From an uncultured Thermoleophilia bacterium (lineage in GTDB: Bacteria; Actinomycetota; Thermoleophilia; UBA2241): a stretch of 64,000 nucleotides of DNA. Each line of letters opens with the position of its first letter. Positions within the stretch are counted from its first letter, which is position 1. Both the position numbers and the translations under genes were made by a program. A model generated the notes under the pieces. It saw nothing but the letters and a program-made list of their open reading frames with translations, made no database searches and was not told where the DNA came from. This document shows positions 1 through 64,000 of the stretch, one piece after another. The stretch is taken from assembly GCA_963702475.1 (NCBI GenBank), contig CAVPCT010000004.1, positions 320,001 to 384,000 on the forward strand. Reading direction: 5' to 3'.

Positions 1-1
1 T

Positions 2-339
2 TCGCCCCTCATCGCGAGCGCCCAGGCGTCGCTGCGCGCCGAGCTCGAGGCCACCGAGTGGGCCACGCCGGACCCGGCGTTCTTCTCTGTCAGCGAGGTC
101 GAGTTCGTCGACGGCGGCTTCGTCGAGGTGCTCGCTCGGCAGCTCGTGGCGCCGGTGCGTTTCACGCAGGCTGTCACTGCTCTATACCAGAAGGGTTATG
201 ATTCGTTCCTTGAGGTCGGCCCGGGCAGCGTGCTCAGCGGCCTCGTGCGGCGCATCACCCCTGAGGCGTCGGTGGCGCGAGCCTCCGACCTCGACTCTAT
301 CGGGGCGCTCCGCGACGACGCAGAGTACTGGGAGGTCGC

Positions 340-343
<4 letters not shown>
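2..343 (+). CDS. fabD: ACP S-malonyltransferase, 5'-truncated by window edge
   Basis: Frame open from base 2: SPLIASAQ...QLVAPVRF..FLEVGPGSVLSGLVRRI, the typical FabD C-terminus; GTGA overlap with fabG. Confidence 0.85.
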
Positions 344-1095
<752 letters not shown>

Positions 1096-1112
1096 CCACG
1101 GACGGGACGGGT

Positions 1113-2357
1113 ATGACAGCACAGCGCAGAGTCGTCGTCACGGGTCTCGGGGTCGTCACCCCGCTGGGCAACGACGTGGACAGCTTCTGGCGGCGCCTCG
1201 TGTCCGGCGCGTCGGGCGTGGGGGAGATCACCCGCTTCGACCACTCCGACCACAAGGTGCACATCGCCGCCGAGGTCAAGGACTTCGACCCGGAGCGGTA
1301 CATCGACAAGCGCAAGGTGCGCCGCCTCGACCTGTTCTCGCGGTACGCGGTCGCGGCCGCCAAGATGGCCGCCGAGGACGCGGCCGTGGACGTTCAGGCC
1401 GAGCCGGACCGCGTCGGCGCCGTGGTCGGCAGTGGCGTCGGCGGCCTGCAGACGCTGCAGAGCGAGATCGAGAATCTCATCGAGAAGGGGCCGGACCGCA
1501 CCAACCCGCTGCTCGTGCCGATGATGATCCCCAACATGGGGGCGGCGCACGTCTCGCTGGAGCTGGGCTCCACTGGGCCTCTGAGCTCCACCTGCACGGC
1601 GTGCGCCGCCGGCTCGGACGCCATCGGCTACGCCGCGCGCATAATCCGCAGCGGCGACGCCGACGTCATGTTCGCCGGCGGCAGCGAGGCGCCGATCAGC
1701 CCCGTGGGCGTGGCCGGCTTTGCCGCCGCCCGCGCCTTGAGCCTCCGCAATGACGACCCGGCCGGTGCGTCGCGTCCCTTCGACGCCGGCCGCGACGGCT
1801 TCGTGATCGGCGAGGGCGCCGGCTGCCTCGTGCTCGAGGAGCTCGAGCACGCCCAGGCCCGCGGCGCCCGCATCTACGCCGAGCTGGCCGGGGCCGGCAT
1901 GAGCTCGGACGCTTTTCATATGACGCTTCCCGACGAGAGCGGCCAGTCGCAGGCGCGCGCCATCACCATGGCGCTCAAGCAGGCCGGGCTCCGGCCGGCA
2001 GACGTCGACTACATCAACGCCCATGGCACCGCCACCTCCGCCGGCGATGTCGCCGAGACCCGGGCCATCAAGAAGGCGCTCGGCGACCACGCGGCCAGGG
2101 TCCCCGTGTCGTCGAACAAGTCCATGATCGGCCACTGCCTGGGCGCCGCCGGCGCCATCGAGGCCGTGGCTACCGTGCTCACGATCGTCAACAGCCTGAT
2201 CCCGCCGACCGTCAATCTCACCGATCCGGACCCCGAGTGCGACCTGGACTACGTGCCGGGCGAGTCGCGGTTCGGGCGGGTGGACGTGGCCGCGAGCAAC
2301 AGCTTCGGTTTCGGCGGCCACGACGTCGCGCTGGTCTTCAGCCGTCACGACGGCTGA
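1113..2357 (+). CDS. fabF: beta-ketoacyl-ACP synthase II
   Basis: RRVVVTGLG start, TACAAG active Cys, NAHGT, KSMIGH, NSFGFGGH. Confidence 0.95.
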   Translation: MTAQRRVVVTGLGVVTPLGNDVDSFWRRLVSGASGVGEITRFDHSDHKVHIAAEVKDFDPERYIDKRKVRRLDLFSRYAVAAAKMAAEDAAVDVQAEPDRVGAVVGSGVGGLQTLQSEIENLIEKGPDRTNPLLVPMMIPNMGAAHVSLELGSTGPLSSTCTACAAGSDAIGYAARIIRSGDADVMFAGGSEAPISPVGVAGFAAARALSLRNDDPAGASRPFDAGRDGFVIGEGAGCLVLEELEHAQARGARIYAELAGAGMSSDAFHMTLPDESGQSQARAITMALKQAGLRPADVDYINAHGTATSAGDVAETRAIKKALGDHAARVPVSSNKSMIGHCLGAAGAIEAVATVLTIVNSLIPPTVNLTDPDPECDLDYVPGESRFGRVDVAASNSFGFGGHDVALVFSRHDG

Positions 2358-2400
2358 GGCGCGCGCTTCCCGAGCCAAACCGAGGGCCGAGGGCCCCTTC

Positions 2401-3402
2401 ATGAACGTCACCGTCGAGATAGAACGCCGCGACAGCGGCCCCGCCAAGCCGGAGTGGGTCTGCCCGTCCTGCAAGGGCGAGGCGCCACTGGCCGAGGTGC
2501 GCGCCAACCTCATGGTGTGCCCGCAGTGCTTCCACCACCTGCGCATCGGGGCACGCGAGCGCATCCGCCAGTTGGTCGACGCCGACACCTTCCGCGAGCT
2601 GTGGTCCGGCCTCCTGCCCAGAGACCCGCTCGGCTTCGTGGACCTCGAGACGTACCCCGAGCGGGTGCGCGAGGCACAAGCGAAGACCGGGCTCACCGAG
2701 GGCATCGTCACGGGCACGGCCGAGATCGACGGTACTCCGTGTGTGCTGGCCGTGATGGACTTCGACTTCCTGGGCGGCAGCATGGGCAGCGTGGTCGGCG
2801 AGAAGCTGTGGCGGGCCAGTGAGCTCGCCGCGAGCGAGGACCTGCCGCTGGTGGCTGTGTGCACCTCGGGCGGTGCGCGCATGCAGGAGGGCATCCTCAG
2901 CCTGATGCAGATGGCCAAGACCACCTGCGCCGTGGATGTCATCAACGAGGCCACGTCGCCGTTCGTCACGATCCTCACCGACCCGTGCACCGGCGGTGTG
3001 GTGGCGAGCTTCGCCTCGCTGGCCGACATCTGTATCGCCGAGCCGGGCGCGCGGCTGTACTTCACGGGGCCGCGCGTCATCCAGGAGACCACGCACGAAG
3101 AGCTGCCCGAGGGGTTCGGCAGCGCCGAGCGCAACCTGGTGCTGGGCCACCTCGACGCCGTGGTGCCGCGCAGGGACCTGCGCGTCAGGGTCGGCAACTA
3201 CCTGCGACTGCTGGGAGGAGGTGAGGAACCTGAGCGAGCTACCACAGCCGCCGGACGAGCGCGAGGCAAGGGTGGGCTGGCTGCGACAGCGCTTGAGCGA
3301 GCTAAAGCTCTTGCAGCGTATGCCCGGCGTTCATCTGAGCGAGGAGATCGAGAAGCTCCAGGCCAGGCTGAAGAGCCTCCAGCACGAGAACCGGAGGCAT
3401 GA
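2401..3402 (+). CDS. accD: acetyl-CoA carboxylase carboxyltransferase beta subunit
   Basis: CPSC/CPQC zinc finger, GGSMGSVVGEK, SGGARMQEG; the C-terminal ~60 aa overlap accA. Confidence 0.9.
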   Translation: MNVTVEIERRDSGPAKPEWVCPSCKGEAPLAEVRANLMVCPQCFHHLRIGARERIRQLVDADTFRELWSGLLPRDPLGFVDLETYPERVREAQAKTGLTEGIVTGTAEIDGTPCVLAVMDFDFLGGSMGSVVGEKLWRASELAASEDLPLVAVCTSGGARMQEGILSLMQMAKTTCAVDVINEATSPFVTILTDPCTGGVVASFASLADICIAEPGARLYFTGPRVIQETTHEELPEGFGSAERNLVLGHLDAVVPRRDLRVRVGNYLRLLGGGEEPERATTAAGRARGKGGLAATALERAKALAAYARRSSERGDREAPGQAEEPPAREPEA

Positions 3403-4243
3403 TGCCTGGCTGACCGTGGAGATCGCGCGGCACAAGGACAGGCCGCGCACACGCGACTACATCGGGCGCCTCATCGAGGGGTTCGAGGAGCTGCGCGGCG
3501 ATCGCCTGCGCGCCGACGACCCTGCCATCGTCGGCGGGCTCGGCTGGTTCGAGGGACGCGCTGTCATGGTGGTCGGCCACCAGAAGGGTCGCACCCTCGA
3601 CGAGCAGGAGCACCACAGCTGGGGCATGGCCAAGCCGGAGGGCTACCGCAAAGCGCAGCGCCTGTTCGCGCTCGCGGAACGGCACTTCCTCCCGGTGCTC
3701 ACCTTCGTCGACACGCCGGGCGCGTATCCGGGTGTGGCGGCGGAGGAGGGCGGCCAGGCGCGCGCCATCGCCGAGACCATGCTCAGGATGGCGCGCCTCA
3801 GCGTGCCCGTCGTCGCCACCGTAATCGGCGAGGGCGGGTCCGGCGGCGCTCTCGCCCTCGCGGTGGCCGACAGGGTCCTCATGCAGGAGAACGCCACCTA
3901 CTCCGTGATCACGCCTGAGGGCTGTGCCGCCATCCTGTGGCGCGACGCCGCCTTCGCGTCCCAGGCGGCCGAGGCGCTCAAGCCGACAGCGTCGCAGCTG
4001 CTGGAGCTGGGCGTGATCGACAAGGTGCTCGAGGAGCCCCGAGGCGGCGCCCACCACAATCCTGACGCCGCCGCCGGCGCCGTCGGCGCCGCGATCCACG
4101 AGGCGCTCAGCGAGCTGGCGCCGATCCCGCCCGACCAGCGCCGGCGCGTGCGCCGGCGCCGCTTCCAGGGTCTCGGCGACTGGGAGGACCCGGAAGCACC
4201 GCCCGGCTCTCTCTCGCTGTTCGGCGGGTACGCGGCTCCCTGA
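3221..4243 (+). CDS. accA: acetyl-CoA carboxylase carboxyltransferase alpha subunit (start uncertain: GTG 3221 or CTG 3230)
   Basis: ARHxDRP, GHQKG, PEGYRKA, DTPGAYPG, GEGGSGGAL, YSVITPEGCAAILW. Confidence 0.9.
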   Translation: MRNLSELPQPPDEREARVGWLRQRLSELKLLQRMPGVHLSEEIEKLQARLKSLQHENRRHDAWLTVEIARHKDRPRTRDYIGRLIEGFEELRGDRLRADDPAIVGGLGWFEGRAVMVVGHQKGRTLDEQEHHSWGMAKPEGYRKAQRLFALAERHFLPVLTFVDTPGAYPGVAAEEGGQARAIAETMLRMARLSVPVVATVIGEGGSGGALALAVADRVLMQENATYSVITPEGCAAILWRDAAFASQAAEALKPTASQLLELGVIDKVLEEPRGGAHHNPDAAAGAVGAAIHEALSELAPIPPDQRRRVRRRRFQGLGDWEDPEAPPGSLSLFGGYAAP

Positions 4244-4392
4244 CCGTCGCGGCCATCGACGTTGCCGGCCGGTGATCCTTCGTCCGTCGGGCCGCGTCAC
4301 CCTGCCGTCCGTTCCAGCCGCCCGCGCGCGTGCGGCGTCACGCCTCACCTACGGCGTCGCGCGCCCTGCAACCGGGTACGACTCTCATCGTG

Positions 4393-5301
4393 ATGCCCCC
4401 CGTCATCATCGCCCAGCACCTGCACAAGCGCTACAAGGACTTCGTGGCCGTCCACGACGCCTCACTGGACGTCGAACAGGGCGAGATCTTCGGCCTGCTC
4501 GGCTCCAACGGGGCCGGCAAGACGACCACCGTCGAGATCCTGCAGGGTCTGCGCAAGGCGGACGGCGGCGAGGTGCGCGTGCTCGGCCTGGATCCCATGA
4601 CCCAGGCACGCGAGCTGCGCCGCCGCATCGGCTCCCAGCTGCAGCAGTCGGCCCTTCCCGACCACGTGCGCGTGGGCGAGGCGCTGGACCTGTTCTCCGC
4701 CATCATGCCGGGCGGTCGCGACTGGCGACACGTCATGGAGCAGTGGGGCCTGGCGGACAAGCGCAGGGATTCCTTCCACGGGCTCTCCGGCGGGCAGAAG
4801 CAGCGCCTGTTCATCGCTCTGGCCCTGGTCAACGACCCTGAGCTCGTGTTCCTCGACGAGATGACGACGGGCTTGGACCCCGCAGCGCGTCGTGTCGCCT
4901 GGGGTCTCGTGCGCACGGTGCGCGACATGGGCACCACCGTCGTCCTGGTCACGCACTTCATGGAAGAGGCGGAGCGGCTGTGCGACCGCATCGCGGTGAT
5001 GGACGCCGGCCGCATCGTCGCCGAGGGATCGCCATCGCAGCTCATCGCCGAGCACGCGAGATCGGTCACCGTCGTGTTCTCGACCGACGCGCCGGATGTG
5101 AGCTGGCTGGAGCACGCGCCGCACGCGGAGAAGGTGGCGCGGCACGGCGCACGCGTGGAGGTGCGAGGCCGCGGTCCGGTGCTCGCGCACGTCGCCGCGG
5201 CCCTCGTGGACCACGGCATCACGCCTCCCGACCTGCACGTGGACCAGCCTACGCTGGAGGACGTCTTCCTTCAGCTCACCGGCCACGCGATGGAGGAGTA
5301 G
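4393..5301 (+). CDS. ABC-2 exporter ATP-binding protein
   Basis: GSNGAGKTT Walker A, LSGGQ signature, LVFLDE Walker B, TLEDVFL tail. Confidence 0.9.
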   Translation: MPPVIIAQHLHKRYKDFVAVHDASLDVEQGEIFGLLGSNGAGKTTTVEILQGLRKADGGEVRVLGLDPMTQARELRRRIGSQLQQSALPDHVRVGEALDLFSAIMPGGRDWRHVMEQWGLADKRRDSFHGLSGGQKQRLFIALALVNDPELVFLDEMTTGLDPAARRVAWGLVRTVRDMGTTVVLVTHFMEEAERLCDRIAVMDAGRIVAEGSPSQLIAEHARSVTVVFSTDAPDVSWLEHAPHAEKVARHGARVEVRGRGPVLAHVAAALVDHGITPPDLHVDQPTLEDVFLQLTGHAMEE

Positions 5302-5305
5302 GCGC

Positions 5306-6079
5306 GTGAGTCAGTCCGCCTTGCGCAGAGCGCGCGTCCTGGTGCTGCTCAAGCTCACGTGGCTGGAGATCAAGCTGCTCGCGCGAGAACCGGTCACCCT
5401 GCTCTTCTCGTTCCTCTTCCCGATCCTGGTGCTCGTGCTGCTGGGGGGCATCTTCGGGGCCGAGCGCATGGATGAAGGCTCGTTCGCGGGCATCAAGATG
5501 ATGGACTGGTACGTGCCCGCGTACATCGGGCTGGTGATCGCCTCCATCGGAACGGTCTCACTGCCCGTGCACCTGGCGTCGTACCGGGAGAAGGGCGTCC
5601 TGCGTCGCTTCCGCGCGAGCGGTGTATCGGAGGCGGCTCTGCTGGGGTCCCAGCTGCTGGTGAGCCTGGGGGTGGCTCTCATCGGCGCCCTCATCATCAC
5701 CGTCGTCGGCATGGCTGCCTACGACGCCAGGGTGCCGGCGTCGCCCGGCGAGGTGGCGCTCGCCTACGTGGTCGGGATGTTCTGCTTCGCGGCCATCGGC
5801 GTGCTCCTCGCCTCGCTCGCGCCGACGGCCCGGGCCGCGCAGTCGATCGGCCTGCTTCTGTGGTTCGTCCTCCTGTTCGTCTCGGGAACGTCCGCTCCAC
5901 TCGACCGCCTGCCCGACTGGATGGTGACCGTGGGCAAGGCGCTGCCGCTGTACCACGTGGTGCTGACGCTGGTGGACCCCTGGGTGGGGCGCGGGACGAA
6001 CTGGGTACAGCTGGCGCTGGTTGCGGCCGTCGGTCTGGCGGCCACCTTGGTCAGCCTGCGGTTCTTCCGCTGGGACTAG
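5306..6079 (+). CDS. ABC-2 exporter permease
   Basis: About six hydrophobic segments, YREKGVLRR, FFRWD end; follows the ATPase. Confidence 0.88.
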   Translation: MSQSALRRARVLVLLKLTWLEIKLLAREPVTLLFSFLFPILVLVLLGGIFGAERMDEGSFAGIKMMDWYVPAYIGLVIASIGTVSLPVHLASYREKGVLRRFRASGVSEAALLGSQLLVSLGVALIGALIITVVGMAAYDARVPASPGEVALAYVVGMFCFAAIGVLLASLAPTARAAQSIGLLLWFVLLFVSGTSAPLDRLPDWMVTVGKALPLYHVVLTLVDPWVGRGTNWVQLALVAAVGLAATLVSLRFFRWD

Positions 6080-6083
6080 AGCG

Positions 6084-6719
6084 TCACAGCTCCTGAAGGA
6101 CCCCGAAGAGGCGCTGCTTGACGGCCGCCTGGATGCGCCGCAGCGCCGGGTCGCCGTACAACCACACCTGGCCGACCGGGTCGGCGCTGGTCACGATACT
6201 GCCGCCGCCCTCGGCGGGCACGACGGCAATGGGCACGAGCAGCGCCACGGGAGCCCGCGGGTCGAGCTCGAACGACTTCACGATCGCGGCCGGCGCGCCC
6301 ACGTGCAGAAGGACGTACTCGTCGGGCAGCCGCGCGTCGAGCTGCGGGCCCGCAAGGCGCGAGACGATGGTGAACTCCTTGTCCAGCAGCAACTCGGCCA
6401 GACGCGCCAGAGCCGTGCGCGGCGGCACCGACAGGGCTCTGGAGCGCCGCCAGGCGCCCATGGCTGCATGCTTGTCCGCGTCGTCCGGTCGCGGGTAGGT
6501 CGTCCGCAGGTACTCGAGGGCGTCGTCTGGGTCGGTGTGGACCTTGTCGCCGTCCTGCAGCACGGGGACGCCAGTCTGCCCCGAGACGGCGACCACCTCC
6601 GGTCGCTGCTCGCGGTCGGCGGCGACGTTGACGGCCGTGTAAGTGAGGCCCAACTCGGTCATGAGCTGGCGGATGCGATGCGAGTCGGGGCACCACTCGG
6701 TCTCGTACAGCGTGAGCAT
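6084..6719 (-). CDS. glutaredoxin-like (CPDS) plus DUF302-like fusion protein
   Basis: N-terminal YETEWCPDS...SGQTGVPVL thioredoxin-fold motifs; C-terminal DUF302-like pattern (YVLL..P...DP..ALLVPIAV...G.SIV...DP). Confidence 0.7.
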   Translation of the reverse strand: MLTLYETEWCPDSHRIRQLMTELGLTYTAVNVAADREQRPEVVAVSGQTGVPVLQDGDKVHTDPDDALEYLRTTYPRPDDADKHAAMGAWRRSRALSVPPRTALARLAELLLDKEFTIVSRLAGPQLDARLPDEYVLLHVGAPAAIVKSFELDPRAPVALLVPIAVVPAEGGGSIVTSADPVGQVWLYGDPALRRIQAAVKQRLFGVLQEL

Positions 6720-6725
6720 GGGCCG

Positions 6726-7361
6726 TCAGAGCTCCTTGAGCGCGTCGGCGAGGCGCTTCTTGGCCAGGTGCTGCGCCTTGCGCAGGGGCGGCGCGCCGTA
6801 CAGCCAGACCTGGCCGACTGGGTCGGCCGCCGACACCGTGCTGCCGCCGTCGCCGGCGGGGACGACGGCGACCGCGATGAGCAGAGCCCCCGGCGCCAGC
6901 GGGTCGGCCGCGTACGCAGCTGCGGCCGCTTCCGGGAGCGCGACGGAGAGATGCACGTAGTCGTCCGGCAGGCCGGCGTCTATTCCGGTCCCGCGTGTCT
7001 CGGCGACGACGGTGAGGCCCTTCTCCGCCAGCTCGGCGTGAAGTCGTGCGAGCGCGTCCGCGGGAGCGAGGTCGAGCGTGCGTGACAGGCGCCACGCCCC
7101 GCGGCGCACGTGCTCCGGGGCGTCGGCCGGCTCCGGATACGTGGTCCTGAGATACGGGATGATCTCGTTCGCGCCGACATAGGCGTGCCCGTCGTCTTCG
7201 AGCACGGGCACGCCGCTCTGGCCGGAGACGGCCACGACGTCCGGCCGGTCCTCGCGGTCGGCGGCGACGTTGACCGTGTCGTAGGTGAGGCCGAGCTCGG
7301 TCATGGTCTGGCGCACGGTGTGACAGTCCGGGCACCATTCCAGTTGGTAGAACCTGATCAT
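6726..7361 (-). CDS. glutaredoxin-like (CPDC) plus DUF302-like fusion protein, tandem paralogue
   Basis: MIRFYQLEWCPDC...SGQSGVPVL; same 211-aa length as its neighbour; AAGGAG RBS upstream. Confidence 0.72.
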   Translation of the reverse strand: MIRFYQLEWCPDCHTVRQTMTELGLTYDTVNVAADREDRPDVVAVSGQSGVPVLEDDGHAYVGANEIIPYLRTTYPEPADAPEHVRRGAWRLSRTLDLAPADALARLHAELAEKGLTVVAETRGTGIDAGLPDDYVHLSVALPEAAAAAYAADPLAPGALLIAVAVVPAGDGGSTVSAADPVGQVWLYGAPPLRKAQHLAKKRLADALKEL

Positions 7362-7398
7362 CTGTCCCGACTCCTTGCGGGTGGATGGTGAAAGGTGG

Positions 7399-7416
7399 GC
7401 GGCGCGACCGCGCCGC
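7399..7416 (-). promoter_or_regulatory. candidate bacterial SECIS element
   Basis: Minus strand GCGGCGC-GGTC-GCGCCGC, with the stem starting 12 nt after the UGA. Confidence 0.62.
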
Positions 7417-7419
7417 GGG

Positions 7420-7629
7420 TCAGCAGCCTCAGCCGTAGCCGGTGCGCTGGACGGGCGCACCGCAGTTGGGATCGGAGAGCGGTCCGTTGCGCAGGTAGCT
7501 GCCGAACGACTGCTTGATCTCCTTGCTCTCACACTCCGGGCACTGCTTCTGCTGCGGTTTGACGGCGCCGCGGGTGACGAGCTGCCACTTGTGCCCGCAG
7601 CCTTGGCAGTGCAGGTCGAGAACGGCCAT
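7420..7629 (-). CDS. FmdB-family zinc-ribbon protein, probable selenoprotein (UGA at 7431-7429 read as Sec; ends at 7429 if not recoded)
   Basis: CQGC...CPEC zinc ribbon; C-terminus GYG-TGA-GGC-TGC-TGA followed by a SECIS-like hairpin. Confidence 0.7.
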
Positions 7630-7826
7630 CAGGATACCCCCACCTTGTCCGGGACCCAGGAGAATACGCGACACACCTGTGCACAGGCGCGGCACTCAGT
7701 GCAGAGCTCCTCGTCGATGCGCGGAGCGGAGTAGATGTCAGGTTGCACGATGGCTCCTTCGGGGCAGTACCGCACGGCGGGGCACGGGTGGTTCTGGGGG
7801 CAGGCCTGTGCGTTGACCTCGATCAT
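7629..7826 (-). CDS. small 4Fe-4S ferredoxin
   Basis: CPQNHPCPAVRYCP and CTECRACAQVC; TGATG coupling to the zinc-ribbon gene. Confidence 0.85.
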   Translation of the reverse strand: MIEVNAQACPQNHPCPAVRYCPEGAIVQPDIYSAPRIDEELCTECRACAQVCRVFSWVPDKVGVS

Positions 7827-8161
7827 GCGATCTTCTCCTCGTGGTTCTCCAGGATGTGGGCCTTGTCTGCCGCCTCGCGGCCGACGATCTCGTCGATGAG
7901 CTGGCAGGCCTGCGAGAGGCGCTTGTCGACGACCTCCCACAGCACGCGTCCGTCCCGGCGCGAGCGCCGGACGAGGCCCTCGCGCTGCAGCACGGAGAGA
8001 TGCTGTGAGACGTTGGGGCGGCTGACCTCCAGCTCATCGGCCAGGTCGCTCGGGGTGCGAGGCTCGTCGCACAGAAGATGCATGAGCTCGTGGCGCGTGG
8101 GGTTGGCGAGCGCGGCGAACACGGCCGCGTGGATCTCGTAGCGTTGGCGGTCTGCGGTCAT
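7823..8161 (-). CDS. ArsR/SmtB family transcriptional repressor
   Basis: FAALANPTR, VSQHLSVLQREGLV helix-turn-helix; ATGA overlap with the ferredoxin. Confidence 0.9.
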   Translation of the reverse strand: MTADRQRYEIHAAVFAALANPTRHELMHLLCDEPRTPSDLADELEVSRPNVSQHLSVLQREGLVRRSRRDGRVLWEVVDKRLSQACQLIDEIVGREAADKAHILENHEEKIA

Positions 8162-8272
8162 AGCGGTAGTATTGCCCGAGTTTCGAAATTTCGCAACATG
8201 GCAATCCATGGAGCAGTGAATGGGCCGGCTCACAGCGAGGCCGGTCGTGGACCGAAGCCGGAGGCGCGAACG

Positions 8273-8692
8273 ATGGCGGACATGAGCATCTACTTCCCTG
8301 GCGGCAAGCGTGTGTACGCCGACTACGGCGGCTTCACGATAGAGACCGACCAGCCGACGCGGGGCGGCGGTGACGGGTCCGCGCCGGCGCCCTTCGACCT
8401 GTTCCTCGCCTCCATCGGCACCTGCGCCGGTATCTTCGCTTTGGGCTTCATGCAGCAGCGCGGCATCGACCCCACCGGATCGGGCATCGCCCTGAGCGTG
8501 CACTTCGATGCGGAGAAGGGTCTGATCGGCGAGATCGACATCGAACTGACGCTGCCGCCCGAGTTCCCCGAGAAGTACAGGGGGGCCATCGTGAACGCCA
8601 TGGAGCTGTGCAGCGTGAAGAAGCACCTGCACGATCCGCCGGAGTTCAAGGTGACGGCCGTCGCCAACGAGACGGCCGGTGCGACGAGCTGA
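8273..8692 (+). CDS. OsmC-like protein
   Basis: TDQP..GGG.GSAPAPFDLFLASIGTC and CSVKKHL. Confidence 0.85.
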   Translation: MADMSIYFPGGKRVYADYGGFTIETDQPTRGGGDGSAPAPFDLFLASIGTCAGIFALGFMQQRGIDPTGSGIALSVHFDAEKGLIGEIDIELTLPPEFPEKYRGAIVNAMELCSVKKHLHDPPEFKVTAVANETAGATS

Positions 8693-8725
8693 CCCGCGGT
8701 GATGACGGACTGTGGAGATGATGTG

Positions 8726-9313
8726 ATGGCAGAGGCGTTCCAGGCGGGTCACGGGGGCAAGCTGTCGGCTCCGGAGCGGCTCAGGGCCCTGCCGCAGGCC
8801 GATGTCGTCCGCTTCCTGCGGCTGGACGGCGACGAGACCGTGGTCGACTACGGCGCCGGCACCGGCGTGTACACCGAGGCGGTCGCGGAGGCGCTGCCGC
8901 AGGGTCTGGTGATCGCCGTCGAGGCGCTGCCGGAGCTGGCCGAGCAACTGCGCGCCAAGCTCGATGAGAGTCTGCTCCAGCGCGTGAACGTCGTGGTGAC
9001 CGCCGACAACCACGTTCCCGTGGAGGACGGTTGCGCCGACCGCGTGGTCATGGTCGACGTCCTCCACCACCTCTACGACCAGCCCGGCGCTCTGGACGAG
9101 GCCGCCCGGCTGCTGCGCCCCGGTGGCCTGTTCGTGGTGATCGACTGGGGCGTCAAAGAACGGCCGGTCGGACCGCCGCTCGGACATGTCCTCGGGCTCG
9201 AGGCGGTCAGGTCGATCGCACGGGACATGGGCCTGGAAGAGGTCGAGTCGCACGACCAGGGCGACGGTCTCTGCTGCCACGTGGTGCTCGTGGCGCGGAA
9301 GCCCGCCGCTTGA
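8726..9313 (+). CDS. class I SAM-dependent methyltransferase
   Basis: VVDYGAGTG motif I, LHH, RLLRPGG, IDW..GPP. Confidence 0.85.
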   Translation: MAEAFQAGHGGKLSAPERLRALPQADVVRFLRLDGDETVVDYGAGTGVYTEAVAEALPQGLVIAVEALPELAEQLRAKLDESLLQRVNVVVTADNHVPVEDGCADRVVMVDVLHHLYDQPGALDEAARLLRPGGLFVVIDWGVKERPVGPPLGHVLGLEAVRSIARDMGLEEVESHDQGDGLCCHVVLVARKPAA

Positions 9314-9424
9314 GCGGCGTCGCGGCGGCGGGTCCTCCCCCCTCACCCGCCGCCGCGGCGCCGTCTCGCGCGAGTACGCTGGGCGGGCGGTCGGGGGCCG
9401 GGCCTGGACCAGGACAGCACCGGA

Positions 9425-9676
9425 TCAGACTCCGCGCCGCACGAACAGCCTGAGGTAGCCCTCCGGCTGGAGCATCCCGAGGTACTCGTGGCCTGAGCGC
9501 TTGGCCCACGCCGGGATGTCGGCAGCGGCGCCGGCGTCGGTGGCCTGCACCTCCATCACGCCACCCACCGGCACGTCCTTGACGGCTTTGCTGGCGGCCA
9601 GGACAGGCACGGGGCACAGCTGGCCGCGTGAGTCGACCACGCGGTCGGGCCGCAGCTCTGTGAGGTCGTCGGGCAT
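9425..9676 (-). CDS. tusA: TusA family sulfur carrier
   Basis: VDSRGQLCPVP (CPxP), ATD...DIPAW. Confidence 0.88.
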   Translation of the reverse strand: MPDDLTELRPDRVVDSRGQLCPVPVLAASKAVKDVPVGGVMEVQATDAGAAADIPAWAKRSGHEYLGMLQPEGYLRLFVRRGV

Positions 9677-9785
9677 CGTCCTCTGTGTGCGCGGTCGCGC
9701 GGAACCCCAAACCCGCATCCGCCTCGGGTAGCATGGAGCGGCGCTGCGCATGCGGGCGCCGTCGCCGGACCGACAGGAGGCAGCC

Positions 9786-10148
9786 ATGGCCAGAGAGACC
9801 GTCGACGAGTGGATCGCCGAGGTGAAGGCCCTGCCGGGCGCGGACGGTGTCGGCATGATCCTCGTCCACGAGGGCATCGTGCGCGGCCATTCGCGCTCCG
9901 GTGAGCCGGTCACCGGGATGGAGCTCGGGGTGGACCGGGCACAGCTGGCCCGCGTGCTCGAAGAGGCGGCGACGTGGCCTGGCGTCGTCGCCGTCCGCGC
10001 CAGGGTGAACGACGGATCCCTGGCGGTCGGCGACACCATCATGAACGTGCTCGTGGCGGGGGACGTCCGCGAGCACGTGTTCGGCGCCCTCCAGCAGCTT
10101 GTGGGCAGGATCAAGAACGAGGTCGTGACCGAGCTCGAGACGCGCTGA
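9786..10148 (+). CDS. MoaE-like protein (short form)
   Basis: GMILVHEGIVR, G.LAVGD.IM.VLVAGDVR; GGAGG RBS. Confidence 0.7.
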   Translation: MARETVDEWIAEVKALPGADGVGMILVHEGIVRGHSRSGEPVTGMELGVDRAQLARVLEEAATWPGVVAVRARVNDGSLAVGDTIMNVLVAGDVREHVFGALQQLVGRIKNEVVTELETR

Positions 10149-10284
10149 TCCACGTCTGCCGTTCCGGCGCGTTGAGGCGCGCACGGATCGGGCGTCCGGC
10201 GCGAGGGGACGCCCCCCTCGCTTCTCGCCGCCGCCTGCCCCCGCCTGTCTTGCTGCGCGTCCGCGCGGCTTGTGATACTCTTCC

Positions 10285-10310
10285 CATCCGGAAGAGCGGA
10301 TATACGGATG
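10285..10310 (+). promoter_or_regulatory. ATCC-N8-GGAT operator just downstream of a putative -10
   Basis: CATCCG-GAAGAG-CGGATA plus an extra CGGATG half site; matches 12259-12276. Confidence 0.5.
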
Positions 10311-10460
10311 TGCGCTCTTTCGCAGGGGAGGGATGGAGCGGCGCTCGCCGCCGTGGAGGTCGTGGAGGCGCCGCTTGTGCAGCGTCGAGGTGCGACGGCA
10401 GATCGCGGCTCCATCCGTTGTGGCCCTGCATGTCAGGCAGTCGCGAGCAAGGAGTCAAGG

Positions 10461-11306
10461 ATGTCCGACACCGACAAGGGGATGTCGCGGCGCAAGTTCC
10501 TCGTGGGCGCGGGGACGGTAGCCGGCGCCGCCGCAGTGGCCAGCATGGGCCTCTCCAAGATGGCCTCGCCGGCCGAGGCCGCCGCGGTCAGCGTCCCGTG
10601 GCCCTACCCGAAGACGGCCGCCGACCAGCCCGTACCCGAGGTCGTGGCGCGGCGCGCCTGGGAGGTCTACTGGCAGTCCGGCTGCGCCGAGGCCAGCTGG
10701 TACCCGGTCATCGAGGCCCTTCGGGCAAGTATGCTGACTCCTGGGGCACGATCCCCAAAAACGTGTTCCGTTACGGCGGCGGCGGCGTGGCCGGCTGGGG
10801 TACCCTCTGCGGTACGCTCAACGGCTCGTCCGCCCTCATCGGCATGTGCGTGGGCGATGCGGGGCACCGCACCAACCTCGTCACGGCCATCATGCAGTAC
10901 TACGCCAACACGGCGCTCCCCACCAACCAGGCCTGGAAGTCGTACAAGGGCGAGCTCGGGCTGACCAGCGCGTGGAGCCCGGCCACTGCTCCGCTCAAGA
11001 ACGTGCCCGTCCTCCACGGCGCACTCGCCGCTCTGCCATTCGTCCCTCGTCCAGTGGACCATGACCACCGGCTCCAAGGACGGCGGCCCTCTGCAGCGCG
11101 ACCGCTGCGGCAAGGCCTGCTTCGACCTCGTGCTCAAGACCACCGAGCTGCTGAACACCTACTTCCAGATGGCCACACCGTCGGCCGCTGCCGTCCCGCT
11201 CGACCCCAGCGTCGAGGCGTGCAGGGTGTGTCACGTGACGTACACGGGCGCCAAGATGGCCTGTGACTCGTGCCACGACCAGACGCTGCACAGCGCGGGT
11301 CTGTGA
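10461..11306 (+). CDS. Tat-exported C-GCAxxG-C-C / split-Soret-like diheme cytochrome c (frameshifts near 10720 and 11010)
   Basis: SRRKFL Tat motif; SGCAEA; GGGGVAGWGTLCGTLNG; SPLCH.S; RCG; CRVCH and CDSCH heme motifs, spread over three frames. Confidence 0.8.
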
Positions 11307-11393
11307 CACGCAGGCGACCGATCTGACCATGAGAAGTCCGGCTCGAGCCTTTGAGCGGCAGCGGGTCCGGGCGCGGATGGAGGTGTTCTTCCA

Positions 11394-12113
11394 GTGAAGA
11401 GAACGAGGATCCTGACCGTGGCCATCATCGCCGTGGTGGCGCTGCTGTGCCTCGGCGCCGTCGGCGCGTTCGCGGGCAAGACGGCCGGCGACATGACCCC
11501 GCCGGTCACCACCACAGAGCCGCCATCGAGCTACGAGGGCGAGGACGTGGGCTTCAGCTTCCACGCCACCGACGCCTCGGGCGTCGCCTACGTGTACTAC
11601 CGCATCGACAAGAGCGTCCTGGACTGCTCCACCGTTCCCACCGACACCGTGCACACGGAGTGGGACGTCACGGTGACGCCGCCCATCAAGGTGGCCGCCG
11701 ACGACCCGCATCCCGAGATGGTGCCGCTCCCCATCGGCGAGCACACGCTCAAGTACTGGTCGCAGGACAACGAGGGCAACGTCGAGGCGCAGCACGTTAT
11801 GACCTTCGTCGTGAACCCCTTGGTGTACCTCGGCAGCAGCGCCACCTCGGTGAAGGCCGGCAAGACCTTCACGCTCTCGGGCACGCTCGAGCCGGCGAGG
11901 CGGCGATGGCGGCGGAGATGGTCATCAAGGCCAAGGCCCCAGGGGCCAAGTCGTACAAGCTCCTTGCCGTCGTCGACAGCGACGCCAAGGGCGCGTACTC
12001 CGTTCAAGTACAAGACGTCGGTCAAGGGCACCTGGTGGTTCCGTACGTCCTTCGCCGACCCGGCCACCGGCATGACCGCGAGCTCGATCCCGGAGACCGT
12101 CAAGGTCAAGTGA
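11394..12113 (+). CDS. secreted beta-sandwich/Ig-like protein (two compensating frameshifts near 11900 and 12000)
   Basis: Signal peptide, DMTPPVTT, ATDASGV..YYRID, GEHTLKYWSQDNEGNVE. Confidence 0.65.
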   Translation: MKRTRILTVAIIAVVALLCLGAVGAFAGKTAGDMTPPVTTTEPPSSYEGEDVGFSFHATDASGVAYVYYRIDKSVLDCSTVPTDTVHTEWDVTVTPPIKVAADDPHPEMVPLPIGEHTLKYWSQDNEGNVEAQHVMTFVVNPLVYLGSSATSVKAGKTFTLSGTLEPARRRWRRRWSSRPRPQGPSRTSSLPSSTATPRARTPFKYKTSVKGTWWFRTSFADPATGMTASSIPETVKVK

Positions 12114-12149
12114 CGCCCCTCAGCGAGATCCGCGGTGGCGGTTCTCAGT

Positions 12150-12194
12150 GGGCCGCGAGGGGTGTTCTTGCCCCTCGCGGCCCTTCTTCTTTCT
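12150..12194 (+). terminator. intrinsic terminator
   Basis: GGGCCGCGAGGGG / CCCCTCGCGGCCC 13-bp stem followed by TTCTTCTTTCT. Confidence 0.75.
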
Positions 12195-12247
12195 GGCTCA
12201 CGGTTGTGAGTGTCTGAGTAAACCAATCTCGTCGGTCGGAAATCAGG

Positions 12248-12276
12248 TATAATAACTGTATCCGCAGAAGCGGATG
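12248..12276 (+). promoter_or_regulatory. -10 box TATAAT and ATCC-N8-GGAT operator of arsR
   Basis: TATAAT at 12248-12253; TATCCG-CAGAAG-CGGATG at 12259-12276. Confidence 0.55.
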
Positions 12277-12327
12277 GCTACGAAGGCGGCACGGTTGCCG
12301 CAGCGCACTGAGTGAAGGAGCGTCGCC

Positions 12328-12660
12328 GTGGATGAACGTCTGGAACACCAGGTAACGCTACTGCACGCCAGCATCTGCCAGGCGATGGCAGATCCCAAGC
12401 GCATCCTCATCCTGTACGCGCTGAGCGAGCGCGACATGTACGTGCACGAACTGGCAGAGGTGCTGGACACACCTCAGTCGACGATCTCTCGTCACCTCAA
12501 GACGCTGCGCGACAAGAACATCGTGCTCGCCGATCGCGATGGCGCCAGCGTCAAGTACTCACTCGCCGACGCGCGCGTGATCAATGCCCTCGACATCATG
12601 AGGGGTGTGCTGCGCGACATGCTCGCGCGCGACGCCGACCTGGTGCGGCAGCTCGTCTGA
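12328..12660 (+). CDS. ArsR/SmtB family transcriptional repressor
   Basis: ICQAMADPKRILIL, QSTISRHLKTLR; AAGGAG RBS. Confidence 0.9.
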   Translation: MDERLEHQVTLLHASICQAMADPKRILILYALSERDMYVHELAEVLDTPQSTISRHLKTLRDKNIVLADRDGASVKYSLADARVINALDIMRGVLRDMLARDADLVRQLV

Positions 12661-12712
12661 ACGCACGGGGCGGCGGGAGCCCCGACCCTGGGTCTCCCGC
12701 CGCCCCGTGCGT
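12661..12712. terminator. hairpin between convergent genes
   Basis: ACGCACGGGGCGGCGGGAG / CTCCCGCCGCCCCGTGCGT 19-bp inverted repeat. Confidence 0.65.
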
Positions 12713-12751
12713 CCGGCGCCCGGACGCTGGGCTTGTGGCGCCGAGTCTCTC

Positions 12752-13129
12752 TCAGTGCTGGCAGGCGCCTTCGAGCCCGACCACGGGGAGTCCGCCCTTG
12801 ATGAAGGCGGCCACTGCCGTCTTGACGTCGGACCCGTATCCTGCGTGTACGGCGATACCCACCTGATTGAACCCCATGAGCGGGCGGCCGCCGATGCCGT
12901 CCACGACGATGGCGTCGACGTTGTTCTCTGCGAGAACCAGGACGGGGGTCATGCAGCCGCCCTCGACGTGCGGCGCGTTCTCGAGGACGCCAACGGCCGC
13001 CACGCGTCCGTCGACGACGTCGACCATGGTGAAGCAGGCGGCGCGGCCGAAATGGCCCGAACGGGGGGCGTCCAGGCCTCCAGGGTGTTCGGACGGTATG
13101 GCGATGCGCGTGGTCTTGGGATCGGTCAT
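12752..13129 (-). CDS. NifB/NifX-family (IssA/MTH1175-like) metal-cluster-binding protein
   Basis: RIAIPS, SGHFGRA, PH..GGC, GIG.RP. Confidence 0.82.
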   Translation of the reverse strand: MTDPKTTRIAIPSEHPGGLDAPRSGHFGRAACFTMVDVVDGRVAAVGVLENAPHVEGGCMTPVLVLAENNVDAIVVDGIGGRPLMGFNQVGIAVHAGYGSDVKTAVAAFIKGGLPVVGLEGACQH

Positions 13130-13183
13130 GGTCACTCGCTCTCTGCGTAGGGTTGCTCTGTCAACGATGTGAAAGCGTCGCGG

Positions 13184-13732
13184 TCAGAGGCCTCCCGGGC
13201 CCCCACGGCGCTGGCCGCGTCCCGCGCCGCCTCCGGGCCCACCGGCGCCGCGCCCGCGCCCGCCGCGCCCGCGGCCACTGCAGCCGTCTCCCTCTGTCGC
13301 GGGGCCGGCGCCGCAACGCCCCACCGGGTCCCAGCAGGTGACGACGTCGGGCGACCCGCAGGTGGGACAGGCGCCGGGAGGCGCGTCGCCTTCGCCGGAT
13401 GTCCAGAGCGCCCCGCAGCTTCTGCAGCACAGCTTGCGCGGCTCCACACGGTACTGTCCCCCGCCGATGAGGATGGCCTTTCCCGCGACCAGGGCCTCTG
13501 CGATCTTGGCGCGGCCCGCCTCGAGGACGCGGCCGACCGTCTGGCGCGAGACGCCCATCGCCGCCGCGGCCTGCTCGTGGCTGAGCCCCTCGAGATCGAC
13601 GAGGCGGATGGCCTCGAGCTCGTCGACACCGAGCGGGATCTGCTCCAGCTCGCGGCCGGGGACGCCCGCCGGTTTGAAGAGGGTGGCGTGCGGCACGCCA
13701 CCCACGGCGCGCTCAATAGGTGGACGTGCCAA
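13184..13732 (-). CDS. DUF134 (UPF0251) HTH protein with C-terminal zinc ribbon and Gly/Arg tail
   Basis: ARPP, FKPAG, DELEAIRLVDLEGL..E.AA..MGVSRQT, CRSC...CPTC; TTG start with GGAGG. Confidence 0.85.
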   Translation of the reverse strand: MARPPIERAVGGVPHATLFKPAGVPGRELEQIPLGVDELEAIRLVDLEGLSHEQAAAAMGVSRQTVGRVLEAGRAKIAEALVAGKAILIGGGQYRVEPRKLCCRSCGALWTSGEGDAPPGACPTCGSPDVVTCWDPVGRCGAGPATEGDGCSGRGRGGRGRGAGGPGGGAGRGQRRGGPGGL

Positions 13733-13750
13733 GTGATCCTCCATCCGTTC

Positions 13751-13792
13751 TTAGCATATGCTCATTCTAGACGAGCGACGGCGTGCGGGCAA
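13751..13792 (-). promoter_or_regulatory. sigma70 promoter with AGCATATGCT-core operator, copy 1
   Basis: Minus strand TTGCCC-17-TAGAAT running into GAGCATATGCTAA. Confidence 0.65.
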
Positions 13793-13866
13793 AACGCGCC
13801 CGCGCCCGCGTCGGGTCACTGGTTGCGTCGGTCGTGAGGCTTCACAGCTTCACGTGCCGTGAGTGC

Positions 13867-14231
13867 TCAGGCCCAGTGACCGGCGACCGTGGGAGCGATG
13901 GCCTCGGGGAGTTCTCCACGTGCCAGCGCTTCGAGCGCCTCGCGCGCGCTGACGCCGTTGCCGGCCAAGTAGATGTGGATGCCGCCCTTCGACAGAGCCT
14001 TCGTCGCGGTCGGCCCGACGTTGCCGGTGACGACCGCGTTGACGCCGAGAGCGAGCACGGCGGCTGAGGCTTGCGCACCGGCGCCGGCTGGCGCGTCTGC
14101 TCTGGCGATGTTGTCCATGACGGTCCACTCCCCGAGCCGGTGAGGACGACAACGAACCAGCGGGCGCGACCGAAGCGCGGGTCAACGAGCGCGTCGATGT
14201 CGCCGGTCTGCGTGCCGATGGCGATCTTCAT
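13867..14231 (-). CDS. NifB/NifX-family protein (frameshift in a G run near 14131)
   Basis: MKIAI..., VDPRFGRARWF, then GAGAQA...AVVTGNVGP.A..AL, GHW end. Confidence 0.8.
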
Positions 14232-14300
14232 GATTCCGCCCTCCTCGCCCTGATGAGCGCCGAGACCGGCGCGACCCCCTCGGTCGCCGCCGGATTTCAT

Positions 14301-14342
14301 ATAAGCATATGCTCATAATACACGGACCTCGACATGCGGCAA
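14301..14342 (-). promoter_or_regulatory. sigma70 promoter with AGCATATGCT-core operator, copy 2
   Basis: Minus strand TTGCCG-16-TATTAT-GAGCATATGCTTAT. Confidence 0.65.
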
Positions 14343-14390
14343 GCGCCCGGCGGTCGGTAGTATGGAGACGGCGTCGAAAGGAGGCCGAGA

Positions 14391-15053
14391 ATGACATGTC
14401 CCGAGTGCGCCGTCACCGCGTGTTGCCGCGGGAGTGATGGTCCCTTTCCCCGGGACTGCCCGACCAGAGGGCTCGACACTGACGAGCTGCTCGGGGCGTA
14501 CGGCGCATCACCGGACGGCGAGCTGGCGCGACAGGCGGCGCGCGTCGAAGCGGGCGGCTACTGCTCGCTCACACGGCTCGAGGAGATCATGGACTTCGCG
14601 CGCCGCTGCGCGTTCTCGCGGCTTGGTCTCGCTCATTGCATAGGCCTGCAGCGCGAGGCCGCGGTGGTCGTGCGCGTGTTCGAAGCGAACGGCTTCGAGG
14701 TCGTGTCGGTGGCCTGCAAGGCGGGAGCAGTGCCCAAGGAAGCGCTTGGTCTGTCGGATGCGGACAAGGTCTCACCGGGCGAGTTCGAGAGCATGTGCAA
14801 CCCGATCGGACAGGCCCGTCTGCTCGCGCAGGCCCGTACCGAGCTGAACGTCGTCCTGGGCCTGTGCGTGGGTCACGACAGTCTGTTCTTCAGGCATACG
14901 GTGGCGCCGGCGACCGTGCTGGCCGCCAAGGACAGGGTCCTCGGTCACAACCCCATGGCCGCGGTCTATCTTGCCGACGGGTACTACCACGAAAGGCTGT
15001 TTCCATCCGCGCGCGACACGCCCGATGACGACGAGGTCGTCTCCGCCGGCTGA
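14391..15053 (+). CDS. DUF1847 Cys-rich putative metal-binding protein
   Basis: CPEC...C, TRLEEI..FA, GLAHCIGL, CKAG, MCNPIGQA, GLCVGHDSLF, KDRVLGHNP. Confidence 0.85.
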   Translation: MTCPECAVTACCRGSDGPFPRDCPTRGLDTDELLGAYGASPDGELARQAARVEAGGYCSLTRLEEIMDFARRCAFSRLGLAHCIGLQREAAVVVRVFEANGFEVVSVACKAGAVPKEALGLSDADKVSPGEFESMCNPIGQARLLAQARTELNVVLGLCVGHDSLFFRHTVAPATVLAAKDRVLGHNPMAAVYLADGYYHERLFPSARDTPDDDEVVSAG

Positions 15054-15191
15054 CGAAAGGCCGCTAGGCTCCGACGCGATGGCACTGGGCGATGCCGCGT
15101 GCCGCCACGGACAGATTCTCCCTGCGCCCCCGGCGGTCGGCCGCGACCGTTCATGAGCCTGCTCGTGTGCGTGGGGTGCCGAGGTCGACCC

Positions 15192-15233
15192 TTGACGCCC
15201 TCCGCACCGCGCGTATTATGAGCATATGCTCTC
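15192..15233 (+). promoter_or_regulatory. sigma70 promoter with AGCATATGCT-core operator, copy 3
   Basis: TTGACG-16-TATTAT-GAGCATATGCTC. Confidence 0.68.
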
Positions 15234-15309
15234 TACAAAGCGCGTCCGGGGCGCCGTTCGTGACTCGTTGAACGACCGCCGGGCCGCTCAGGCAGATCGG
15301 AGGTCAGTT

Positions 15310-15975
15310 ATGCCGGCCGTGCAGCCTCACCGGAACGCGGGTTCTCTGGACGGCTTTGAGGTGGTGGTGCGCGACCCATGCTGCGTGCGCCACTTCCGCG
15401 ACGACGCGGTCCCTCGCGAGGACGTCGAGCACATGGTGGACCTCACACTGTGCGCGGCCAGTGCGTGTCCCACACAGACGTGGCGCTTCATAGCCGTCCA
15501 GAGTCGGAGTCTCATCCGCGACATGCAGGCGGCCGTGCTCAAGCGCTTCGAGGAGCTCGCGCTGAGGCCGGGGCTGGCTCTCCAGGAACACAAACGGATC
15601 GCGGCGCGTGCCCAGGCGCTGCTGTTCGCCAAGGCTCCGCTGTGCATCGCCGTGCTGTCGCTTCCCTCGAGCTCGCCGATGGAGGAGCTCCTGGAGCTGG
15701 CGGGCATGACCCGGGAGGAGATTGAGCGCCTCTGTGTACGTCCTGAGCTGCAGAGCGCCGGAGCCGCCGCTCAGCTGCTCACCTCCTCTGCCGCCGCCAT
15801 GGGGTACGCGGCCTGCTGGACGTGCGCTCCGGTCATCGCCGGAGAGCGGCTTGAGGAGCTTCTCGGCGTGGAGACGCCCGCACGGCTCGTGGCGCTCGTC
15901 GGCATCGGCCGGCCCGCTGAGCAGCCGACGGCGTCCAGGCGGCTGCCTCTGGAGCAGACGCTCGTCGTGTTGTGA
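15310..15975 (+). CDS. nitroreductase-family protein (atypical, Cys-substituted)
   Basis: VRHF...VP, Q.WRFIAV, QSAGAA.Q.L...A.AMGY.ACW, ALVGIG.P, RRLPL. Confidence 0.75.
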   Translation: MPAVQPHRNAGSLDGFEVVVRDPCCVRHFRDDAVPREDVEHMVDLTLCAASACPTQTWRFIAVQSRSLIRDMQAAVLKRFEELALRPGLALQEHKRIAARAQALLFAKAPLCIAVLSLPSSSPMEELLELAGMTREEIERLCVRPELQSAGAAAQLLTSSAAAMGYAACWTCAPVIAGERLEELLGVETPARLVALVGIGRPAEQPTASRRLPLEQTLVVL

Positions 15976-16113
15976 TCACGGCGATGGCCCCTCGCGACGG
16001 GGTCGGCGGGCCTCACGGCTGGAGTGCCACTGGAGTGGCTATTGAATACGTGCCGGCGGCGTCCCCGACTGAGGGGCGCCGCCGGCATCGTCGTACGGGG
16101 TCTGCAGGTGGCC

Positions 16114-17259
16114 TCAGGCCGTTTCGGCCGCCGCCTTGCGGGCCTTCTCGGCTTGCGTCGCGGCCGCGACCTCGGCGTGCTGCTGCACCTTGGTGAAGTA
16201 GACGGCCAGCGGCCGGTAGGCGAGGTGCGCCCACTTGCCGAACGGCACCTCGAGCACCAGCATCGGCACCACGCCCATCAGGTGGATGATGTACATCACG
16301 TTGGCCGCCTCGTCGGCGCCGGAGCGGTGCAGGATGTTCTGCATCACGCCGGTCACCGCGACCCACAGCAGCAGGTAGAGGAACATCCAGTCGCTCTCGT
16401 GCGAGTGCTGGTGCTGCGGCGAGTCCTTCCTGATCCGCCCGCGGAGGTTGATGATCACCGCCGCGATGAGTCCGACGGAGGCGAGGTAGCCGAACGCGTG
16501 TACGCGCCAGTCGATGTTGGGTCCGGACTGCATCTGGTACAGGAAGAACATGATCAGGATCAGCATCGTGACGTAGCTCAGCATCAGCGCCATATGGATC
16601 GCCCACGGGCGCTTGCGCTCGCACTGGCGCATCTTGGCCTGCGCGAAGAAGTGGTACGGGAGCTGCGGCAGCGCCGCGAGGTAGGACCCCATGCCGGCAC
16701 CCTTGCCGCCCATCGTGAAGTGCCACATGCGCAGGATGTTGATGCCCAGCAGGATCACCAGGACTATGGCCATGGCCCAGTCGAAGCGGTGGACCCAGTG
16801 CGCCGGGAGGAAGGCGTCCTCGCCGTCGTACACACTGAAGCTGCCGCCGTTGAGGATGCCGAACAGGATGAAGCCGATCGCGGTCAGCGCCGCGGCGATG
16901 AAGATCGCGATGACCTCCCAGGCCGGCGAGCGGTAGAAGAGGCCGCTGAGGCCGCTGAAGTCGTACTTGCTGGTGAGCCAGCGGCGCGCGCTCATCATGG
17001 TCTCGCCGGGCTCGGCCTCCTTGGGGCACTGCTCCGAGCACTCGCCGCAGTAGTAGCACATCCACGGCTCGGTCTGGCTCTTGAGCTTGTCCTCCAGGCC
17101 GAGCTGCAGGGCGTGCATGGTCCGCCGCGGGATGACGGTGCTGCCCTCCGAGTGCACGCATACGGCCGAGCAGTTGCCGCAGTTGAAGCACTTGTTGACG
17201 CTGTCGCCGCCATACGCGCGGAGCTCGTCGGCAAGGCCGGGTTTGATTGTCGACGCCAT
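16114..17259 (-). CDS. QmoC-like membrane protein: HdrC-type 2x[4Fe-4S] plus b-heme-type transmembrane domain
   Basis: CFNCGNCSAVC and CYYCGECSEQCP; multiple TM helices containing His; PFGKWAHLAYRP. Confidence 0.8.
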   Translation of the reverse strand: MASTIKPGLADELRAYGGDSVNKCFNCGNCSAVCVHSEGSTVIPRRTMHALQLGLEDKLKSQTEPWMCYYCGECSEQCPKEAEPGETMMSARRWLTSKYDFSGLSGLFYRSPAWEVIAIFIAAALTAIGFILFGILNGGSFSVYDGEDAFLPAHWVHRFDWAMAIVLVILLGINILRMWHFTMGGKGAGMGSYLAALPQLPYHFFAQAKMRQCERKRPWAIHMALMLSYVTMLILIMFFLYQMQSGPNIDWRVHAFGYLASVGLIAAVIINLRGRIRKDSPQHQHSHESDWMFLYLLLWVAVTGVMQNILHRSGADEAANVMYIIHLMGVVPMLVLEVPFGKWAHLAYRPLAVYFTKVQQHAEVAAATQAEKARKAAAETA

Positions 17260-17269
17260 GCCCGCAGCC

Positions 17270-17752
17270 TCAGATGAACAGGTTGACGTTGGCCTCGTCG
17301 GCCTTGCCGAGGTAGGCGGCGACGCCCTCGAACTCGACGCCGTCGATGAGCTCCTCCGGCTTGAAGCCGAGGATGTCCATGGACAGCGTGCAGGCGACGA
17401 ACTTGACGTCCAGTTCACGAGCGCTGTCGAAGAGCTCCTCCAGCGACATGCCGCCGGCTGCCTTGGTGGCCTTGCGCATCATCGGGGCGCCCATGCCGAC
17501 CATGTTCATCTTAGAGAGCCCGAGCTTCTTGGTGCCCTTGGGCATCATGCCGCCGAACATCTTCTGCAGCGTGCTCTTCTGCGAGCCGCCGTTCTGCTTC
17601 TCTGTCTTGCGCAAGATGTTGAGGCCCCAGAAGGTGCAGAAGATCGTGACGTCGTCGCCCATTGCGGCGGCGCCGTTGGCGATGATCAGCGCCGCCATGA
17701 CGCGATCGAAGTCGCCGCTGAACAGGATGATGGTCTTCTTGGTGGTGTCCAT
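17270..17752 (-). CDS. DsrE2/DrsE-family sulfur relay protein
   Basis: FSGDFDR..AA..IANGAAAMG, FCTFWGL, VACTLSMD, GVAAYL. Confidence 0.88.
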   Translation of the reverse strand: MDTTKKTIILFSGDFDRVMAALIIANGAAAMGDDVTIFCTFWGLNILRKTEKQNGGSQKSTLQKMFGGMMPKGTKKLGLSKMNMVGMGAPMMRKATKAAGGMSLEELFDSARELDVKFVACTLSMDILGFKPEELIDGVEFEGVAAYLGKADEANVNLFI

Positions 17753-18036
17753 CAGGAACCCTCTCTCTGGACGGCTTGGTAGGGGAAATAGCCCTCGTCG
17801 TCGACTTCCTTGATCTCCATTATCCAGCCGTACTTGCGCAGGCCCATGACCCAGAAGGTGACCTCCCGGGTGGGCTTGCCCACGGCGGCGGCGATCTGCG
17901 GGATGGTCATGGGGCCGTCGGCCAGGGTGGCGAGGATCTGACGACGCATCGCCTGCTCGTCCCTGATGACCTCGCGCACGGGGCGCATGGCCGGGGCGAC
18001 GGTGGCGTCCACGGCGCCCGGAACAGCGGTGCTCAC
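17752..18036 (-). CDS. small winged-helix protein
   Basis: ILATLADGPMTIPQIAAAVG...WVMGLRKYG; translationally coupled on both sides. Confidence 0.7.
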   Translation of the reverse strand: MSTAVPGAVDATVAPAMRPVREVIRDEQAMRRQILATLADGPMTIPQIAAAVGKPTREVTFWVMGLRKYGWIMEIKEVDDEGYFPYQAVQREGS

Positions 18037-19770
18037 TGGCACACCACCTCCATCATGCCGTCGATCATGCTCTTGATCTGGGCGTCGGTGTAGCCCTGCA
18101 GGTCGATGGCGTCGGACGGGCACACCGGTACGCAGCCGCCGCAGCCCTTGCAGGCCGTCTTGCAGATCGCGGCGATCTCCTTGCCGTCGAGCGGGACCTT
18201 GGTGATCGCGTCGTAAGGGCAGGTGAACTCGCAGGCGCCGCACCAGGTGCAGGCGCCGTCGTCCACGGTCGCGACCAGCGGGTCGAGCTCGGCGTAGCCG
18301 CGCTTGAGGATGGCCGCGCTCTGCGTGACGGCGGCGAGGCCGGAGGCCACGGCCTCGGACGAGGTACGCGGTGCCTGGCAGGCGCCGCAGATGTAGGCGC
18401 CGTCCACGACGGTCTCCACCGGGCGGAGCTTGGGGTGGATCTCGTTGTAGAAGCCGCTCTGGCCGATGGGGAGCTTGAGCGCCTTGGTCAGGCCCTCGTT
18501 CTCGCGCGGCACCATGCCGGTGACCAGCACGACGAGGTCGGCCGTGAGCGCGACCTCTTCGCCCTCGCTCAGGAGGTCGCGGGCCGTGACGGTCACGCCG
18601 CCCTTGGCTGCCTTCTCGATCGTCGGCGGCTCGTCGTCGGGGAACTTGATGAACGCCGAGCCCTTCTCCAGCGCCTCGGCGTACAGGAGCTCGTACTTAC
18701 CGTAGGTGCGGATGTCGCGGTAGAAGTGGTACTGGTGCACGCGGCCGGGCAGGTCGGCGACCAGGGTCGCCGTGTGCACGGCCGAGGTGCAGCAGTAGCG
18801 GGAGCAGTAGGTGTTGCCGCCCTCCACGTCCTCTCCTTGCCGGGAGCCGACGCAGTAGATGTAGGCGACGGTGTTGACCGGGCGGCCGCTGTGCTTCAAG
18901 GGGCCGCCCGCCTCCACCATCTTCTTGAACTCGGCGATGGTGACGACGCCGTCAAGGCCCCAGCCCAGCTCGCCGTCGGCCGGCTGGTACGCGTCCGCGC
19001 CGGTGGCGATGACGATGGAGCCGACGTCGACCTGGATGGTCTCGAGCTGCTCGCCGTTGTGCACGCCGAGCGTGACCTGGTAGTTGCCGAAGCTGCCCGC
19101 CTTGGCGATCAGCTCGGCCTGCGTGAACACGGTGATGGCCGGGTGGCTGCGGACCTTGTCCTCCAGCTCCGCGATGAGCGCCACGCCGTTGCGGCCGTGC
19201 GGGAACATGTCCCGGAACTGGCCGACCCAGCCGCCGAGCATGGCCTCCTTCTCGATGAGGAAGACCTGGAGGCCGATCTCGGCGAGGCCGAGGGCGGCGC
19301 GCAGGCCGGTGACGCCGCCGCCCACCACGAGGCTCTCCGGCGTCGTCTCGACGACGATCGGCTCGAGCGGCTCGGTGAGGCGGGTGCGGTTGATGCCGGC
19401 GCGCACGAGGCGCAGGGCCTTCTCGGTGGCGCCGGCGTGGTCGTCGGTGTGCGTCCACGAGCACTGCTCGCGCACGTTCACCTGCGTGTACTGGAACGGG
19501 TTCATGCCGGCGCGCTTGGCGACGTCACGGAACGTGTAGGTGTGCAGCTTGGGCGAGCAGGAGGCGATGACGAGCCCGTCCAGGCCCTGCTCGTGTGCGT
19601 CGTCGATGATCTCGCTCTGGGTGGCGTCGGAGCAGGTGAACATGGCCGTCTTGGCGACGGTCACGCCCTCTCTCCTTCTCGACGCCGGCGACGACCTCGT
19701 CGACGTTCACGTAGTCGCCGATGTTGCCGCCGCACTGGCAGACGTAGACGCCGATCTTCCTGGCGCTCAT
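18033..19770 (-). CDS. hdrA: HdrA-like flavoprotein with C-terminal 2x[4Fe-4S] (frameshift near 19670)
   Basis: KIGVYVCQCGGNI, FTCS, ASCSP, NVREQCSW, GGGVTG, CVGSR..YCSRYCC, HPKLRPVET, CTWCGAC...CKGCGGC. Confidence 0.85.
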
Positions 19771-22539
19771 GAGGCCACCTTCACTTCCTGCGCCTCGGGC
19801 ACGCTCGCCGTGGCGCCGGCCTCTTTGGCCTTCGCCTTCTCGATGTGCGCCGCCGCCTGCGCCACCGCGGCGCCGGCGTGGAGGATCGAGTCGGGGATGT
19901 CCTTGACGCCCGAGGCCGAGCCGGCCACGAACACGCCGGGCAGGTTGGTACGGCCGGGGTCCATGTCGTCGTCGGCCTCGCCGACCCAGGCGAACTCGTC
20001 CAGGGCCAGGCGGCCCTCGTCGAACAGCTTGGTGACCTCGAGGTTCGGGCGCACGCCTGTGGCCAGCACGACCATGTCGTACTCGGCCTCGACGATGCCG
20101 CCGTCGCCCTCGACGTCCTCGTAGCGGACGACGAGGTTGCCGTTCTCGAGCTCGCTGATCTTGGCGACGCGGCCCTTGATGAACATGGCGCCCATGTCTT
20201 TGGCCTGCGTGTAGAACTCGTCGTAGCCCTTGCCCACGGCGCGCACGTCCATGTAGTGGACGGTCACGTCGGCCAGCGGCAGGGCGCCCATGACGAGCTG
20301 GTTGTGCTTGACGGAGTACATGCAGCAGATGCGCGAGCACAGCGGGTTGTCCACGTGTGCGTCGCGCGAGCCGGTGCAGAGGATGTAGGCGATGCTGTCC
20401 GGCACCTTGCCGTCGCCGGGGCGCACCACCGCGTTGAACGGGCGCGTGGGGGCGAGCAGGCGGTCCATCTGCATGCCGGTGATGACGTTGGCGAACTTGC
20501 CGTAGCCGTACTCCGGCTTGGCGTCCGCGGGGAACAGGGTGTAGCCGGTGGCGAGGACGACCGGCCGCGGCCTCGACCTCGATGTCCTCGCCCTGCTGGC
20601 TGAAGTCGATGCAGTCGGCGGGGCAGATGTCCACGCAGGCGTGGCACTCGGAGCACACGCCGCAGTCCAGGCAGCGGGCCGAGCCGAGGAAGGCCTCGTC
20701 TTCGCTCATCGGACCCTCGGTCTCGCGGAAGTCGGTCGGCGAGGCGCTCATCACGGCGTGCGCTCTCGAGGGGCTCGCGCCGGTCGTAGACGTCCTGGCG
20801 CGCCAGCACCTTCTTCTTGTCCGCCACCGGCAGGTGCTCGTCGAAGAGGGCCGGCGTCCAGGGCCTCGCCCTGCAGGTAGCGGTCGATCATGAAGGCGGC
20901 GCGCCGGCCCTGGCCGACGGCCGTGGTGATCATGCTGGGGCCGGTGACGACGTCGCCGGCGGCGAAGACGTGCGGCACCGCCGTCTGGCACGTGCCGGCG
21001 TCGGCCTTGAGCGTGCGGTTCGGGTTGGTCTCGAGACCGAAGCTCTCGGTGTCGGCGCCCATGCCGGCGGCGACGATGACGACGTCGCACTCGACGGTCT
21101 GCTGCTTGCTCTCGTCGTACTCCGGGGCGAAGCGGCCCTCGGGGTCGAACACGCAGGTGCAGACCTTGAGCTCGGCGCTCTGCACGGGGCCGCCACCGGT
21201 GAAATGGTTCACGCCCCAGCCGTCGTGCAGGACGATGCCCTCCTCCTTGGCCTCTTTGACCTCGAAGTCGTGGGCGGGCATGTCTTCGCAGCACTCGAGG
21301 CTGGCCTGGTGCACATCGGCGGCGCCGAGGCGGCGGGCCGTGCGGGCGGCGTCGATGGCCACGTTGCCGCCGCCCACCACGAGCACCTTCTTGCCGGCCG
21401 AGCTCGACGTCCTTGCCGAGCTTGACGTCGGCGAGGAAGGTGAGGGCGCTCTGGACGCCGCCCTTCTCCTCGCCGGGGACGTTGAGGCGCACGGCGCGGT
21501 GCGTGCCCGTCGCGACGAGCACGGCGTCGAAGCCTCCTGCTGAGCGCGGCCACGATCGTCGACAGCGTGCCGGTCTCGATCTCGACGCCGATGCGCGGTG
21601 ACGTTGGTGACGTCGTCGTCGACGACGTCGTTGGGCAGGCGGTAGGCGGGGATGCCGAGCGCAGCAAGCCGCCGGCCGCGCGCGGCCTTCTCGAGGATCT
21701 TGACGCCGTAGCCCTTGCGGGCGAGCTGGCGGGCGGCGGTGAGGCCGGCCGGGCCCGAGCCCACGACGGCGACCTTCTTGCCGTTCTGCTCGGGCTTCTC
21801 TACGGCGCTTGGTGTCGCCGAGTCCGTAGTGCGTGTCGGCGATGAACCGCTTCAGGCGGCGGATGGGCAGCGGCGCCTTCGAGCTCGCCGCGCGTGCACT
21901 GCTCCTCGCACGGCGCGTAGCAGGCGCGCCCGAGGGAGCCGACCAGCGGCGTCGTCTCCAGGACCAGGTCGAAGGCCTGCTCGTACTCGCCGCTCCGCAC
22001 GCGCGCCACGTAGCCGTGTGCCTTGATGCCCGCAGGGCACTCGTAGCTACACGGCGACACGCCCTCGCGGGTGATGACGGCTTTCTTGGGCACCGCCTGC
22101 GGAAAGGCGATGTAGGCCGCGCGGCGGGAGACCATGTCGGCGTTGAACTCGTCCGGCACGGCCACGTTGCAGGCCATCTCGCACTGGCGGCAGCCGGTGC
22201 AGGCGGCCTCGTCGATGAACTTGGGGTTCTGGCGCACGGTGGCGTGGTAGCCGCCGTTGCCGTCGCTGCGGATGTCCTCGACCTGGGCGTAGGTGAGCAC
22301 GTCGATGTTGGGGTGGTGGGTGGTGGCGCCCATCTTGGGGGTGGAGATGCAGCTGGCGCAGTCGAGCGTCGGGAAGACCTTGCTGAGCAGGATCATCTTG
22401 CCGCCGACGCTGGGCTCCTTCTCGACAACGAGCACCTTGTAGCCCATGTCGCCGAGCTTGAGCGCCGACTCCATGCCGCCGATGCCGCTGCCGACCACGA
22501 GGGCGTCGTACTTGAGCGGTGCCGTTCGACGCCGCTCAT
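19767..22539 (-). CDS. HdrL-like protein: HdrA core with inserted GltD/NfnB-type NAD(P)H oxidoreductase (about 10 frameshifts)
   Basis: GSGIGG, KVFPTLDCASC, CTGCRQCEMAC, PCSYECP, GRACYAPCE, GSGPAG, GGGNVAID, AAGD, CLDCGVCSEC, CTGSR..CSRICC in correct order across frames. Confidence 0.8.
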
Positions 22540-22977
22540 GCCGCCGCCTTCTCCGGCCTGGACGGTCCGAGGCCGGCCAGGGCCGCGCGTACTCGTGCAT
22601 GTAGTTGGTGAAGGGCTCCGCGCACACGGAGCAGATCGCGGCCATGCGCACGCGCTGGGGCTCGTAGCCGTGCTCGATGAGCAGCTCCTGCGCGTCGGTC
22701 ATGATGCCGGCCGTGCGCTCGCCGCAGTCGGGCAGGTACGCGCACTCCTCGCCGTCGGCGGCGATGAAGACGCCGTCGAAGCCCTGCTGCATCGCGTAGA
22801 GGATCCAGCTCGGCTTGATGGCGCTGCTGCACGGAGGCTGATGACGTTGACCGTGGGCGAGTAGTGCATGTGCGAGCTGCCCGCGAGGTCGATGCCCGGG
22901 TCGGAGATGTTGTTGGTGCTGAAGACCAGGATGCGCGGGGCGTAGCCCTGGCCTTCGGATGCCTCAGCCGCGGCCAT
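22536..22977 (-). CDS. MvhD/FlpD-like Fe-S subunit (frameshifts near 22833 and 22585)
   Basis: PRILVF...GIDLAG..HM.Y, L(P)CSS, GFDGVFI, ECAY, P.RV, ICSVC. Confidence 0.75.
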
Positions 22978-22979
22978 CG

Positions 22980-23231
22980 TCACTTCATCTTCTTGACGAA
23001 GAGGCGCATGTAGCCGGGCTCCTCGATCACGCCGAGGTACTCGTGACCCATCTTCTTGGACCACGCGGGGAGGTCCTTGGTGGTGCCGCTGTCGGTGGCC
23101 TGGACTTCCATGATGCCGCCCACGGAGACGCTCGGGATGCCCTTCTTGGCGGCCAGGATCGGGCCGGGGCATGAGGTGCCGCGGGCGTCGACGATCTTCT
23201 CTACCGGCAGGTTGGCGAGATCTTCAGACAT
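22980..23231 (-). CDS. tusA: TusA family sulfur carrier
   Basis: VDARGTSCPGP, ATD.G...DLPAW..K.GHEYLG; AAGGAG RBS. Confidence 0.9.
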   Translation of the reverse strand: MSEDLANLPVEKIVDARGTSCPGPILAAKKGIPSVSVGGIMEVQATDSGTTKDLPAWSKKMGHEYLGVIEEPGYMRLFVKKMK

Positions 23232-23788
23232 GACGCACTCCTTTGTGTTTGTGACTGCTTTCTCAAGCTTGAGCCGCACTGGTCCGCTTCGTGAGCCTGC
23301 GGCTGGTGCCCGGGTCGTGCGGTACTGCTGTGGTGCTCAGGCGCTCGCGGCTCTCGGCGCCTCGGACGGCGCGTCGGCGGTGTCTGCGCGCCGGCCGGCT
23401 CCGTGCCGATGCGGAGGAGGTCCGCGGCCTGCAGCGACTCACCCTGCTCCAGGTACTGCTCCACCAGCGCCTGACGGATGAGCTCGCACGCCTGGATGAA
23501 CTTCTGGTTGGTGACGCGGTAGTAGACGGTCTGCGCCTCCTTGCGAGAGGCGACGAGCCGGCGCTCCTTCAGCACCCGCAGGTGCTGCGACACGTTGTGC
23601 ACCGAGATGCCGATCTCGGCGGCGAGGTCGCCGACGCACTTCTCGCCGTCGCCGATGGCGTGCAGGAGCGCCTGACGGTGCTCGTTGGCCAAGGCCTTGC
23701 ACAACTCGGCGTGCATGTGGAAGACGGCGCTCACGTCGGGAGTCGCAGCCTGTGGCGAAGGGGCGGTGCTGGGGGCGTCTGCGTCCAT
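23201..23788 (-). CDS. ArsR/SmtB repressor heading the Hdr/Qmo-like operon (true stop probably earlier, e.g. near 23337 after a frameshift)
   Basis: LCKALANEHR, NVSQHLRVLK, VYY, QAC. Confidence 0.85.
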   Translation of the reverse strand: MDADAPSTAPSPQAATPDVSAVFHMHAELCKALANEHRQALLHAIGDGEKCVGDLAAEIGISVHNVSQHLRVLKERRLVASRKEAQTVYYRVTNQKFIQACELIRQALVEQYLEQGESLQAADLLRIGTEPAGAQTPPTRRPRRREPRAPEHHSSTARPGHQPQAHEADQCGSSLRKQSQTQRSASCLKISPTCR

Positions 23789-23946
23789 TGGCTCCTTTGC
23801 TGTGTGCGTCCTCGCGTATTTGCGAACTTTCTTATATACGCTACTCCGGAAGGGAGTCAAGTGCAAGCCTTCACAAGACATCGTGCGGGCGGTCGTCACG
23901 TCGCCGGCGAAAGGCCCGACGGACGTGCGTGTGGTAGGGTGCCCCC

Positions 23947-24483
23947 ATGACTGTGAGCACGTTCGAAGGCAAGTCGCCGGTCATCGGCGAGGGCTCCTGG
24001 GTCCACCCCAAGGCCGAGGTCATCGGCGACGTCACGATCGGTGCCCGCTGCTGGATCGGGCCGGGCGCCAGCGTCCGCGGCGACTACGGCACCGTGGTCA
24101 TCGGCGACTGCTGCGCTGTGGAGGACAACTGCGTCGTCCACGCGCGCCCCGGCGAGAAGTGCACCATCGGCTCCTGGGTCACCCTGGGTCACGGCTGCGT
24201 GGTCCACGGCGTCGTGATGCTCGGCGACTACGCCGTGGTGGGCATGAACGCCGTGGTCAGCGACTACGCCCAGGTCGGCGAGTGGGGCATGGTGGCCGAG
24301 GGCGCCGTCGTGCCGCAGGGCGCGGTGGTGCCGGGCGGGCGGGTGGCCGCCGGCGTGCCCGCGCGCCTGCTCGACCGCGAGGTCGATGAGGAGTACCGCG
24401 AGGTCTGGCGCGGCTTCAAGCAGATCTACGTGGGGCTCTGCGACCGGTATCGCGCAGGCTACTCGCCGGTCGACGAGACCTGA
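23947..24483 (+). CDS. gamma carbonic anhydrase-family hexapeptide-repeat protein
   Basis: IGDV.IG, RGD, EDNCVVH, GHGCVVHG, GVPA. Confidence 0.88.
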   Translation: MTVSTFEGKSPVIGEGSWVHPKAEVIGDVTIGARCWIGPGASVRGDYGTVVIGDCCAVEDNCVVHARPGEKCTIGSWVTLGHGCVVHGVVMLGDYAVVGMNAVVSDYAQVGEWGMVAEGAVVPQGAVVPGGRVAAGVPARLLDREVDEEYREVWRGFKQIYVGLCDRYRAGYSPVDET

Positions 24484-24563
24484 CGAGGCTCCCCGCGCGA
24501 CGCCGTCGCGCCGTTCCCTCGCTCAGATGAACCGGCGCCGCGCCGGCTGAGTCGCGGCCGTCA

Positions 24564-25583
24564 TCAGCCCAGGCGTGGGTCCGCCGGCCCGCTTCCCGCC
24601 TCGGTGGCGGCGAGAGCGCGGGCGATCTCGTCCAGGTCCTCGTCGCCGAGCGTCAAGCGCGCGCCGTCGACCCAGCCGTCCACCTGCTCCGGGCTGCGCG
24701 CGCCAACGATCGCGCCGGTCACGCCCGACCAGGCGACGACCCAGGCGACGGCCACGGCGGACGTGGTGGTGCCGTGGCGCTCCGCGATCGGCCGCAGCGC
24801 ATCGCGAAGGGCGAGGCTGCGGCTCAGGCGCGGCTCCCTGAACATCGGCGGCCGGCGCCGCCAGTCGTCCTCTGCCAGCGACCGGACCCGCTCGGCGGTG
24901 AACGTCTCCGTGAGCAGCCCCGACCCGAGCGGGCTGTAGCAGATCACGCCGGTGTCGTGGGCGCAGGCCCACGGCAGCAGCTCTGCGGCGGCCTCGCGCC
25001 GCAGCAGCGAGAACGGCGGCTGCAGTGCGTCGATATGGCCGATGCGCTCGCAGCGGTGCAGCAGGTCGATGTCGAAGTTGCTGACGCCGAGCGACCGGAC
25101 CTTGCCCTCGTCGCGGAGACGGACCATCTCGGCCCACGCCCCCTCGAGCGAGTTGCCCTCGTCGTCCGGCCAGTGGATCTGGTAGAGGTCCACGTGGTCG
25201 AGGCCGAGGCGCCGCAGGGAGTCCTCGAGGCTGCGACGCACCGTCTGCGGCGTCGTGATGCGGCGCGGCGGCGCCGGACGGTCGGCCGGGTCCCACTCCA
25301 GCCCGCACTTGGTGAAGACCAGCGGCCGGGCGTCCGCAGGCAGCGCCCGCACGGCCCGGCCCACCACCTCCTCCGAATGCCCCAGCCCGTACACAGCGGC
25401 CGTGTCGATCCACGTCACGCCCAGCTCGATGGCGCGGTGGATGGCGGCGACCGACCGCTCGTCGTCCTGCGGGCCCCAGCCGAAGGCGTAGCCCCCGCCA
25501 CCTGTCGCCCAGGCGCCGAACCCGGCGAGGCTGATCTCCAGGCCGCTGGAGCCGAGGGGTCGTGCGGGGAGGGTCGAGCACAT
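24564..25583 (-). CDS. aldo/keto reductase
   Basis: GFGAW, IDTAAVYG, TKCG, DLYQIHWP, GVSNF, YSPL. Confidence 0.92.
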   Translation of the reverse strand: MCSTLPARPLGSSGLEISLAGFGAWATGGGGYAFGWGPQDDERSVAAIHRAIELGVTWIDTAAVYGLGHSEEVVGRAVRALPADARPLVFTKCGLEWDPADRPAPPRRITTPQTVRRSLEDSLRRLGLDHVDLYQIHWPDDEGNSLEGAWAEMVRLRDEGKVRSLGVSNFDIDLLHRCERIGHIDALQPPFSLLRREAAAELLPWACAHDTGVICYSPLGSGLLTETFTAERVRSLAEDDWRRRPPMFREPRLSRSLALRDALRPIAERHGTTTSAVAVAWVVAWSGVTGAIVGARSPEQVDGWVDGARLTLGDEDLDEIARALAATEAGSGPADPRLG

Positions 25584-25601
25584 GATCTGTCCTTTCCGCC
25601 G

Positions 25602-26174
25602 TCAGGCGACGTCGTCCGCGAGGGTGTAGCGGAGGGCGAGGCGCTCTACGGCCGCGTGCTCGGTGGAGTAGACGTTCACCGACAGCAGTGGCGGGGCGTA
25701 GAGGTGGATGGTCACCAGGTCCTCTCCGGAGAGGTTCGCGAGCTGGTGGATGCCGGCGCGGTCCAGGCCGGTGAGGCCGCCCGCGCTGACGGCCTCTTCC
25801 GCGGCTAGCGCCACCGGTCCGTGCCCGGGCGCCGCGTCATCGGCGGTAGCGAAAAGCCGCGACGTGAGCCTCCCGCGGTGCACGCGGAGAGCGTTCAGCG
25901 AGCCGGCGTGGTCGTGGATCGTCGACCGCTGGCCCGGGCGCCAGCAGAGGACGAGGAGCTCGATCTCAGGGGTGCGGCACACGAGGTTGCGCGCGTAGCC
26001 GTCCCGCGCGAAGACCGATCGATGAGCGATGAGCTCGTCGTCGAGAGTGAGCGCACCGGCGCATTCGAGCAGATGCGCGTAGGTGAGTTCGCTCCCGGGT
26101 GCGCGTGCCAGCTCGAGCAGGAGGCCGTCGAGGGTGAGCGGGCGGGCCCCGCCGTCGGGGGTGGGTCCGGTCAT
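25602..26174 (-). CDS. cysteine dioxygenase-family (3-His cupin) protein
   Basis: YARNL, LCW.PGQ.S.IHDH, IH, TIHLYAPP. Confidence 0.8.
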   Translation of the reverse strand: MTGPTPDGGARPLTLDGLLLELARAPGSELTYAHLLECAGALTLDDELIAHRSVFARDGYARNLVCRTPEIELLVLCWRPGQRSTIHDHAGSLNALRVHRGRLTSRLFATADDAAPGHGPVALAAEEAVSAGGLTGLDRAGIHQLANLSGEDLVTIHLYAPPLLSVNVYSTEHAAVERLALRYTLADDVA

Positions 26175-26263
26175 GGCAGCGGCGTACCCGAGAGGTCGGA
26201 GTGCGAAACGACCGGGTATGGTGCAGGACGTATGTGCGCTGGGCGTCTGGTGGAGGAGACCGG

Positions 26264-26815
26264 ATGAGCAGGTTCGTCGATCTGCTGCGGGCCGTGAACG
26301 TCTCCGGGCAGAACAGGCTACCCATGGCGGAGCTGCGCGCGGCACTGTCTGAGGCCGGGCTTTCCGGCGTGGAGACGTACGTGCAGAGCGGCAACGTCGT
26401 CAGCGACGATCCGGGCGACGACGCCGCAGCCCACGCCGCCATGGTGCACGACGCGATCGCCATGACGTTCGGCCTCGAGGTGACGGTGCTGACGCTCGCG
26501 GCCGTCGAGCTGGTGGCCGCGGCCGCCGGCAACCCGTTCCTCGCCGTGGATCGGGAGGTGGACCCCAGGTGGCTGTATGTCACGTTTCTCGCGGAGCCGG
26601 TGCAGGCGGCGTCGTTCGAGGCTCGCGACCTGCCTGCCGCAGGGGACGAGGCGGCCGCGCTCTCCGCGGACGGCCGCCTCGTCTACCTGCTGCTGCCGTA
26701 CGGCTACGGACGCACGAAGCTGAACAATGCCTGGTTCGAGCGCGTGCTCGAGGTGCCGGCGACGACCAGGAACTGGCGGACGGTGCTGGCGCTGCAGGGT
26801 CTCACGGTGCGTTGA
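26264..26815 (+). CDS. DUF1697 protein
   Basis: LLRAVNVSG, MAELR, TYVQSGNVV, TTRNWRTV. Confidence 0.88.
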   Translation: MSRFVDLLRAVNVSGQNRLPMAELRAALSEAGLSGVETYVQSGNVVSDDPGDDAAAHAAMVHDAIAMTFGLEVTVLTLAAVELVAAAAGNPFLAVDREVDPRWLYVTFLAEPVQAASFEARDLPAAGDEAAALSADGRLVYLLLPYGYGRTKLNNAWFERVLEVPATTRNWRTVLALQGLTVR

Positions 26816-26999
26816 GCGCGTTGTCCGCGATGCTGCCGCTTCTCGCGCGGGCCTGTCCTCTCCGCGCCCGGGGCGACGACGGCGCCGCCCCGGGCGGTGC
26901 GGCCCTCTCTGCTGCGTCGCTCGGACGGTGCGGCCGTCGGGTACGCTTGCCCGCGTATGGCCCGCCGCGGCGGGCGGCATGCCGGACGCAGGAGGGCCT

Positions 27000-27923
27000 T
27001 TGACGGACGAAAGTGCGCCGGAGGCCGCACACGAGGACGGCACGGCGCGCGGGACGCGGCGTCGTGACTGGGACGCGGCCGACTACGTGGCGCACTCGGC
27101 CGCGCAGCAGGACTGGGCGCGCGAGCTGATCGCGCAGCTGGGGCTGCGCGGCGACGAGCGCATCCTGGACGTCGGCTGCGGCGACGGGCGTGCGACGGCG
27201 ATGATCGCCGAGCGGGTCCCTCGCGGAAGCGTCCTCGGCGTGGACAGCTCGCCGAGCATGATCGCGATGGCGTGCGAGCAGTTCCCGAACGCAGCAGTGT
27301 GGAACGGACCAGTGGCCGAGGACTCCTGCCCGGTAGCGCCGGACCTCGCCGGGGTGGCCGGCCACGGCGCGCTCCGGAACCTCGCCTTCGCGCTCATGGA
27401 CGCGCGCGCCCTCGAGCTGCCGCCCGTGTTCGATGTGGCCTTCTCGACGGCCGCCCTGCACTGGATGTCCGACCACCGGGCGATCCTGCGCGGCGTGCAC
27501 GCCGCGCTCGCGCGTGGTGGCCGACTGCTGTTCGAGATGGGCGGCCGCGGCAACATCACGGAGGCACTCGCCGTCGTGGACGAGGTGCTCGCGCGCTCGC
27601 GCTGGCGAGGCTTCTTCGAGGGTTTCGAGCCGCCGCACCACTTCTACGGGCCCGAGGAGTACGAGCGCTGGCTTCCCGAGGCCGGCTTCAAGATGTGGCG
27701 CGTCAGGGTCTTCGCGCGCGACATGACCCACGCCGGCCGACCCGCGTTTCTCGGCTGGCTGCGCACGACGTGGTTCCCGTACATAGAGCGCGTGCCGCCC
27801 GACCTGGCGTCGGCGTTCGTCGCCGAGATCGCCGACGCCTACGAGGCCGCCCACCCGGCGGATGAGTACGGCGTGTACCACGTCGGCCTCGTGCGTCTGC
27901 AGGTGGAGGCCTCTTCCGTTTGA
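27000..27923 (+). CDS. class I SAM methyltransferase (trans-aconitate methyltransferase-like)
   Basis: WDA.DY, LDVGCGDG, FS.AALHW, GG.GNI; TTG start with GGAGG. Confidence 0.82.
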   Translation: MTDESAPEAAHEDGTARGTRRRDWDAADYVAHSAAQQDWARELIAQLGLRGDERILDVGCGDGRATAMIAERVPRGSVLGVDSSPSMIAMACEQFPNAAVWNGPVAEDSCPVAPDLAGVAGHGALRNLAFALMDARALELPPVFDVAFSTAALHWMSDHRAILRGVHAALARGGRLLFEMGGRGNITEALAVVDEVLARSRWRGFFEGFEPPHHFYGPEEYERWLPEAGFKMWRVRVFARDMTHAGRPAFLGWLRTTWFPYIERVPPDLASAFVAEIADAYEAAHPADEYGVYHVGLVRLQVEASSV

Positions 27924-28030
27924 CCGCGCCGGCACTCGTCGCTCTTGGTGACGAGGTGGAGTACGCTCAGTGCGCCGGCGACCGGCGTGTTCCGGGGACG
28001 GTCGCCGGCCGGACCCAGGAGAAGACGCCG

Positions 28031-28903
28031 ATGGACAGACGCAGGAGACGCCGCACGGGCGCCGCCCGCCCGCGCTGCGGCTACTTCCGCTGCGGCCTGC
28101 CCTACAACCGCATCGGCAACGGCCCGCGGACACTCCTGGTGCTGCAGGGCCTCTTGCCCGAGAACAAGCCGCAGCCCGCGTCGAGCGTGCGCATGTACCG
28201 CTTCCTCGGCCGCGAGTACACCGCGTACGTCGTCTTGCGACGGCGCGGCCTGCCCCAGGGGTACACCCTCGGCGACATGGCGGCGGACTACGCGACGCTC
28301 GTGCGGGAGGAGCTGGGGGGGCCGGTCGACGTCATCGGTGTCTCGACCGGAGGCTCAATCGCCATGCACTTCGCGGCGGATCACCCTGAGCTCGTCCGGC
28401 GTCTGGTGATCCACTCGAGCGCGCACGCGCTGAGCCGCTCCGCCCGGCGCCTGCAGCTCCTGGTGCGCGACCGTGCACTGAAGGGCGACTGGGTGGGCGT
28501 CTGGCGCCTGTTCGTCGACGCCGTCTTTCCCCGCCACGGGCTCGCCGGCGTCGTGCGTCGCCCCATGGTGGAGCTCTCCGCTCAGCTGCTCGGGCGCTTC
28601 GCTGCGCCCGCGGACCCTTCTGACCTTGCCGTGACGATCCTGGCCGAGGACCGGCTCGTATTTCGCGCCCGCCTCGGCGAGATCGCCGCGCCCACGCTGG
28701 TCATCGCCGGCGCAGAGGACCCCTTCTACACCGTCGACCTGTTCAGAGAGACCGCGGAGGGCATCCCGGACGCGCGCCTGGTGCTCTACCCGGGCATGGG
28801 ACATCCGGCCGCGGGTGCGGACTTCAGGCGTGAGGTTCTCGGCTTCCTCCTCGGGACGGGTCCAGGGCGCGGTGAGCCACGTCGCGGCGGGCCGGCATCA
28901 TGA
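28031..28903 (+). CDS. alpha/beta hydrolase
   Basis: GVSTGG nucleophile elbow, PTLVIAG.ED, GH. Confidence 0.82.
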
Positions 28904-29799
28904 GCGGCGTCTGGTTCGCCCTCGGTCTCACGCTGTTCGCAGGTATGGCCACGGCCATCGGCAGCGTCATCGCGTTCACGGCCAAACGCACCAACTACCG
29001 CTTTCTCTCCGTCGCCACCGGTTTCTCCGCCGGCGTGATGCTGTACGTGTCGTTCGTGGAGATCTTCGTCAAAGGGGCCGACGCGCTCGCAGAGCCCTAC
29101 GGCGAGGCGACGGGCTACCTCATCACGACGGTGTCGTTCTTCGGCGGCATGGCGCTGATAGGGATCATCGACAACCTCATCCCCGCCGGCGAGAACCCCC
29201 ACGAGACGCACGCCGAGGCGGAGATCGCACCGTTGCACGACGCGACGGCGCCCATCCCGGACGGCTGCGTGCTGTCCGGCGCGGGCGGTCACGAGCCCGG
29301 CATACACGACCACACCGCCGACCACCACAAGCTCATGCGCATGGGCCTCTTCACCGCGCTCGCCATAGGCATCCACAACTTCCCCGAGGGCCTGGCCACG
29401 TTTCTCGCGGCCCTCCAGAACCCCGGGCTGGGCGTCGCCATCGCCACCGCCATCGCCCTGCACAACATCCCTGAGGGCATCAGCGTCTCGGTGCCGATCT
29501 ACTACGCGACCGGCGATCGCAAGAAGGCGTTCGTCTACTCGGTCCTGAGTGGGCTCTCGGAGCCGGTAGGCGCCCTGATCGCCTACCTGATCATGCTCCT
29601 CCTCCTCGGCGGTTCGGGGGCCGAGGTGCCTCCTCAGCTGATGGGGATCCTGTTCGCAGGCGTGGCAGGCATCATGGTGTACATCAGCCTTGATGAACTG
29701 CTGCCCACCAGCCGCGCCTACGGCAAGGGACACGACAGCCTGTACGGGCTGGTCGCCGGGATGCTGGTGATGGCGATGAGCCTCGTCCTGATGAAGTAG
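28900..29799 (+). CDS. zupT: ZIP-family zinc transporter
   Basis: [29 protein letters not shown]. Confidence 0.92.
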
Positions 29800-29803
29800 C
29801 GGC

Positions 29804-30745
29804 GTGGTCGTCGACGTCGCCCTGGTCATCGCCGGCCTCGTCCTGCTCGCGGCCGGCGCCGAGGGTCTGGTGCGCGGGGCTGGTGCACTGGCGCTGCGCT
29901 TCGGCGTCGCCCCGCTGGTCATCGGCCTCACGATCGTCGCGTTCGGCACCGGCAGTCCGGAGCTCGTGCTCAGCATCCAGGCCGCCGCAGCCGGCAACGG
30001 CGGTATCGCCCTCGGCAACGTGCTGGGTTCCAACATCAGCAACATCGGCCTCGTGCTCGGCGTCGCCGCGCTGGTCTCGCCCCTTGGGGTGCACGCGCGA
30101 CTCGTCCGCCGCGAGGTGCCGGTGATGATCGTCGTGAGCTTCGCGCTCGCGGCACTCCTGTGGGACGGCGGGCTCAGCAGGCTGGACGGTGCGGCACTGC
30201 TCACGGGGGCAGTGGTGTACTTCGCCGCCGCGTATCTTGGGGCCCGGCGCGGCGATGTGCCGGCCGTGATGGAGGAGTTCGAGGAGGCTGTGGAACGCAA
30301 ACGCTCGCTGCGCACCGAGGTGCTGCTCATCGCGGCGGGCCTGGCGGCGCTGCTGGTCGGCGCCACGGTGCTCCTGCGTGGCGCCGTCTCGCTGGCCACG
30401 GCACTCGGCGTCAGTGAGGTGGTGGTGGGCCTCACGGTGATCGCGATCGGGACGAGTCTGCCGGAGCTGGCGACCTCCGTGACGGCCGCGCGCCGCCACG
30501 AGGCGGACGTGGCGTTCGGCAATGCGATCGGCTCGAACGTGTTCAACATCCTCGCCGTGCTCGGCGTGGCCGCGCTCGTGCGGCCCATCGCGGCGAGCGG
30601 GCTGCGCCCCGCGGACGTGGCCGTGTTCCTCGTGAGCGCGGTGCTCCTGCTGCCGGTCATGGCGAGGGGATCGGTGCTGTCCCGGTGGGAGGGCGGCGTG
30701 CTGCTTGCCGGCTACGCGGCCTACATCGTTTCGCTCGCGGTCTGA
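29804..30745 (+). CDS. calcium/sodium antiporter (CaCA, YrbG-like)
   Basis: Two alpha repeats GT.SPE / GTSLPE, GN..GSN. Confidence 0.9.
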   Translation: MVVDVALVIAGLVLLAAGAEGLVRGAGALALRFGVAPLVIGLTIVAFGTGSPELVLSIQAAAAGNGGIALGNVLGSNISNIGLVLGVAALVSPLGVHARLVRREVPVMIVVSFALAALLWDGGLSRLDGAALLTGAVVYFAAAYLGARRGDVPAVMEEFEEAVERKRSLRTEVLLIAAGLAALLVGATVLLRGAVSLATALGVSEVVVGLTVIAIGTSLPELATSVTAARRHEADVAFGNAIGSNVFNILAVLGVAALVRPIAASGLRPADVAVFLVSAVLLLPVMARGSVLSRWEGGVLLAGYAAYIVSLAV

Positions 30746-30852
30746 CGCCGGCGGGGCCGACGTTTGGTGCGCGGGGGCCCGCCGCCGGCGCGCGGAGCGA
30801 TTGGGGCACGCGCCGGTCGGGCAGGACGAGTCGCGGGACGAAGGAGGCATCT

Positions 30853-31401
30853 GTGGACGACACCGCCGTGATCAAGGCGACGGGCAAGCAGCTGAGCGAG
30901 TGGTTCGCGATCCTCGACGAGCGCGGGGCCCGAGAGCTGCAGCACAAGGAGATCGCCCGGCTGCTTCACCAGGACTTCGGCGTGCCCGGCTGGTGGAGCC
31001 AAAGCGTCACGGTCGAGTACGAGAAGCACATCGGCCGCCGCGAGACCGGCCAGACGCAGAGCGGCGAGTACGAGGCAACCGTCACCAAGACGCTGCCGGG
31101 GACGATGGACGAGGTGCTCGACCGTTGGATCGCGCGCGTGGCCGCCGGCCCGGGTTGCGGCTTCGACGGCGTCGACTTCGCCGGCGAGCCCAGCGCAAGC
31201 AGGACGGAGAAGTGGCGCTACTGGCGCGTGGCGCTCGCCGACGGCTCGCGTGTGACGGTGACGATCTCGGACAAGCCGGGCGGCACGACCCCGGCCGCCG
31301 GCCCGGCCTCCGTGCTCGCCGTCACGTCTGGCCGGCTCCGCACACGGGACGACGGCGCCCGCTGGAAGAGCTACTGGCGGGCGTACCTGGCCGAGCTCTG
31401 A
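30853..31401 (+). CDS. hypothetical protein (DUF4287-like N-terminus)
   Basis: ATGK...EWF..LD, H.EIA..L, WW.Q.VTV.YE; AAGGAGG RBS. Confidence 0.65.
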   Translation: MDDTAVIKATGKQLSEWFAILDERGARELQHKEIARLLHQDFGVPGWWSQSVTVEYEKHIGRRETGQTQSGEYEATVTKTLPGTMDEVLDRWIARVAAGPGCGFDGVDFAGEPSASRTEKWRYWRVALADGSRVTVTISDKPGGTTPAAGPASVLAVTSGRLRTRDDGARWKSYWRAYLAEL

Positions 31402-31436
31402 CGTCCGCGCTTGAGCGGCCGGCCCCGATGTCCCCG

Positions 31437-31628
31437 TCAGGGGATGTTCAGCTTGTCCATCACCCCGTAGACGAAGAACGCCGGCCACACAAGGGACTGG
31501 ATGACGCCCCAGACCCCGTCCCAGAACGAGTTCGCCGTGCTGATGTAGTAGACGAGCGCGCCGATGAGCCCGAGCCCGTAGACGGCCCCCGCGCCGGCTG
31601 CTCCAGCGTTGTTCCTGTTGTCCGACAT
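31437..31628 (-). CDS. small membrane protein
   Basis: AVYGLGLIGALVYY...FW.GVWG...SLVWPA; AAGGAG RBS. Confidence 0.7.
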   Translation of the reverse strand: MSDNRNNAGAAGAGAVYGLGLIGALVYYISTANSFWDGVWGVIQSLVWPAFFVYGVMDKLNIP

Positions 31629-31699
31629 GATCGCTCCTTCGCCAGGTGGTGCGGTACGTACCGTCACCGTATCACCGACGCGTCAGGATTCCGCGTCTG

Positions 31700-31753
31700 T
31701 TGACAACGGCGCCAACTCGGCGCAGAATGTACGCGAAAACCGAAATCGTTTTC
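31700..31753 (+). promoter_or_regulatory. tetR promoter and palindromic operator
   Basis: TTGACA-17-CAGAAT; GAAAAC-N7-GTTTTC at 31735-31753. Confidence 0.55.
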
Positions 31754-31773
31754 TGGTATACACGGAGTGATGC

Positions 31774-32397
31774 ATGCCGGCGACCAAGGACCAGATCGCG
31801 CTGACCTTCATGGGCCTGGCCGTTCGCTACGGCTTTCGCCGCACGTCCGTTGAGGATGTGGCCAGGGCGCTGCGGATCTCCAAGAAGACCATCTACGAGC
31901 ACTTCTCCAGCAAGGAGGCGGTGTTTGGATACGCGCTCGAGTTAGCGGCAGGAGAGCAGCGACGGAGGGTGGAGTCGCTCCTCACCGAGAGCACGGCGCT
32001 CGGCCGGGCTCTCGAGATCACACGCATCGCGCTCGCCGATGCGCGCGCCGGGTTCGAGCAGCACCCGGGGCTCGAACTCGTCGACCCGGAGCTGCAAGGG
32101 CAGGTCAACGACCGCGTGTACGGACCCATGGTGAGGGACCTTCTCGAGCAGGGGGTTGCCGGCGGGGAGTTCCGGGTCGCCGACGTGGGGCTGACGAGCA
32201 GGTTCGTGCAGGCTGTCGGCATGGAGGCGGTGCGGCAGATCCACGACGACCCGGCGAGCCGCCCCGAGGAGGCTACCGTCGAGGCGATACGTCGGCTCAT
32301 CGCCGGCGACGGCGGGGCGTCGCCGGCGGCATCCGGCCGCGGACAAGACGCGGCCGGCGAGACGGCCAAACCCGGCAAGAAAAGCAAGAAGAAGTGA
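31774..32397 (+). CDS. TetR family regulator
   Basis: GF..TSVEDVA....ISKKTIY.HF.SKE. Confidence 0.9.
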   Translation: MPATKDQIALTFMGLAVRYGFRRTSVEDVARALRISKKTIYEHFSSKEAVFGYALELAAGEQRRRVESLLTESTALGRALEITRIALADARAGFEQHPGLELVDPELQGQVNDRVYGPMVRDLLEQGVAGGEFRVADVGLTSRFVQAVGMEAVRQIHDDPASRPEEATVEAIRRLIAGDGGASPAASGRGQDAAGETAKPGKKSKKK

Positions 32398-32410
32398 CGA
32401 GGTGAGGAAG

Positions 32411-32965
32411 ATGGTGAAGGTACTCGTGACATACGGCTCGCGCTACGGCTCCACCCATGAGGTCGCAACGGCGGTCGCGGCCGCCCTGACCGAGTCGGGC
32501 GTGGAGACCGAGCTGATGGCGGCGAGCGAGGTGCGCTCGCTGGACGGCTACGACTGCGTCGTGCTGGGCACGCCGCTGTACCTGGGCGCGCTGCACAAGG
32601 ACGCGCGCGCTCTGCTCGAGAGGCACCGGGATGCTCTTGCGGGGCGGCCCCTGGCCGTCTTCGCCCTGGGGCCGATCAAGGCCGACGACGGCCTGGACGG
32701 CTCGCGCGAGCAGCTCATCACCGCGCTCGCCAAAGCGCAATGCCCGACGCCGGTCGTCACCGGCGTCTTCGTCGGCGCTTACGACCCAGCGCGGCTCGGC
32801 TTCAAAGACAGGATGCTCACCGCACTGCCTGCGAGTCCGCTGCACGGCGAACCCGCGCACGACGACCGCGATTGGGATGCGATCCGCCGCTGGGCGCGTG
32901 AGGCTGCGCGGCTCCTGCCGCAGCAAACGGCGCCGGAGGGCGCTGCGCGCGCCGGCGCCGCCTGA
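32411..32965 (+). CDS. flavodoxin-domain protein (HemG-like)
   Basis: YGSRYGST, YD.VVLG.P.Y, D.RDW..I..WA. Confidence 0.82.
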   Translation: MVKVLVTYGSRYGSTHEVATAVAAALTESGVETELMAASEVRSLDGYDCVVLGTPLYLGALHKDARALLERHRDALAGRPLAVFALGPIKADDGLDGSREQLITALAKAQCPTPVVTGVFVGAYDPARLGFKDRMLTALPASPLHGEPAHDDRDWDAIRRWAREAARLLPQQTAPEGAARAGAA

Positions 32966-33027
32966 GCTTCCGCATATCTGCGGCCCCAGCGCCGCCTGAG
33001 CCGCCGCCGGCCTCGGCGCCGTGACCC

Positions 33028-34173
33028 TCACCCCCACCCGTGGTGGGTGGGAGGCAGGAGGCGCTGTGACTCGTCCACGATCCGCAGCGCCTCCCGAAGC
33101 CCGGCGCGGACGATGCGGGGGAGGCTGTCGGTGTCCACCTCGTTGTCCAGGGGTCGTCCCGCGCGCAGCTGATCCGCCTGGTGACGCAAGCGCAGATCGG
33201 CGAGGAGCTCGAAGGAGGTCTGCAGCGAACGCATCGTCTCCCGATCGTGCAGGCCGAGCCGCTCGGCGGCCGCCAGCCTGTCGAGGGTGCCCGTCGCGGT
33301 GAGCCCGTGGTTCAGGGCCAGGTAGCGAGCCAGATTGGCGATGGCCAGCAACCCAGTGCGCTTGAGATCGACTCGGCCCACAAGGCGACGGGGAAACCGC
33401 AGTGGCGAGTGCACCTCCCTGACCGTTGCGCCGATGCCTGCGAGAAACGCCGGGTGTTGCGGTGCGGCGCGGACGACCCGCGAGAACGGTCCGGCGACGG
33501 GGAGATCGCCGGCGATCCTGCGGTAGTCGAACACGATGGAGGCGCCCATGATGTGGGACTCGTTGGTCGCCGTTAAGCATCGCGTCATGCGGGCCGTCCA
33601 GTCCTGCAGTGGCAAGCGCCAGCGGGCGTCCGACGCTGATACGCCGGAGACGTCCTTCTGAAGGCCGCATGCGGCGAGGCCACTCGTGACGTACTCCGCG
33701 ATGCGCGCGAGATGGGCGTCCACCTCGGGGTCCGCGGCGCCGGCGTAAGCGAGCCCGTTGTCCTGATCGGAGGCCGGAGTCAGTTCGCGGCGGGCGGCGC
33801 TGCCCAGGCCGAGCCAGGCGAAGTCGACCGGGGGTCGCCCGTACTTCTCCACAGCGAGTGCGAGCAGGCGCCGGGTGATGTCGTCGTACAGGAGCGTCAG
33901 GCTGCGCGACACCGCAGGCGCCTTGAGACCTGCGTCCACGAGGTCGAGGAAGAACGCGGGCAACACCGTCGCGATCCTCGCCACCGCTGCCGCTCCCGGC
34001 GCGGCGGCGATCGCCCGGTGGAGTGATAGAGGGCTGATGGCGTCGACCGTCGGGACGCCCGCCTCCGAGGTCCGGACGAGAGGCGCGGGCTTGGTGAAAC
34101 GGCCGCCGACGAGCTGCCCGGCGGCACGCTGCCCGGCGGGAGGTCGAGTGTCTCGGCTCGTGATCGCAGCCAT
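33028..34173 (-). CDS. DUF294 putative nucleotidyltransferase
   Basis: LGS.ARRE....SDQDN, FDYR, DLKR.G...I...AR, T..RL. Confidence 0.8.
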   Translation of the reverse strand: MAAITSRDTRPPAGQRAAGQLVGGRFTKPAPLVRTSEAGVPTVDAISPLSLHRAIAAAPGAAAVARIATVLPAFFLDLVDAGLKAPAVSRSLTLLYDDITRRLLALAVEKYGRPPVDFAWLGLGSAARRELTPASDQDNGLAYAGAADPEVDAHLARIAEYVTSGLAACGLQKDVSGVSASDARWRLPLQDWTARMTRCLTATNESHIMGASIVFDYRRIAGDLPVAGPFSRVVRAAPQHPAFLAGIGATVREVHSPLRFPRRLVGRVDLKRTGLLAIANLARYLALNHGLTATGTLDRLAAAERLGLHDRETMRSLQTSFELLADLRLRHQADQLRAGRPLDNEVDTDSLPRIVRAGLREALRIVDESQRLLPPTHHGWG

Positions 34174-34241
34174 GGTCCCAAGACGACTCTACCCCTGCCG
34201 GGCGGCGTCATAATGCGAGTATACTGATAGTAAGTTGTGAG

Positions 34242-34258
34242 TTACTACCCCGTAGTAA
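34242..34258. promoter_or_regulatory. perfect palindrome in AT-rich divergent intergenic region
   Basis: TTACTAC-CCC-GTAGTAA. Confidence 0.5.
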
Positions 34259-34302
34259 TGCTAGGTGACCAAGTTCGTGAAGTGCGAGGAGGTAATCGCA
34301 GC

Positions 34303-35526
34303 ATGCCGACGCCGCAAGGGCTGAGCGACGCCCGCCTCCGCGCTTTCGTCGGCGCGGTGTTCGACGCCTACTACGACTGGGATGTGAGGAGCGGCTCGCT
34401 GGAGATGTCCGCGCAGATGGACGCGCTCCTCAAGCTGCGGCCGGGAGAGCTGCCCCGCAGGTTCGACGCGTTCGCCGAGCGCATCCATCCCGACGATCGC
34501 GAGGCGACGCTCAAGATGACCGGTGAGGCGACGCGGACCGGCGGGGTGTATGACGGCGAGTACCGCATGCGGCGCGGGGACGGGAGCTACATCGTGGTGC
34601 GCGACCGCGGAGTCATGCTGGCCGACGAGCCGGACCTCTCCGGCCACATGATCGGCGCCGTCCGCGACGTGACGCAGGAGCGAGAGGCTTCGCAGGCCGA
34701 GAGGCGGGCAGCCGAGCTCTATCACACGCTCTTCGCGCACGCGGTCAACCCCGCGTACCACATCGCCGACGACGGCCGCTTTCTGGACGCCAACCGCGCC
34801 GGCCTCGAGTTCCTGGCCGTCAGCAAGCCGCAGCTGCTGCGCGAGGATGTGGCGACCCGGTGGGGCAAGTCAGCGCCGGCCGCGCTGCGCGCTGCGCTGA
34901 GCAGCAGCACGTCGGTGGCGACGCTCGACCTGGAGATCGTCGTGGGCGGCGCCGTCAAGGCGCTGGCGGTGACTCTGTTGCCCAGCGTCCTGCAAAGGGA
35001 GCGCACGTGCTTCGCCCTCGGGACCGACGTCACCGAGCACATGAGGCTGCGCCGTGCGCTCGAGGCCTCCGAGCAGTCGCTGAGGGAACAGGCGGCGGCG
35101 CTGGAGGACGCCAACACGGCGCTCCGCGTCATCCTCGATCAGCGGAACCGCGACCGCGCCGACCTCGAGCAGACCATCGTGTCCAACGCCGAGATGCTGA
35201 TCGTGCCTCTCCTCGAGCGCCTGCGGAACCGGCTCGGCGCCTCCCCCGAGGCGATCTACGCCGACGCGGCCATGCAGAACCTCCGGCAGCTCGTCCACCC
35301 ATTCGCTCGCGCCCTGGACGCCATGGCCGGTGCGGAGGCGCGGCTCACCGTGCGCGAGCGCGAGATCGCCAACCTCATCAGGACCGGCAAGACCTCCAGC
35401 GAGATCGCCGAGGCCCTGTTCATCTCGCCGGCGACGGTGGCGTTCCACCGCAGGAACCTGCGGCGCAAACTCGGCCTTGAGGCTCGCGACCCGACGCTGG
35501 CGACGCATCTTGCGCGGCTGCCGTGA
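34303..35526 (+). CDS. PAS-PAS-LuxR HTH transcriptional regulator
   Basis: YDWD..IHPDD..EYR..R.DG PAS3 domain; second PAS; LT.RE.EIA..I..G.TS.EIA..L.IS..TV.FHR.NLR.KLG. Confidence 0.88.
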   Translation: MPTPQGLSDARLRAFVGAVFDAYYDWDVRSGSLEMSAQMDALLKLRPGELPRRFDAFAERIHPDDREATLKMTGEATRTGGVYDGEYRMRRGDGSYIVVRDRGVMLADEPDLSGHMIGAVRDVTQEREASQAERRAAELYHTLFAHAVNPAYHIADDGRFLDANRAGLEFLAVSKPQLLREDVATRWGKSAPAALRAALSSSTSVATLDLEIVVGGAVKALAVTLLPSVLQRERTCFALGTDVTEHMRLRRALEASEQSLREQAAALEDANTALRVILDQRNRDRADLEQTIVSNAEMLIVPLLERLRNRLGASPEAIYADAAMQNLRQLVHPFARALDAMAGAEARLTVREREIANLIRTGKTSSEIAEALFISPATVAFHRRNLRRKLGLEARDPTLATHLARLP

Positions 35527-35645
35527 CGGGCGCCCACGCTGTGACTGCGGGGGTAGGCCCTGCACTGTCTTCTGGACCCCGGGTCACGCGTCCCCAGTGG
35601 GCGATACACGCGGTTGACGAATCTGACGTGGGAGGCGGCGGGCCC

Positions 35646-35810
35646 GTGTTCGAGCAGGCCTTCGGAACATCGACGACGTGCTCTGGAAGGAGGCGGGCTG
35701 CACTAGTGCCCGAGGCGGTTCGCCGCGTCCAGTCAAGGGATTCCTGACGACCGATCCAGACGGCATCAGCTGGATCAAGATCAGCGATGCGAGCGCGAGC
35801 GGCAAGTACA
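35646..35810 (+). pseudogene. type I restriction-modification remnant: hsdM N-terminus joined to an hsdS TRD fragment
   Basis: MFEQAF(R)NIDDVLWKEAGCTS then RGGSPRP..FLT.DPDGISWIKISDA.ASGKY; GGAGG upstream. Confidence 0.7.
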
Positions 35811-35964
35811 CGTGGCGTGCGCCGCCGTCGAGGACGTCCTCCGCGGCGTCGATCTTGAGCCCTGGGGCAGACGCGGTCCGTGCGCTCGTCGGTCGAACGC
35901 CAGTGGTCCCGCTGGAGTGGACGTTCGCGTGCCCTGTGTCGCTGGGCGAAGCACATGCTGATGC

Positions 35965-35986
35965 TTGACAGTTTAGTGATCACTAA
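35965..35986 (+). promoter_or_regulatory. -35 box and TetR operator
   Basis: TTGACA then perfect palindrome TTAGTGATCACTAA; related TAAGTGAGTACTAA at 36675-36688. Confidence 0.6.
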
Positions 35987-36005
35987 CTTATGGTACACAG
36001 CAGTC

Positions 36006-36617
36006 ATGAGCACGATGGCGACAACGAGACTGAGCAAAGAGGAGCGGCGGCGGGAGATCGTCGAGGCCGCCGTGGCCGAGTTCTCCGTCGGCGGCTTTCA
36101 CGGCACGCCCGTCGACGCCATCGCGAAGCGCGTGGGCGTCTCGCAGCCGTACCTGTTCCAGCTCTTCGGCACCAAGAAGGACCTCTTCATCGCGGCCGTG
36201 CAACGCACGTTCGAGCGCACCGTCGCCGTGTTCCGCACGGCGGCGGCGGAGGCGGGTGAGGACGCCGGCGTCTCCGACATCCTCATGGCCATGGGCGTCG
36301 CCTACGGACGCCTGATCGACGACCGCAGCCTCCTGCTCATGCAGATGCAGGCCTACACGGCGTGTTCGGACGACGAGATCAAGGCCGTCGTGCGTGAGGA
36401 GATGCTGCGCCTCGTCACCTTCGTGCAGTCGGCGTCGGGGGCGCCCGAGGCCGCCGTCCGCGAGTGGCTGGCCTACGGCATGCTCATGAACGTGGTCGTG
36501 GCGATGGACCTCACCCACGTCGACGCCGACTGGGCGCGCCTCATGTGCCCGGTCGACGGCACGCAACTCGTGGCCATGGCTGTCGACGCGGCGGGCAAAG
36601 AGGAGCGCAGCAAGTAG
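36006..36617 (+). CDS. TetR family regulator
   Basis: GF.GT....IAKRVGVSQPYLF.LFGTKKDLF. Confidence 0.9.
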   Translation: MSTMATTRLSKEERRREIVEAAVAEFSVGGFHGTPVDAIAKRVGVSQPYLFQLFGTKKDLFIAAVQRTFERTVAVFRTAAAEAGEDAGVSDILMAMGVAYGRLIDDRSLLLMQMQAYTACSDDEIKAVVREEMLRLVTFVQSASGAPEAAVREWLAYGMLMNVVVAMDLTHVDADWARLMCPVDGTQLVAMAVDAAGKEERSK

Positions 36618-36621
36618 ACGC

Positions 36622-36660
36622 GGGGCGGGTCGCCGGCTCCTGGCCGGACCCGCCCCCTTT
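36622..36660 (+). terminator. probable intrinsic terminator
   Basis: GGGGCGGGTC / GACCCGCCCC stem followed by CTTT. Confidence 0.55.
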
Positions 36661-36782
36661 CAGGTCCGCGGAAGTAAGTGAGTACTAAGTCGTAAGACAG
36701 GGAATCGGGCCGGCAGACGGACGACCAGCCGGCCGGAAGACGAGGTCCGAGGGCGCGGAGGCCCGCGAAGGACCGAGAGGAG

Positions 36783-38243
36783 ATGAGAACGATGAGTGCA
36801 CGAGCCAAGACCCTCTGGACCTTCGTGGTCACCAGCGTCGCCGTCTTCATGGTGTCGCTGGACAACCTGGTCGTGACCACCGCGCTGCCGGTGATCAAGG
36901 CCGACCTCAGCGCCTCGCTTGCGGGGCTGGAGTGGACGGTGAACGCGTACACGCTGACGTTCGCCGTCCTGCTGCTGACCGGCGCCGCGCTGGGCGACCG
37001 TTTCGGGCGCAAGCGGATGTTCATCGCAGGCCTTGCGCTGTTCACGGCCGGCTCGGCGGCTGCGGCGCTGGCGCCGAGCATCGAGTGGCTCATCGCCGCC
37101 CGCGCCCTGCAGGGCGTGGGCGGCGCCATTGTGACGCCGCTCACCCTGACGCTCCTCTCCGCGGCGGTGTCTCCGGCGCGCCGCGGCCTGGCGCTCGGCA
37201 TCTGGGGCGGCATCAGCGGCCTCGCCGTGGCCCTTGGGCCGGTGGTCGGCGGCGCCGTCGTCGAAGGCCTGACCTGGCAGTGGATCTTCTGGCTCAACGT
37301 GCCGATCGGCATCGCGCTGGCGCCCATCGCCCTCTTCCGACTGACCGAGTCGCGCGGGCCGAACCGCTCGCTCGACCTCCCCGGCCTCGGCCTTGCCAGC
37401 GCAGGACTGCTGGGCATCGTCTGGGGCCTGGTGCGCGGCAACGAGCACGGCTGGACGAGCTTCGGCGTCGTCGGTCCGATCGTCGCCGGCATCGTCCTGC
37501 TCGGCGCCTTCGTGCTCTGGGAGCGTCGCACGAGCGAGCCCATGGTCCCTCTGCGCTTCTTCCGCAGCCGCGCCTTCTCGGCGGCCAACGTCGTCTCGCT
37601 GCTCATGAGCTTCGGCATGTTCGGCGCGATCTTCCTGCTGGCGCAGTTCTTCCAGGTGGTGCAAGGGTACTCGCCGCTGGAGGCCGGGCTCCGCACACTC
37701 CCGTGGACGGCGATGCCGATCCTCGTGGCGCCCATCGCCGGCATGCTGAGCGACCGCATCGGGGCTCGACCGCTGCTGGTCGCCGGCATGGCGCTGATGG
37801 CCGGCGGGCTCGCGTGGATCGCGGTGGTCACGTCACCGACGGTGGCCTACCTCGAGCTGGTGCCCGCCTTCGTCATGGCCGGCGTGGGCATGAGCCTGTA
37901 CTTCGCCCCGGTCGCGAACCTGGTGCTGAGCACGGTTCGCCGCTCCGAAGAGGGCAAGGCGAGCGGCGTGAACAACACCATCCGCGAGGTCGGCGGCGTG
38001 TTCGGCGTGGCCGTGCTGGCCAGCGTGTTCAGCGCCGTGGGCGGCTACGCGAGCCCGCAGGCGTTCGTGGACGGCATGACGGCCGCCGTGTGGGTCGGGG
38101 CCGCGGCCGTGGCGTTGGCCGCCGTGGCGGCCGTCGCCATCCCGCCGCGGCAGGACGTGGTGCCGGACTCGGTGTCGCTGCTGGAGCGCGGCCGGCGTTC
38201 GGGCGACGGCGCCGCGGTCTGCGAGCCTGAGGCCGCGGCCTGA
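36783..38243 (+). CDS. DHA2-family MFS efflux permease
   Basis: LDNLVV..ALP, W..NAY.L, LGDRFGRKR; about 14 TM segments. Confidence 0.92.
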   Translation: MRTMSARAKTLWTFVVTSVAVFMVSLDNLVVTTALPVIKADLSASLAGLEWTVNAYTLTFAVLLLTGAALGDRFGRKRMFIAGLALFTAGSAAAALAPSIEWLIAARALQGVGGAIVTPLTLTLLSAAVSPARRGLALGIWGGISGLAVALGPVVGGAVVEGLTWQWIFWLNVPIGIALAPIALFRLTESRGPNRSLDLPGLGLASAGLLGIVWGLVRGNEHGWTSFGVVGPIVAGIVLLGAFVLWERRTSEPMVPLRFFRSRAFSAANVVSLLMSFGMFGAIFLLAQFFQVVQGYSPLEAGLRTLPWTAMPILVAPIAGMLSDRIGARPLLVAGMALMAGGLAWIAVVTSPTVAYLELVPAFVMAGVGMSLYFAPVANLVLSTVRRSEEGKASGVNNTIREVGGVFGVAVLASVFSAVGGYASPQAFVDGMTAAVWVGAAAVALAAVAAVAIPPRQDVVPDSVSLLERGRRSGDGAAVCEPEAAA

Positions 38244-38435
38244 CGGCAGTGATCATTGCCGCCGTGCGCCTGCGGACGCCGGCGGCTTGGGGCGGCGGCG
38301 GACTGCGCGGAGGTCCGCCGCCAGCCCGCCCGCTGCCTGCTGCTTGCCGCAGCGCGCATCCGGGCACACTGCCGCCATGGACGAGCGTTGGGCAGCGTGC
38401 GATCGGTGGCATTCCTCGTGCACGAGGCGCGACCG

Positions 38436-39047
38436 GTGACGCTCGCCGTCGGCATCCTCCTGTTCGACGGCGTCGAGCTCCTGGACTTCGCCGGTCCCTA
38501 CGAGGTCTTCACCGTCGCGTCCCGGGTGCGGCTGCGCGACGATCCCGCCGCCGAGCCCCCGTTCGACGTGTTCACGGTGGCCGCCGCCGGTGGTCTCGTG
38601 CACACGCACGCCGGTGTGCGCATCGCAGGCGACCACACCTTCGCCGAGCACCCGCGCATCGACCTGCTCGTGGTTCCCGGCGGGGTCGTGGATGGGGCCG
38701 TCGCGGATCGGCACGTCGTCGACTGGATCGCGCGCACGTCTGCCGCCGCGCGACTGACCGCTTCGGTCTGCACAGGCGCCTTTCTGCTGGCGCGGGCCGG
38801 CATCCTCGACGGCCGTCCGGCGACCACCCACTGGGAGGACGTCGACGACCTCCAGGCGGCGTATCCGGGCCTGCGCGCCGTCAGGGACTGCCGCTGGGTG
38901 GACGACGGTGACGTCGTCACCGCCGCAGGCATTTCCGCCGGCATCGACATGGCGCTGCACCTCGTGCGGCGGCTGGGCGGCCGCGACCTGGCCGCGGACA
39001 CCGCCCTGTACATGCAGTATCAGTGGGACGACGACCGGGAGGCTTGA
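38436..39047 (+). CDS. DJ-1/PfpI family protein
   Basis: ELLDFAGPYEVF, VPGG, SVCTGA, ATTHW, AGISAGID. Confidence 0.9.
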   Translation: MTLAVGILLFDGVELLDFAGPYEVFTVASRVRLRDDPAAEPPFDVFTVAAAGGLVHTHAGVRIAGDHTFAEHPRIDLLVVPGGVVDGAVADRHVVDWIARTSAAARLTASVCTGAFLLARAGILDGRPATTHWEDVDDLQAAYPGLRAVRDCRWVDDGDVVTAAGISAGIDMALHLVRRLGGRDLAADTALYMQYQWDDDREA

Positions 39048-39598
39048 TGGACCTTGCCCCGACAGATGAGCTCAAGCGTGAGCACGAGTTCGTGCTCATG
39101 GTCGTGGAGGCCATGGAGCGCGAGGTGGCTCACGTCGAGGAGGGCGGCGCCGTGCACGTCGAGCGCGTCGCCCAGATGATGGACTTCACGCGCACGTTCA
39201 CCGACGGCTATCACCACTACAAGGAGGAGCAGGTCCTGTTCCCCGTGCTCGAGGAGCGGGACCGGGGCGCGGCCGGTCAGGTGAGCGTGCTGCTCAGCGA
39301 GCACGACGCCGGCCGCGAGGCGGTCCGCGGCGTGCTCGACAACCTGCCGCGCGCGCACGAGGACGACGCCGCCCGCACCGCCGTCGCGGAGAACCTCAAG
39401 CTCTACGCCTTCCTGTTGCGGCTGCACATCCACAAGGAGGACACCGTCCTCTTCCCGCTGGCCGACGAGCTGCTGAGCGACCAGGAGTCGGAGCTGATGG
39501 CGGAGGAGTTCGCGCGCGCCGAGGAGGAGAGCGGCGCCGGCGACCCAGCGCGCTACCGCACCATGGCGCACGAGCTGGCGGAGGCGCCGGTCGACTGA
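39047..39598 (+). CDS. hemerythrin-domain protein
   Basis: EH, HH.KEE..LFP, EH, HI.KED..LFP; TGATG coupling. Confidence 0.88.
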   Translation: MDLAPTDELKREHEFVLMVVEAMEREVAHVEEGGAVHVERVAQMMDFTRTFTDGYHHYKEEQVLFPVLEERDRGAAGQVSVLLSEHDAGREAVRGVLDNLPRAHEDDAARTAVAENLKLYAFLLRLHIHKEDTVLFPLADELLSDQESELMAEEFARAEEESGAGDPARYRTMAHELAEAPVD

Positions 39599-39788
39599 CC
39601 GGCAGGCGCCTGCATGCCCGCCGCGCGGCACGAGCGTCCCGTCCCGTGATACGGTGGACGGCGCCGGCGCCGCACATGGCGACCATGGCGCGGCGCACTC
39701 GCGGCTCCACACGGCGTGACGGGTTTGGCGATCGCCGCGCGAGGAACGCACACTGCAACTGCCCAGCTTCTCCCCCGGAGGGTGACCT

Positions 39789-41468
39789 GTGAGCGACGAC
39801 CCTGCGCGGGCGCCCGGTGGTCTCGCCAAGACCTTGCCGTCCACGGAACCCCAGACGACCCAGTACACCGACGACGGCCCGACGCACGTCCCTCGGCACC
39901 TCGGGCTGGCGCTGGTGGTCATAGCCACGGCCCAACTGATGATCGTGCTCGACGCGACCATCGTGAACGTGGCGCTCCCGCACATCCAGCAGGCGCTCGG
40001 GTTCAGCGGCGCCGGGCTGGAGTGGATCATCACGGCCTACTCGCTGGCCTTCGGCAGCCTGCTGCTGCTCGGCGGCCGGCTAGGCGACATCTACGGCCGC
40101 CGCCGGATCTTCATCATCGGCATCGCGCTGTTCGCCGGCGCGTCCTTCGTGGGCGGCTTCGCCACCACGGAGTGGTGGCTGCTGGCCGCCCGCGCCGCCC
40201 AGGGCGCCGGCGCGGCCCTCGCAGCGCCGACGGCCCTCGCGCTCATCGCCACCACGTTCCCGATGGGCCGGGAGCGGAATCGGGCGCTGGGCGTCTGGGC
40301 CGGCATGGCCGGCGCCGGTGGCGCCGTGGGCCTGCTCCTCGGCGGCGTCCTCACCACCTACGTGTCGTGGCGCTGGGTCCTCTTCGTCAACGCTCCCATC
40401 GCGATCGTCGTCATCATCCTGGCGCCGATCGCCCTGGCCACCTCGCCGCGCCTGCCGAAGCGGCTCGACATCCCGGGCGTCATCACCAGCACCGCCGGAC
40501 TCGCCCTGCTGGTGTACGGGCTCACGCACGCCGCGGCCGGTCAGGACGGTGTGTCGCACTGGAGCAACCCGGTGACCATCGGCTGTCTCGTGGCCGCCGT
40601 CCTGCTGCTCGTGTCGTTCTTCTTCATCGAGCGCTCCGTGCGCGAGCCCGAGCTGCCGCTGCACCTGCTCAAGTCCCGGCGCAGGTCCGGCGGCTACCTG
40701 ATCTCGTTGATCTCCGGCACCGCCATGTTCGCGGTGTTCTTCTTCCTCACGCTGTACGTGCAGGTCGTCTGGGGGTACAGCGCCGTCAGGGCCGGTCTCG
40801 CCTGGCTGCCGTTCCCCATCACCATGATCACGCTGAACCTGATCGTGGCGCGGTACCTCGTCGCCAGGGTGGGCGTGCGTCCCCTGCTGCTGGCCGGTCC
40901 TCTGATAGCGGGTACGGCGTTCCTGCTGCTGTCGCGGATCACCCCGGCGGGCAGCTACGTGACTGAGATCCTGCTCCCCATGGAGCTCCTGGCCGTGGGC
41001 ATGGCCTGCATGTTCGTGCCGATGACCCTGATGGTGGTGGCGCACGTGCGGCACGACGAGGCCGGCGCCGCCTCGAGCCTGCTCAACATAGGCCAGCAGG
41101 TCGGCGGCTCGATAGGGCTGGCGGCCATCGGCACCATCGCCTGGACCACCGTGGCGAGCACCGTCCGTTCCAGCATGGCGGCGGCAGCGGCCGCCGGTGG
41201 AGCGGCCGCCGCCGCCGGCTCGGCAGGCTCCGCCGACATGACCCAGGTCCCGCGGGCCATCCTGAACGAGGGGCTCACCGAAGGCTTCTCGCGCGGACTC
41301 ATGATCGCCGGCTTCGTCATGCTCAGCGCCTTCGTGGTGGCGCTGGTCGCCACGGCCACGCCCGAGGCGGGCTGGCGGCCGGTCTCCGCGCGGCACGACC
41401 GCGAACAGCCCTGCGACGACGTGCTGGGTACCTGCGAGCCCGCGGCCGCGCTCGAGCCGGAGGGTTGA
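39789..41468 (+). CDS. DHA2-family MFS transporter
   Basis: LDATIVNVALP, GGRLGD..GRRR, QQVGGS.GLA. Confidence 0.92.
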   Translation: MSDDPARAPGGLAKTLPSTEPQTTQYTDDGPTHVPRHLGLALVVIATAQLMIVLDATIVNVALPHIQQALGFSGAGLEWIITAYSLAFGSLLLLGGRLGDIYGRRRIFIIGIALFAGASFVGGFATTEWWLLAARAAQGAGAALAAPTALALIATTFPMGRERNRALGVWAGMAGAGGAVGLLLGGVLTTYVSWRWVLFVNAPIAIVVIILAPIALATSPRLPKRLDIPGVITSTAGLALLVYGLTHAAAGQDGVSHWSNPVTIGCLVAAVLLLVSFFFIERSVREPELPLHLLKSRRRSGGYLISLISGTAMFAVFFFLTLYVQVVWGYSAVRAGLAWLPFPITMITLNLIVARYLVARVGVRPLLLAGPLIAGTAFLLLSRITPAGSYVTEILLPMELLAVGMACMFVPMTLMVVAHVRHDEAGAASSLLNIGQQVGGSIGLAAIGTIAWTTVASTVRSSMAAAAAAGGAAAAAGSAGSADMTQVPRAILNEGLTEGFSRGLMIAGFVMLSAFVVALVATATPEAGWRPVSARHDREQPCDDVLGTCEPAAALEPEG

Positions 41469-41798
41469 GGACGCGCGGGCGGGTCGTCCGCGGCGGCAGG
41501 TGAGCCGCGGCTCCGCGGCACCCCGCTCCCGAAGCGCGGTCGCGGCAGTCCCGCGCGAGGGCTGTCATCGAGGGTGTGTGCGCCGGTAGAAACGTCCGAA
41601 ACGGCTGATTCGTCCGCCCTTTCCATCAGCCTGACGCTTCCTTCGTGCGCGTTGTGCCTTCAGCGGGGCAGAAGCTCCCGGGCTCCCCCGGTCCGGTCCT
41701 GAAACGCTAATCAGGACTGTGACTGTCTTGATTAGGGCAGACCTCCCTTATCATGTGTCGCCCTGTCGGTGACCGGGCGGAGGTGGAAGGAGGTCACC

Positions 41799-42761
41799 AT
41801 GAACGTGTTCGTCGCCGGCCCGAGGAGCGTCGTCGGGCGCCGGCTCGTGCCCGGACTGCTTGAAGCGGCGCACGACGTCATCGGCCTCAGCCGTACCGCG
41901 CAGGGCGCTCGGGCGCTCGAGAGCCTCGGGATCCGCGGGGTCACCGGTGACGTGCTCGACCGGGAGCGCATGTTCGAGGTGCTCGGCGTGGAGCGTCCTG
42001 AGGTCGTGGTCTTCGAGGTGAGCGGCATCCCCGATCAGCTGGCTCCGGGGCACACGCGCGACCAGTTCGCGAGGAGCGTGCTGATCCGTACGGCGGGCGT
42101 GCGGAACGTGGTGGACGCGGCGCGCGCCGCGGGCACGCGCCGCGTCGTCGCCCAGAGCTACGCACACGTCTACGCCCCTGAGGGCGGCTGGGTGAAGCAG
42201 GAGAGCGAGCGTCTCAACCTCGGCGACCACGTGTCCGAGGATCGGCGCCGGAACGTAGAAGCCATCGTTGCGCTCGAGGACGCCGTCTGCGGTACCCCGG
42301 ACATCGAGGGCGTGGCCCTGCGCTACGGCTCCCTGTACGGGCCCTGCACGGCGTTCGATTGGGACGGGTCGGTGGCTGAGCTGGTGCGGGCACGGAAGTA
42401 CCCGCTCGTCGGGGGAGGTACCGGCTGGAGCTCGTTCCTCCACGTTGACGACGCCGCCCAGGCCGCGCTGCTCGCCCTCGACGGGCCGGAGGGCCGCTTC
42501 AACATCGGCGACGACGAACCCGCGCCGGTGAACGCGTGGCTGCCGGTGTACGCGAAGGAGGTGTGCGCGCCGGCGCCACGGCATGTCCCCGCCTTTGCGG
42601 CGCGCGCCCTGTTCGGCGAGCGCTTCGCCTTCCGCTCTACGGAGCAGCGCGCGGCCGATAACCGCTGGGCGCGCGCGCAGCTCGGCTTCGACCCGCGGTA
42701 CCGCTCCTGGCGACACGGGTTCCACGCCGAGTTCGAGCTCGAGCTGGAGCAGGCGGCATGA
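41799..42761 (+). CDS. atypical NAD-dependent epimerase/dehydratase-family protein
   Basis: GDVLD, AQS, LRYG.LYGP, SF.HVDDAA, NIGDDEP. Confidence 0.78.
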   Translation: MNVFVAGPRSVVGRRLVPGLLEAAHDVIGLSRTAQGARALESLGIRGVTGDVLDRERMFEVLGVERPEVVVFEVSGIPDQLAPGHTRDQFARSVLIRTAGVRNVVDAARAAGTRRVVAQSYAHVYAPEGGWVKQESERLNLGDHVSEDRRRNVEAIVALEDAVCGTPDIEGVALRYGSLYGPCTAFDWDGSVAELVRARKYPLVGGGTGWSSFLHVDDAAQAALLALDGPEGRFNIGDDEPAPVNAWLPVYAKEVCAPAPRHVPAFAARALFGERFAFRSTEQRAADNRWARAQLGFDPRYRSWRHGFHAEFELELEQAA

Positions 42762-43222
42762 CGGAGTCGGTCTGGGAGTACCCGCGACCGCCGCGGGTGG
42801 AGGCGACCACGCGGAGGATCCGCGTCGTCTTCAACGGCGTCGTCGTCGCCGAGACGTCGCGAGCGCTCCGCGTGCTGGAGACCAGCCACCCGCCGGTGTA
42901 CTACGTGCCGCCTGAGGACGTGCGCACGGAGCACGTGCGCCCGAGCCGGCGGCACAGTTACTGCGAGTTCAAGGGTGAGGCTGGGTACTACGACCTGGAG
43001 GTCGGTGGGCGCGTAGCCAAGGAGGCCGCCTGGTACTATCCTCGCCCCGTGCGCGCGTACGAGGCGCTTCGCGACCACGTGGCCTTCTACCCCGGTCGCG
43101 TGGACGCGTGCTACGTGGACGACGAGCAGGTGCAGCCGCAGGCCGGGGACTTCTATGGCGGCTGGATCACCAGCGACATCACCGGTCCGTTCAAGGGTGG
43201 GCCCGGCACGACCGGATGGTGA
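42758..43222 (+). CDS. DUF427 protein
   Basis: ESVWEYPRPP, ETSHPP.YY, S.CEFKG.A.Y, FYGGWIT. Confidence 0.9.
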   Translation: MTESVWEYPRPPRVEATTRRIRVVFNGVVVAETSRALRVLETSHPPVYYVPPEDVRTEHVRPSRRHSYCEFKGEAGYYDLEVGGRVAKEAAWYYPRPVRAYEALRDHVAFYPGRVDACYVDDEQVQPQAGDFYGGWITSDITGPFKGGPGTTGW

Positions 43223-43247
43223 GTCCGGCTGAGGATGGTGATGGGAC

Positions 43248-44597
43248 GTGAACGGCGAGGAGGGGCTGCTGCGGGACGCGGCCGCGCGGGCCATCCGCTA
43301 CCGGAGCGGGTTGGCGGACCGCAAGGTCAGGGCCGAGGCGGACGCTTTGGCGGCCCTGTCGCGGTTCGAGGAGCCACTGCCGGAAGGGCCACAGGTCCCT
43401 GCGGCCGTACTCGCGATGCTGGACGAGCTGGGTTCGCCGGCCACGACGGCGACGGCCGGACCGCGGTTCTTCGGCTTCGTGATCGGCGGGTCGCTGCCGG
43501 TGACGGTAGCGGCGTCCTGGCTGGCCACGGCGTGGGACCAGAACGCCGGCGCCTATGTCGCCTCGCCTGTCGCGGCGACACTCGAGCAGATCGCGCAGGG
43601 TTGGCTCGTCGACCTGCTGGGCCTGCCGGAGACCACGGTGGCCGGCTTCGTGACCGGAGCGACCATGGCCAACTTCAGCGCGCTGGCGGCCGCGCGGCAC
43701 CACGTCCTGGCCGCGGCCGGCTGGGACGTGGACGAGCGCGGCCTGGCCGGCGCGCCGCCGCTGACCGTGATCGTCGGCGAGGAGGCGCACCCCTCGGTCC
43801 ACAAGGCGCTCGGCCTGCTCGGCATCGGCCGGCAGAACGTGGTCGCCGTGCCGGCGGACGGGCAGGGCGCGCTGCGCGCCGACGCCTTGCCCGGCATCTC
43901 CGGCCCCACGATCGTGTGCCTGCAGGCCGGCAACGTGAACACCGGCGCCTTCGACCCGTTCGCGGAAGTGTGCGAGGCGGCGCACGCCGGCGGCGCCTGG
44001 GTGCACGTGGACGGCGCCTTCGGGCTGTGGGCGGCGGCGGCGCCGGCGCGGGCGCACCTGGTGCGCGGGCTGAGCGCGGCCGACTCGTGGGCCACCGACG
44101 CGCACAAGTGGCTGAACGTGCCCTACGACAGCGGCCTGGCGTTCGTGCGCGACCCCGAGCCGCTGCGCGCGGCCATGGGCGTCACCGCCGCCTACCTGCC
44201 AACGAGCATGATGCGCGAGCCCTCGGCGCACGCGCCGGAGCTGTCGCGCCGCGCCCGCGCGGTCGAGGTCTGGGCGGCCCTGCGCACGCTGGGCCGCGCC
44301 GGCGTGGGCGACCTGGTCGAGCGCGGCTGCCGTCACGCGGCGACGTTCGCCGAGGGCCTCCGCGAGGCCGGGTACGAGATCCTCAACGACGTCGTGCTCA
44401 ACCAGGTGCTCGTCGAGTTCGGGGACGAGGAGCGCACGCGCCGCGTCATCGCCGCCATCCAGGAGGACGGCACCTGCTGGGCGGGCGTCACCGTCTGGCG
44501 TGGCCACACGGCGATGCGCATCAGTGTCTCCGGCTGGTCGACCACGGACGACGATGTGGAGCGGAGCCTCACGGCGATGCTGCGCGCGGCGGGCTGA
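43248..44597 (+). CDS. group II PLP-dependent decarboxylase
   Basis: GPRFFGFV, HVDGAFG, DAHKWLN.PY, ELSRR.R. Confidence 0.88.
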   Translation: MNGEEGLLRDAAARAIRYRSGLADRKVRAEADALAALSRFEEPLPEGPQVPAAVLAMLDELGSPATTATAGPRFFGFVIGGSLPVTVAASWLATAWDQNAGAYVASPVAATLEQIAQGWLVDLLGLPETTVAGFVTGATMANFSALAAARHHVLAAAGWDVDERGLAGAPPLTVIVGEEAHPSVHKALGLLGIGRQNVVAVPADGQGALRADALPGISGPTIVCLQAGNVNTGAFDPFAEVCEAAHAGGAWVHVDGAFGLWAAAAPARAHLVRGLSAADSWATDAHKWLNVPYDSGLAFVRDPEPLRAAMGVTAAYLPTSMMREPSAHAPELSRRARAVEVWAALRTLGRAGVGDLVERGCRHAATFAEGLREAGYEILNDVVLNQVLVEFGDEERTRRVIAAIQEDGTCWAGVTVWRGHTAMRISVSGWSTTDDDVERSLTAMLRAAG

Positions 44598-44612
44598 GGT
44601 GGGGAGTCCGTC

Positions 44613-46312
44613 ATGGATCCGCGAGCGCCCATCATCCTCGTCGTTGACGACGACATCGCCGGCCTGACGATCACCGAGCAGGAGCTGCGGAAGCGCTACG
44701 GGCAGGACTACCGCGTGCTTGCCCGGCAGTCGGCGGCGGCGGCGCTGGACGAGCTCCGCCGTCTCAGGGCCGCCGCCCAGCCCGTGGCCCTGGTGCTCGC
44801 CGACCAGCACATGCCGGAGATGGACGGGGCCGACTTCCTCGGCGAGGCGCGCCTGATCGACCCGGTGGCCAAGCGCGTCATGCTGGTCTCCTGGGGCGAC
44901 ACGAGCGCACCCGAGGCGATCCTGCACGGCTGCGCCGTCGGACAGATCGAGTTCTTCATCCGCAAGCCGTGGCATGCGGGCACCGACGAGCTCTTCCACC
45001 GCGAGGTGGCCGGCTTTCTGTACGAGTGGGCGCGGCTGCAGCGCCCGGTGTACGAGGCGGTACGCCTCGTCGGCGAGCGCTGGGCCCCGCGCTCGGTACC
45101 GAGCTCCGCGACCTGCTCGGCCGCAACGGCGTCGCCTACGGGTTCTACGACGCCGACTCGGAGGAGGGCCGGAGCATCCTGCGGGACGCTGGCCTCCTCG
45201 AGGCGCCCCGGCTGCCGGTCGCCGTCGTCTTCGGGGGCCGGGTCCTGCAGGACCCGGGCAACCGCGAGGTCGCGGAGGCGCTGGGGGTGCGCAGCCGGCC
45301 GTCCGCCGACGAGTGCGACCTCGTCGTCGTCGGCGCGGGGCCGGCCGGTCTGGGCGCCGCCGTGTACGGGTCGTCGGAGGGCCTCGGCACGGTCGTGCTC
45401 GAGCGCGAGGCCCTCGGCGGCCAGGCCGGCCAGAGCACCATGATCCACAACTACCTCGGCTTCCCCGCCGGCGTCTCCGGCGCGGAGCTGGCTTACCGCG
45501 CCTACGAGCAGGCATGGCAGTTCGGGGCCGAGTTCCTGTTCGCCAACGAGGCCACGTCGCTACGGAGCGACGAGGACGGCGTCCACGTGCTCGGGCTCGT
45601 CGACGGCTCGTCGCTGCGTGCCCGCGCCGTGATCCTCGCGATGGGCGTCACCTACCGCAGGATCGGCGTGCCCCGGCTGGAGGATTACCGCGGCGCGGGC
45701 GTGTTCTACGGGTCGGTGTCGTCGGAGGCGCGGTCGCTGGCCGACATGGACGTGTACATCGTGGGCGGCGGCAACTCGGCCGGCCAGGCCGCCCTGCACC
45801 TCGCCAAGTACGCCCGTTACGTCACGCTCGTCACCCGCGGGGAGGCGCTGGCGGACAGCATGTCGCAGTACCTTCTCCACATCCTCGAGAACGAGGCGCG
45901 CGTGAGGGTGCGCAGCCGCACGTACATCGTCGACGGAGACGGGGACGCGAGGTTGCGGCAGCTCACGCTCGAGGACCGCGACAGCGGCGCGCGGACCACG
46001 GTGCCGGCCGACGCGCTGTTCGTGATGATCGGCGCCGACCCTCATACCGACTGGCTGCCGGACGCGGTCGCCAGGGACGCCGGCGGCTTCGTGCTCACCG
46101 GCCCGGACATCCTGGCGGCAGGGTTGCCGCTGCCGTGGCCGCTGGAGCGCCTGCCGCTCGGCCTCGAGACGAGCGTGCCTGGCGTGTTCGCCGCCGGGGA
46201 CGTGCGCGCCGACTCCGTGAAGCGCGTGGCCTCAGCTGTCGGCGAAGGCGCGGTGGCCGTGCGTCTGGCGCAGCAGCACCTGACGGCCGACCGGCTGCGA
46301 CAGCCCGTCTGA
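44613..46312 (+). CDS. receiver domain plus TrxB-like FAD/NAD(P) oxidoreductase fusion (frameshift near 45095)
   Basis: VVDDD/LADQHMP receiver; GAGPAG, GGQAG, GGGNSAGQAA, AAGDVR...KRVASAVGEG. Confidence 0.85.
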
Positions 46313-46500
46313 CGCTCGTCCCCCTCCGCGGCCGGCCCCGCCGGCCCTCATCACGCACACTGCCGCTGTCCGTGAACGCACGCTGCCATGGCCGTGCACC
46401 ATGCGCCTGTGCGGCGACTCAGCCGACAGCTTCAAAGCTGTCAACACCGAGTGCCCGCACACGCACTACCCGGCCGGCCCTCGGTCGTGCGGCCGGCCGG

Positions 46501-46911
46501 TCACTCCGGCAGCGGCACGGTGTCCCAGTCCGACGGCGCGAACGCCGCGCCGGGCTCGGCCCCGACGACGAACATCGTCGTGCCGGCCTCGACGGCCACG
46601 ACGCCGCGCACGGTGGCCGGATCGGGGACGTAGAGGAACGTCCCGGCCGGGCCGTCGATCTCCTCGCCGTCGACCCGGTACGTGGCGTGGCCGCTGACGA
46701 TCAGGAAGAGCTCTTCGTGACGCGTCTCGACCTCGTCGTGATCGTGAGTGAGCGTGTCGCCCGCCTCCGTGGCGCGTGCGAGGGCGGTGCCGAACGAGCC
46801 GATGCCGAAGACGCGCCGCACCGGCTTCCACTCAGTGCCCGGCGACGAGCCCTCTTCGAACGGCATGTCGTCGATGTGCGCGACCTGGTACGTGGCGTGG
46901 CCGTCAGTCAT
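46501..46911 (-). CDS. cupin-domain protein
   Basis: PVRR.FGI..FG, HDH.E...HEELF....G.A. Confidence 0.75.
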   Translation of the reverse strand: MTDGHATYQVAHIDDMPFEEGSSPGTEWKPVRRVFGIGSFGTALARATEAGDTLTHDHDEVETRHEELFLIVSGHATYRVDGEEIDGPAGTFLYVPDPATVRGVVAVEAGTTMFVVGAEPGAAFAPSDWDTVPLPE

Positions 46912-46983
46912 GTGGACCTCCTGATCGCTGTGTGGGGACGTTGCGTCCGGGTGACGCCATCTGCGCGCCGCGGCCGGCCGGGT

Positions 46984-48256
46984 TCACTGGTCGAGCATCC
47001 GCCGCGGGTCGTCCGGGCCGATGCCGAGCTGCGGAGCCGTGCCGCGCAGCTCCAGTAGCTTCTGCTTGAGCTCCCGCTGCATCTGCGTGATCTCGCCCTC
47101 GGCCGCGAGCTCTGCGGGCGCGGCCCTCCGCCTGGATCTGGATCGTCTCCTCCAGCGTCGCGATGAGGTCGGCATTGACCTTCTGCAGGGTCTCCACGTC
47201 CACCACGCCGCGCTCGACCTCGCGCTGCACCTTGGCCGAGCCGGTCTTGAGCAGCTCGGCGTTCTTGGCCAGCAGCTCGTTGGTCGTGTCGGTGACCTCC
47301 CTCTGCAGGTCCACGGCCTTCTGCTGGCGGTACAGGCTGATGGCGATGACGATCTGGTTCTTCCACAGCGGGATGGTGGTGAGCACCGAGGCCTGGATCT
47401 TCTCGACCAGGTTCTGGTCGTTGCTCTGGATGAGGCGGAGCTGTGGCGCGGTCTGCACGGCGATCATCCGTGTGAGCTTGAGGTCGTGGATGCGCCGCTC
47501 GAAGCGCGCCGCCGCCTGCTGCAGGTCGGTGAGGCGCTGGGCCGCCATGATGTCGTTCGAGGCCGCCACCTCGGCCTCCATGGCCGGGATCTTGACCCTG
47601 TAGAGCTCGTCGAGCGCCTGCTCGCCGGCGGCGATGTACACGTCCAGCTGCTTCAGGTAGTCGAGGTTGAGCTGGTACATCTTGTCGAGGACGGTCATGT
47701 CCTTGAGCAGGGCCATGCGCGAGCGCTCGAGAGCGTCGATGATGCGGTCGATGCCGGTGGCGACCTTCTGGTAGCGCGTGGCGAAGCGGTCGAAGCTGTT
47801 GGCGAAGCGCCCGAAGATCGGGATCCTGCCTTTGCCGCCGTCGCCGAGCGCGTCGACGTCGATCTCGCGGACCTTCTTGAGCAGGTCCGCAAGGGCCTCT
47901 CCGCCCGCCCCCGCGTCCTTGTTGCGTACGTCGTTCAGCAGCGAGTCGGCGAAGTTGGCGATGCGGCTCTGCGCCGGAAGGCCGTAACTGAGCACCGACT
48001 GCGAGTCGTTGACGTCGACCTGTCGCGCGATCTCGGCGACGCGGGCCCTGTCCTCCGGGCTCAGCGGTCCGGCGGCTGGTGCGCTGCCGGCCGGGGCCGT
48101 CGTCGCGGCCGCGCCGCCCGTGGTCGCGGGCGCGCCCGGCGCTCCGGCCGGGACGACCTCCGCCCCCGGGGCGCCGCCTCCGGCCGTCGTGCCGCCTCCG
48201 TCTCCGCCGGCTCCGGCGTCCGCGCGCGGCCCGGTCACGTCGATGTCGTCGCTCAT
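46984..48256 (-). CDS. TelA toxic anion resistance protein (frameshift near 47108)
   Basis: YG..AQ, Q.APQLRLIQ.N, TIPLWKNQ, TNELL.KNA. Confidence 0.88.
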
Positions 48257-48257
48257 A

Positions 48258-49232
48258 TCAGCTCCCCGGTGTCTGGGTGTACATGGTCTCGCTGCGCACG
48301 GTGCGTTCCAGCAGCTCGATCTCGCTGTCGAGGTCCATGGCGCGGTCCTCGAGCACTGCCGCGAGCTGCCGGTCGAACGCCTGCTGCACGACGCGCAGGG
48401 ACGCTTCGGCGCGGGCCAGCGTCGCCGTGATGTCCGGCGTCGCCGCCCCGCGCTCGTTGAGGTGCACATAGCCCTCGACGATGCGCTGCGCCGCGTCGAG
48501 GTAGTAGGTCAGGAAGCCCCGTGCTGCGTCGAGCTTGCGCGGCTGCGCCGCAAGCTCGGCGAGGATCTGGTCGGCGGTGCGGCACAGGGCCACCACCTGG
48601 TCGCGGACCTCCGCCTTGCCGATGGCGCCGGCGTCCTTGAGGATCACGTCGACCTGGTCGCGCGCCGGACGCAGGACCTCTGCGGTCGCGTCGTCGATGC
48701 CCCTGGGCAGCTGCGCCCGCGGCACCGACTCCAGCAGCGACGGCGGCTGCGGGGGCTTCGGCAGGCTCTTGGGCGGCGCGTCGCCGAACATGATGGCCCG
48801 GTAGTAGGGCCGCAGGTACAGGCCGTGCGCTACGCTGGCAATCGACACGAAGAGCTGCACCCCCACCATGGGCCAGAACAGCGGCGAGTTGAAGGCCAGG
48901 ATCGTGAGGATCACCGGCAGGGCGTACAGGAAGCCGACCAGGGTCCACGGCAGGTGCTTGGCCCGTACCCCGATCCACACGAAGGCGAGCCAGTTCATGA
49001 ATCCGAGCGTGAACGTCCACAGGATCCAGCCGGAGTAGCGCCACCACCAGCGGTACTTGGTCTTCGGCCGGGACGCCGGCGGCGGCGCCTCGACGACCGC
49101 TACGCCGCCCGCCTGCGGCTTGAGTTGCTGCACGTCGCGCACGGCCGACGCCGGGTGCCCGTTCTGGCACTCGCCGTAGGGCGTCAGCCACACCCAGCGT
49201 TCACAGACGCTGCAGTATCCACCCAAGGGCAT
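48258..49232 (-). CDS. XpaC-like (5-bromo-4-chloroindolyl phosphate hydrolysis family) membrane protein
   Basis: AR.FL.YYLD....I...Y, MDLD.EI..L; usual partner upstream of telA. Confidence 0.75.
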   Translation of the reverse strand: MPLGGYCSVCERWVWLTPYGECQNGHPASAVRDVQQLKPQAGGVAVVEAPPPASRPKTKYRWWWRYSGWILWTFTLGFMNWLAFVWIGVRAKHLPWTLVGFLYALPVILTILAFNSPLFWPMVGVQLFVSIASVAHGLYLRPYYRAIMFGDAPPKSLPKPPQPPSLLESVPRAQLPRGIDDATAEVLRPARDQVDVILKDAGAIGKAEVRDQVVALCRTADQILAELAAQPRKLDAARGFLTYYLDAAQRIVEGYVHLNERGAATPDITATLARAEASLRVVQQAFDRQLAAVLEDRAMDLDSEIELLERTVRSETMYTQTPGS

Positions 49233-49387
49233 GACTACTCCTCACACAGGGGCCTCGCTGTATGCAGGATAGCCCTCTTGGGCTCCTGTCACACATCAGC
49301 GGGATCTGAACGGCGCCGGGGAGACGCCCCGCCCCGCCTGCTGTACTCTAGGCGTTCACACATCGTCATCCACCGGAGCCCGCTTCC

Positions 49388-49774
49388 ATGACCGACCAAG
49401 TCCAGACTCGCATCCGCGTCGCCGTGCCCTCCGAGGCGCCCGGCGGCTTCGACGCCCCGCGCTCCGGCCACTTCGGCCGCAGCCCGAACTTCACCCTCAT
49501 CGATATCGTGGACGGCGACGTTGCCGCCGTCGACGTGGTCGCCAACCGGCCGCACACGCACGGCGGCTGCATGTCCCCCGTCGTCACCCTGGGCGAGAAC
49601 CTGGTGGACGTGGTGATCGTGGCCGGCATCGGCCATCAGCCGCTGCTCGGCTGCGTGCAGGCCGGCATCCGCGTGTTCGCCGGCGAAGACCGGCCGGACG
49701 TGCGCTCGGTCGTCCAGGCGTTCGTCGACATGGAGCTCTCGCCGGTCGGGCCGGACGCGACCTGTTTGCACTGA
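49388..49774 (+). CDS. NifB/NifX-family protein
   Basis: RVAVPS, SGHFGR, PHTHGGC; paralogue of 12752-13129. Confidence 0.82.
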   Translation: MTDQVQTRIRVAVPSEAPGGFDAPRSGHFGRSPNFTLIDIVDGDVAAVDVVANRPHTHGGCMSPVVTLGENLVDVVIVAGIGHQPLLGCVQAGIRVFAGEDRPDVRSVVQAFVDMELSPVGPDATCLH

Positions 49775-50067
49775 CCGACGCAGAGCGTCAGCCGGCGGTG
49801 CGGCGAGCAGGCACCGCCTACTGGATGTCTGGGCCGCTCCGGTCGAATCCAGCCCCTCGCGTGCCCGCGCCGCTGTTCACGTCGCTTCATATCATCGGCA
49901 CCCCGTCCCGGCCTCGCGACCATCAGTCGGCCGCCGGACACACAGCATCCTCCCTCGGGTCGCTCCCGGAGGTCGGCTGCGTGCGACGGCGACCGGACGA
50001 TGGTTCGTGCCTCGGGGAATACACAGGGGGTGACCGTTCAGACCACCACGGGAGCGGAGGTCCTTCC

Positions 50068-50529
50068 ATGCAAGCACCGCAGCAGATCACCCCGACGGGG
50101 CTCGCAGACTACTTCGACGTACTCACCAAGGCCGTGTTCCAGTCGGGCCTGAGCTGGCAGGTCGTCGAGGCCAAGTGGCTCGGCTTCCGCGACGCGTTCG
50201 CGGGGTTCGACCCGACGAAGGTCGCGGCGTTCGGCGGCGACGACGTGGAGCGGCTCGCCGCAGACACGCGCATCGTGCGCAACCGCAAGAAGATCGAGGC
50301 CACGGTGACCAACGCCCAGCGGATGGTGGAGCTCGACGCGGGGGACGGCGGTTTCGCAGGCTGGCTGGGGTCGCGCGGCGATTTCGCGCAGACGGTCGCC
50401 GCGCTCCGTTCCGAGTTCCGCTTCATGGGCGACATGGGCTGCTACTTCTTCCTGTACGTGGTCGGCGAGCCGGTGCCGACGCACGAGGAGTGGATGAAGT
50501 CGCACCAGCCGGCGGCGCGGCGCAGGTGA
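50068..50529 (+). CDS. DNA-3-methyladenine glycosylase I-like protein (short form)
   Basis: FQSGLSW..V..KW..F..AF..FD, IVRNR.KI.A...NA, F.FMG. Confidence 0.78.
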   Translation: MQAPQQITPTGLADYFDVLTKAVFQSGLSWQVVEAKWLGFRDAFAGFDPTKVAAFGGDDVERLAADTRIVRNRKKIEATVTNAQRMVELDAGDGGFAGWLGSRGDFAQTVAALRSEFRFMGDMGCYFFLYVVGEPVPTHEEWMKSHQPAARRR

Positions 50530-50606
50530 CGCGGCCCGGACGCCGGGTCCGCCAACCTGGCGGTTGACGTCAGCCATGCGTACATCGACACACCGGGAGG
50601 TACCCC

Positions 50607-51077
50607 GTGAGTAAGACCAGACCCGACGACGCGGACCTCAAGGCGCGCCTCACCGAACTGCAATACCGCGTGACGCAGCGCGAGGGCACCGAGCCGCCGT
50701 TCGACAACGAGTATTGGGACGAGCACCGCGACGGCCTGTACGTGGACGTCGTGAGCGGTGAGCCGCTCTTCAGCAGCCGCGACAAGTACGACTCGGGCAC
50801 GGGGTGGCCGAGCTTCACGCGGCCACTGCGGCCCGAGTCCGTGACCACGAAGACGGACTACAAGCTTCTGATGCCGCGATCCGAGGTGCGGGCCGCCGGC
50901 TCCGGCTCGCACCTGGGCCACGTGTTCGGCGACGGTCCGCGGCCGACGGGGCAGCGCTACTGCATGAACTCGGCGGCGCTTCGCTTCATCCCTAAGGAGG
51001 ACCTGGCGGCCGAGGGGTACGGCGAGTTCCTGCGCCTGTTCGATGAAGCCGGCGAGGCCGGCGACGGAGACGGGTGA
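50607..51077 (+). CDS. msrB: peptide-methionine (R)-S-oxide reductase
   Basis: [33 protein letters not shown]. Confidence 0.95.
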
Positions 51078-51202
51078 GGCCGGCCGGAGCGCCGGGCACG
51101 GCGCGGGGCGGCGGCCTCCGGGCGGCGACGCGTGCCGGCTGGGTCGCAGGCTCGCGACGGCTCCGTGTCGCGAGCCTGCGCACGCTTGGATAGGATTCGC
51201 GT

Positions 51203-51817
51203 GTGAGCACCTACCGGAGCGAAGAAGAAGCCGTGATCGGCCTGGCGAGGCAGCTCGCCGACGCCTGCCGCGAGGCGGGCACCGAAGAGGACATGGCGTA
51301 CGCCGCCGACGCGGTGGACGACTTTCTGCACGACAACGACACGCACGCGCCCGCCGAGGCGCTCATCGCGTTGCTCGACCTGCCCATGAACAAGCACACC
51401 TGGCCCCTCGTCGACAGCGTTGAGGAGACGCTCATCGCGCGGGGCTGGGAGGTCGTCGAGCCACTGCTGGCGGCCGCCTTGGGGCGTGTGTACGACCTCG
51501 CCGGGCCGGTGCCCACGCGGGCGCGCGAGACGCTGAACGGGTTGCCCGGCGGCAAGTTCATCTTCGGGCTGATCGACGTGCTGAGGGGAAAGGGCGACGA
51601 CGACCTCAAGCAGGCGGCCGTGAAGGAGCTCGTCGCGTTCGGTCAGACGGCCGAGCCGGCACTGCTGGAGGCGCTGGACCATCCGGTGGCAGAGCCTTGG
51701 GCGCAGGACGCGCTGGGCGACCTGAGGGCGGCGCGCGAGGAGGCCAGGCTGCACGACGACCTGGAGCGTGCAGCCAAGGGGGACGACCGTGTGGGGGGGA
51801 GAACAGGAGATGACTGA
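51203..51817 (+). CDS. hypothetical helical (HEAT-like) protein
   Basis: Acidic, Leu/Ala-rich ORF with GC3-biased codons; overlaps the amidase start. Confidence 0.6.
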   Translation: MSTYRSEEEAVIGLARQLADACREAGTEEDMAYAADAVDDFLHDNDTHAPAEALIALLDLPMNKHTWPLVDSVEETLIARGWEVVEPLLAAALGRVYDLAGPVPTRARETLNGLPGGKFIFGLIDVLRGKGDDDLKQAAVKELVAFGQTAEPALLEALDHPVAEPWAQDALGDLRAAREEARLHDDLERAAKGDDRVGGRTGDD

Positions 51818-53240
51818 CGGGACGAGTCTGGCCGGCCTTGCCGAGGGGGTGGCCGTCGGCGAGCTATCCGCCGCAGACCTCGTCGCGCTCGTGTACGAGC
51901 GCGTCGGACTGCACAATGCGCGGATCAACGCCGTCGTGGCGCTGCGCAGCGAGGAGGAGGCGCTGGCCGAAGCGCGCGCTCTTGATGAGCGCGCGCGCCG
52001 GGGAGAGCCGCTCGGACCGCTGGCCGGAGTGCCGTTCCTCGTCAAGGATTCACAGGACCTCAGCGGCCTGCCGACCCGGCATGGGTCGTTGCTGCTCGAG
52101 GACGCGCCGCCCGCGGAGCGCGACGCGCAGAGCGTCGCGCGGCTCCGGGCGGCCGGCGCTGTGCCGGTCGGCAAGACCAACGTGCCCGAGTTCTGCTTCG
52201 AGGGGTTCACCGCCAACCGCCTCTTCGGCGAGACGCTGAACCCGTGGGCGCCGCGGTGGTCTCCCGGCGGCTCCAGCGGCGGCTCCGCCGCCGCCATGGC
52301 CGCCGGCATGGTCCCGTTCGCGACGGCCACCGACGGCGGCGGCTCCGTGCGCATCCCCGCCTCGTTCTGTGGGCTGTACGGACTCAAGCCCACCACCGGC
52401 CTCATCGCCCGGGAGGCTGCTCCGGACTGGCTCGACTACACCACCGACGGGCCGCTCGCGCTCTGCATGGCCGACCTGCGGCTGCTGCTGCAGGCGCAGG
52501 CCGGCCATGCGCCGGGCGACCCGGCCTCGCTCCCCACCCAGCTGGTGCGCCGCGTGCTGTGGGCGGGCGGCGAGCCGACACCCTCCGTCGTCCTCGCGGC
52601 GCCGCGCTTCACCGACTGGGGGCCGTTGCCCAATGCGGTGGCGGACCTGTTCGACGCGGCCCTCACCAGCCTCGAGAAGGACCTCGGCCTCCGCGTGGAG
52701 CCGCTGGCCCCGGCGCAGATCTTCGGTGGCCTCAACGTGGACGAGGACTGGTGGCTGACGGCCGCCTGTGAGCAGGCACGCGAGTTCGGCGCCGACGCCC
52801 TGGCGGCCGAGGAGTCGCGCGTGCACCCGGCGTTCTTCAAGGCGATGGAGTACGGTCTGAGCGTGACCCTCGACGACTACCTCGGCGCGCGTCGCCGGCG
52901 CTTCGGCTTCATACGCGCTCTGGACGAGCTCCTTGGCGCCGACCGCGTCCTGGTCACGCCCACGATGCCGGTGACCGGGTTCACGGCCGACGGTCGCGAG
53001 ACCGGCGCGACCGAGGCCGGCACCCGCTGGTCGTCGTACAACACGCAGGCCCAGAACGTGACCGGCCACCCTGCGCTCACCGTGCCGGCCGGTGTTGCGC
53101 CGAACGGCGTGCCCTTCGGACTGCAGATCACCGGCCCTCGCTACGGCGATGCCCTTATCATTGCGCTCGGGGAAGCGTGGGAGGAGGCTCACCCGGCGAC
53201 GGCTGTGGCGCCGGGATTCGACGCGTTCCCCGGCGCCTGA
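51810..53240 (+). CDS. amidase-signature family amidase
   Basis: GVP..VKD, GKTN.PE, GGSSGGSAAA, TDGGGSVRIPAS. Confidence 0.92.
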   Translation: MTDGTSLAGLAEGVAVGELSAADLVALVYERVGLHNARINAVVALRSEEEALAEARALDERARRGEPLGPLAGVPFLVKDSQDLSGLPTRHGSLLLEDAPPAERDAQSVARLRAAGAVPVGKTNVPEFCFEGFTANRLFGETLNPWAPRWSPGGSSGGSAAAMAAGMVPFATATDGGGSVRIPASFCGLYGLKPTTGLIAREAAPDWLDYTTDGPLALCMADLRLLLQAQAGHAPGDPASLPTQLVRRVLWAGGEPTPSVVLAAPRFTDWGPLPNAVADLFDAALTSLEKDLGLRVEPLAPAQIFGGLNVDEDWWLTAACEQAREFGADALAAEESRVHPAFFKAMEYGLSVTLDDYLGARRRRFGFIRALDELLGADRVLVTPTMPVTGFTADGRETGATEAGTRWSSYNTQAQNVTGHPALTVPAGVAPNGVPFGLQITGPRYGDALIIALGEAWEEAHPATAVAPGFDAFPGA

Positions 53241-53402
53241 GGCGCGCCACCGCTTTCAGGAGCGGGCCGGGGCCGAGTGCCCTGCCTGCGCGACGGTGCT
53301 TCGCCGGTCGCGCCGTCGACGGGCCGCCGCGTTCTCCTTGTCCGCGCTTGCACAATCTTCCGCAACCGCGTCGCAACACAGACTTCACATTAGGCCCCGA
53401 GA

Positions 53403-53596
53403 ATGGCGTCAAGCCATACGACGGCATCGACGGCTGCCCCCCCGGCCGTCGGGACGCGACAGAGTCCGGTGCGCCCCCACCGTGTCGCTCCCACCATTGC
53501 CCGGGCGGACTACCTCCTGCGCCCGGGAGCCGCTGGCCCCATATGGGCCGCGACGACTGCCCCCCAGTCGTCGCGGCCCATCCCCCTTTCTGGGGC
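53403..53596 (+). ncRNA. candidate structured sRNA with C-rich loops (6C-like)
   Basis: Four consecutive hairpins; loops C6, CGCCCC, ACCTCCT-containing and C5; strand inferred. Confidence 0.45.
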
Positions 53597-53692
53597 GTGA
53601 ACGGCACAGACGGCATCGAGCGGCAGCCAACGAGGAGGACGCACCGCACGCGGGTACGATGCGCCCATGACCCTGCCTGCCTGCACCCGCGG

Positions 53693-54412
53693 ATGAGCGG
53701 TCCGGCTTCCTCTGCCGGTGCACCCGTACCGCACCCCCGGTGGTTCCAGGACGCCCTCATCGTAGGGAGCCTGCTCGCGCCCGAGGGTGCGGCGGCATAC
53801 GACACGGCGATGCGCTGGTGGCACTGGTTGCCCGAGGGCCAGGCCTGCGGGCCCGGCGCGGAGGCTCGCCGCTGCCTCGGTCCACTGCTCCGACGGCTCG
53901 TCCGAAGCCGGGCAACGGCTCGTGCGCTTCATCACCCCGAAGCGCAAACAGGCGATGCACCCGGTGCTCCTCGGCGTGCGCTTCGAGCTGGTGTTCATCA
54001 AACCGGAGCGCATGGCCGGCGCGGAACTGCTGGGGGAGCCCGGGCTCCGAGTCTTCGCGTGACCTGCCGCGAGCGCACGCTCATCGACATGCTGGACCGC
54101 AGCGACCTCTGCGGCGGCGTGCCGGCCGTAGCCGCGGTCCTGCTCCGCGTGTGGCCCGAGCTCGACCTCGAGCGCCTGAGCGTGGTCTCCAGGAGCAGTT
54201 CGGGGGCGGCACGGTGCCGAAGAAGGCTCGGCTACATCGCCGAGCGCATGGGCCTGCTGCTGCCCGACGACCCGCTGCTGGAACGGTGGCGCCGACTCAT
54301 CGGCGCCGGGTACTCACTTCTGGAGCGCGGCGGCGAGCCGCGCGGTCGTTTCGTGCGGCGCTGGGGCCTGCGGGACAACGTCCCGGAGCTCGAGGGGCTC
54401 AGCCCTGGCTGA
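53693..54412 (+). pseudogene. type IV TA antitoxin AbiEi-like gene, truncated or frameshifted
   Basis: AY.TAM..W, VRF..V.IKPE, VT.RERTLIDMLDR.DLCGG, RRLGY, RWGL..N in different frames. Confidence 0.6.
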
Positions 54413-54576
54413 TCGCGTGGCCTGAGAAGGGTGTCGCCACGCGCGTCATCGGCGCGGCGCGACCTTCGTCGCGCCTCGCACGCGGCGACCCCTCCTCGCA
54501 GGCGCCCCGGGCATGGTAGCGTTCGCTGAACGCTGAGCGGCGACCCCGGTCGGGGCGCCGCGGGGAAGGAGCGCCG

Positions 54577-54861
54577 ATGGGCTGTTGTCTGATCGTGGGC
54601 GTGCTGGCCGCCTCGCCACGCCTCATCCTGCTGGGCATGTGGCTGTTCACCGACTACCTCACCACCGCGGGTATCGCGTTCGCGTGGGGACTCATCGGCT
54701 GGATCTTCCTTCCGTGCACGACCATCGCCTACTCGATCGCCGTGAACTCGTTCGGCGGTCTCCAAGGTTGGGGGACTGTCGTGTTCGCCGTCGGCATCCT
54801 GATCGACATCCTGATCTACGCGAGCGGCGGGCGCAGTCGGCGGGAGCGCGCCTCGACCTGA
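54577..54861 (+). CDS. small membrane protein
   Basis: MGCC...PR, G.IFLP.TT.AY; AAGGAG RBS. Confidence 0.7.
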   Translation: MGCCLIVGVLAASPRLILLGMWLFTDYLTTAGIAFAWGLIGWIFLPCTTIAYSIAVNSFGGLQGWGTVVFAVGILIDILIYASGGRSRRERAST

Positions 54862-54915
54862 CGGTCGCGGAGAGCCCGCCGCATCGCCGAGGTGTGCGAC
54901 CGGCGGTGACGGGCG

Positions 54916-56243
54916 TCAGTCCCTGGGCGGTGCGGCCGCCGGCCGCGCGGCGAGTGCGGGGCCGTCGTCCGGCGGCGGCGAGAGGCCGGCTCCGCCGGCC
55001 ACCACCACGCCGGACGCAGCCGCCACACGTCCTTCACGAGCAGTACCCAGAACGCCACGACCACGCCCAGGATCGCACTGGCCCAGCAGACGGCCGTCAC
55101 GCCGAAGGCCTGGGCGAGGGGGCCGGCCAGCGCCAGTCCCGCCGGCCAGAGCGCCATCGACGCCATCCAGTCCCAGGCGACCACGCGGCCCAGGGATTCC
55201 TCGGGGATCTGCGTCTGTAGCGTGGTGTTCCAGATGGCCACGAGGATCCCGACGGCGACGCCGCGCAGGCCGTACACGACCCCGAGCGTCCACGGGTCTC
55301 CTGAGATGGCCATGGCCAGCGGCGCCGCGACGGCGGTGCTCCCCGTGAGCGTGACCACGATCATCGGGCGCTTGGGCCGGTAGCGGAGCGCCACCATGGC
55401 GCCGGCGATCATGCCCGCGCTGAAGATCGCCTGGAGCCAGCCCCACACGGCGGCGCCGTAGCCCTGCTCGCGCAGTCCCAGCGGGCCGAGCACCTGGAAC
55501 GGCGCGATGACGACGAACAGCACGAGGCACACGCGCAGGAGCATCACCCAGAGCCAGGTGCGCGACCTGACCTCACGCCAGCCCGCGCGCAGTTCCGCGA
55601 AGAAGCCGAGCACGGCCTCGCTCTTGACGACGGCGGGGATCCGGAGCGTCGCCAGGAAGGCCGCACTGACGAGAAAGGTGGCGCCGTCCACGGCTATCGC
55701 ACCGCCGGCGCCGATGAGGGCGACGAGGGTGCCGGCGATGGCGGGCCCGACCATCCAGCCGAAGTTGTCGCTCATGCCCATCAGCGCGTTGGCCTGCTGC
55801 AGCCGCGCCGGCGGCACGATCTGCGGCAGCAGGGCGCCGGCTGCCGGGCGGAAGAACGCCTCTGCGGCGCCGTGCGCCGCCGCCAGCACGGCGAGCTGCC
55901 AGATCTGCGCCGCGCCCGTGAGCAGCAGCACGGCGCCGATGATCTGTACCGCCGCGCGCACGAGGTCGCTCGCCATCATGAGGCCGGCGCGCGGCAGCCT
56001 GTCCGCCCACACGCCGCCGACCAGGGCGAGCGCGACCAGCGGCAGGCTCTGCGCCGCGAGCACGATGCCGAGGTCGGTGCCCGAGCCGGTGAGGTCGAGC
56101 ACGGCGAAGGTGAGCGCCACCGGCGTGATGCCGTCGCCGAACACCGAGATCGACTGCGCGACGAACACGTTGCGGAAGTCGCGCAGCCGGAGGAGTCCGG
56201 CGCCTTCGCGCAGGCGGCCGGGGACAAGTCGTGAGAGCGCCAT
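54916..56243 (-). CDS. MFS transporter (H+ antiporter-3-like); ORF as read ends at 54816, true end probably 54916 after a frameshift near 55010
   Basis: GD....VAL.FAVL, GGVWADRLPR, AFF.PA, LQ.ANA. Confidence 0.85.
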
Positions 56244-56331
56244 GCTCCGAGTCTACTAGGCTCGGGGCCGGCTGCTCACCGGTGCGGCGGCGTTCCGGGA
56301 CGGGCTGCCGCCGCGGCGCTGACCGCCGCCC

Positions 56332-57096
56332 TCAGCTCGACAGTTTGGTGGCGCCGCGCGCCGCCCAGAGCGCCATGATGCCGGTCACGGTGGCGAACCC
56401 GAACGTCACCCCCAAGCCCACGAGCAGCGACGAGGCGCTCCAGCCGACGTTGATGAGCGACCGCATGGAATCGAACACGTAGGTCGTCGGGTTGATGGTC
56501 GCCGCCACCTTGAGCCAGGTCGCCGTGACGTATTCCTTCGGCACGAACGTGTAGCTCAGGAAGATCAGCGGGAAGAAGGCGAAGGTCGCCGCCTGGGCCG
56601 CCGCCGCGTTCTTGGTCTTCAGCGCCATGAAGGCCGCATACCCCGCGAAGGCCATACCCCAGAGGAAGGCGAGGACCACCACCATCAGGAAGCCGAGCGG
56701 ACCGGTCGCGATATCGAGTCCCATGGCCAGGGCGAGGAGCATCACCAGAACGACCTGGCCGGTGAGGATGATGGCGCTGGCCACCATGGGCCCCCAGATC
56801 ACGGCCAGACGCCGTGTCGGCGTGAGCAGGAGCTTGGTGAAGTAGCCGTTGTCGATGTCCTTGATGAGGGTCTGTCCGGCGAGCCCTGCGCCGCCGACGG
56901 CGGCGGACACGATGCTGACCGGCAGGATGAACCCGAGGTAGGTGCCCACGAAGCCGGGGAGCTGCTCCACGCTGTTGAGGCCGCTGTTGTAGACGAACAG
57001 GAAGAACACGCTGATGGCGATGTTCGGCACGATGGTGGCCGGCTGCCGCAGGGCGTTGCGCAGCGAGCGGCCGATGAGGATGAGGATGTCGTTCAT
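56332..57096 (-). CDS. ABC-2 permease (DrrB-like)
   Basis: D...GY..KLLLTP, FFPLIFLS, NP.TY; ATGA overlap with the ATPase. Confidence 0.88.
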   Translation of the reverse strand: MNDILILIGRSLRNALRQPATIVPNIAISVFFLFVYNSGLNSVEQLPGFVGTYLGFILPVSIVSAAVGGAGLAGQTLIKDIDNGYFTKLLLTPTRRLAVIWGPMVASAIILTGQVVLVMLLALAMGLDIATGPLGFLMVVVLAFLWGMAFAGYAAFMALKTKNAAAAQAATFAFFPLIFLSYTFVPKEYVTATWLKVAATINPTTYVFDSMRSLINVGWSASSLLVGLGVTFGFATVTGIMALWAARGATKLSS

Positions 57097-58226
57097 GACC
57101 CGGCCTCCTCGTCGGGGACGACGGGTCTGGCGCCGCCCGTCGCGTTGGGCGCGTCCTCGAGGACGGCGGCGACGAAGGCGGCCTCGGCGGCGGCTCTGCC
57201 GCCGCCCGACCCGCCGCCGGAGCCAGAGTCGCCGCCGCGCTCCTCCGTCGCGGCGCCTTCGTCGATCTCGTGCTCGAGCGCCTGGCCGGTGACACGCAGA
57301 AACACGTCGTCGAGGGTGGGCTGCTCGATGGTGAGGCCCTGGAGCCTGATGTCGGCGCCGTCCAGGGCCCGGACCAGCTCGGGCACGTTCTCGGCGGCGC
57401 GCCCGAAATACAGGCGCAGGTCGCGGTTCGCCGTCTGGCGGCTCGGTGCGACCGGCGCGAGGACGTCGGACGCGCGCGCCGCGTCCTCGCGCGAGCCGAA
57501 CTGCAACTCCACGACCTCTTCGCCGACCTCGCGCTTGAGCTCTGCCGGCGTGCCGTGTGCGACGATCCGGCCCCTGTCGATGATGGCGATCTCGTCGGCG
57601 AGCCTGTCCGCCTCCTCCAGGTACTGCGTAGTGAGGAAGATCGTCATGCCCCGCTCGGTGTTGAGGCGGCGGACCTCTTCCCAGATCGCCGCCCTGCTGG
57701 CCGGGTCCAGCCCGGTCGTCGGCTCGTCGAGGAACAGGACGCGCGGATCGTGGACGAGCGCCAGCGCCAGGTCGAGACGCCGCTTCATGCCTCCCGAGTA
57801 CGAGCCCGCGCGTTTCTTCGGGTCCACGTCGTCGAGGCCCACGGTCGCCAGCAACCGCTCCGCAGTCTTCTTCGCCCTGTCGCGGGAGGTGCCGAAGAGC
57901 TCCGACTGCAGGACGAGCAGCTCGCGAGCCGTCATCAGCGGGTCGAGTCCCACGTCCTGTAGCGCCACGCCGATCGCCTGACGCACCTTGCCGCCCTGTC
58001 GCTGCACGTCGTAGCCGGCGACGGTCGCGCGCCCCGCCGTCGGGTCCAGGATCGTCGTCAGGATCTTCACGAGCGTCGACTTGCCGGCCCCGTTCGGCCC
58101 GAGGAAGCCGAAGATGCGGCCGCCGGGGATGTCCAGGTCGACGCCGTCCACTGCGCGTTGCGCGCCGAAGGAGCGGCGCAGTCCCTTCGCTCGGATGCTG
58201 CGGTCCTCGCCGTTGAGCTGTGCCAT
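57093..58226 (-). CDS. DrrA-like ABC ATP-binding protein
   Basis: GPNGAGKST, YSGGM.RRLDLA, LFLDEPTTGLDP. Confidence 0.92.
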   Translation of the reverse strand: MAQLNGEDRSIRAKGLRRSFGAQRAVDGVDLDIPGGRIFGFLGPNGAGKSTLVKILTTILDPTAGRATVAGYDVQRQGGKVRQAIGVALQDVGLDPLMTARELLVLQSELFGTSRDRAKKTAERLLATVGLDDVDPKKRAGSYSGGMKRRLDLALALVHDPRVLFLDEPTTGLDPASRAAIWEEVRRLNTERGMTIFLTTQYLEEADRLADEIAIIDRGRIVAHGTPAELKREVGEEVVELQFGSREDAARASDVLAPVAPSRQTANRDLRLYFGRAAENVPELVRALDGADIRLQGLTIEQPTLDDVFLRVTGQALEHEIDEGAATEERGGDSGSGGGSGGGRAAAEAAFVAAVLEDAPNATGGARPVVPDEEAGS

Positions 58227-58362
58227 GCCGCCCTCCTCGGTCGCCGGGCTCCGACCGGTACTCGCACGAGCCCCCGGCTGTTTGAGAACGATTCCCAGGT
58301 GGAGGCGGGGTCAATCGTCGGTGCGACGGGTAGAACCCGGGCAGCGACCCCAGGAGGCCCCC

Positions 58363-59733
58363 ATGCCCGTGTTCGAGACGCGCGCCGTCATGCCTGTTCC
58401 CGTCGAGGAGCTCTTCGCGTACCATGCGCGCCCCGGCGCGTTCGAGCGTCTGGCGCCGCCGTGGCAGCGACTGGATATCGTGGAACAGACCGGCGGTATG
58501 CGCGACGGCGGCCGAGTCGTGTTCGACGTGCGCCTGGGGCCGGCCAGGAAGCGCTGGGTCGCCGAGATGTCCGGCTTCCGCGAAGGCGCGCAGTTCGTGG
58601 ACACGCAGGTGGAGGGGCCCTTCGCGCGCTGGCAGCACACGCACCGGTTCGTGGCGGTGGATGACTCCACCAGCGAGCTTGTCGACCACGTGGAGTACGG
58701 GCTGCCGGCCGGCGGGCTCACCGAGTGGTTCGGTGAGGGGCCGGCCGAGAAGCAGCTGCAGCGGCTGTTCGCCTTCCGTCAAGAGCGTACGCGGCTCGAC
58801 CTCGAGCGACACGCGCTGTGGCGCGAGCGACCGCGCCTCAAGGTCGCCATAACGGGCGCGAGCGGTCTGATCGGCTCGCACCTCTCCGTGTACCTGACGA
58901 CCGCGGGGCACGAGGTCGTGAAGCTCGTGCGCCGCGAAAACGCCGGGCCGAGTGAGGTGTCCTGGGACCCGGCCTCCGGCCGGCTCGATCCCGACGACCT
59001 CGAAGGGGTCGATGCGTTCGTGAACCTTGCCGGCGCGACCATCGGGACGCTGTGGACGCCCAAGCGCAAGACGGCGATCATGGAGAGCCGTCTGCAGGCG
59101 ACGGCGACGCTGGTCGAGGCGATCCTGCACATGCCGGCGCCGCCCAGGGTGCTCGTGTCGTCCTCCGCGGTGGGCGCCTACGGATCCCGCGGCGGGCTCG
59201 CCCTCACGGAGGAGACCGACCTGGGCGAGGGCTACCTGGCCGAGGTCTGCCGCGTGTGGGAGGCCGCGGCGGAAAGGGCCGCGGTGGCCGGCGTGCGCGT
59301 GGTGACGCCGCGGCAGGGCATCGTGCTCACGGCGTCGGGCGGGGCGCTCGCGCAGCAGCTCCCCGCCTTCAGGTCGGGCCTCGGCATCCGTCTCGGTGAC
59401 GGCAACCAGTGGTGGAGCTGGGTCGCCCTGGACGACGTGCTCGGCGCGATCGAGTGGCTGCTGCACGACGAGCAGCTCTCGGGTCCGGTGAATGTGACCG
59501 CTCCGGAGCCGGTGACCAATCTGGAGTTCGCCAAGACGCTGGGGCACGTGCTTCGCCGTCCGGCGGTCCTGTTCGCGCCGGAGAGGGTCGTGAAGACCGT
59601 GTTGGGCGGGATGGCCCGCGAGATGCTGCTGGCCAGCCAGCGGGCCGTGCCGATGAAGCTGAACCAGCGCGGTTTTCGCTTCGCCTTTCCCGAACTCGAA
59701 GGGGCGCTTCGCTACGAGGTCGGGCGGTCCTGA
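58363..59733 (+). CDS. SRPBCC/CoxG-like domain plus TIGR01777 family oxidoreductase
   Basis: HARPGAFERLAPPW, GPF..W.H.H; TGASGLIG, NLAG, SW..LDD, GPVN..AP. Confidence 0.88.
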   Translation: MPVFETRAVMPVPVEELFAYHARPGAFERLAPPWQRLDIVEQTGGMRDGGRVVFDVRLGPARKRWVAEMSGFREGAQFVDTQVEGPFARWQHTHRFVAVDDSTSELVDHVEYGLPAGGLTEWFGEGPAEKQLQRLFAFRQERTRLDLERHALWRERPRLKVAITGASGLIGSHLSVYLTTAGHEVVKLVRRENAGPSEVSWDPASGRLDPDDLEGVDAFVNLAGATIGTLWTPKRKTAIMESRLQATATLVEAILHMPAPPRVLVSSSAVGAYGSRGGLALTEETDLGEGYLAEVCRVWEAAAERAAVAGVRVVTPRQGIVLTASGGALAQQLPAFRSGLGIRLGDGNQWWSWVALDDVLGAIEWLLHDEQLSGPVNVTAPEPVTNLEFAKTLGHVLRRPAVLFAPERVVKTVLGGMAREMLLASQRAVPMKLNQRGFRFAFPELEGALRYEVGRS

Positions 59734-59761
59734 GGCCTACGCGCGCGCGGGCCGCCGGCGC

Positions 59762-60403
59762 TCAGTACGCGATCGCGACAGCGTGCCCGACGTTGTCTCG
59801 CCGCTCCAGCTCGTCGAGCATGAAGGCGGCCGCGTCGGCCCGGGCGATGCGTCGCCCGCCCGGCAGCGAGAAGCCCGGCCCTACGCGGTAGATGCCGCGC
59901 GCCGGGTCGTCGCTGAGGGCCGGCGCGCGCACGACGGTCCAGTCCAACTCGCTCTGGCGGACGCTGGTCTCCATGCGCCGCAGGTCGTCGAAGGCAGCGC
60001 TCTCGAAGAGCGGCTTGACCACGCGCTCGTGCAGCCACGACCGTTCCGGGTCGCGCCCCGGGCGCGTGCCCGCGGCAGAGAGCACGACGAGCCGGCGCAC
60101 GCCGTAGCGCTGCATGGAGCGGATCACGTTGAGCGTGCCCAGCGCGTTGACGGCAGGGTCCTTGTGACGCCGGGCCACGCCGAGGGCGACCAGCACGGCT
60201 TCACGGCCGTCGATGGCGTCGCTCACGGCGCCGCCGTCGAGCACGTCGCCGCGAACGACGTGCAGGCGGGCGGCGAGCTCGCCCAGGCGCTCCGGGGCGC
60301 GGGCCAGCGCGGTCACCTCGTGACCGCGCTCCAGCGCGCCCTGCGCCAGCAGCCGCCCCGTGCGGCCTGTGGCTCCCACGATCAGGACCTTCATCTCCGC
60401 CAT
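59762..60403 (-). CDS. NAD(P)H-binding protein (biliverdin IX-beta reductase-like)
   Basis: GATGRTG, GDVLD, S.LDWT.VR, I.RAD.A. Confidence 0.85.
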   Translation of the reverse strand: MAEMKVLIVGATGRTGRLLAQGALERGHEVTALARAPERLGELAARLHVVRGDVLDGGAVSDAIDGREAVLVALGVARRHKDPAVNALGTLNVIRSMQRYGVRRLVVLSAAGTRPGRDPERSWLHERVVKPLFESAAFDDLRRMETSVRQSELDWTVVRAPALSDDPARGIYRVGPGFSLPGGRRIARADAAAFMLDELERRDNVGHAVAIAY

Positions 60404-60534
60404 CGTAGCAGCCTCCTCCGCGGGACGATGGCGTCTCCTGCCGTGGCCTGACTCGACCCCGGTGTCGCCCGGGGAGGCAACGGCCGGGGAGCGCGGGCCA
60501 ACGGCGCGGAGCCCGCGCGCGGTATCATCCGCCC

Positions 60535-61221
60535 GTGAGCGTGGTTCTCTCCGACAGGATCGTCCTCATCACGGGCGGCGGCACCGGCATCGGCCGGGAG
60601 CTCAGCCTTGCGTTCGCGCGCGCCGGTTGTCGTCTCGCGATCACCTACTACGAGCACCGCGCCGACGCGGAGGGGGTCGCGCAGCTGTGCCGTACGCTGG
60701 GTTCGGCCGACGTGCTCACGTCGCCCCTGCAGCTCGCCGACGAGGATAGCGTCTGCTCGCTCGTGGAGGCGGTGGGCCGGCACTACGACGGCGTGGACAT
60801 CCTGGTGCACAACGCCGGCACCATCGACTGGCGCCGGTTCCTCGACCAGGACTTCTGGTCCATCGAGAACCAGCTCACGGTGAACCTGGGCGGGGTCATG
60901 AAGCTCACGTGGGCCATGCTCCCCGTGGTGCGCGACACGGTGATCGCCATAGGGAGCACGGCCGCCCTGCACGACTCGCGCACGCCGCCCACGTACTGCG
61001 CCACCAAGTGGGGCCTGCGCGGGTTCATGAAGGCGATGGCGCTGGAGCGTCCGGGCAAGCGTTTCGTCTGCGTGCACCCCACGGGGACCGCCACGCGCAT
61101 GAACGAGATGGCCGGCATGCCGCCGGAGCGGGTCGCCGAGATCGTGGTCCGCGTGGCCGCCCACGACATCGAGGTGCCCTCCGGCGGCGAGATCGACATG
61201 CGCGATTACCTGGAGAAGTGA
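60535..61221 (+). CDS. short-chain dehydrogenase/reductase
   Basis: TGGGTGIG, HNAG, YCATKW. Confidence 0.88.
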   Translation: MSVVLSDRIVLITGGGTGIGRELSLAFARAGCRLAITYYEHRADAEGVAQLCRTLGSADVLTSPLQLADEDSVCSLVEAVGRHYDGVDILVHNAGTIDWRRFLDQDFWSIENQLTVNLGGVMKLTWAMLPVVRDTVIAIGSTAALHDSRTPPTYCATKWGLRGFMKAMALERPGKRFVCVHPTGTATRMNEMAGMPPERVAEIVVRVAAHDIEVPSGGEIDMRDYLEK

Positions 61222-61398
61222 GGCGGGAGGGCTGGGCCGGCCGCGCGCACGCAGCGTGACGCAGCGTACACGGTGAGGGGCCGGGCCGGCTGCGCTCGCC
61301 GGCCCGGCCCCTCGTCTCTGGAGGCGCGGCTCCCAGGAGGTGGAGCCTCGATCCCCGCCGCAGGTGAGGCGTGAAGCGGCGGCCCGCAGGCGCGCCGC

Positions 61399-63943
61399 TT
61401 ACTCGTACTGGATCGCCTCCAGGATCCGCGTGTTGGCGGCGCGGCGCGCCGGGAGCACCGCCGCGACCACTCCGACGACCACGGCGAGCACCAGGAACAC
61501 GCCGAGTTGCAGCCACGGCAGGCTGAAGACCAGGCCGTCGCCGCCCAGCTGGGTGACGATGACGTAGGCCATGGCGATGCCCACCGCCGTGCCCAGCACC
61601 CCGCCGATGACGGCGGTGATGACGCTCTCGTAGCGCACCATCTGCCGGAGCTGCCGGCGCGTGGCCCCGATGGCGCGCAGCATGCCGATCTCCCGCGTCC
61701 GCTCGTGCACGCTCAGCACCAGTGTGTTGACGATGCCGAAGATCGAGATGATCACGCTCATGGCGAGCAGGCCGTAGAACATGATGAGGATCTGGTCGAC
61801 CTGGCTTGTTGATGGCGTCGAGGTACTCGGTCTTGGTCTGGACCTTCTGCGTGGGGAACTCGGCGAGGGCCTTCTGGACCGCGGCCTGGGTCCCGTCGCT
61901 GCCGTCGGTGCGCACCAGCATCATGCCGGCGGCCGTCGGGACGTCCAGCTTCTCGAGCGTGTCGAGGCTGACCATCATGCCGGTGTAGGCCATCTGGTCG
62001 CGGTAGAACCCGAGCACCGTGAGCTTGGCCTTCTCGCCGCTCTGGCTGGTGACGGAGATCGTGTCGCCGGCCTCGACCTTGGCGGCGATCGGCGAGCCGT
62101 CCTCGAGGATCACGCTGTCTGCGTCGAGCTCGGCGAACAGGTCGTCGCTGCCGCCGCGTCGCCAGTCGTGGCCCCAGACCTGCGGCCACACGGCGGGATC
62201 CACGGCGTTGGCGGTGAGGATGCCGCCGCCCTTGACCTTGAGCGCCGCCCAGGCGACGCCGGCGGCGGACTCGACGCCGGGCACGTCCTCGAGGCCGCGC
62301 ACCGTCGTCTGGGGCACGGTGAGGAACGCGCTCTGGTCCTGCGCGACGAGGTCGGCGCGCGTGGACTTGCTGATGGCGCCGCCGAACGAGCCCTTCAGGG
62401 CCTGGGCGAACACGGCGACGAAGACGACCATGGCGAGGCCGATCATGAGCGCGGCGGCCGTGGCGGCCGTGCGGCTCGGGTTGCGGCCGGCGTTGTCGCG
62501 GGCCAGACGGCCGCTGGTGGGCGCGAGCTTCTCCATGGGCCAGCCGATGATGCGGCTCGCCGGCCGGACGACGAACTTGGCCAGCATGGCGATGGCGACG
62601 AAGAGCAGCAGGGCGCCGAGGCCCATGAAGAGCAGACGGCCGCTGGTCCCGCCGTCGCTGAAGATGCCGAAGGCGAGCGAGCCGGCGCCGAGGGCCGTGA
62701 AGGCCAGGGCGATGACGGTGCTGAACCTGGTGAAGCGCGTCGGCGGCAGCGCCGCGCCCTCCTGGAGGGCCGCCACCGGCGGCACGCGCGTGGCGCGCAG
62801 GGCCGGGGCCAGCGCCGAGAGGAGCGTGACGCCCACGCCGACGAGCACGGCGATGAGGATGGTACGCGGCTCGAGCGCGATGCCCGCCGTGGGGATGTCG
62901 GCGCCGAGGGCCTTGAAGAGCAGATTGATGCCCTTGGCGACGCCGAGGCCGGCGGCGATACCGATGGCCGAGGCCAGCACGCCGAGCGTGAGCGCCTCGG
63001 CGACCACGGAGACGAGCACCTGGCGGCGGCCGGCGCCGAGGGCGCGCAGCATCGCGAACTCGCGGCGTCGCTGGGCGACGGTGATGCTGAAGGCGTTGAA
63101 GATGATGAAGGCGCCGACGAAGACGGAGACGCCGGCGAACGCCAGGAGCACCGGCGTGAGGAACGAGCCGATCGCGTCGGCCGTCTCGGCGGTCGCGTCG
63201 GCGGCGGCCTGCTCCCCGGTCTTGACGCTGACGCCGGCCGGCATGACGGCCTTGACGTCCGCGGCGAGCTCCTTGGGCGTCACGCCGGGATCGGCGGACA
63301 CGGAGATGCCGCTGATCCTGCCGGGCTCGCCGCCCCAGCGCTGCACGTCCTGCAGGCGGCCGGCGACGACGATGGTGCCGCCGAGGGAACCGGACTCGCC
63401 CCACTCGAAGACGCCGGCGACCTTGACCTCTTCGAGGCCGGCCGGGCCGGCGACGGTGAAGGTGTCGCCGGGCCTCAGGCCGGCCTTGTCGGCGAAGCTC
63501 TTGATGATCGCGACCTCGTTGCGACCCTGGATCTCGCCGCCGGCGACGATGGTGGCCTGGTTGAAGGGCTCACCCGTGCTCGTCGTCAGGAGCGTGGGGG
63601 CGCCGCCGGTCTCGACGGGTTTGCCGTCGACGATCGCGGCGCCTGCTGTCTCGTAGACGCCGGCGGCCTTGTCCACGCCGGGGACCGCGAGCACCTGGGC
63701 GACGAGATCGTCACTCAGCGTCTGGGGCGCGTCGCCCTCCATGCTGGTGAACGACTGCTTCGGCTCGACCTGCACGGCCGTGCCCTTGAACGAGGTCTCG
63801 AAGATGTTGGCGAAGCCGTTGTCGATCTGGTCTGTCAGCACGTACGTGCCGGTGATCATCGCCACGCCCAGCAGGATCGCCAGGAGCGTGAGGACTGTCC
63901 GGAGCGGCCGGCTGGTCAGGCTGCGGAAGGCGAGGCGGGTCAT
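61399..63943 (-). CDS. FtsX/MacB-like ABC permease (frameshift near 61803)
   Basis: Two FtsX units: QRRREFAMLRALGA and ERTREIGMLRAIGA. Confidence 0.88.
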
Positions 63944-63999
63944 CGCTGGACCCCCGCTGCACTGCGCGCGGTCGGCACGTCGGCGACCGGGATCTCGAG
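63940..63999 (-). CDS. 3' end of upstream gene (probably the ABC ATPase), cut by window edge
   Basis: Open frame ending in an ATGA overlap with the permease start. Confidence 0.35.
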   Translation of the reverse strand, partial: LEIPVADVPTARSAAGVQR

Positions 64000-64000
64000 G

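Follow-up and report, generated by a model that had tools for sequence, protein, structure and literature searches.

A small gene on the minus strand of the window, by which the whole analysed stretch of 64,000 nucleotides is meant, raises the question of whether its first in-frame UGA ends the protein or encodes selenocysteine (Sec). The open reading frame starts with the ATG at 7629, and its first in-frame stop is the TGA at 7431-7429. From the Tyr-Gly codons on, the minus strand reads GGC TAC GGC TGA (7431-7429) GGC TGC TGA (7422-7420) CCC. With the first TGA read as Sec, the coding sequence would cover 7629-7420 on the minus strand (69 residues plus stop) and the translation would end with ...TGYG-U-G-C (Tyr-Gly-Sec-Gly-Cys). 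As a whole, it is very probable that the gene encodes a zinc-ribbon protein with a UGA-encoded Sec residue and a SECIS element behind the stop codon.

The zinc ribbon and its C-terminal tail

FmdB models were the best match of the product in both profile libraries, yet the scores remained below the curated cut-offs (TIGR02605, 28.4 bits, cut-off 31.3; PF09723, 31.8 bits, cut-off 34.4), and the product was therefore filed as FmdB-like. In the profile search, the FmdB cut-off is attained by the two paralogues that share this tail. Profiles, alignment and an AlphaFold model delimited a zinc-ribbon domain comprising residues 1-43 (7629-7501, minus strand), in which two CxxC knuckles with the spacing of the FmdB family (Cys8, Cys11, Cys30 and Cys33) presumably bind zinc. 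AlphaFold predicted three strands over these residues (pLDDT about 66-76) and a low-confidence tail (pLDDT <50). The whole model is weak (pLDDT 62, pTM 0.40), and a Foldseek search of the PDB with it yielded generic zinc ribbons only, none of them at an E-value up to 0.001. The NCBIfam selenoprotein and star models did not match the extended protein at E-values up to 10.

Within the tail, the UGA at 7431-7429 is predicted to encode Sec67. The locus set used for comparison comprised 59 loci, with three cut or frameshifted matches set aside, and 58 rows, 49 of which were distinct. All 49 distinct loci possess the arrangement G-TGA-GGN followed by a stop within two codons. The glycine codon behind the UGA is GGC in 41 loci, GGG in four, GGT in two and GGA in two, while the next codon is TGA in 23, TGC in 17, CGC in eight and TGG in one, corresponding to the tail endings U-G, U-G-C, U-G-R and U-G-W, respectively. 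In the extension Gly68-Cys69 (7428-7423), Gly is thus conserved and Cys optional. The preliminary description had seen a redox motif in the ending U-G-C, but this ending is not conserved, as it occurs in only 17 of the 49 loci, and a Cys follows Sec in only 23 of 89 tail-type loci. The closest relatives (76-77% identical) end with U-G-R, and the tail label changes at least ten times on a tree that has few columns and unsettled bootstrap values. A conserved terminal Cys was rejected on the basis of the ending counts and the label changes.

A tail cysteine besides the zinc ligands was detected in all 89 tail-type loci, upstream of Sec only in 66, on both sides in 21 and downstream only in two. 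The upstream residue (87 of 89 loci, the remaining two having a Cys after Sec) mostly precedes Sec by 5-11 residues; at two loci the distance is 22 or 27 residues, and the tail Cys may be incidental there. In the window protein this residue is Cys56 (7464-7462), which is invariant in 15 of 15 proteins and the likely partner of Sec67.

Homology past Sec is confined to one or two residues. The truncation by gene callers that had been foreseen is apparent in the protein databases, which hold only 66-residue forms for the cluster (8/8 members). Among 124 short representatives, 42 end aromatic-G/T/S/R like the truncated form, as judged from protein sequences only, and a pattern search of the same 124 revealed no Cys form, indicating that such forms are rare. 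Nevertheless, Cys at the Sec position does exist. The proteins P0015, P0017 and P0018, which belong to one cluster and end with F-S-C, nest beside the window protein in the tree, on a long branch, and are known as protein only. When a genomic copy of P0015 was sought in 301 genomes of the class, the best match was the window gene, and a Cys ending was found neither at four newly read loci nor in 20 fetched regions.

The hairpin behind the stop codon

The putative SECIS element is a hairpin (GCGGCGC-GGTC-GCGCCGC, 7416-7399, minus strand) lying wholly behind the second UGA. Its 7-bp stem begins 12 nt and its GGUC loop (7409-7406) 19 nt after the first UGA, so that the layout given in the preliminary description is confirmed in the sequence. 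The centroid contains no structure other than this hairpin, whose folding energy is not unusual (z = 0.25, with 120 of 200 shuffles folding equally well) and was discarded as uninformative. Generic criteria for bacterial SECIS elements, as given in PMC13188914, are a loop of 3-9, a stem of 4-16, a G in the first two loop positions, a distance of 16-37 nt and at most -7.5 kcal/mol. The hairpin lies within these ranges, having a loop of 4 nt, a stem of 7 bp, a G at loop position 1 followed by G/U, a spacing of 19 nt and -14.2 kcal/mol. The model applied was our own implementation, not bSECISearch, and is permissive at 70% GC. It passed 571 of 2337 TGA gene-like ends (24%) compared to 121 of 566 TAG/TAA ends (21%) and failed to recognize the selD hairpin of the same genome. 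On account of the similar pass rates and the missed selD hairpin, the generic model was dropped as stand-alone evidence. Since it passes so many ends in a genome with 70% GC, a hairpin after a UGA means little by itself.

What exceeds chance is the exact hairpin element. The 18-nt hairpin has three exact copies in the 4.3-Mb genome, each 10-14 nt downstream of the terminal TGA-GG of an FmdB paralogue, namely the window gene and the genes at C1:213775 and C5:484329, both on the minus strand. The latter two end with FG-U-G and HG-U-G. The other six PF09723 matches of the genome are devoid of the 18-nt hairpin. A genome repeat was considered and rejected, as all three exact copies are situated behind UGA codons of FmdB genes; near copies number seven at one mismatch and 57 at two. 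A strict family pattern, fitted after the fact to the FmdB-tail family, matched 6 of 2337 TGA ends, with the fdhA Sec codon among the six, and none of 566 TAG/TAA ends. The window gene is absent from the six listed ends and passed the pattern on direct test.

In the locus alignment, 96.6% of the stem cells are paired and ten double changes are distributed over three pairs. None of 500 shuffles scored as high for cells and four of 500 did so for pairs, while slid controls were 16-69% paired. The covarying pairs are few, most of the changes affect the outermost stem pair, and the counts are inflated by the relatedness of the sequences. When more distant loci were included, the full arrangement was found at 81 of 92 distinct loci: the UGA is followed by no more than three codons and a stop, and then by a hairpin with its loop beginning at 17-22 nt. 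The other 11 are seven or eight family members failing the contiguous-stem test and four loci with Cys-rich tails. In other families the stem sequence differs while the GU of the loop is kept. The named relatives are assemblies of Thermoleophilia and other Actinomycetota. By contrast, in control FmdB subfamilies (the top PF09723 loci of the phylum; 30 loci, 27 readable, row L058 stemming from a genome flagged unpublished) TGA ends the gene in 19 of 27 cases and is never followed by Gly.

Selenocysteine machinery and the reading of the two UGA codons

The preliminary description had proposed fdhF-like, SECIS-directed readthrough and named the sel genes, a conserved TGA, covariation in the hairpin and Cys homologues as tests. 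All of them came out in favour of Sec: the machinery exists, the UGA is conserved together with a synonymously varying Gly codon, the 7-bp stem covaries, and a Cys form is known. Genes for SelD (with an in-frame TGA of its own), SelA and SelB were detected above cut-off in one cluster (C3:145461-150506) of the genome, which is 93.8% complete, and a tRNA-Sec (68.3 bits) at C3:167171. In the wider comparison, selA occurred in 47 of the 52 genomes that contain a subfamily match, versus 92 of 110 genomes in the same two families; since selA is common anyway, this co-occurrence is a weak test. The five subfamily-match genomes lacking a selA match (G257, G034, G292, G338 and G439) are 66-92% complete. 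Three other selA-less genomes (G037, G052 and G047; 97-99% complete) contain homologues with Cys-rich tails and no UGA-hairpin unit. Among the results that speak against the Sec reading, the element is present in the genomes G004, G011, G016, G022 and G034 while selB and selD were not found above cut-off. For G004, G011 and G034, assembly gaps are suggested because these genomes harbor a TGA-containing FdhA and G034, in addition, a tRNA-Sec. This FdhA test covered G004, G011, G022 and G034; G016 is 64% complete. In G022 (90% complete), a search for selA, selB, selD, a true tRNA-Sec and an above-cut-off FdhA gave no result, although its locus L136 (G022:C6:221200-222800) reads FG-TGA-G-stop with a full hairpin, and an assembly gap is probably the reason here as well.

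Two further observations concern the genome at large. A tRNA-Pyl (CUA) is located at C3:641046-641118 and a PylS C-terminal domain above cut-off at C3:657647-658372, which suggests that pyrrolysine is encoded in this organism in addition to selenocysteine. Matches to the formate dehydrogenase alpha model number 59, on the contigs C2, C3, C4, C5 and C9, which implies many molybdopterin oxidoreductases.

Two other readings of the UGA codons have to be weighed. The first UGA might be a plain stop and the hairpin a U-less terminator or an RNA-stability element, since TGA closes most gene-like ends in this genome (2339 of 2905), the fold of the hairpin is of no exceptional stability, and a few incomplete genomes carry the element with no detectable sel genes. 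U-less terminators are common in Actinomycetota. As the relatives belong to this phylum, the original argument that a hairpin with no U-tract is not a terminator is weak on its own. A plain stop leaves unexplained why the TGA is invariant, why the Gly codon varies synonymously, why a second stop follows within one to three codons and why the loop with its invariant GU is kept at 17-22 nt; nor does it account for the Cys form or for the element having been lost from selA-less genomes. Moreover, the FdhA genes of G004, G011 and G034 and the tRNA-Sec of G034 point to gaps rather than to genuine absence of the sel genes. A plain stop at this position is thus very improbable. Still less probable is the recoding of both UGA codons, which would extend the window protein to U-G-C-U and the short forms to U-G-U. 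The second stop is indeed TGA in 73 of 81 loci, and the alternation of TGA and TGC at codon +2 resembles a Sec/Cys pair. However, CGC and TGG also occur at this codon, and TAG or TAA replaces the second TGA in 8 of 81 loci. The second UGA (7422-7420) is 10 nt away from the SECIS loop, 9-14 nt across the family, which is below the model minimum of 16 nt, and readthrough would continue for 447 codons through the glutaredoxin genes in an alternative frame. The second UGA is therefore the predicted true stop.

Judged from the established SelB/SECIS mechanism, insertion of Sec at the first UGA is highly likely. SelB loaded with Sec-tRNA would bind the hairpin that starts 12 nt past the first UGA and is capped by GGUC, Sec would be inserted at residue 67, and the ribosome would add Gly and Cys before terminating at the second UGA, which would not be recoded because it is too close to the hairpin. 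Because the SECIS element lies behind the stop, it is free of coding constraint and, as a consequence, nearly identical across the paralogues. The recoding mechanism as such is the ordinary, standard bacterial one.

Operon, possible function and known selenoproteins

The zinc-ribbon gene belongs to a gene order arsR, ferredoxin, zinc-ribbon gene with overlapping stop and start codons. An ArsR/SmtB regulator gene (7823-8161, minus strand; NF033788, 69.7 bits, cut-off 55) heads the operon and is followed by a small 4Fe-4S ferredoxin-like gene (7629-7826, minus strand; PF00037 above cut-off), whose stop overlaps the start of the selenoprotein gene (TGATG). Upstream, an imperfect palindrome (8171-8205), the core of which is present in 14 of 31 loci scanned, separates arsR from a divergent OsmC-like gene (8273-8692, plus strand; PF02566) and is probably the ArsR operator. 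The OsmC-like gene is followed by a methyltransferase gene (8699-9313, plus strand; PF08241). Over 88 neighbourhood loci, which are partly redundant and of limited length, ferredoxin was found in 66, ArsR in 64, OsmC in 49, the methyltransferase in 35 and glutaredoxins in two. The two glutaredoxin-domain genes downstream (6084-7361, minus strand; PF00462), one with CPDC (6726-7361) and one with CPDS (6084-6719), are thus not conserved as members of the operon. Each encodes 211 amino acids with a C-terminal region that has no Pfam match, and both are also present in locus L086. Downstream genes vary across the loci; an MFS transporter recurs and a cysteine-dioxygenase-like cupin is frequent (PF05995 in 3/3 tested, nine more alike by eye). 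A promoter and terminator scan of 5900-8400 gave no sites. A 171-nt contig of one metatranscriptome library is identical to 7412-7582, and 7037-7673 is covered, with seven differences, by another contig, whose run type is unrecorded. As contigs do not show transcription, the metatranscriptome match is a hint only.

Concerning function, it is conceivable that the zinc ribbon serves as a scaffold or docking module, whereas the flexible tail would pair Sec with the tail cysteine (Cys56 here, with Cys69 optional) to form a selenol/thiol redox pair. This tail might act with the coupled ferredoxin in an ArsR-controlled operon for thiol or sulfur stress. Drawn from motif and neighbourhood, this proposal has about an even chance of being correct. 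Alternatively, Sec may be inserted all the same, so that the reading of the UGA is unaffected, but the tail would bind a soft metal or metalloid as a sensor or chaperone and have no redox role. This would match the metalloregulator at the head of the operon, selenium-independent homologues with Cys-rich tails such as CCxxxC, and the neighbouring methyltransferase, which has a weak similarity, below cut-off, to ArsM models. On the other hand, one Sec and one Cys at a variable spacing make a poor fixed site, the neighbours are mostly of thiol or sulfur redox types, and no metal exporter recurs among the downstream genes scanned. Metal binding by the tail is possible, yet on the unlikely side.

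Selenoproteins of the FmdB family have been described before. In PMC2398784, two of them were predicted from Global Ocean Sampling reads by UGA and a bacterial SECIS element. The published Sec form is listed as TIGR02605 UxxU in PMC13188914 and as U/CxxU in PMC9312934. The window protein shares with them the zinc-ribbon family and a UGA with a predicted bacterial SECIS. They differ in that the two published proteins of PMC2398784 have their Sec residues at positions 8 and 11, within the first zinc knuckle, and a tail of another type, while the window protein has four Cys knuckle residues and its predicted Sec two positions before the last residue, on a flexible tail. By its predicted sequence, the window protein is outside the published group and is a different, uncatalogued variant. 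The FmdB of PMC11227280 is an unrelated formylmethanofuran dehydrogenase subunit. C-terminal Sec has precedents in SaoC (Cys-Sec-COOH), KCU-star and UXX-star (bioRxiv 10.1101/2022.07.06.499078; PMC13188914), which likewise have Sec at or next to the C-terminus and SECIS behind the stop and are truncated in databases; unlike them, the window protein has a different fold and motif. Our literature search, with the BSepDB family table and Haft and Tolstoy 2025 (mSystems) outside its scope, found no description of C-terminal Sec in FmdB proteins. The 2026 inventory (PMC13188914, Table 1, 119 entries), which cites Haft and Tolstoy 2025, has no such entry, the UxxU form being the only one of the family in it, so that a selenoprotein subfamily absent from it would be added and the uncharacterised FmdB family would be given an active site open to testing, together with a conserved operon. 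With Sec at the extreme C-terminus, little downstream homology and few Cys homologues, such proteins probably escape standard searches.

The predicted SECIS element agrees with the E. coli fdhF-type consensus in that loop, stem and spacing are within the model, and the genome's own fdhA element has a GGUC apical sequence, too. The E. coli fdhF SECIS contains a bulged U. Unlike it, the element of the window lies in untranslated sequence behind the stop and lacks the bulged U. The C-terminal tail of thioredoxin reductase is Gly-Cys-Sec-Gly. Sec-Gly on a flexible C-terminal tail is common to both proteins by analogy only, as the window protein has no Cys directly before Sec and is not a flavoprotein.

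A unit of UGA-GGN-stop and SECIS exists in the three FmdB paralogues and apparently also in an unrelated, secreted-looking protein at C5:782243. One may speculate that UGA-GGN-(NNN)-stop with a 3'-untranslated SECIS is a portable cassette which gives unrelated small proteins a C-terminal Sec, although we regard this as rather improbable. Selenium supply would then switch between a selenol-bearing and a plain form, since the fold does not depend on the two or three residues lost, and a sizeable class of selenoproteins would be hidden from searches for Sec/Cys pairs.

The secreted-looking protein (C5:781820-782251, plus strand, of genome G000; L155:821-1252) comprises about 141 amino acids with a signal-peptide-like start. 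Its gene ends with FTPKYS-TGA-GGA-CCC-TGA and a 7-bp GGTC hairpin, and the product is a candidate C-terminal selenoprotein, likewise uncatalogued. In 4/4 close orthologues the TGA is again followed by two codons and a stop, with a comparable hairpin, while five more distant paralogues end with NYN-TGA and have no hairpin. Locus L169 ends with GGT-TGA-G-stop and a hairpin. Finally, a gene-like end at C5:915414 (plus strand) has TGA-GGA, a 6-bp GGTC hairpin at 18 nt and a frame open beyond; this TGA is possibly an internal Sec codon or a product of chance.

Follow-up and report, generated by a model that had tools for sequence, protein, structure and literature searches.

The minus strand of the window (the whole 64,000-nucleotide stretch of contig CAVPCT010000004.1, from an uncultured Thermoleophilia bacterium, that was analysed) carries an operon with the gene order arsR-tusA-mvhD*-hdrL-hdrA-wHTH-dsrE2-qmoC, in which the asterisk marks a remodelled MvhD. 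Profile searches found all eight genes proposed in an earlier note on this DNA, and the operon is real. The tusA and mvhD* genes either overlap by GTGA or are separated, with mvhD* starting at an ATG 2 nt past the tusA stop; the next junctions are, in order, ATGA, ATGA, GTGA and TGATG, much as had been noted, and dsrE2 and qmoC are spaced by 10 nt. Contigs from RNA libraries of relatives cover positions 16102–23927 in four runs, with near-zero coverage of the flanks in two; they come from other strains and are at most a hint that the operon is transcribed.

As assembled, three of the genes are interrupted by 16 single-base indels in all: two in mvhD* (~22834 and ~22586), 13 in hdrL, which encodes HdrA-1, and one near the start of hdrA (~19671), which encodes HdrA-2. 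Three intact relatives lack them, and the frame is restored at 4 of the 16 places in relatives' short-read contigs. Because these relatives are intact, the frameshifts are probably assembly errors. We also considered true pseudogenisation, or strain-specific decay of this copy, with which three intact ribosomal-cluster genes of the host genome would agree; a sat gene likewise broken on another contig and the intact relatives speak against it.

Both HdrA-type flavoproteins of the earlier note were found, one of them with a GltD/NfnB module. HdrA-1, the HdrL-type protein (19767–22539, minus strand), was compared with PDB structures through an intact relative (L014) and has an FAD domain with the DCxxC motif and an equivalent of Lys409, a flavin-site residue of HdrA (PMC6405883); this lysine is present in 58 of 65 ORFs with the HdrA-1 N-terminal motif, the other seven being uninspected. 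The GltD/NfnB NAD(P)H module sits within the inserted ferredoxin domain, there are no N- or C-terminal arm domains, and methanogen HdrA is matched at E 1e-101 versus E 1e-43 for sHdrA (6tjr). HdrA-2 (18033–19770, minus strand) has an N-terminal Fe-S region, an FAD-type domain with neither DCxxC nor the Lys409-equivalent, and a C-terminal 2x[4Fe-4S] domain. YRR, an NADPH-type motif, occurs in 18/44 NAD(P)H inserts, and the insert of the host lineage has a non-YRR, NADH-type motif; in most insert-bearing copies Asp, not Glu, follows the QM motif.

The 2x[4Fe-4S] membrane subunit noted earlier is a QmoC-like protein (16114–17259, minus strand) with an HdrC-type 2x[4Fe-4S] domain, six hydrophobic segments and His222, His326 and His345; it scores 182.7 bits against NF038018, below the cut-off of 300. 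In the family, eight cysteines, His222 and His345 are present in 85/85 sequences and His326 in 81/85, being lost in Elusimicrobia. These eight cysteines and three histidines are common to the operon QmoC and aprA-linked QmoC, and haem binding is putative. In a quick version of the QmoC tree, six aprA-linked QmoC proteins group together on a long branch of their own (SH-aLRT 100), and in a FastTree analysis, where the out-of-frame HdrL of the window was left out and represented by the intact L014 and L056, QmoA and QmoB are set apart from both HdrA paralogues. In these trees, whose type I Qmo references come only from Desulfobacteraceae-type genomes, QmoC and both HdrA paralogues, the proteins for which the earlier note had called for phylogenies, fall outside the aprA-linked Qmo clades.

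Two sulfur carriers are encoded. TusA (22980–23231, minus strand; PF01206, E 1e-18) has a CPGP motif, and CPxP is present in 32/32 aligned sequences; a second tusA in the window adjoins a MoaE gene. The DsrE2-type carrier (17270–17752, minus strand; PF13686, E 4.6e-59) has a conserved cysteine, its motif being present in 29/30 sequences, and scores 90.8 bits against NF047629, below the cut-off. Among loci the dsrE genes vary in position and type yet remain in the cluster, and duplicated tusA genes occur with it as well as DsrE proteins of several types. The small winged-helix protein (17752–18036, minus strand; model pLDDT 88, with weak wHTH fold matches) is probably an accessory subunit; its gene is also found in Mvh-linked paralogous clusters, and the matches listed include no specific likeness to DsrD.

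The mvhD* product (22536–22977, minus strand; PF02662, FlpD/MvhD, in two frames) had been read as MvhD-like, and its remodelling was overlooked. The predicted fold matches 5odc_D (TM 0.77, Foldseek), but CNWC is lost and alignment to 5odc_D and across the family shows that the cysteine set that we take to be the [2Fe-2S] ligands of canonical MvhD is absent. In its place are three invariant cysteines, including a new C-terminal CxxC, present in 26/26 aligned sequences and then in 232/232. A tusA gene adjoins mvhD* in 33/33 QmoC-anchored loci and canonical mvhD in 0/30, with two of the MvhD* cases read from frameshifted genes and five of the canonical ones from the alignment. It also lies directly upstream in 75/75 metagenome loci that are anchored by MvhD* and include 500 bp or more of upstream sequence, and in 8/8 further genomes, and is the sole invariant neighbour; thioredoxin is sporadic (four loci). 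Downstream of mvhD*, 13/13 long loci showed neither mvhA nor flxA, whereas sister clusters with canonical MvhD bear hydrogenase or Flx genes.

A wide fold search with MvhD* returned generic alpha/beta folds only, and an ESM Atlas search FlpD clusters only. The fusion search gave 21 longer matches, nearly all of them single-member clusters and probably frameshift read-throughs, with no Rosetta-stone support. Complex prediction for TusA and MvhD* scored 0.00 with no folded control, and is not counted as evidence either way. The MvhD* profile matched about 7,500 protein clusters, and the 120 + 120 homologues listed include none from a named cultured organism.

The operon begins with an ArsR/SmtB regulator (23390–23788, minus strand, 3′ end approximate; PF01022) with cysteines in α1 and α5. 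Its ORF as assembled extends to 23201 and those of five relatives end 117–140 codons past the aligned start; it probably runs on through an indel. Persulfide sensors of the BigR/SqrR type have a cysteine pair in helices α2 and α5. The BigR-type α2 cysteine is missing from the operon ArsR, which scores 48 bits against NF040642 (cut-off 155); among cluster ArsRs the α5 cysteine is present in 56/67, that of α1 in 39/67 and that of α2 in 11/67, and the Elusimicrobia proteins have a C-terminal cysteine. A candidate promoter (TTGACT, 16 nt, TATATA; 23819–23860, minus strand) has over its −10 region a 20-mer that is kept in 24/28 relatives and is a candidate ArsR operator; a scan with sigma-70 and terminator consensuses found nothing above chance and did not pick up this promoter. 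Touching the −35 element is a weak Rex-like palindrome (23859–23876, minus strand) with three mismatches, and sites within three mismatches occur in 6/28 related arsR upstream regions.

A conserved Rex-like site that the earlier note lacked, TTGAGAAAGCAGTCACAA, lies immediately 5′ of tusA (23249–23266, minus strand). This putative operator has two mismatches and is one of only 3 such sites genome-wide; the host has three Rex-domain genes. Corresponding sites were seen upstream of tusA in 23/104 loci versus 0/86 control windows, mostly in close relatives, so that the counts are non-independent. NADH releases Rex (PMC5355995), and the site would imply induction at high NADH.

The operon recurs in loci of Actinomycetota, Desulfobacteraceae, Elusimicrobiota and Krumholzibacteria, and the gene arrangement is therefore not due to chance. 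The synteny foreseen in the earlier note is seen across phyla, with tusA and dsrE accompanying the cluster in genomes that include some without aprA or dsrA. The cluster is patchy, being found in 73/301 sampled genomes of the host class and in 6/12 of a sulfate-reducer genus. TusA, MvhD*, both HdrA proteins, the wHTH protein and a DsrE are constant; the optional parts are the NAD(P)H insert and QmoC, the latter either absent or replaced by HdrC and a one-CCG protein, and copy L146 has neither insert nor QmoC. The combination of NAD(P)H and quinone with no HdrB therefore describes the host copy only. The NAD(P)H–quinone link put forward earlier fits the modules of this copy, but does not extend to the family, nine members of which come from genomes (five Krumholzibacteria-like and four Elusimicrobia) where no MqnA/D or MenB markers of menaquinone synthesis were found; MqnA/D are present in the host genome (G000) and in 15/17 actinobacterial carriers. 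Neighbours of some copies include genes for rhodanese, CsoR-family, CoA-disulfide-reductase-rhodanese, TauE and FadL proteins. Thioredoxin and OsmC genes also lie near some copies; TauE is beside one, and a cysteine dioxygenase gene is near close relatives.

No aprA or dsrA over the cut-off was found in G000 (94% complete) or in 26/26 non-deltaproteobacterial carriers, whose genomes are incomplete, and the sulfate reducers bearing the cluster have their aprA-qmoABC elsewhere in the genome. The contig has no CCG match, and hydrogenase and GcvH/lipoyl-domain matches sit on other contigs, in keeping with the earlier statement that the window has no CCG-domain HdrB, AprAB, hydrogenase or lipoate-binding protein. 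No sHdr genes were found alongside the cluster, nor a neighbouring lipoyl-domain gene. No YeeE importer was found in G000, which encodes a haem-copper oxidase subunit I, and hosts carry anaerobic markers such as acsB. The broken sat gene of G000 adjoins a sulfotransferase-like ORF and, with aprA missing, was rejected as a refutation of the earlier note.

AprAB-less type II Qmo/HdrA-HdrA-QmoC modules have been published as uncharacterised, and type II QmoABC is described both from organisms that have Apr and Dsr and from others that lack them (Neukirchen, Pereira & Sousa 2023, PMC10504309). As in that description, the operon has two HdrA-like subunits nearer to HdrA than to type I QmoAB, together with a QmoC; the FPTLDC motif, as opposed to the type I FPKLCPP, places it with type II, and the trees agree. 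In the accounts of type II QmoABC that we could draw on there is no mention of TusA or DsrE, a remodelled MvhD, a GltD insert or a wHTH protein, the comparison being one of descriptions (PMC10504309). By sequence, the operon is a variant of these known modules in which the linkage to TusA/DsrE and MvhD* is new; of the distinct complex claimed earlier, the TusA/DsrE link stands, but the AprAB-less module itself was already published. We found no description of a TusA/DsrE-linked Qmo/HdrA operon in the literature, although supplements or reviews could mention one.

Type I QmoABC likewise has a pair of HdrA paralogues with FAD and Fe-S centres, together with a fusion of HdrC and cytochrome b (Ramos et al. 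2012, PMC3333476). It differs in its AprAB partner, in the separate clades of its QmoC and HdrA proteins and in the [2Fe-2S] MvhD domain fused to QmoB, whereas MvhD* has a gene of its own and an altered cysteine set. The methanogen HdrABC-MvhAGD, Fdh-Hdr and Elp-Hdr complexes (5odc, 7bkb, 8rvu) share the HdrA domains and MvhD fold, and are described as having a swappable donor arm docked via MvhD (PMC12350162). Unlike them, the operon splits HdrA into two complementary paralogues, has a changed MvhD cysteine set and includes no HdrB, hydrogenase or Fdh arm; the Lys409-equivalent in the HdrA-1 flavin site is shared with HdrABC-MvhAGD, and bifurcation is putative. HdrL of Desulfobacterium autotrophicum is also an HdrA/glutamate-synthase-small-chain fusion with an NADH site that adjoins mvhD, albeit with no QmoC, TusA or DsrE partners in the description consulted and with a role that is a genome-based proposal only (PMC2702500). 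As described for sHdr-LbpA, an HdrA-type flavoprotein is encoded with TusA and DsrE that keep their active-site cysteines (PMC11094781), but sHdrB1/B2/C1/C2 and a lipoate-binding protein are missing from the cluster, and QmoC, MvhD* and the NAD(P)H insert are added. The absence of aprA, the trees and the cluster content agree with the earlier view that this is neither canonical Qmo, Hdr-Mvh nor sHdr. That note had named as counter-evidence aprAB and sat together with Qmo-clade proteins, tusA and dsrE2 that do not co-occur with the cluster, and prior characterisation; we encountered none of these.

Through the remodelled subunit, the operon likely enables the cell to dispose of electrons on sulfur bound to carriers. 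More specifically, we give an even chance to a three-port HdrA enzyme in which NADH and menaquinol both supply electrons that are confurcated onto the persulfide of TusA/DsrE, with release of H2S; confurcation has a precedent in the mechanism proposed for type I QmoABC (PMC3333476). HdrA-1, which retains DCxxC and the equivalent of Lys409, would hold the coupling flavin, and HdrA-2 would supply the mobile-arm domains. In solved Hdr complexes, low-potential electrons leave through the inserted ferredoxin domain (PMC12350162), and with the GltD/NfnB module placed there NADH would enter at this port, with ferredoxin doing so in forms without the insert. QmoC would occupy the high-potential HdrC/HdrB port, connecting to menaquinone, and MvhD* the mid-potential one, where its three invariant cysteines, as a dithiol or open Fe-S site, may accept and cleave the persulfide of TusA that DsrE proteins would load from polysulfide or S0.

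The sulfur/sulfide couple lies at −260 mV, and at about −170 mV with 1 mM sulfide. The NADH/menaquinone midpoint of −198 mV is near this couple, so the reaction would be reversible, and reductive at high NADH and low sulfide; the conserved Rex-like site and the NADH-type motif favour the reductive direction. Under standard conditions, reducing sulfur with electrons of both NADH and menaquinol is uphill. For the confurcating enzyme speak the linkage of mvhD* to tusA, a dsrE that stays in the cluster wherever it is placed, the conserved carrier cysteines, neighbours such as rhodanese, the lack of mvhA and flxA downstream, the missing aprA and dsrA, and MqnA/D in G000 and most actinobacterial carriers. 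Against it stand the frameshifted state of this copy, the nine carriers without menaquinone markers, the Elusimicrobia QmoC without His326, copy L146, the YRR inserts, the Asp after the QM motif and the lack of YeeE in G000; the HdrC and CCG protein found elsewhere could themselves be catalytic.

The enzyme could also run in the opposite direction: at MvhD*, sulfide would be loaded oxidatively onto TusA, or persulfide taken to a higher oxidation state, with the flavin bifurcating to menaquinone and NAD(P)+ or ferredoxin. It would then be an energy-conserving equivalent of Sqr or sHdr in the cytoplasm. Although we think this unlikely, it has substance: MvhD is the donor-side connector and point of electron entry in all solved Hdr complexes, as these are described (PMC12350162), which argues for oxidation at the MvhD* port, and TusA and DsrE are reported to feed the oxidative sHdr and rDsr systems (PMC11094781). 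The oxidation is downhill at standard state, and the haem-copper oxidase of G000, TauE and the cysteine dioxygenase gene would suit it. Induction at already high NADH, as the Rex-like site implies, would not, nor would the anaerobic markers of the hosts, and neither dsrA nor sHdr genes, nor a lipoyl-domain gene nearby, were found that could pass the sulfur on.

Two further readings seem less probable still. TusA and DsrE might be maturation or regulatory factors, delivering sulfur to build or repair an unusual MvhD* cluster or acting as a redox switch, in an NADH/ferredoxin:quinone oxidoreductase or transhydrogenase that has no sulfur flux. With just three invariant cysteines in MvhD*, TusA could contribute sulfur or the fourth ligand; cofactor synthesis is another role of TusA, in line with the copy beside the MoaE gene, and the Rex-like site suits plain NADH disposal. 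We nevertheless consider this improbable, given that sister clusters with an equal Fe-S load and canonical MvhD have tusA in none of 30 cases, that the cluster comes with DsrE proteins of several types and with tusA duplicates, and that forms without insert or QmoC would be left without a substrate pair. Finally, the CxxC of MvhD*, typical of thiol-disulfide chemistry, might reduce another substrate of this kind (the disulfide or persulfide of a low-molecular-weight thiol or, during sulfur or oxidative stress, disulfides in proteins), the carriers only scavenging sulfane sulfur. The thioredoxin and OsmC genes and a patchiness like that of accessory stress systems fit this idea, but tusA is the only invariant neighbour, and simple disulfide reduction needs no membrane haem subunit; we rate it very improbable.

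Returning to the confurcating enzyme, we propose, tentatively and at somewhat less than even expectation, a new class of bifurcating/confurcating flavoenzyme whose mid-potential substrate would be protein-bound sulfane sulfur, turned over at the three-cysteine MvhD* instead of HdrB. The cluster bears on two questions, cytoplasmic elemental-sulfur reduction without Dsr or Psr and the function of type II Qmo, and names a candidate active site (the three MvhD* cysteines), a candidate substrate (TusA persulfide) and a marker gene that current annotation treats as a standard hydrogenase delta subunit. If the proposal is true, mvhD* would mark a reversible, membrane-coupled cytoplasmic route between S0 or polysulfide and sulfide in thousands of uncultured anaerobes that possess neither Dsr nor Apr nor sHdr; given the number of MvhD* clusters and the share of genomes of the host class that carry them, a sulfur role would bring many soil and sediment lineages into the sulfur cycle.

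The minus-strand operon at 16114–23788 encodes ArsR, TusA, an MvhD-family protein (22536–22977), an HdrA with a GltD/NfnB insert (HdrA-1, 19767–22539), a second HdrA (HdrA-2, 18033–19770), a winged-helix (wHTH) protein, DsrE2 and a QmoC-like protein, which bears out the eight-gene order and content of the earlier note and, on inspection, its overlapping gene junctions. Alignments with three intact relatives consistently show 16 single-base indels between 19671 and 22834, and the frame is restored at about 19670, 21398, 21594 and 22834 in short-read contigs (related strains). On another contig of the host genome, sat (C7:57881-58590) is frameshifted in the same way and adjoins a sulfotransferase-like ORF; rpsM, rpsD and rpoA are unbroken. 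The operon indels are more likely due to assembly error, and all protein analysis was done on intact relatives.

In 24 of 28 relatives a promoter-like stretch is conserved together with a 20-mer that covers its −10 element, and the cysteines of the window ArsR lie in alpha1 and alpha5 and are not the BigR pair. A Rex-like palindrome at 23249–23266 is one of three sites with two or fewer mismatches in the host genome, which has three Rex-domain genes; tusA is preceded by such a site in 23 of 104 loci, almost all from close relatives, and none of 86 control windows has one. Divergent from arsR is a hexapeptide-repeat (gamma carbonic anhydrase-like) gene (23947–24483; 10 related loci), and cysteine dioxygenase is encoded at 25602–26165 (8 related loci). 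Genes for ArsR, two NifB/NifX-family proteins (one apparently frameshifted), DUF134, DUF1847 and a nitroreductase occupy 12328–15975, and close relatives have comparable genes beside the operon. A second tusA (9425–10148), divergent from a MoaE gene, probably serves molybdenum-cofactor sulfur delivery.

Comparison of gene content at 75 QmoC-anchored loci shows the tusA-mvhD-hdrA-hdrA-wHTH-qmoC set in Actinomycetota, Desulfobacteraceae, Elusimicrobiota, Krumholzibacteria and one further deltaproteobacterium; at other loci the same HdrA-HdrA-QmoC core occurs with MvhAG hydrogenase or Flx genes. Of 36 carrier genomes, eight yielded aprA and nine dsrA, all within the 10 deltaproteobacterial ones, and neither gene was found in the remaining 26. 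Six of seven aprA regions fetched from carrier genomes have their own canonical qmoC. In a quick IQ-TREE phylogeny six aprA-linked QmoC proteins sit together on a long branch of their own and the window QmoC is placed among Mvh- and Flx-linked ones; QmoA/B likewise stand apart from both HdrA paralogues in a FastTree of 39 hand-chosen loci (one out-of-frame row disregarded). In the host genome, at 93.8% completeness and 6.5% contamination, nothing scored over the aprA cut-off and dsrA was not found; the earlier view that this is not a canonical Qmo is upheld, with QmoC and HdrA outside the aprA-linked forms.

The 63 MvhD homologues of these loci fall into two groups. Canonical MvhD keeps a CNWC-type motif and the later cysteines of 5odc_D, four of that set being the [2Fe-2S] ligands. 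In the other group, MvhD*, CNWC is lost, one cysteine is kept and a CxxC is gained at the canonical WISASE position; the gene called mvhD-like in the earlier note encodes an MvhD-family protein, but not one with the canonical cysteines. The three cysteines are invariant in 26/26 aligned proteins and 232/232 retrieved homologues, and Elusimicrobia MvhD* has no others. The predicted fold is that of MvhD (TM 0.77), and in the model the cysteines come after strands 3 and 4, probably on one edge of the protein. tusA adjoins MvhD* in 33/33 loci and canonical MvhD in 0/30 (the pattern alone gave 31 and 25; two frameshifted MvhD* and five CNWCTY proteins were added by reading). It also lies directly upstream in all 75 MvhD*-anchored metagenome loci with enough flank (80 fetched) and in 8/8 further genomes; kin are not independent, yet the link holds across phyla. 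Thirteen long MvhD* loci all have HdrA-2 and wHTH, with QmoC in 12, the insert in 12, DsrE in 11 (by that test) and mvhA or flxA in none. The MvhD* profile has hits in 7,515 protein clusters and in 73 of the 301 genomes sampled from the host's class (26/36 in the genus).

TusA, MvhD*, both HdrA, wHTH and some DsrE persist, the dsrE genes varying in type and position. The NAD(P)H module and QmoC-like subunit noted earlier are present in this copy, but each is absent or replaced in some relatives: the GltD insert is absent from Desulfobacteraceae and Elusimicrobia copies, QmoC is absent at locus L146, and L169 and L170 have an HdrC-like and a one-CCG protein in its place, and at L174 the CCG-dsrE2 end of a similar cluster is seen. 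L169/L170 are two convergent paralogous cassettes of one genome, ending qmoC-dsrE and hdrC-CCG protein-dsrE2. The insert motif is YRR in 18 proteins, the NADPH-type reading in the accessible text of PMC7596348, and xLE in 26, including the window lineage. Single copies are flanked by rhodanese, CsoR-family, CoA-disulfide-reductase-rhodanese, TauE or FadL genes. Directly 3' of qmoC at L127:13992-16757 are a rhodanese, a CsoR-family regulator and a CoA-disulfide reductase-rhodanese fusion; a FadL/TodX outer-membrane channel lies 3' of the cluster at L071:12237-13403, in an Elusimicrobium genome that has a QmoC without His326 and in which no menaquinone markers were found. A conserved protein of ∼234 aa without a Pfam match closes the cluster after dsrE in 10 Desulfobacteraceae-type loci (L049-L054, L058, L059, L063, L079).

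The closest named homologues of the window QmoC are from Thermoleophilia MAGs (78–84%), so the host probably belongs to that class as well. The host genome carries acsB, MqnA/D, two NiFe hydrogenases, a haem-copper oxidase subunit and NrfD proteins; YeeE was looked for there and not found. Another QmoC (57% to a relative of the window QmoC) belongs to an hdrA-qmoC-hdrA-mvhD-(mvhG)-mvhA cluster at C6:157207-164371; this is a type II Qmo linked to hydrogenase, and a weak Rex-like site precedes it. With an Flx-Hdr cluster and two more HdrL clusters with CCG genes (C6:10459-17466; C5:560916-568839; C6:174983-181083), the genome has five HdrA modules.

HdrA-1 combines an FAD domain with DCxxC, a Lys409-matching lysine and an inserted ferredoxin domain that the GltD module interrupts. 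HdrA-2 has an N-terminal Fe-S domain, an FAD-type domain without DCxxC or that lysine, and 2x[4Fe-4S] at its C-terminus; we infer that the two jointly form one complete HdrA port set. In solved complexes, as the accessible text of PMC12350162 describes them, MvhD joins donor to flavin, the high-potential electron exits via HA4 to HdrC/B and its low-potential counterpart passes via a shuttle cluster to HA5, which on our reading of that numbering lies within the inserted ferredoxin domain. Mapped onto the operon, the low port would be NAD(H), the high port QmoC/menaquinone and the middle port TusA-bound sulfur. The computed NADH/menaquinone midpoint (−198 mV) fits the sulfur couple (−260 mV; about −170 mV computed at 1 mM sulfide), so the reaction would be near-reversible.

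Transfer of NADH and menaquinol electrons onto TusA/DsrE persulfide, releasing H2S via the HdrA pair, QmoC and MvhD*, is a reading that we hold to be evenly balanced. The predicted Rex site, with the release of Rex by NADH described in the accessible text of PMC5355995, favors an NADH-consuming role; the donor role of MvhD in solved complexes points to the oxidative direction, which is possible though distinctly less probable. The CCG-bearing variants, a possible alternative catalytic site, also count against reduction of TusA-bound sulfur; a role in maturation is unlikely, and another disulfide as substrate somewhat more so. MqnA/D and MenB are both absent in nine carrier genomes and in another four of the 36, and His326 is missing from the four Elusimicrobia QmoC, so a link to quinone does not hold for every member.

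The operon is real, widespread and uncharacterised. No account of it appears in the accessible parts of literature on the combination, including PMC12142623, PMC13490349 (which mentions an MvhAGD-HdrAC2 complex, crediting Appel 2021), PMC10504309, PMC7596348, PMC6405883, PMC11094781, PMC8528874, PMC3333476, PMC5109826, PMC2702500, PMC12350162, PMC5355995 and PMC6397845. The accessible text of PMC10504309 defines type II Qmo in organisms that may or may not have Apr and Dsr, and calls its role unclear. The operon belongs to that modular HdrA/type II Qmo family, as a variant marked out by MvhD* and TusA.
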